A DNA stretch of 22,250 nt from Candidatus Micrarchaeota archaeon. Lineage in GTDB: Archaea; Iainarchaeota; Iainarchaeia; JAADDC01. The number at the start of each line of letters is the position of its first letter. Within the stretch, counting starts at the first letter, position 1. This document shows positions 1 through 22,250 of the stretch, piece by piece. The stretch is from assembly GCA_027046625.1 (NCBI GenBank), contig JALTXX010000011.1, positions 29,246 through 51,495 of the forward strand, written 5' to 3'. The notes under the pieces were generated by a model. It was not told the origin of the DNA. It worked only from the letters and a program-made list of their open reading frames with translations, and made no database searches. A program made the position numbers and the translations under genes.

Positions 1-172
1 GTATAGCATTGTAGCCATACTTTTTAAGCCTCCTTTCTGCCTCTGATGAGGTAAGACCAACACGTATATCAGTAGAAAGGAGGGATTCTATCTCTTTTGC
101 TGGAACACTAGCAGCTGTTTCATAATTCGGGTGTGGTAGAGATGGTTGATCCTTGTGAATTAACACCTTCAC
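1..172 (-). CDS. P-type cation-transporting ATPase, N-terminal fragment (runs off the window start)
   Basis: Manual minus-strand translation from GTG at 172 gives MKVLIHKDQPSLPHPNYETAASVPAKEIESLLSTDIRVGLTSSEAERRLKKYGYNAI. GLTSSEAERRLKKYGYN is the Cation_ATPase_N signature. A TATA-like TTTATA lies 25 nt upstream. Not in the ORF track; start codon inferred. Confidence 0.85.
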   Translation of the reverse strand, partial: MKVLIHKDQPSLPHPNYETAASVPAKEIESLLSTDIRVGLTSSEAERRLKKYGYNAI

Positions 173-196
173 ACAATTGTGTAAGTGCAAACTACG

Positions 197-202
197 TATA
201 AA
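197..202 (-). promoter_or_regulatory. Putative TATA box (TTTATA, preceded by AAGG) for the P-type ATPase gene
   Basis: Minus strand reads TAAGGTTTATA, ending 25 nt before GTG 172, the spacing expected for a leaderless archaeal transcript. Confidence 0.5.
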
Positions 203-238
203 CCTTACAAATAAAAGGAGAGTCTCTCTATTCTTAGT

Positions 239-1174
239 GTGTGGGCCCGATATGTGAGGGAATGTATGGAGATAGAGAAGGGGGACAGGGTACTCATCCT
301 ATCCGATGAGAAAACAAGATTGCTAGCTGAGGAACTGCTAAGAGAGGTAAGGAAGGTCAGCGATGGGGTACTAACTTTGGTGGAGGATCATACCGAAAGG
401 CCAGCAAAGGAGTACCCCTGGACTCTAAAAAACTACGTGGAGATGGTACAGCCAACTGTAACCTTTCTCATGATAAAGATCCTACCGGGTGAGCTACCCC
501 TAAGGAAAGGTTTTGCAGAGCATGTAACATCTATGGGTGCAAGACATGCCCACATGCCAGGGTTTGATGAAAGGGTAGCCTCTGTAATAGGAGATTGCAA
601 AAACGTTAGAGAATTGACGGATTGGGTTTATGAGAGGGTGAAAAACAGCAGAGTCATACATGTGTATGGAGAGGATACGGATTTGAGGGTAGAGGTGGGG
701 TTATATAGATGGGTAAAGGATGATGGGGTAATAAAAAGTGGAGAGTGGGGTAATCTCCCACCCGGAGAGGTGTTTACAACACCTGTAAATGTAGAGGGGC
801 AGATAAAGGTAATGGAAATGGGTGATTACTTTATAGAGAGGGGTATTGTAGAGGAAACGCTTTACATTGAGAATGGGAAGTTAGTGGATGCGGAGGGAAA
901 CATAGGAAAGGAGCTAGTGGAGTATGTGGGATCGTGCAACAGGGTGGGAGAGTTTGCACTAGGCACAAACTTATACATAACACATCCAATCGGCAACCTC
1001 CTTGCAGATGAAAAGATGTTGGGTGTTCATCTAGCTTTTGGGGATCCATTAGGTGAACATACCGGCGCAGAGTGGAGTTGCGATGTACATGTTGATGTGC
1101 TCACAACCAACATCTCCGTCAAAGTCGATGGGGAGTGGCTGATGAAAGATGGAACGTATGAGAAGAGACATTGA
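239..1174 (+). CDS. M29-family (thermophilic) metallo-aminopeptidase
   Basis: Motifs NLPPGEVF, GEFALGTN, DEKMLGVHLAFG and HVD match the metal-ligand pattern of peptidase M29/AmpT-like enzymes. Confidence 0.9.
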   Translation: MWARYVRECMEIEKGDRVLILSDEKTRLLAEELLREVRKVSDGVLTLVEDHTERPAKEYPWTLKNYVEMVQPTVTFLMIKILPGELPLRKGFAEHVTSMGARHAHMPGFDERVASVIGDCKNVRELTDWVYERVKNSRVIHVYGEDTDLRVEVGLYRWVKDDGVIKSGEWGNLPPGEVFTTPVNVEGQIKVMEMGDYFIERGIVEETLYIENGKLVDAEGNIGKELVEYVGSCNRVGEFALGTNLYITHPIGNLLADEKMLGVHLAFGDPLGEHTGAEWSCDVHVDVLTTNISVKVDGEWLMKDGTYEKRH

Positions 1175-1457
1175 GGCTTTTATGAAGAGCTTAGGTAGTA
1201 CTGCATCAGAGATAAGGGTATTTATGGTTCTATACTCATCAAGAAAGTTTCTCTCAGTTTCAGAGATAGAAAAACTTTCTAACCTCTCATCCAAAAGTGT
1301 AAGAAACGCGCTTAAAAAGCTAAAAGAAAGAAAACTAGTAGTAGAAAAGAAGAAAGATGGAAAAAGTGTGTTTAGAAGTGTTTCCAACAAGGAGCTGCTA
1401 GAGCAATGGAAAAAAATGGTGGAGGATGCATTATCTCATCTATTTAGGCGTCCCTGA
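1149..1457 (+). CDS. Winged helix-turn-helix transcriptional regulator (TrmB/MarR-like)
   Basis: 102 aa, basic. SEIRVFMVL...[30 protein letters not shown] is a typical wHTH. Overlaps the aminopeptidase 3' end by 26 nt, so probably co-transcribed. Confidence 0.8.
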
Positions 1458-2391
1458 TACCTTCAGCTGTTATCTCAAATACTACCTCACCCTCCGGAAG
1501 GTGAGGTGAATCTACCAGCCTTGCTATGCGTTTCTCTCCCTTACCCTTTCTTAGATACACTCTATAGGTAGCAGCATGACCCATTACGTGACCACCAACC
1601 GGTTCCGTAGGGTCTCCGAAGAGTATATCTGGCTTGGCCATCACCTGATTGGTAACCACCACCGCAAGGTTGTGTGCATCTGCCAACCGCTGGAGGGTGT
1701 GGATGTGCCTGTTAAGTTTTTGCTGGCGTTCTGCAAGCTTTCCCCTACCCACATACTCGGCTCTAAAATGAGCAGTTAGGGAGTCTACCACAATGAGCCG
1801 GATGTTATGATCCTCTATAATCTCCTTTGCCTTTTCTGCAAGCAGCATCTGATGATCAGAGTTATACGCTCTAGCCACAAAGATACGCTTCAGAGCTTCT
1901 GATGGCTCTAATCCCACGCCCTTTGCCATGGAGATGATTCTTTCAGGTCTAAAGGTATTCTCTGTATCTATATAAAGGGCTGATCCGTTTAAACCTCCCT
2001 TTTCAAAGGGAAGCTGGACATTTACAGCTAGTTGATGACAAATTTGGGTTTTCCCAGAGCCAAACTTACCATAAAACTCCGTTATAGCCTGGGTTTCTAT
2101 ACCTCCTCCCAACAGCTCATCTAAGTTAGAGGAACCTGTTGTAATCTTCCCTACCTCTTCCCTTCTCTTCAACAAATCTTCTGCTGACATCCAACCCATA
2201 TCAAGGGCTTCTCTTGCTGCATTTATAATCTTTAGTGCCTGCGTTTCTCCTAAGCCAGCAACCTCCGCAAGCTCAAGAGGAGAAGCAACAGCAATAGACT
2301 CTAATGTGTTGTAGCCTGCTGCGTAGAGCTTTTCTGCAGTGGAAGGCCCCACGCCTGGCAGATCTTCTATCTTTGTAATGCGCTCCACCAT
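1444..2391 (-). CDS. radA: DNA repair and recombination protein RadA
   Basis: N-terminal HhH (IEDLPGVG), Walker [34 protein letters not shown] and [15 protein letters not shown]. No intein. Confidence 0.98.
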
Positions 2392-2413
2392 GTACTAAAT
2401 GTTATGTTATAAG

Positions 2414-2419
2414 CTTAAA
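2414..2419 (-). promoter_or_regulatory. Putative TATA box (TTTAAG) for radA
   Basis: Ends 23 nt before the radA ATG at 2391. Confidence 0.4.
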
Positions 2420-2441
2420 GGGGGAAGGGAGTATCGTTCCC

Positions 2442-3647
2442 CTATTCCCCTAAAGAGTTAATCAGCATTTTGATATAGTCTTCCTTGTTTGGAGCATCTA
2501 TTGAGTGGAGCAGTATCTCTTTGTCACTTTCACCCCTCACAGTACCCCTCACACTAACGATGGAACCCAACAGTTTCTCCTTAAAGGTGTCCGCCTCTTC
2601 AGGGGTGGAAAAAAGCCCCTTCAGTGGGTTCCCTACTCCAAACACCTTTATATTTCCGCTCCCATCAGATAACACAAAGGAGAGCACAGGCACCACGTCT
2701 ACGTGCTTAGACCCGCAGTTATTACAAACCCATTCTCCTTCTTCATAAGAAGCTTCACCTCCGCAATCTAAACACTTTGCGACAAAGAACTTCTTATTTA
2801 CAATCCTTACCACAACTCCTATAACTTCTACTCTTTCTCCTCCCCTTACATCTTCCACAGGTTTGAACAAATACTCTTTTTTCTCTACTAAAATATTACC
2901 TTCTTCCCCTACATAGAGGGTAGGACCCCTTTCCCCTTCCTCTACATAACCACCCTCTACCACCACCTCATCTCCCACAGAAAGATCCATCTCCTTCCCC
3001 CATACCACCACCCGTATCCTACCGCTATCGTCTTCTCCTATAAAGGATGTATAGGGCTTTCCTTCGCTAGTTTTTCCCGTTCCCAGCGTTGTATAAACCC
3101 TTAAGCGTGAAAACACTCCTTTCATCCCCTCCTTCATATCAGAAACCTTAGTATATTCAGGGTTTTCCACCAATATCCTGCTTGTAATACCCGTTACAAG
3201 GGAAAGTCTCCCGTTATATTCCTCAACTCTTCCGTTTATCACCTCCACTACACTTCCGGGCTTTATAACACCTTTTGAAACGAGTTCCGCATCTCTGTTC
3301 CATAAAACTACCCTTATACTACCACTCTCATCCTCCAAAAGGAAAGATGCATACTTACCCTTCCTTCCCTCCCTTTCATACTCTCTCATCGGGAATATCC
3401 TGCTAACCCTCCCCCTAACCGTAATTCCATCCATACCTGGCTTTAGTTCGCCTATCTCTATTCTTGGGTTCATTACTCTTTCCATCTCTATGTCTAAACC
3501 CAGATCTTTTGCTATCAGATACAGTGCTCCAACCTCTGTTAGTAGAGATGCGTACTCTTTCAATTTTTTCTCCAGCAATACTTCTAGCTCTGCCCTGCTT
3601 ATGCCAGTCTTTTCCTGAATAAGCTGCTTGAGTTCCTCCGCTTCCAT
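2442..3647 (-). CDS. rpa: Replication protein A (multi-OB-fold ssDNA-binding protein with Zn finger)
   Basis: Start placed at ATG 3647 (MEAEELKQ), since the ORF-track extension overlaps truA. N-terminal helical domain, repeated OB motifs (LEDESGSIRVVLW, GEDDSGRIRVVVW, LSDGSGNIKV) and a CxxC...CxxC zinc finger (CLDC/CNNC). Confidence 0.9.
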   Translation of the reverse strand: MEAEELKQLIQEKTGISRAELEVLLEKKLKEYASLLTEVGALYLIAKDLGLDIEMERVMNPRIEIGELKPGMDGITVRGRVSRIFPMREYEREGRKGKYASFLLEDESGSIRVVLWNRDAELVSKGVIKPGSVVEVINGRVEEYNGRLSLVTGITSRILVENPEYTKVSDMKEGMKGVFSRLRVYTTLGTGKTSEGKPYTSFIGEDDSGRIRVVVWGKEMDLSVGDEVVVEGGYVEEGERGPTLYVGEEGNILVEKKEYLFKPVEDVRGGERVEVIGVVVRIVNKKFFVAKCLDCGGEASYEEGEWVCNNCGSKHVDVVPVLSFVLSDGSGNIKVFGVGNPLKGLFSTPEEADTFKEKLLGSIVSVRGTVRGESDKEILLHSIDAPNKEDYIKMLINSLGE

Positions 3648-4380
3648 GTTAAAATGTTTCCTCCGAAGGGTTTTTGTGTACCTCTGCAGGGTGGGGTATA
3701 TAGGTTGGAACTTCAGAGGGACAAACATACAAAGAGACGTAAGGACTGTTGAAGGGGAGATGGAACGTGTATTGGGGGGAAAGGTAAGGTTTCTTAGTAG
3801 AACAGACGCAGGCGTTTCAGCTATGAACAACTACGCTCTTTGTTGGTGCAGAGAGAGCCCCTTTAAGATAAACGAGTTAGATGATATATGGATTACGGGA
3901 TTTTCAAAGATTGAAAGGAAGCCTAAGGTGTTCTGGCGATGGTATAGATACTATTTTCCCAAGGAGATAGAAATAAGCTCCCAATCTATAGAGCCGTTCA
4001 TAGGAAAAAAGGATTTTCGCTATCTCTCCATTCCCGAGGGAAGAAATACCACAAGGGAAGTATTGGATATACGAGTATTTAGAGGTATGGGATTCACCGT
4101 TTTCGATGTGTTTGGTAGATCCTTCCTGAGGCAGATGGTTAGAAGACTGGTAAATGCCATTATATTGGTAGAGAAGGGAATCAATCCGGATGATATCTTT
4201 TCTGGAAAGTTAAGGGTTCCTCCCCTTCCCCCAGAAGGATTGGTGCTCATGGATATGAAGCTAGACGTATCTGTTCCTGTGATGGAGGAAAAGAGAGTGC
4301 TGGTAAAGGAGCGGCTGAAAAAGCTTAGAGAGGAATTTCTCATTAAAAGGTTGGTACTTTCCAATGATTGGGTCATTTAA
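3646..4380 (+). CDS. truA: tRNA pseudouridine(38-40) synthase
   Basis: YIGWNFRG...Q...TVEGE, catalytic SRTDAGVSA, SFLRQMVRRLV and PPEGLVL. Start is either ATG 3646 or GTG 3676. Confidence 0.92.
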   Translation: MLKCFLRRVFVYLCRVGYIGWNFRGTNIQRDVRTVEGEMERVLGGKVRFLSRTDAGVSAMNNYALCWCRESPFKINELDDIWITGFSKIERKPKVFWRWYRYYFPKEIEISSQSIEPFIGKKDFRYLSIPEGRNTTREVLDIRVFRGMGFTVFDVFGRSFLRQMVRRLVNAIILVEKGINPDDIFSGKLRVPPLPPEGLVLMDMKLDVSVPVMEEKRVLVKERLKKLREEFLIKRLVLSNDWVI

Positions 4381-4404
4381 GCCTTGCTATCCTCCTATAA
4401 CATC

Positions 4405-5835
4405 ATGGTAGATGTTTCTCAGTTAAGGGAAATAAGAAGGGGGGTGTGGGAGCTCAGCCCAAGGGGAGATATGAGAGTACCGTTGAGAATATACGGTACG
4501 AGGAGGATCATAGAGGAACTTGAGGAGACTGCGGTCCAACAGGGGATAAATGTAGCCTCCATGCCCGGTATTGTAGACCATGCCATTATGCTGCCTGATG
4601 CCCACCAAGGGTACGGATTTCCCATAGGTGGAGTGGCTGCCTTCGATACAGAGGACGGTCTAATCTCTCCGGGAGGTGTAGGCTTTGACATCAACTGTGG
4701 TGTTAGAGTTGTTCTAACTTCTCTTCAAGAGAAGGATGTGAGACCTAAGCTAAAGGAGCTGGTGGAGGTACTATTCCATAACGTTCCCTCCGGGGTGGGA
4801 AGTGAAGGGAAGATAAGGCTCTCAAAAGGACAGTTAGAGGAGGTAATGACTGAGGGTGTAAACTGGGCTATCTCCATGGGCTACGGATGGGAGGAGGATA
4901 GGGATAGAATCGAAGAGAATGGAAGGATGGAGGGGGCAGATCCAGACAAAGTGTCAGACGCTGCTAGGAAGAGGGGTGCTCCACAATTGGGAACCCTTGG
5001 TTCTGGGAACCATTTCCTTGAAATCCAGAGGGTGGATAAGATATTTTCTCCGGACATTGCAGATAGGTTCGGTCTCTTTAAGGATCAAATAGTAGTAATG
5101 ATACATACAGGGAGCAGAGGGTTTGGACACCAAATTGCCTCAGACTATTTGAAGGTTATGGAAAAGGTTATGAAAAAGTATAACATTGTTTTGCCAGACA
5201 AACAGCTTGCATCCGTTCCTTTCAATACAAGAGAGGCTCAAGACTACTTTTCCGCTATGAAAGCCGCCGTAAACTTTGCATTCACAAACAGGCAGATGAT
5301 CACCCATTGGGTAAGGGAGAGCTTCTCAAAGGTGTTTAAGGAAGATCCTGAAGATTTGGGAATGCACATACTATATGATGTAGCTCATAACATTGCAAAA
5401 CTCGAGGTTCACAAGGGAAGAGAGCTAATTGTACATAGAAAGGGTGCTACAAGATCCTTCCCAGCAGGGAGAAAGGAGATACCGGAGATTTACAGGGATG
5501 TAGGTCAACCCGTTCTCATACCCGGCAGCATGGGAACAGCATCCTATATATTGGTGGGGGCGCCCACAGCAATGGAGGAAACCTTTGGAAGCACATGTCA
5601 CGGCGCTGGAAGGGTACTCTCTAGAACGGCAGCAAAAAGAAGGTGGAGCGGAAAAGAAATAGAGCAGATGCTAGAATCGGAGGGCAGAGCGGTGCGAGCT
5701 GTGTCCTACAGGGTACTGGCAGAGGAGGCACCCGAGGCATACAAGGATGTGGACGAGGTGATTCGATCTGTGGATATTGCAGGGCTGTCAAAACCGGTGT
5801 CGAGGAACGTTCCTATAGGGGTAGTAAAGGGCTAA
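4405..5835 (+). CDS. rtcB: tRNA-splicing RNA ligase RtcB
   Basis: Motifs PDAHQGYGFPIGGV, DINCGV, GNHFLE, HTGSRG, HNIAK, HRKGATR, STCHGAGR and EEAPEAYK. Start placed at ATG 4405. No intein. Confidence 0.97.
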   Translation: MVDVSQLREIRRGVWELSPRGDMRVPLRIYGTRRIIEELEETAVQQGINVASMPGIVDHAIMLPDAHQGYGFPIGGVAAFDTEDGLISPGGVGFDINCGVRVVLTSLQEKDVRPKLKELVEVLFHNVPSGVGSEGKIRLSKGQLEEVMTEGVNWAISMGYGWEEDRDRIEENGRMEGADPDKVSDAARKRGAPQLGTLGSGNHFLEIQRVDKIFSPDIADRFGLFKDQIVVMIHTGSRGFGHQIASDYLKVMEKVMKKYNIVLPDKQLASVPFNTREAQDYFSAMKAAVNFAFTNRQMITHWVRESFSKVFKEDPEDLGMHILYDVAHNIAKLEVHKGRELIVHRKGATRSFPAGRKEIPEIYRDVGQPVLIPGSMGTASYILVGAPTAMEETFGSTCHGAGRVLSRTAAKRRWSGKEIEQMLESEGRAVRAVSYRVLAEEAPEAYKDVDEVIRSVDIAGLSKPVSRNVPIGVVKG

Positions 5836-6224
5836 AATGTTCTGCTCAGCTCTGCAAGAGGATGCCCCTTTACGCTTATCATAAACCTTTTATACCATCC
5901 AAAGGGAGCCCTTACTGCATTTCTTAAGCGCTGTTCCAACATTTTTAGTAGCTTCAGCGCATCCCCTGGCGGAGCTGGATTTTGAGTAAGGTGCACCCAC
6001 GGATAAAGTACCACATGTTTGGGCTTGATACGCTCTAGATGTTCTTCTATATCCTTTACTGCCTTTTCCACAGTATCTTCGTTATCTCCTTTTTCAACGG
6101 CCACCATAACCACAAGACAGTCATCTACTCTTTTTCTCCCCATCTCTACAGGCTCTGCAGACTTTAAAGCCTTGCTAACAGGTTCCCACTCAACGAAGTC
6201 CGCATGTAAATATATCACCTTCAC
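5832..6224 (-). CDS. Free-standing archaeal threonyl-tRNA synthetase editing domain (tRNA-Thr_ED, DTD-like fold)
   Basis: From GTG 6224 it reads MKVIYLHADFVEWEP...VAVEKGD...VVLYPWVHL...RAPFGWYKRFMISVKGHPLAELSRTF*, matching the N-terminal editing domain of archaeal ThrRS. It stops right after GHPLAELSR (130 aa). Confidence 0.9.
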   Translation of the reverse strand: MKVIYLHADFVEWEPVSKALKSAEPVEMGRKRVDDCLVVMVAVEKGDNEDTVEKAVKDIEEHLERIKPKHVVLYPWVHLTQNPAPPGDALKLLKMLEQRLRNAVRAPFGWYKRFMISVKGHPLAELSRTF

Positions 6225-6282
6225 CTCTTTAGAAGAGAGAAGGGGTTTAAGACTGTAACTTATACATAACGACCCCCTAACC

Positions 6283-6295
6283 GAAAGGTATTTAT
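6283..6295 (+). promoter_or_regulatory. BRE-TATA element (GAAAGG-TATTTAT) for the pilin-lectin gene
   Basis: Purine-rich BRE followed by a TATA-like box ending 22 nt before ATG 6317. Confidence 0.55.
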
Positions 6296-6316
6296 TCATC
6301 GTTTTTTTTCGTTAGG

Positions 6317-7195
6317 ATGAGAGGTATTTCACCCATTGTGGCAACGGTGCTGTTGATTGCTATCGTTGTTGCTATTGGAGCATTGCTCTATATGGGAGTG
6401 GCCCAGATGTTAGAGAACACCCCCACCAAGGAAAAGGCTGCCCACACCATAATGTTTGACGCCTATGCAAAGGAAGTTCCTCCAGGAACTTATGGCTTCT
6501 ACTTCCACTACTATGTGCCTGTTTCCACCCAGATGAACTGGATAGACGCCTTCAACTATTGTAAAGAAAGGGGGATGTTCCTTACCATGCCAAGAAATAG
6601 GGATCAGCTAAACAGGCTAATAGGCATTCTAAAGGAGAAGGGATGGAGTATGGCATGGATTGGAGTTTACCTCCAGCCAGGTGTTCCCAAGGCAGAGGGT
6701 GAATGGTATTACCTCACAGGAGAGGAGGTACCTGACTTTCTATGGGCTCCTGGTCAGCCATCTATAGCGTTAGATTATGAAACTGTGGGTGCAGTGGCAA
6801 CAACTCCCTATGCTGAAGGAGTACATGACTTCAACGGAGAAACGTCTCTTCCATTCTTCTGCGAAGGCATAAGGATAGGGTTCTCCGTATCTAATCTCTC
6901 CTCCAAAGATAACTTCTACCTTTACAAAGCTGTTTTTCAGCTATCCTCCATCGGAGGTAGCACGATTACCTCCGTGCCGGCAGACTCTACTTACTTCGTC
7001 GATGTAAACATAGGAGGAACAGTTCATAGGCTGGATATTAGAGCCTTAAGATGTGGTTTGTTTACTGTGCCTCCCACCAAATCTACCGTTTGTAATGTGT
7101 GGGCCATTCCCTATGAAGTTAGCAGCGTCGAGCCAGACAGTCTCAGGGTGTGTTTGATAGGAGAGGGAGTTAGGGTGTGTGATATCATTCCCTAA
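6317..7195 (+). CDS. Type IV pilin/archaellin-like protein (class III signal peptide) with an inserted C-type lectin domain
   Basis: N-terminus MRG|ISPIVATVLLIAIVVAIG is a prepilin-peptidase substrate motif. Residues ~63-183 match a C-type lectin domain: MNWIDAFNYC, AWIG, WAPGQP and PFFCE. Confidence 0.85.
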   Translation: MRGISPIVATVLLIAIVVAIGALLYMGVAQMLENTPTKEKAAHTIMFDAYAKEVPPGTYGFYFHYYVPVSTQMNWIDAFNYCKERGMFLTMPRNRDQLNRLIGILKEKGWSMAWIGVYLQPGVPKAEGEWYYLTGEEVPDFLWAPGQPSIALDYETVGAVATTPYAEGVHDFNGETSLPFFCEGIRIGFSVSNLSSKDNFYLYKAVFQLSSIGGSTITSVPADSTYFVDVNIGGTVHRLDIRALRCGLFTVPPTKSTVCNVWAIPYEVSSVEPDSLRVCLIGEGVRVCDIIP

Positions 7196-7649
7196 GCCCT
7201 AATCTTCTTAATAACTCCTTCCTTTCCTCTACGTTCTCCCTTTCCTTTGTTGTATAACCATCCATCACGCCAAGAACGGCTCTCTGCTCCCCTTCCTCGT
7301 ATATAACAACCCTTATAGGGTTGGAGGTTGCCACGTAGATGGAAACCACTGTAGGGACCATTTTTATATTGTTTAGAACATGCACAGGAAATGCATTCTT
7401 GAAACATATTACAAATACATGGCCTGCCCCTATCTTCATGGCATACTCTATTGCCTTTTCCTTCAAATCCTCATCATTTCCTTCATATCTTGTCACTCTT
7501 CCGCTCCCATCGTTCATGGCAACACCGAAGGAAACATTTGGAGCAGAGGACAGCATGGCATCTCTCAAATACTCTACAGTCTTAAGGCTAAAGTTGCCCT
7601 GCCCTATAATTACCTCACACGGAGGTTTTCCTAGATCCAACACTTTCAT
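7185..7649 (-). CDS. Adenosine-specific kinase family protein (PAE2307/DUF355-like)
   Basis: VIIGQ..F..KTVE, FGVAMN..SG, GNDEDL, IGAGHVFVI, AFPVHVLN.IK.VP.V..IY.AT.NP and RAVLGVMDG match this family. The biochemical function of the family is not firmly established. Confidence 0.85.
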   Translation of the reverse strand: MKVLDLGKPPCEVIIGQGNFSLKTVEYLRDAMLSSAPNVSFGVAMNDGSGRVTRYEGNDEDLKEKAIEYAMKIGAGHVFVICFKNAFPVHVLNNIKMVPTVVSIYVATSNPIRVVIYEEGEQRAVLGVMDGYTTKERENVEERKELLRRLGLRE

Positions 7650-8260
7650 GGTCTCCCCTCCTCCGTATGCTTATCAAGTATCTTCCAGAAGGTGTTTAAT
7701 TTCCTATGGATAGTAGCATCTGCAGGTACTTTTTCCACTATATGACCTCTCCGCTCCAATTCCTCCATGATCTCCTTGAATCTATCATTGATAAACCTCA
7801 GATACCTCTCATCCTTTTCCTCCTCCTTTAGCTCCTCCGTCCTTTGTCTTCCCATAATTCTCCTTAGTATAATTTTTGGGTCTCTTTCCACTATGAAAAA
7901 CACGTTAACTATCTTTGTATTAGCTTTCTTCTCAAGAGGTTCAAGGCTCCTCTCCAACATCTCCTCTAGGGTTTTTGCATGCTCTCGCGCCCACCATTCA
8001 TTATAGGGTATCACCTGACGAGGCCCAAAGTCCAATATTACAGGGTGATGCTCTCCCAACCCCAACGCGTAGGCATATCCTAAGATTGCAGAGTGAAGGA
8101 AGGTACTCTGTCTGAAAAAGGGATTTAATTGGGTTATATTGCTAAACTTATCAGCAGCATCTGACTTTACAAGGTAAAATCCCCTATCGTGGGCCACAGG
8201 TTCAGATATAAAGCTCTTACCAGACCCATGCACCCCATGGAGGGAGAAGAGCACAGACAT
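7646..8260 (-). CDS. P-loop deoxynucleoside/nucleoside-monophosphate kinase family protein
   Basis: Walker A HGVHGSGKS at the N-terminus, lid RRIMGRQR, and YLRFINDRF resembling dNK/TMPK folds. Four-nt ATGA overlap with the downstream gene. Confidence 0.7.
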   Translation of the reverse strand: MSVLFSLHGVHGSGKSFISEPVAHDRGFYLVKSDAADKFSNITQLNPFFRQSTFLHSAILGYAYALGLGEHHPVILDFGPRQVIPYNEWWAREHAKTLEEMLERSLEPLEKKANTKIVNVFFIVERDPKIILRRIMGRQRTEELKEEEKDERYLRFINDRFKEIMEELERRGHIVEKVPADATIHRKLNTFWKILDKHTEEGRP

Positions 8261-8284
8261 TAATTTACATATACAACGATAGGG

Positions 8285-8291
8285 CTTAATA
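8285..8291 (-). promoter_or_regulatory. Putative TATA box (TATTAAG) for the kinase pair
   Basis: Ends 25 nt before ATG 8260. Confidence 0.45.
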
Positions 8292-8307
8292 TTTGATATG
8301 GGTAGAT

Positions 8308-9657
8308 CTAGGTAGCTATCTCCTCTGCTCCTATAGAGGCGTATAATTCTGGGTAGACAAATCTTCTATAGGCCACAAAATCAAAAAGTGCATAATAGTT
8401 TGTGGCACCGTAGTCTCCGTACCCAAGGTATGGGTAGAAAGAGGATAATCTACGTGGAAGGGTTACAGAGAGTGTTACTCCTCTGTTGTCTTCGTACCAC
8501 ACGTTTGTGTCGTAGATGTAAAGGGTGCTCCTTACAAATTCGAATACAGGAATGGATGTTGTTCCATATATTGGAATCCAAGATCCGTCTACTTTGGCTC
8601 TTAGCACCTTATAGTATCCGTAAAAATTGTAACAATAGTTGGGACCCTCGTAAATTAGATTATCATCCGGAGCTCCATACCTTATATAAAGAGGTGGCGG
8701 AAACTGTTCTACAACACCCACATTAGGACCCGGCTCTCCTCCACAATATCCATTGCTTCTATAGGTAACTGTTTCTATGGCAATGTTTGAGGCTGGAAGG
8801 TTATAGGAGGAGTATATGTGGATACCTACCCAGGTGGACCCGTTCAGTGTTATCTTGAGAAAACCGTTATTTACCTCTATAGTAGTAGTGCCTTGGGATG
8901 CATTGTAATCCCATTGAGGGTTAAGGGTGTTGCCTTCGAAGTCGTCGAAGAAGAGGAAGGTTTGGTAGCCGTTGGATTCGGAGGTTGCGGAGGGGTTGCC
9001 GTAGTAGAGGTATATGGTGGTGGAGGGGGCTTGGATGCGGGGGACTCTGACCCAGATGCGTGCAAAGGTGGGGGACCAGATCTCTATCCAGTAGGGGATG
9101 GTGGTGGTTCCATCATCAAGGGTGAATCTGATGTCTGAGCCGTCGGGGTTGGCCTTGTTGAAGTCGAAGTTGGAGGTGTTAAGTTCTATTTTGACGGTGT
9201 AGTCGTTTACGTCAACGGTGGAGGAGATAGTGATGGGTCTTCTATAGCTCCAGCCGGATAGCCAGTATATTCCAAGAGTTGGTTCTATCTGGATGGTTGT
9301 GGAAGCTGAGGAGGTATTTCCTCCTAGGGATACCTCTATCTCTTTGGAGGAGGTGGAGGGAAGTTCTACCGTGATGGGCTGGGAGGAGTTTGGGGGGATG
9401 GTGGCGTTGAGGTTTATCTTTGTTATTCCTTCTTTTGTTTTGACGAGGATGTAGGGGAGGGAGGCAGAGGTGTTTGAGGGGTTTCTGATGTAGAGGGTAA
9501 GGAGGTTGCCCTCCTGTTTGTATTCTTCTACTAGGAGGGGTGTGAAGGAGGGGGTGGACTGGATGGGTTGGAGAGAGGAGATGACGGTGTTGTAGAGGAA
9601 GAGGGAGGAGGCTACTACGATGAGGAGAATGAGAAGGGGTGAGATGATGGTGTTCAT
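8308..9657 (-). CDS. Membrane-anchored surface protein: pilin-like N-terminus, Ig-like domain, DUF2341 and a C-terminal beta-rich (ConA/LamG-like) domain
   Basis: N-terminal hydrophobic helix IISPLLILLIVVASSLFLY and LYIRNPS pilin-type strand. DUF2341 motifs WSYRRPITI, DGSDIRF, IPYWIE, IWVRVP, IYLYYGNP and FFDDF. Aromatic/Tyr-rich C-terminal domain ending FDFVAYRRF..PE...SIGAEE. Confidence 0.85.
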   Translation of the reverse strand: MNTIISPLLILLIVVASSLFLYNTVISSLQPIQSTPSFTPLLVEEYKQEGNLLTLYIRNPSNTSASLPYILVKTKEGITKINLNATIPPNSSQPITVELPSTSSKEIEVSLGGNTSSASTTIQIEPTLGIYWLSGWSYRRPITISSTVDVNDYTVKIELNTSNFDFNKANPDGSDIRFTLDDGTTTIPYWIEIWSPTFARIWVRVPRIQAPSTTIYLYYGNPSATSESNGYQTFLFFDDFEGNTLNPQWDYNASQGTTTIEVNNGFLKITLNGSTWVGIHIYSSYNLPASNIAIETVTYRSNGYCGGEPGPNVGVVEQFPPPLYIRYGAPDDNLIYEGPNYCYNFYGYYKVLRAKVDGSWIPIYGTTSIPVFEFVRSTLYIYDTNVWYEDNRGVTLSVTLPRRLSSFYPYLGYGDYGATNYYALFDFVAYRRFVYPELYASIGAEEIAT

Positions 9658-9681
9658 AGAAGATATGGTGGCTGTATAATG

Positions 9682-9688
9682 TTAAAAA
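9682..9688 (-). promoter_or_regulatory. Putative TATA box (TTTTTAA) for the DUF2341 gene
   Basis: Ends 25 nt before ATG 9657. Confidence 0.45.
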
Positions 9689-9707
9689 GGGGTGAGGGTT
9701 AACAGGA

Positions 9708-9798
9708 TGGGGCCGCGGGGATTTGAACCCCGGACCTACGGTTGTCCCAGAGCCGGTCCTATAAGACCGTCGCTCTGACCAGGCTGAGCTACGGCCCC
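9708..9798 (-). tRNA. tRNA-Ile(UAU) with a 16-nt canonical 37/38 intron (intron 9744-9759)
   Basis: Minus strand folds as GGGGCCG-TA-GCTC-AGCCTGGTCA-GAGC-G-ACGGT-CT-TAT-A-[GGACCGGCTCTGGGAC]-A-ACCGT-AGGTC-CGGGG-TTCAAAT-CCCCG-CGGCCCC-A. All four stems are fully Watson-Crick. Bulge-helix-bulge: UAG bulge, CUUA/UGGG helix, ACA bulge. CCA not encoded. Anticodon at 9761-9763. Confidence 0.95.
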
Positions 9799-9823
9799 TC
9801 GCTAAACTTAATCGGGGTGCATG

Positions 9824-9832
9824 CTTAAAAAA
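9824..9832. promoter_or_regulatory. Putative shared bidirectional TATA element for the tRNA (minus) and nac (plus)
   Basis: CTTAAAAAA reads TTTTTTAAG on the minus strand, ending 26 nt before tRNA G1. On the plus strand TTAAAAAA lies at -28..-21 of ATG 9853. Confidence 0.5.
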
Positions 9833-9852
9833 CATTGATATGATGTTTCTGT

Positions 9853-10155
9853 ATGAACATCGAGCGGCTTATGAAACAAATGGGAGTAAAAATGAAAAGA
9901 TTAGATGTAAAGGAAGTTGTGTTTCTCTTTGAGGACGGTACAAGATGGATTTTCAGGAATCCGGAGGTGGTAGAAACAGAGGCCATGGGAAACAAGGCAT
10001 TTCAGGTTATTGGAAGTCCGGAGGAAGACATCAACGAGGAAGATATAAAGATTATAATGGAAAAAACGGGAGTGGATAGAGAAAGAGCCTTAGAAGCTCT
10101 CAAAAAGTCTAAAGGAGACATTGCAGAGGCCATACTCATGCTGGAATCTCAATAA
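9853..10155 (+). CDS. nac: Archaeal nascent polypeptide-associated complex protein
   Basis: LMKQMGVKM..LDVKEVV NAC domain plus C-terminal UBA EEDIKIIMEKTGVDRERALEALKKSKGDIAEAIL. Confidence 0.95.
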   Translation: MNIERLMKQMGVKMKRLDVKEVVFLFEDGTRWIFRNPEVVETEAMGNKAFQVIGSPEEDINEEDIKIIMEKTGVDRERALEALKKSKGDIAEAILMLESQ

Positions 10156-10546
10156 GCTGAGCTCTTAGTACATCACCTCCTCTTATTAATACATCGCAGG
10201 AAAGTACTACCTTATCTCCTCTTTTGTGGTTAGGAAAGAGGAGCGCTGGAAGGGTGATACTCGTTTCTCCCACAGACACATTTACCTCTCCGTCTATCCA
10301 GAATAGCTTTTCATCCCTTAGAAGGTTTTCTTCCAAGAGAGGGTCGTAGTCCCTTATGGCTCCCTCATCGTGCACAAGGATAACACTCTTGGTGTAGGAG
10401 AGGACTGTTCCCTCGCAAACACCCCTCTTTTCCACATTGAGAGGGGAGAAGTTTCCCAGCACAAACCCCAATGAAGATAGTACCATCACTGCAGCTACCA
10501 CCAGGCCAAGCGTTTTATTGGTTTTCACGTTGAAATGTGTAGACAT
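10136..10546 (-). CDS. Hypothetical membrane-anchored protein
   Basis: From ATG 10546 (MSTHFNVKTNKT), one N-terminal TM helix LGLVVAAVMVLSSLGFVLG, then a beta-rich domain with two Cys. Fills the gap between nac and the FKBP gene. Confidence 0.65.
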   Translation of the reverse strand: MSTHFNVKTNKTLGLVVAAVMVLSSLGFVLGNFSPLNVEKRGVCEGTVLSYTKSVILVHDEGAIRDYDPLLEENLLRDEKLFWIDGEVNVSVGETSITLPALLFPNHKRGDKVVLSCDVLIRGGDVLRAQLIEIPA

Positions 10547-10566
10547 CAACAATAAAAGGTGATAGT

Positions 10567-11193
10567 ATGAAAAGGGCACTACTCATAGCCTATGAGGGAA
10601 GGATAAAGGATGGGGATGTTATAGATGTTGTGAAGGAGGATTCACCCTTGTTAGTAATACTGGGTGTTGGAGATCTTATAAAGGGGCTTGAAGAGGCATT
10701 AGAAGGGATGAAGGAGGGAGAAGAAAAGGAAATAGAGGTACCCCCGGAGAAGGGGTATGGAGAAAGGTCAAAGGATCTTGTTGTACTAATTCCAGAGAAG
10801 GAATTTAGACAAAGAGGGATAAAACCATATCCCGGCCTGCCAATAGAGGCAGATGGAAGGACGGGAAGGGTTATCTCCGTGTCCTCTGGTAGGGTTCAAG
10901 TGGACTTCAACCATCCCCTTGCGGGCAAAACCCTACAGTATAAGGTAAAGGTTCTAAAGGAGGTAAAAGATGAGAGGGAAATTGTTTCCTATCTATTCAA
11001 ACGCTTTTTTGGGTTTGAGCCAGAAAACGTAGAGGTGTCCGACGGAACTGCAAAGATCTCCTATATATACACAAGAAATGCGGAGGAATTTGAGGTTAGA
11101 CTGGTAGCCTATCTCATGGAACATCTTGGATTTAGGGAGGTTAGAATGGAAAAGATCTACAGAAGGAAAGAGGAAGGTCAAGGAGAGAGCTGA
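10567..11193 (+). CDS. slyD: FKBP-type peptidyl-prolyl cis-trans isomerase (SlyD-like, archaeal long type)
   Basis: LIKGLEEALEGM..GEEKEIEVPPEKGYGER and VDFNHPLAGKTL, plus an IF insert domain and an extra C-terminal domain. Confidence 0.93.
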   Translation: MKRALLIAYEGRIKDGDVIDVVKEDSPLLVILGVGDLIKGLEEALEGMKEGEEKEIEVPPEKGYGERSKDLVVLIPEKEFRQRGIKPYPGLPIEADGRTGRVISVSSGRVQVDFNHPLAGKTLQYKVKVLKEVKDEREIVSYLFKRFFGFEPENVEVSDGTAKISYIYTRNAEEFEVRLVAYLMEHLGFREVRMEKIYRRKEEGQGES

Positions 11194-11690
11194 TGCACAT
11201 ACCTACCCCTTTCCATGTCTCCATCCTTTACCTCAAAGAACATGATCTGACATATCTTAATACCTGGGCGTAGCTTTAGCGTAAAGGGGCCCATGTTTAT
11301 AATCTCCAGCACCTGTCTATTACGTGAACCGGGTTGTACAAGATTGGATGACACATGCACCATGAGGCCTGCCCGGGCAAATCTGCTTCTTCCAGATAGG
11401 ATACCCCCAATGTTGGGTGGTAAGGAGATTATTTCCTTTGTAATTCCGAGTACCATCTCCCCAGGCTTTAGTTCAAGAAATTCGTCGTCATTAATAGTTA
11501 CTAGCTTTCCGTATCTGGTCATATCTAGCTCCTCTCCCTCTATATCCAACACTCCTCCCTCAAACACTCTGAAAACATTCCCCAAGGTTAGATCCACAGA
11601 CATGGGACCTACGTTGGAAGGATCGAAGGGCTCAATACCGATAACGCCCTCTTCTATAAGATGAAGTAGAGCACTCTTTCCCAGGATCAT
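11178..11690 (-). CDS. dcd: dCTP deaminase (trimeric dUTPase superfamily)
   Basis: MILG...I.IEPF...VGPMSVDLTLG, GRSRFARAGL, VLEIINMG and PGIKICQIMF. Confidence 0.88.
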   Translation of the reverse strand: MILGKSALLHLIEEGVIGIEPFDPSNVGPMSVDLTLGNVFRVFEGGVLDIEGEELDMTRYGKLVTINDDEFLELKPGEMVLGITKEIISLPPNIGGILSGRSRFARAGLMVHVSSNLVQPGSRNRQVLEIINMGPFTLKLRPGIKICQIMFFEVKDGDMERGRYVHQLSP

Positions 11691-11712
11691 CCTTCCTATA
11701 AGGTACTCCCCA

Positions 11713-11718
11713 TTTAAA
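11713..11718. promoter_or_regulatory. Palindromic TTTAAA, a candidate bidirectional TATA box for dcd and psmB
   Basis: 23 nt from the dcd start (11690) and 26 nt from the psmB start (11744) in a 53-nt divergent spacer. Confidence 0.5.
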
Positions 11719-11743
11719 CCCTATGCATCAAATAGGGGTATAG

Positions 11744-12391
11744 TTGTTTTCTGGGGTGGAAAAGGTGAGAGAGGGAAAGCAGGAAGGCACAACCATCTTG
11801 GGCATAAAGGGAAAGGATTATGTGGTACTTGCGGCAGATAAGCAATCTACCTACGGCCCGATGAAGTATTCCAGAATGGAAAGGAAGATACACCCCATAG
11901 CAGACTATATAGCACTTGCAGGCTCTGGACTGGTGGGAGACATACAGATACTTGTAAGGTTCCTTGAGAATAGGGTAGCATCTATGGAAATCGAGCTTGG
12001 AGAAAAGCCATCACCTGAGAGCATAACAAAGTATCTATCCCTTATACTGAACGCCAACAAGTACTTCCCCTATTGGGTGGGTATCATCATCGGCGGCTAT
12101 AAGAACGCACCTTACCTGGCATCTATTGATAGCACAGGAAGTGTAACAGATAACAAACACTACGTTGTGGAGGGCAGTGGTATGCCCTATGCTGCGGCGG
12201 TTATAGAGGACAGATACAAGGAGGGCATAAAATTAGAGGATGCCATTGCCCTTGCCATAAGAGCTGTTGAAGCGTCAAGAAAGCTGGACATATACTCAGG
12301 TGGAGATGAACCCGGTATTGATGTAGCCATTGTAGATAAAGACGGTGTTAAGCTCCTCGGAGAAAAAGAGATCGCAGCTTACAAGAGATAA
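11744..12391 (+). CDS. psmB: Proteasome subunit beta
   Basis: Propeptide followed by G|TTILGIKGKDYVVLAADK (catalytic Thr1), AGSGLVGDIQ, GSG and D..SGG. Start (TTG) uncertain. Confidence 0.95.
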   Translation: MFSGVEKVREGKQEGTTILGIKGKDYVVLAADKQSTYGPMKYSRMERKIHPIADYIALAGSGLVGDIQILVRFLENRVASMEIELGEKPSPESITKYLSLILNANKYFPYWVGIIIGGYKNAPYLASIDSTGSVTDNKHYVVEGSGMPYAAAVIEDRYKEGIKLEDAIALAIRAVEASRKLDIYSGGDEPGIDVAIVDKDGVKLLGEKEIAAYKR

Positions 12392-12403
12392 GGGGGAGTT
12401 TGC

Positions 12404-14284
12404 TTGGATGTAAAGGATATTATAGAAGAAATAGTGGGAAGAGAGGCAAAGATTACAAAAATTGATTTTGAGGGACCAGAGTTGGGTATATACACAACAG
12501 ACCCGCTCTATTTTCTGGAAAACGAAGACAAGGTAAAGGCTATTGCTGTGGAATTAAAAAAGAGGGTAAATATACGCAGTGATCCCAAAATCCTCAAACC
12601 CCCAGAGAAGACCAAGGAGATTATAAAGAATATAGTGCCAGAGGAGGCGGGTATCACCAACATATGGTTTCTCGAACCTTTAGGAACGGTAAGGATAGAG
12701 GCTAAGAAGCCCGGTGTAGTTATTGGAAAAGAGGGGAACCTTCTAAAAGAGATTGTAAAGCAAACAGGATGGGTAGTCCAGGTTGTAAGAGCGCCCTATC
12801 CGGATAGCTCCATCATAAGAGGAATAAGATCCTTGGATGTCAAGCATGGAAAGGAGAGGATAGAATTTCTTAGGACAACAAGCAGCCGGATTTTTAGAGG
12901 TGCAAAATACCCAAACACATGGGTAAGGTTGCATGCACTGGGTGGGTTTATGGAGGTAGGTAGAAGTATGTTCCTCCTTGAGACAAAAAATTCAAAGATC
13001 ATAGTGGATGCGGGGCTTAACGTAGGAAATGAGAAGGACTTCTTCCCATATCTTGAGGATACACTCGATGGAAGGTTAGACGAGATAGATGCTGTGGTGA
13101 TTAGCCACGCACACCTGGATCATATCGGATTCCTGCCTATACTGTTTAAGATGGGATATGATGGGCCTGTCTACTGTACCCCACCCACAAGGGATCTTGG
13201 AGCACTCCTACTGCTAGACTTTATAGATGTATTTCTAAAGGATGGTAAGGAGCCTCCCTTTACAGAGAGAGATGTAAAAAAGTTCGTACTAAACTGCATT
13301 ACAAGGAATTACGGAGAGGTTACGGATATAACACCCGATATAAGGCTTACATTCCACAATGCGGGTCACATTCTTGGGTCTGCAACAGTACATCTACATA
13401 TAGGCAATGGATTATACAACGTTCTGTACTCTGCAGATATCAAGTTTTCCCCTACAAGAATGCTATCGCCGGCCAACACAAAATACCCACGCATAGAAAC
13501 CCTTATCATAGAGTCTACCTACGGAGGAAGAAATGATATTCAACCCTCCAGAGAGAAAAGCGAGGAAATGCTAAAACAGATCATCCTTGATACTATGGAC
13601 AAAGGAGGAACGGTTCTTATACCTGTTTTCGCAGTGGGAAGGGCTCAGGAAATTATATTAACACTGGAAGATATGTACAAGAAGGAAGGGTTCCACTGGC
13701 CCGTGTACATTGATGGAATGATAAGGGAGGCCTCCGCTATACACACTGCGTACCCTGAGTTTATGAGAAAGGATCTGCAGAAGCGAGTATTATCGGATGA
13801 CTCCCCCTTTGAAGCAGACTTTATAGTAGATGTTAGAGGAAAAGATAGGAAGAGCATTGTAGAGGAGGGAGAAAGCATTATAATAGCACCTTCCGGATCG
13901 CTTACAGGCGGACCAGCAGTAGAATACTTCAAATATCTTGCAGAGAGCGAAAACAACGCATTAGTATTGGTAGGCTACCAATTTGAGGGATCCCTAGGCA
14001 GAAAATTACAAAGGGGTATAAGAGAAGTACCTATAAAGGATGAGAATGGAAAGCTAAAGCCTCTTCAGGTAAAAATGAGGATAGAAACACTTCATGGATT
14101 TTCAGGCCATGCAGACAGGAGACAACTAGAAAACTTTATCTCAAAGCTTAGTTCAAGACCTAAGCGTATTATTGTAGATCATGGAGATCCAAAGAAGGTA
14201 AAAGAGTTTGCAAAGGATGTTTCCAAGAAGTTTAAGGTGGAAACATTGACTCCAAGAGATTTAGATGTGGTGAGATTGCTATGA
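12404..14284 (+). CDS. fttA: KH-domain beta-CASP ribonuclease aCPSF1 (transcription termination factor FttA)
   Basis: Two N-terminal KH domains (KPGVVIGKEG), LGGFMEVGRS, ISHAHLDH, AGHILGS, ESTYG, AVGRAQE and FSGHAD. Conserved adjacency to psmB. Confidence 0.96.
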   Translation: MDVKDIIEEIVGREAKITKIDFEGPELGIYTTDPLYFLENEDKVKAIAVELKKRVNIRSDPKILKPPEKTKEIIKNIVPEEAGITNIWFLEPLGTVRIEAKKPGVVIGKEGNLLKEIVKQTGWVVQVVRAPYPDSSIIRGIRSLDVKHGKERIEFLRTTSSRIFRGAKYPNTWVRLHALGGFMEVGRSMFLLETKNSKIIVDAGLNVGNEKDFFPYLEDTLDGRLDEIDAVVISHAHLDHIGFLPILFKMGYDGPVYCTPPTRDLGALLLLDFIDVFLKDGKEPPFTERDVKKFVLNCITRNYGEVTDITPDIRLTFHNAGHILGSATVHLHIGNGLYNVLYSADIKFSPTRMLSPANTKYPRIETLIIESTYGGRNDIQPSREKSEEMLKQIILDTMDKGGTVLIPVFAVGRAQEIILTLEDMYKKEGFHWPVYIDGMIREASAIHTAYPEFMRKDLQKRVLSDDSPFEADFIVDVRGKDRKSIVEEGESIIIAPSGSLTGGPAVEYFKYLAESENNALVLVGYQFEGSLGRKLQRGIREVPIKDENGKLKPLQVKMRIETLHGFSGHADRRQLENFISKLSSRPKRIIVDHGDPKKVKEFAKDVSKKFKVETLTPRDLDVVRLL

Positions 14285-14793
14285 GAATCGGTATTACCGG
14301 CGTACCAGGGACGGGGAAGACCGAAACGGCCAAGGTGCTTGGAAAACTCCTAAACTATGAGGTTGTACACCAGGCGGATCTATTTAGCGGTACTGTAAGT
14401 TTGAAGGCGGTAAGAACGAAGTTCTGGTGGTTGTTAGAGAGGAAGAACAACGTTATAGTGGAAGGCCACCTCCTATGTGATGTTAAACTCCCTCTTGATA
14501 TACTCTTTATACTAAGGACGCAGCCGGACATACTCTTATCAAGACTTGAGATGAAAGGATACGATAAGAGAAAGATTGATGAGAATGTATTGGCTGAGGC
14601 GCTTGATTATTGCATACAGAGAGCTGAAGGAAGATACAAAAATATTATTCAGCTAGATACCACCCACTCTACACCAGAGGAAACGGCAAAAAGGATGATA
14701 GAATGCTTAGAGGGAGGCTGTGAGGGGGATGAGGTAGATTGGATACCTGTATTAGAAAAGCTTATTATAGGGGGACGTATTACATACCTTTGA
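14281..14793 (+). CDS. Atypical adenylate kinase (AK6/Fap7-like)
   Basis: ITGVPGTGKT Walker A, VIVEGHL, RL..KGY...KI.ENV.AE and DTT motifs. Confidence 0.85.
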   Translation: MRIGITGVPGTGKTETAKVLGKLLNYEVVHQADLFSGTVSLKAVRTKFWWLLERKNNVIVEGHLLCDVKLPLDILFILRTQPDILLSRLEMKGYDKRKIDENVLAEALDYCIQRAEGRYKNIIQLDTTHSTPEETAKRMIECLEGGCEGDEVDWIPVLEKLIIGGRITYL

Positions 14794-15668
14794 TGATATG
14801 GGCATTATTACTCATCCCCCTTACCTTTGCGTATCCCATATCTCAATACACGGGTGGAGATGTTGTCGTAAGACCGGGAGAGAGTATTACCCTAGAGTTG
14901 CCCGCTGTGATAGATATAAACTGCCTCCCTATGGCGATTTTGAGAGTTGAAGGGGGAGAGGATTACCCCACCATAAAGGTAGAAAACAGCACTGTAAGTG
15001 GAGAAGGCGTCTATAGGGTTCTAATCGAGGGTAATATTCTCAGAATGGAAATAAACAGCTCCGGACTGAGCGTCATAAAGGGGAATAGTGAGGTTCTATG
15101 TTCCAAGGACCCCTTTGTAGACATAGAGCTACTTCTAAGCACACCGTTCAGATTTGGGGGGTATAACTACGTATCTGTTCTTTTGAGGAATTTTGGCTAT
15201 AGCGATGCTGAGGTAAACCTAGATTTGTCCTTTCATACAAATATAGCTCCTTTCCATCCACCCCCAGATAGCATAAAGGTACCCGCCCGCTCCAAGGTAG
15301 CTCACAACATGTTTGTACTGGCTGCTCCCTTTTCGCTAAAGAAAAGTGCATATCCCAGAAACTGTATAGAATACAGGGATAGTGTTTCACTGGTAAAAAA
15401 GTGTTACGGTCCTGTTCCTGTATCTTTTGAAGCAAGACCGGTAGCAAAATGTATAGATAATATATGCTACAGCGTCTCTTATACATCTTTCAAGGGTATA
15501 GACCCTGCAGAAGATGTTAATGTGGATGAGGTTCCTTTCTACGTGGAGAGGGTCTACACCACCAAAAGAGTTTCTGGTGAGCCCCCTTATAACATGGAGT
15601 GGGTGGGTTTGGGGGTAATCGTGTTGGCTACGCTTATCATCGTGCTGGTTTACGCAGGTTTTATATAG
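14793..15668 (+). CDS. Hypothetical secreted, C-terminally anchored surface protein
   Basis: Start placed at ATG 14793 (TGATG coupling to the kinase stop). Signal peptide MIWALLLIPLTFA, CARDB/Ig-like VLLRNFG...V.L strand pattern, six Cys, and C-terminal TM WVGLGVIVLATLIIVLVYAGFI. Confidence 0.7.
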   Translation: MIWALLLIPLTFAYPISQYTGGDVVVRPGESITLELPAVIDINCLPMAILRVEGGEDYPTIKVENSTVSGEGVYRVLIEGNILRMEINSSGLSVIKGNSEVLCSKDPFVDIELLLSTPFRFGGYNYVSVLLRNFGYSDAEVNLDLSFHTNIAPFHPPPDSIKVPARSKVAHNMFVLAAPFSLKKSAYPRNCIEYRDSVSLVKKCYGPVPVSFEARPVAKCIDNICYSVSYTSFKGIDPAEDVNVDEVPFYVERVYTTKRVSGEPPYNMEWVGLGVIVLATLIIVLVYAGFI

Positions 15669-15698
15669 GAGTTTGTACTCTATTTAGTGCAGGAGGTG
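15659..15698 (+). promoter_or_regulatory. Histone gene TATA box (TTTTATATA, 15659-15667) and Shine-Dalgarno (GGAGGTG, 15692-15698)
   Basis: Near-consensus TATA box, and a strong SD 6 nt before ATG 15705. Confidence 0.7.
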
Positions 15699-15704
15699 GA
15701 TCCG

Positions 15705-15914
15705 ATGGCAGAGCTGAAACTTGCACAAATTGAGAGAATAATGAGAAAGGCTGGTGCCCAGAGGATATCCCAGGACGCAAAGGAGGCTCTCAGAGACATT
15801 CTGGAGGACATAGCACTTGAAATTGCTGAGCTGGCAGTAGAGATAGCACACCACGCCGGCAGAAAGGGAGTAACAGCAGAGGACATAAAGATGGCTGTAA
15901 AGCAGGTTCTCTAA
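15705..15914 (+). CDS. Archaeal histone (HMf-type)
   Basis: MAELKLAQIERIMRKAGAQRISQDAKEAL...A.HAGRKGVTAEDIKMA histone fold, 69 aa. Confidence 0.96.
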   Translation: MAELKLAQIERIMRKAGAQRISQDAKEALRDILEDIALEIAELAVEIAHHAGRKGVTAEDIKMAVKQVL

Positions 15915-15916
15915 AA

Positions 15917-15937
15917 TCTCTCCTTTCTTTTTCTTCT
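15917..15937 (+). terminator. Pyrimidine/U-rich tract after the histone gene (archaeal terminator)
   Basis: TCTCTCCTTTCTTTTTCTTCT immediately after the TAA, between convergent genes. Confidence 0.6.
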
Positions 15938-15939
15938 AT

Positions 15940-18645
15940 TTAATATTTGGGGATGCGACGCTTCTTTGGAGCTCTTAGAATATAAAGAGCCATCATAAGA
16001 GACAACACAGCCACCACTATATGTATAGGGAATGTGTTCCCTTCTCTATCAAGGTATCTCGTTACACCCTTGGAAAGCGCTAGGGGTGTGATGTAATCTC
16101 CTGTTAACAGACTTTTCTCAGCTAGTATAGCCATATTGGAAAGGTCTGGGTCTTTGGTTCTCTCCGCAAGCTCTTTAAGTATGTTTGTCCTTACCTCTGC
16201 CTCCCTTTTTATTCTTTCATCTATAAGGGTTAGAATATGTCCGATTTCCTCAGGGTACTTCTTGTATAACCTTTCTACCCTTTTTAGGAAGACGTTATCA
16301 AAAGGTAGTACGTCAAGCGCATTTAGTTCCTTGGCTCGACTAAGATATTTCCTTAGCTTCTCTAGGATGGAGTTATCTGGGGAGGAAGGTGGTGGAATGG
16401 AAGTGTCCACCTTTCTTCCCTTTACAGGCTCTTTCTCAAGGGATAGCTGTGCCTCCTCTTCACCCTCCAAAAGCACACCCCTTATACGTATAACTGTTTG
16501 TTCTCCCGGTGATAGGTTCACCTTACAGAGCGTTTTATCTTCATAGGGGATGCAGTAAGAGGGAGCTTTCTTTGCGCTTACAGGAATGGAGACAATACCC
16601 TCATACCTTTCAGAAGATGTGTTTCTGATGTATACGGATATGTTCTCTCCATCCACCTCAGTATCCATCTCAAGGGCGGGAATCTTTACCGTTGCAATCG
16701 CTCCTGGCATGAGATAAAGATGTTTATCTTTATAATACGCTCCAGGTGAAAGGAAGATTACGGTGTATGGCATGTATTTCCTTACTGGAAGCTGGTAAGT
16801 ATTTTCTATGGTTTTTATTACAAAACCATTATCGTATGACATTGTATTTTCCTTTAGTTCAACCGGAAGAGATTGAAATACTATCTTTGAGGTGCCCTTT
16901 CCCCTGTAGTACACCTTCTTACCCCTAACCTCCACAATAAGATCCCCCTCCACATCGTATCCTACGAATTTAAACGGCACTTCTACATAACCGTTTGCTG
17001 AAATATCCATAGGGTTTGTTATAGTAAGCGTTATCTCAGACAGCTCGTCCGACGAAAGGTAGCCTTCCCATTCTACATTCACCTTGGATGTTATTATTTC
17101 CTCCGCATCTTCGTAGAGGGAAAGGAGCTTTGAGTAGCTTTTTAGTAGTTCTTCCTTGTTCTTTGGAACCCTTGGAAGAGCATACAATTCAGATAGAAAT
17201 TTCTCATCCCCCACAGATATAGCAGCTTGTTCAAGAGCGCTATATAGTTTTGAGTATCTTAGGAACTCTTCCGAAGATAGAAAGAGGTTCTCCATGCGTT
17301 CACTTTCTCTTTTACAACACAGAAGTTTTTCAGATGGGGTCCCGCTGCATTTCAATGGCTCCTCCCAGCGTTTTTCATAAGATTCTTTACAAGCTTCGAA
17401 CGCTTTCTCTGTGTTCTGGAATTGTTCGTCTGTTTCCACAAGTTTTATCAGCTCTTTGCATGCTCTAAGCTTTAAGGGGAGAGTCTTGGCGGAGGATGAA
17501 ATAAGATAAGCGTCAAAGGCGAGAGATTTTAGGCGGAATTTGTGGGAGGTTGCATATTTTATACAACTATCAGAGGCTTCCTCTACCACCCCTAAAAACT
17601 GTTTTACATCAGAGTAAACATCTTTCATTTCATTCAGGGATTTCCTCATAACCTCAAGCGAAATAAGAAACTGTTCTCTGTTTCTATACCTCTCTTCTGC
17701 TGTGAGAAAATTAGAATATACGGAATTCGCCCTCTGAAGGGCAACAGATGGATACACAGTTATATCGGCTACAATAGAAGATACCACTGTCCTACTAGGA
17801 AGGAATCTAGCTACCTCTTTCGGGTTTTCAAATCTTACAGCAGTCATCCTCTCTTTCACAAATCTGTACATCTTTTCTATATCCTTCCTCATAGAATCTA
17901 CCTCTCCATCTGTCTCCTTTAGCAGGGATTCGTACCGTTCCCTAAGAGCTCTGACAGAAGAAAGTATTGAGGAGTGTTCTCCAACAGATCTATTCACAAA
18001 TTTTTCTATAGCATAGGGGTCATAGTTGCTCACCTCTATGATGTCAGATGGAAGGCCAAGCACATAGAACGGTATCTTCAGTATCTTCCCTGCGATCCAC
18101 GATACCACATCCAATCTCCTAAAGATGGAACTGTCCATATTCTCAAGCTCTTTAAAATTATTGTATATCTCCCCTTTGTTTACAGATACAAGGGATGAAT
18201 ACAGAGTTCTCCAGGAAGGGTGTGTTGTCTGCTCTGCTCCCGCAAGTTTTAGAGATCTTTCGATAGACGATATCTCTTGAAGTGCCATATAATTGGCCCT
18301 AGAAGTTTCCTCTACAATTTTCCGCACTATTACATAGATACTTCTCGTTTTCTTTACAGGCTTTTTAAGATCTTCTTCCGATAGACGGGAACAAACCGAG
18401 GATATATAGTCGTACCTGTCCCTAAATTCGTTTACGAGATCCCAAACCTTTCCCACATAGTAGGAATATCCTCCCCCATACGGATATGCCATTTTTCCAC
18501 AAGAAGATGGACCTTCACACCGGGGGATATCAAATGTAGGAACTTCTCCTAAGGAATTACAGAGCATATCATAGCTAGCAGCTGAGATAGCCATTATGAG
18601 AAGGGTAAGGGTGGAGGAGGCTATCACTATGCCTCCCAGGCCCAT
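15940..18645 (-). CDS. Large hypothetical cell-surface protein (901 aa)
   Basis: N-terminal signal/TM, Cys-rich start, long helical/coiled-coil region, central beta-sandwich-like segments (ITLTITNP, ISVYIRNT), C-terminal TM IHIVVAVLSLMMALYIL and basic tail RAPKKRRIPKY. No family recognised. Confidence 0.75.
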   Translation of the reverse strand: MGLGGIVIASSTLTLLIMAISAASYDMLCNSLGEVPTFDIPRCEGPSSCGKMAYPYGGGYSYYVGKVWDLVNEFRDRYDYISSVCSRLSEEDLKKPVKKTRSIYVIVRKIVEETSRANYMALQEISSIERSLKLAGAEQTTHPSWRTLYSSLVSVNKGEIYNNFKELENMDSSIFRRLDVVSWIAGKILKIPFYVLGLPSDIIEVSNYDPYAIEKFVNRSVGEHSSILSSVRALRERYESLLKETDGEVDSMRKDIEKMYRFVKERMTAVRFENPKEVARFLPSRTVVSSIVADITVYPSVALQRANSVYSNFLTAEERYRNREQFLISLEVMRKSLNEMKDVYSDVKQFLGVVEEASDSCIKYATSHKFRLKSLAFDAYLISSSAKTLPLKLRACKELIKLVETDEQFQNTEKAFEACKESYEKRWEEPLKCSGTPSEKLLCCKRESERMENLFLSSEEFLRYSKLYSALEQAAISVGDEKFLSELYALPRVPKNKEELLKSYSKLLSLYEDAEEIITSKVNVEWEGYLSSDELSEITLTITNPMDISANGYVEVPFKFVGYDVEGDLIVEVRGKKVYYRGKGTSKIVFQSLPVELKENTMSYDNGFVIKTIENTYQLPVRKYMPYTVIFLSPGAYYKDKHLYLMPGAIATVKIPALEMDTEVDGENISVYIRNTSSERYEGIVSIPVSAKKAPSYCIPYEDKTLCKVNLSPGEQTVIRIRGVLLEGEEEAQLSLEKEPVKGRKVDTSIPPPSSPDNSILEKLRKYLSRAKELNALDVLPFDNVFLKRVERLYKKYPEEIGHILTLIDERIKREAEVRTNILKELAERTKDPDLSNMAILAEKSLLTGDYITPLALSKGVTRYLDREGNTFPIHIVVAVLSLMMALYILRAPKKRRIPKY

Positions 18646-18677
18646 GATAAAAAGCCTATCTTCTACTACTTAAAAGG

Positions 18678-21314
18678 ATGGTACTGAGTACGGCCATTGT
18701 CGAAGCGTTGAAGAAGGTGGGTATTAAAGAGTTAAATGAGGTGCAGAAGCTTGCTCTAGGACCTATCTTGAGGGGGGAGCACACACTTATCATAGCCCCT
18801 ACCGGATCTGGGAAGACAGAGGCAGCCCTTATACCCCTCCTAGAAAAGGTAAGAAAGGATCCTAAGCCCATCACGCTTTTATACATAACACCCCTCAGGG
18901 CTCTCAATCGCAACATGTTTGAGAGAATAGAGAAAATTGCCCAGTATTTAGGCTTAAGAGTAGATGTAAGACATGGGGATACAAGCAGCTACCAAAGGCA
19001 AAAACAGGCAAAGAATCCACCCCATATCCTCATAACCACTCCGGAAACTCTACAAGCTATCCTTCCAGCAGAAGTTATGGGGAAGCATCTTAAGAACGTA
19101 AGATATGTGGTAGTGGATGAAGTACATGAGTTGGTAGGAGAAAAGAGAGGATATCAACTAGCCCTTGCGTTAGAAAGGTTAAGAATAAGAGCTGGAGAGT
19201 TTCAGAGGATTGGTCTATCTGCTACCGTGGGAGATGTTGAAGTTGCAAAAAGGTTTCTTGGTGGGAATAGAGAGGTAAGTGTGGTTGACGTCACAAGAGA
19301 GAAAAGGTATGAGTTTCACATCCTCTATCCAAGGAGTGAGGAAGAAAAGCCCCCTAAAGGCATTCCAAAGGAGGTTTACGCGCGTGTAAAAACTATACTT
19401 GACATTCTCTCTAAACACAAACAAGTTATTACCTTTGTTAACACTAGAAATATGTCAGAAATGCTCTCATTTTATCTGAAGAACCTACATAAGTCCACAG
19501 AGGTTCACCACTCCTCCCTTTCTAAGGATGTAAGAGTAGATGTGGAGACGCTCTTTAAGGAGGGTAAAATAAGACATATAATCGCCACGTCCTCTCTAGA
19601 ACTGGGGATAGATATAGGGGGTGTGGATGCCGTAATACAGTATGGTTCCCCCAGACAGGTAATAAGGCTAGTTCAGAGGGTGGGAAGGTCTGGCCATAGA
19701 TGGGACAGGCCATCCATAGGATACGTTCTCCCCACAAATCCCGTGGATTACCTTGAGGCAAGAGCTATCGTAGAGTTTGCCAAAGAAAGGAGATATGAGC
19801 CCATAAGATATGAAGAGGTACCATTAGACGTTCTTGCTCACCAAATAGTTGGATTAGTATTAGATCTAGGAGAGGTTGAGATAGAAGAGATACTTTTGGA
19901 ATTTAAAAGAGCTTTTCCCTTCGAAAAACTAACAATAGAGGATGTTTTATCCGTTATAAGGCAGTTAGAGTCTGAAAAGATTTTGAGGTTGGATGGCGCA
20001 AGGGTTAAACCTTCAAGGGACACAAGAAGGTACTACTATTCTTCTCTTTCCATGATACCTGACGAAGAGAAGTTTTTTGTTGTAGATGTTAGCACTAAGA
20101 AGAATGTTGCCATGTTAGACGAAGAATTTGTGTCAGAGTACCTTGAACCGGGCACTGTTTTTGTGGTAAAGGGGAATACCTGGAGAGTGTTGTCCATCGA
20201 GGGCAGAGATGTATTGGTGGAACCATATGCAGGTTCTGGAGCTATACCGGCTTGGATAGGAGAGCAGATACCTGTGGAACCATTTGTTGCCAACAGGGTA
20301 AAGAAATATTTGGAGAGCATGGATTTTGGGGAGGTAAAGGATGTTTTTGGAAATTATAGGGAAGAAGAGGTTACAATAGAGAGGATAGACAGGTTCGTGT
20401 TGGTACATTCCTTTCTTGGAAGCAGAGGAAACCAAACATTAGCAAGGATATTGGCCTTTGAGATAGGTAGGAGATACTCTATCCCCGTGAGAGCGATAGC
20501 ATCGCCTTACGTTGTAATAATTGAGTTTCCTGAGAGGGGAAACCCTGAAGTGGTGAAAGATACGTTACTATCCATTCCTCCCCATATGGTAGACATATTG
20601 ATTGAAAGAATCCTTCCCTCCACCTCCCTCTTTAGAATAAGGTTTGTACACGTTGCAAGAAGGTTTGGCTTCATAAGAAAGGATGCATCTCCTGACTGGT
20701 CCTTTGTAAAAAGACTTATCTCCATCATGGGGGATTCTCCCATATACAGGGAAACCATGAAAGAAATTTTATCGGATAAGTTGGACGTTGATATTGTGAA
20801 ATCTTTTCTTTCAAACATTAAAGAAGTTGTCATAAAGGAAAATACACCCCTTGGAAAAGTAGAGCTTTCAAATATACTACAAATGCCGGAGATAGCCACA
20901 CCCGGGGATCCCGAAAAGATTATGTTAGAATCCTTCAAGAAAAGAATCTTGGAGAAAGAGATCCATCTCCTTTGCACTTACTGTGGATATACATGGAGCA
21001 GAAAGGTAAAAGAGGTTGAAGAGCCCGTAAAATGTCCTGTATGTGGATCTCCCATGGTAGCCATATCCTCCGATCCGGATAAGGATAGGGGAACGTTAAA
21101 GAAGGAATCGAGGGGGCGAGAAAGATTGCTAAGATCTGCAGAAGTAGTGAAGAACTTCGGGAAGTGGGGCGTCATAGCTCTTTCTGTAGAAGGTGTAGGT
21201 ACTTACAGGGCCAATAAAATATTATCAACACCTGTAAAGGATGAAAACGAAAGGTGGGAACTGCTTCTAAGAGCGGAAAGGGAATACTTCCGCACAAGGA
21301 TGTTCTGGAGGTAG
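18678..21314 (+). CDS. lhr: Lhr-family SF2 DEVH-box helicase with C-terminal Cys4 motif
   Basis: APTGSGKT, YITPLRALNR, RHGDT, ITTPETL, DEVH, GLSAT, ATSSLELGIDIG, QRVGRSGH, DVLAHQ, SMIPDE and IPAWIGE. C-terminal CTYC...CPVC. Confidence 0.95.
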   Translation: MVLSTAIVEALKKVGIKELNEVQKLALGPILRGEHTLIIAPTGSGKTEAALIPLLEKVRKDPKPITLLYITPLRALNRNMFERIEKIAQYLGLRVDVRHGDTSSYQRQKQAKNPPHILITTPETLQAILPAEVMGKHLKNVRYVVVDEVHELVGEKRGYQLALALERLRIRAGEFQRIGLSATVGDVEVAKRFLGGNREVSVVDVTREKRYEFHILYPRSEEEKPPKGIPKEVYARVKTILDILSKHKQVITFVNTRNMSEMLSFYLKNLHKSTEVHHSSLSKDVRVDVETLFKEGKIRHIIATSSLELGIDIGGVDAVIQYGSPRQVIRLVQRVGRSGHRWDRPSIGYVLPTNPVDYLEARAIVEFAKERRYEPIRYEEVPLDVLAHQIVGLVLDLGEVEIEEILLEFKRAFPFEKLTIEDVLSVIRQLESEKILRLDGARVKPSRDTRRYYYSSLSMIPDEEKFFVVDVSTKKNVAMLDEEFVSEYLEPGTVFVVKGNTWRVLSIEGRDVLVEPYAGSGAIPAWIGEQIPVEPFVANRVKKYLESMDFGEVKDVFGNYREEEVTIERIDRFVLVHSFLGSRGNQTLARILAFEIGRRYSIPVRAIASPYVVIIEFPERGNPEVVKDTLLSIPPHMVDILIERILPSTSLFRIRFVHVARRFGFIRKDASPDWSFVKRLISIMGDSPIYRETMKEILSDKLDVDIVKSFLSNIKEVVIKENTPLGKVELSNILQMPEIATPGDPEKIMLESFKKRILEKEIHLLCTYCGYTWSRKVKEVEEPVKCPVCGSPMVAISSDPDKDRGTLKKESRGRERLLRSAEVVKNFGKWGVIALSVEGVGTYRANKILSTPVKDENERWELLLRAEREYFRTRMFWR

Positions 21315-21368
21315 GTCAGCACACGTCGCTATCCTCACCCATCGGGTGGGGCAAGGCGTCATCATCCC
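21314..21368 (-). ncRNA. C/D box methylation-guide sRNA
   Basis: Minus strand: GG-ATGATGA (C box, 21359-21365), CGCCTTGCCCCAC (13-nt guide), CCGA (D'), TGG, GTGAGGA (C'), TAGCGACGTGTG (12-nt guide), CTGA (D box, 21316-21319)-CC. Canonical box order and spacing in a GC-rich intergenic gap. Confidence 0.9.
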
Positions 21369-21369
21369 C

Positions 21370-21377
21370 TTAATAAA
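21370..21377 (+). promoter_or_regulatory. Putative TATA box (TTAATAAA) for dtdA
   Basis: Ends 24 nt before ATG 21401. Confidence 0.45.
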
Positions 21378-21400
21378 TTCTATTTCACACACTTATCTCT

Positions 21401-22168
21401 ATGCCCACCATTGTGGTGTCTACAAAAGATGTAGTGAGCAAAGGGGTGGGGGAGATCATAGCTAGGGAGTATGCAAAAGAGAGTGATAAGGTATTTGGAA
21501 ATTTTCCTGTCTACGAAGGAAGGGATTTTGACATGATAGTTATAGACACACTTCACATTTATGCGCAATGGTTGGAAAATGAGTACCCTTCAGACCTTTA
21601 CATATTCCCCTCCCGCCACCGATCTGAAAAACACACAAAAACACTCAGTGTTCATCCTACAGGGAATTTTGGAAATGCAGAGCTGGGAGGGCTTCCTATG
21701 GAACTATCCACCGCTCCTGCACTTCATATGTTAAAGGCTCTCAGAAACTTATTCCTAGATGGATATAGCACTACATACGAAGTAACTCACCACGGTCCCA
21801 CCCTCAAAACACCTCTGTTTTTCATTGAAGTTGGTAGTTCTGAGGAAGAATGGACAGATGAGAATGCCTATAAATCTATTGCCAAGGCTATAATTTCGTC
21901 CCTTCACCCAGATCCCGCTCCTGTTGCCATAGGTATAGGAGCAGGCCACTATGCACCAGACTTTACAAGGTTAGCCATGAAAGAGGGTATTGCCTTTGGA
22001 CACATGGCTTCTAAGTACATGGCAGAGAATATAAATAAAGAGATGTTCAGGAAGATGGTTGAAAGAACCTATCCAAGGCCTACATTCATAAAAATCTCTT
22101 CTCTTCCCTCAGAGAAGAAGAAGGAAATTACATCATGGGCTGAAGAGTTTGGTCTTGAGATGCTCTAA
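21401..22168 (+). CDS. dtdA: D-aminoacyl-tRNA deacylase, archaeal DTD2 type
   Basis: IFPSRHRS, LSVHPTGNF, EVTHHGP, FIEVGSSEEEW, GIGAGHYAP and FGHM motifs. Confidence 0.93.
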   Translation: MPTIVVSTKDVVSKGVGEIIAREYAKESDKVFGNFPVYEGRDFDMIVIDTLHIYAQWLENEYPSDLYIFPSRHRSEKHTKTLSVHPTGNFGNAELGGLPMELSTAPALHMLKALRNLFLDGYSTTYEVTHHGPTLKTPLFFIEVGSSEEEWTDENAYKSIAKAIISSLHPDPAPVAIGIGAGHYAPDFTRLAMKEGIAFGHMASKYMAENINKEMFRKMVERTYPRPTFIKISSLPSEKKKEITSWAEEFGLEML

Positions 22169-22250
22169 GAAACGGGTCAACTGATCTTCCTTCAACCTTC
22201 CCCCACCAGCCTCCTTGTGGCCTCCGCCTTCGCCCCCCAAAGCCTCAATA
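22133..22250 (-). CDS. DHH-family phosphoesterase (RecJ-like), C-terminal DHHA1 fragment (enters from the window end)
   Basis: Manual translation gives IEALGGEGGGHKEAGGGRLKEDQLTRFLEHLKTKLFSP*. GGGHxxAxG is the DHHA1 signature. Not in the ORF track; overlaps the dtdA 3' end by 36 nt. Confidence 0.75.
   Translation of the reverse strand, partial: IEALGGEGGGHKEAGGGRLKEDQLTRFLEHLKTKLFSP

Follow-up and report, generated by a model that had tools for sequence, protein, structure and literature searches.

A tRNA-Ile(UAU) gene with a 16-nt intron very probably serves as the AUA decoder of a DPANN archaeon in which no TiaS was found

Introduction

The AUN codon box, in which AUA stands for isoleucine and AUG for methionine, is a classic decoding problem, and nearly all bacteria and archaea that have been studied solve it by means of a modified C34. 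Archaea that use a tRNA-Ile with a UAU anticodon have been described in small numbers. The available text of one survey of 167 archaeal genomes limits tRNA-Ile(UAU) to two of them, Korarchaeum cryptofilum and Nanoarchaeum equitans (PMC6000648), and the relevant portion of the tRNAscan-SE 2.0 preprint, where this tRNA is called Ile3(UAU), names the same two archaea among 217 genomes (10.1101/614032). According to the sections of Fujishima et al. (2011; PMC3239211) that treat these tRNAs, ARMAN-2, ARMAN-4, and ARMAN-5 have tRNA-Ile(UAU) and are without tRNA-Ile(CAU) and TiaS; the same sections describe an ARMAN-2 pre-tRNA-Ile(UAU) with a 25-nt intron at 37/38 that was cleaved in vitro by the endonuclease of that organism. 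UAU decoding without TiaS is therefore already published for ARMAN, Nanoarchaeum, and Korarchaeum, and the locus described here is not a new solution to the problem. We found no searchable literature that treats agmatidine together with DPANN, and among the matches listed for TiaS in connection with DPANN, Micrarchaeota, Iainarchaeota, or Diapherotrites there was none beyond the 2011 ARMAN report.

Here we describe a tRNA-Ile(UAU) gene from a tiny vent archaeon that belongs to the DPANN. The window, by which we mean the whole 22,250-base stretch of DNA that was analyzed, comes from a metagenome-type draft genome of 652,019 bases in 18 contigs (94.21% complete, 0.51% contaminated), hereafter the source genome.

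Results

The window contains a single Rfam match, a tRNA on the minus strand (RF00005, 9798-9708, 63.7 bits against a gathering score of 29, E of 5.9e-12) that covers the full model from position 1 to 71 and carries a 17-position insertion in the anticodon loop. ARAGORN found the same 91 nt, leaving the anticodon unnamed under the label "tRNA-???". The features of the locus are as follows.

9708..9798, minus strand: pre-tRNA-Ile(UAU) gene, 91 nt (Rfam RF00005, ARAGORN, and sequence)
9760..9798, minus strand: exon 1, tRNA positions 1-37 (direct reading, verified by script)
9761..9763, minus strand: anticodon UAU, with U34 at 9763 (script; kept in 13 orthologues)
9744..9759, minus strand: 16-nt intron at the canonical 37/38 position, with a bulge-helix-bulge (BHB) core (Rfam, orthologue comparison, and script)
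9708..9743, minus strand: exon 2, tRNA positions 38-73 (verified by script)
9823..9832, minus strand: A/T-rich box resembling a TATA element, 25-34 nt upstream of the mature 5' end (direct reading)
9684..9688, minus strand: T5 run, 20 nt beyond the tRNA 3' end (direct reading)

The acceptor stem (GGGGCCG/CGGCCCC) is followed by a discriminator A and then TCC, CCA not being encoded; the D and T arms are standard, the variable loop is AGGUC, and the two strands of the anticodon stem (ACGGU/ACCGU) are separated by 23 nt. To leave a 7-nt anticodon loop, 16 contiguous nucleotides need to be cut out of these 23, which allows eight possible cuts, and by direct reading U33 and a purine at position 37 are left only by cuts that keep UAU as positions 34-36. 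The predicted splice at 37/38 gives the loop CUUAUA/A (the slash marks the junction) and hence the anticodon UAU. The full-model RF00005 match and direct reading thus confirm what the initial annotation had proposed, a complete tRNA whose 37/38 splice yields UAU, and a sequence script agrees with it that U34 corresponds to an A at 9763 on the plus strand. The A/T-rich box and the T5 run, judged by position and composition, are a candidate archaeal promoter and a candidate oligo-T terminator, respectively; a T-rich box lies at a similar upstream distance in 4 of the 7 sister-genus orthologue loci shown.

The predicted splice sites lie two nucleotides into each of two 3-nt bulges (U36-A37-i1 and i15-i16-A38), which are on opposite strands and on either side of a 4-bp central helix (C32-G, U33-G, U34-G, and A35-U). 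The outer intron helix, h', has 2 bp in the source genus versus 6 bp in the sister genus and 3-5 bp in a third genus, so that the earlier description of a "proper BHB" stands for the core and is weak for h'. The unconstrained minimum free energy (MFE) fold of the pre-tRNA (-48.3 kcal/mol, z of -3.95) is not the cloverleaf, because the 5' part of the intron pairs with one strand of each of two stems, the 3' strand in the case of the D stem and the 5' strand in that of the anticodon stem; on reading the aligned sequences, this competing intron/D-stem pairing is not kept in the sister genus.

A BLAST search with the 91 nt against 41 genomes recovered full-length orthologues in three of the five other genomes of the same genus (95-100% identity), in seven of eight sister-genus genomes (the eighth copy is interrupted by a contig end), and in both genomes of a second family in the order. 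CUUAUA/A and both 3-nt bulges are kept in all 13 full-length sequences, which span three genera with introns of 16 nt (source genus), 36-37 nt (sister genus), and 20 nt (third genus). All four pairs of the central helix are present in the source and third genera and three of four in the seven sister-genus genomes, where A35 faces G; across from U33 and U34 the intron base alternates between G and A among the orthologues with pairing retained, and the anticodon stem covaries (A27-U43 to U27-A43), with a different stem in the third genus. Across two genera the exons are identical or near-identical while the introns diverge. For a splice site whose exon side is invariant, these alignments give all the support that conservation can give.

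Apart from one base, the 16-nt intron is the same as the first 16 nt of the 36-37-nt intron of the sister genus. From this comparison, the short intron seems to derive from the longer form by loss of about 20 nt at the 3' end, after which the BHB looks to have been re-formed from nucleotides that sit in the inner hairpin of the longer intron.

The initial annotation had singled out base 9763 for checking, since the anticodon depends on it. Contigs from a vent-metagenome run span 9708-10150 without a difference, although this run is possibly the source sample itself and was available as contigs, which hide rare variants; the only variants listed within the tRNA in the same run, at 9747 and 9759, are both intronic and keep pairing. 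Were the T at tRNA position 34 an assembly or sequencing error, the true gene would be a tRNA-Ile2(CAU), and the provenance of the window, a metagenome-type draft in 18 contigs whose sole matching run may be its own source sample in contig form, speaks for caution. The same UAU, however, is common to 13 orthologues from other, independent assemblies, and we therefore regard such an error at 9763 as ruled out for all practical purposes. Further, the 5' half of tRNA(UAU) is present in at least 111 of 151 class genomes, the variants listed inside the tRNA are intronic with none at 9763, and TiaS, which the CAU version would require, was not found.

We next turn to the tRNA complement as a whole. 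There are 47 Rfam tRNA matches in the source genome, with anticodons assigned by ARAGORN and a script, and they represent 46 distinct species, the full archaeal set (24+7+10+5): 24 for the eight four-codon boxes, 7 for the pyrimidine-ending pairs, 10 for the purine-ending pairs, and five others, namely, Trp, Ile(GAU), initiator Met, elongator Met, and tRNA-Ile(UAU), which fills the slot held by Ile2(CAU) in other archaea. No third, Ile2-type CAU tRNA is among the 47 matches, the CAU anticodon being confined to initiator and elongator tRNA-Met. The initiator is recognized by A1-U72 and by GGG/CCC in the anticodon stem. Identical copies of it lie at C10:15241-15315, at a contig end, and at C14:5-79, at a contig start; downstream of the two, the sequence is shared for about 20 nt before it diverges, which is why they may be two genes or a strain-variant assembly break. 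The elongator tRNA-Met (C8:6210-6377, minus strand) has a 94-nt intron in the anticodon loop, and an intron-bearing elongator tRNA-Met is also found in two distant members of the class, G016 and G019. A second "tRNA-Ile(tat)" called by ARAGORN at C16:78757-79511 involves a 661-nt intron and has no Rfam support, and we reject it as a false call.

Searches of the source genome (94.21% complete) with the TiaS_FLD and TiaS_TCKD profiles (PF08489 and PF22641) gave no match at an E of 10 or below, while all four archaeal control genomes were positive. A tblastn search with two TiaS proteins from relatives in the class (those of G016 and G019, 464 and 467 aa, with four TiaS domains each) likewise revealed no TiaS-like frame in the source genome, the best E being 0.51. 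With no TiaS domain, no TiaS-like frame, and no third CAU tRNA, the earlier suggestion that TiaS has been lost alongside UAU decoding is supported.

The distribution of the two systems was surveyed in a class sample of 151 genomes and a phylum set of 215, every one of which is labelled as the same class or closer. TiaS_FLD scores above the cut-off were confined to two genomes (G016 and G019) in the class sample of 151 and likewise to 2 in the phylum set of 215, where a third hit, at 19 bits, fell below it. An exact pattern for the 5' half of tRNA(UAU), made up of the D arm, 6 nt, and CTTATA, was found in 111 of the 151 genomes of the class, a lower bound on the occurrence of the tRNA, and in 43 of the 55 with a completeness of 90% or more, and the reversed control pattern gave 0 hits; 38 of the 151 genomes have neither TiaS nor the 5'-half pattern. 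When a 3'-half pattern was applied to five pattern-negative genomes, two proved to have an intronless tRNA-Ile(UAU) and three gave no call. BLAST matches to the 5' half in the pattern-negative genomes G018, G020, G035, and G036 were discarded as Lys or Met tRNAs. Among one UAU tRNA from each of 20 class genomes (19 families), an intron is present in 4 and the other 16 read as intronless, 11 of them by a script result of "intron 0," 4 by a 7-nt "intron" that we judged to be a parsing artefact of imperfect stems, and 1 (G041) by eye. Four further intronless tRNA-Ile(UAU) examples were seen in the class.

The two TiaS-positive genomes, for which 36 (G016) and 38 (G019) Rfam tRNA hits were retrieved, do not have the UAU pattern. 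G016 has three CAU tRNAs, namely, an initiator type, an elongator type with an intron, and a third whose acceptor strand reads GGGCCUA; the two CAU tRNAs recovered from G019 are an elongator type and one with the GGGCCUA strand, which is also the 5' acceptor strand of its own tRNA-Ile(GAU). TiaS and an Ile-like CAU tRNA, the components of the TiaS/agmatidine system, are thus present in G016 and G019 and were not found in the source genome. Because the UAU tRNA was not found in these two relatives, the two systems appear to be mutually exclusive in the phylum, which with two TiaS-positive genomes is a pattern and not a statistic; mutual exclusion is what the TiaS-loss logic of the initial annotation predicts. 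An attempt to count Ile2 tRNAs with a CAU 5'-half pattern was uninformative, with matches in 40 of 151 genomes and never two in one genome, and the Ile-like CAU tRNAs of G016 and G019, whose D arm is a variant one, escaped it.

These surveys bear on whether TiaS and a tRNA-Ile2(CAU) might lie in the unassembled 6% of the genome, leaving the UAU tRNA as a redundant extra decoder. Completeness is 94.21%, and the initiator tRNA sits at two contig ends, so tRNA regions do break this assembly. We nevertheless consider this reading highly improbable: none of the 14 family genomes yielded a TiaS_FLD match, no more than 2 of the 215 phylum genomes exceed its cut-off, the 46 tRNA species already make up a complete set, and the UAU tRNA was not found in either of the TiaS-positive relatives.

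The codon served by this tRNA is in heavy use. In the 449 open reading frames (ORFs) of at least 200 codons in the source genome, ATA accounts for 7137 of 13290 Ile codons (54%; 41.4 per 1000 codons), making it the commonest Ile codon, and ATG is used 3586 times (21 per 1000). The earlier remark that ATA is common in the window was correct, with 135 of 273 Ile codons across its 11 ORFs. In the FttA/aCPSF1 protein of the window, compared with 23 distant Methanobacteriales orthologues that are mutually non-independent, the 30 ATA codons align with Ile in 56% of cases, Leu in 11%, and Met in 7%, and the ATT codons align with Ile in 53%. The source genome encodes an isoleucyl-tRNA synthetase (IleRS) at C3:67420-69888 (913.9 bits). 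This gene is not a neighbor of the UAU tRNA, which is located on contig C11, and at the loci L018 and L020 no long frame begins immediately beyond the tRNA.

The overall similarity of the tRNA does not establish its amino acid identity. Against other tRNAs of the genome, the spliced form shows 85% identity with tRNA-Phe, 84% with tRNA-Ile(GAU), 81% with tRNA-Trp, and 79% with elongator tRNA-Met, and with tRNA-Phe as close as tRNA-Ile(GAU) we set similarity aside as proof; the assignment to Ile therefore rests on the anticodon, the complete-set argument, and the codon alignment. The UAU tRNA agrees with tRNA-Ile(GAU) in its D arm and variable loop. The tRNA-Trp gene (C4:47024-47155, minus strand), which has a 59-nt intron, shares an identical acceptor stem and T arm with the UAU tRNA.

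In some mitochondria AUA specifies methionine, and one may ask whether the UAU tRNA carries some amino acid different from Ile, as it would if AUA had been reassigned to Met. Its similarity does not separate Ile from Phe or Trp tRNAs, and the sharing of its acceptor stem and T arm with the tRNA-Trp of the genome would fit noncognate charging. We find such charging very hard to credit, however, since ATA aligns with Ile as often as ATT does (56% versus 53%) and with Met at 7% (in one protein), since the resulting 41 Met per 1000 codons, added to the 21 per 1000 from ATG, would make Met implausibly abundant, and since the D arm and variable loop are those of tRNA-Ile(GAU).

The enzymes expected for the splicing step are both encoded. 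The source genome has a single EndA gene, whose 167-aa product has N-terminal and catalytic C domains and is of alpha-subunit size, and no second EndA-like frame was detected at an E of 1 or below. The ligase gene lies in the same window as the tRNA, and no conserved synteny links the two.

4384..5835, plus strand: RtcB tRNA-splicing ligase gene (Pfam RtcB, 598 bits)

Set against a working gene is the view that the locus is a decaying or unspliceable pseudogene and that AUA is read in some other way, for which one could cite the outer BHB helix of 2 bp and an MFE fold that sequesters the anticodon stem. This we judge most unlikely, given an RF00005 score of 63.7 bits over the full model, exons that are identical or near-identical across two genera whose introns have diverged, the presence of both EndA and RtcB, and the fact that no other tRNA of the genome can pair with AUA, its commonest Ile codon.

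Our preferred reading is that the locus is very probably a functional, intron-containing tRNA-Ile(UAU) that is charged by IleRS, reads AUA, and replaces tRNA-Ile2(CAU) together with TiaS and agmatidine. Under this model the gene would be transcribed as an intron-containing precursor, the single alpha-type endonuclease would cleave the BHB at 37/38, and RtcB would join the two exons. We infer that the mature tRNA would then be charged by IleRS and would read AUA through a direct U34-A pair, standing in for the pair formed by tRNA-Ile2(CAU) and TiaS/agmatidine. The gene itself, its splice geometry, its conservation, the lack of a detectable TiaS or Ile2-type CAU tRNA in the source genome, and the occurrence of ATA at Ile positions are direct or computed observations.

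For keeping U34 from reading AUG, the initial annotation had suggested an unusual modification, an unmodified U34, or a ribosomal adaptation, options that the modification genes can only help to narrow. Modifications of the xm5U34 type need Elp3. Elp3 (PF16199 and TIGR01211) was not found in the source genome, and TIGR01211 exceeded its cut-off in 0 of 14 family genomes (G004 gave a weak hit, E of 1.4e-7) versus 133 of 151 class genomes; xm5U34 on tRNA-Ile(UAU) is therefore unlikely in this family. By extension, xm5U-type wobble modifications may be absent from all U34 tRNAs of the source family. A broader rule that UAU lineages lack Elp3 was rejected: of the 151 class genomes, 133 have Elp3, the majority of them together with the UAU tRNA, and Elp3 loss is therefore family-specific and not tied to UAU.

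Other candidate modification enzymes are encoded in the source genome, including two PP-loop tRNA thiolase-like proteins of the TtuA/NcsA family (270 and 339 aa), both of which score far below the NCBIfam equivalog cut-offs, and a single TruA/Pus1-family pseudouridine synthase, whose gene ends 3 nt before rtcB.

C16:67816-68319 and C9:1263-1676: TtuA/NcsA-family genes, with U34, T54, or C32 as candidate targets
3628-4380, plus strand: TruA/Pus1-family pseudouridine synthase gene, the one such gene in the genome

The genes truA and rtcB are adjacent in all three source-genus loci, and RtcB is present at none of the five sister-genus loci with full flanks; since the adjacency holds within the genus only, we dropped it as a hint of intron-linked pseudouridylation.

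As described in the available part of Mandal et al. (PMC3895270), cnm5U is present in haloarchaeal mutants of tRNA-Ile that have U34, and these bind AUA more than AUG and AUG more than AUU; since the mutants bind AUG too, the fidelity problem exists. For the source organism, the state of U34 and any limit on AUG misreading are matters of inference. Without Elp3, U34 of tRNA-Ile(UAU) would have no xm5 or cnm5 group of the kind with which the haloarchaeal mutants bound AUG, and AUA might be told from AUG by an unmodified, 2-thiolated, or pseudouridylated U34 acting with a co-adapted tRNA body and ribosome, a tentative proposal against which we would set somewhat the greater weight. If it is true, the organism would offer an archaeal, thermophilic counterpart to the Mycoplasma mobile system, in a genome where AUA is the commonest Ile codon.

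Discussion

In this study, we characterized a tRNA-Ile(UAU) gene of a DPANN archaeon and surveyed its relatives, and the results indicate that what has been regarded as an exceptional solution is standard across a whole DPANN phylum, where it appears to exclude TiaS. The initial annotation had called this tRNA rare, which is apt for the cultured archaea covered by published surveys (2 of 167 genomes in the available text of PMC6000648) but does not hold in its own lineage, in which UAU is usual and TiaS exceptional. There is a practical consequence for annotation, in that, in genomes of this kind, a tRNA that ARAGORN leaves "undetermined" can prove to be the essential decoder of AUA. Further, the source family, with no TiaS and no Elp3 found in it and with heavy use of AUA, is a natural setting in which to ask how U34 avoids AUG.

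The likeness to ARMAN is extensive. As far as the relevant sections of the ARMAN report go (PMC3239211), ARMAN-2 (Ca. Micrarchaeum acidiphilum), ARMAN-4, and ARMAN-5 share with the source genome a DPANN affiliation, a UAU tRNA, and the lack of tRNA-Ile(CAU) and TiaS, and the ARMAN-2 gene, like ours, has its intron at 37/38 in a BHB motif. The two differ in that the ARMAN-2 intron is 25 nt long with a strict hBHBh' structure, whereas that of the source gene is 16 nt with a 2-bp outer helix, and in that the ARMAN-2 endonuclease is a three-unit epsilon2 enzyme, whereas the source genome encodes one short alpha-type EndA of 167 aa (PMC3239211).

The eukaryotic tRNA-Ile(UAU) is also intron-bearing, and the source genome encodes one TruA/Pus1-family synthase. 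In eukaryotes, pseudouridine 34 of this tRNA is formed by Pus1 in an intron-dependent manner. The presence of pseudouridine at position 34 of the eukaryotic tRNA is noted in the available text of PMC3895270; it is a eukaryotic feature, whereas the source tRNA is known from its gene. Since 16 of the 20 class UAU tRNAs read as intronless, an intron-dependent modification step cannot be general in the class.

In both Nanoarchaeum equitans and Korarchaeum cryptofilum, too, UAU replaces Ile2(CAU), and the Korarchaeum gene is likewise intron-bearing, according to the passages on these organisms in PMC6000648 and 10.1101/614032. In those texts they stand as isolated cases, whereas here the trait extends across a phylum represented by 215 species representatives. 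Mycoplasma mobile provides the bacterial parallel, with no TilS/TiaS-type enzyme and a UAU anticodon that reads AUA (PMC3575796 and PMC3895270, in the parts that concern it). Its tRNA differs in having no intron, and an unmodified U34 and low misreading of AUG have been demonstrated there (PMC3575796 and PMC3895270). By analogy, the system of the source organism may work like that of M. mobile if its U34 is unmodified.
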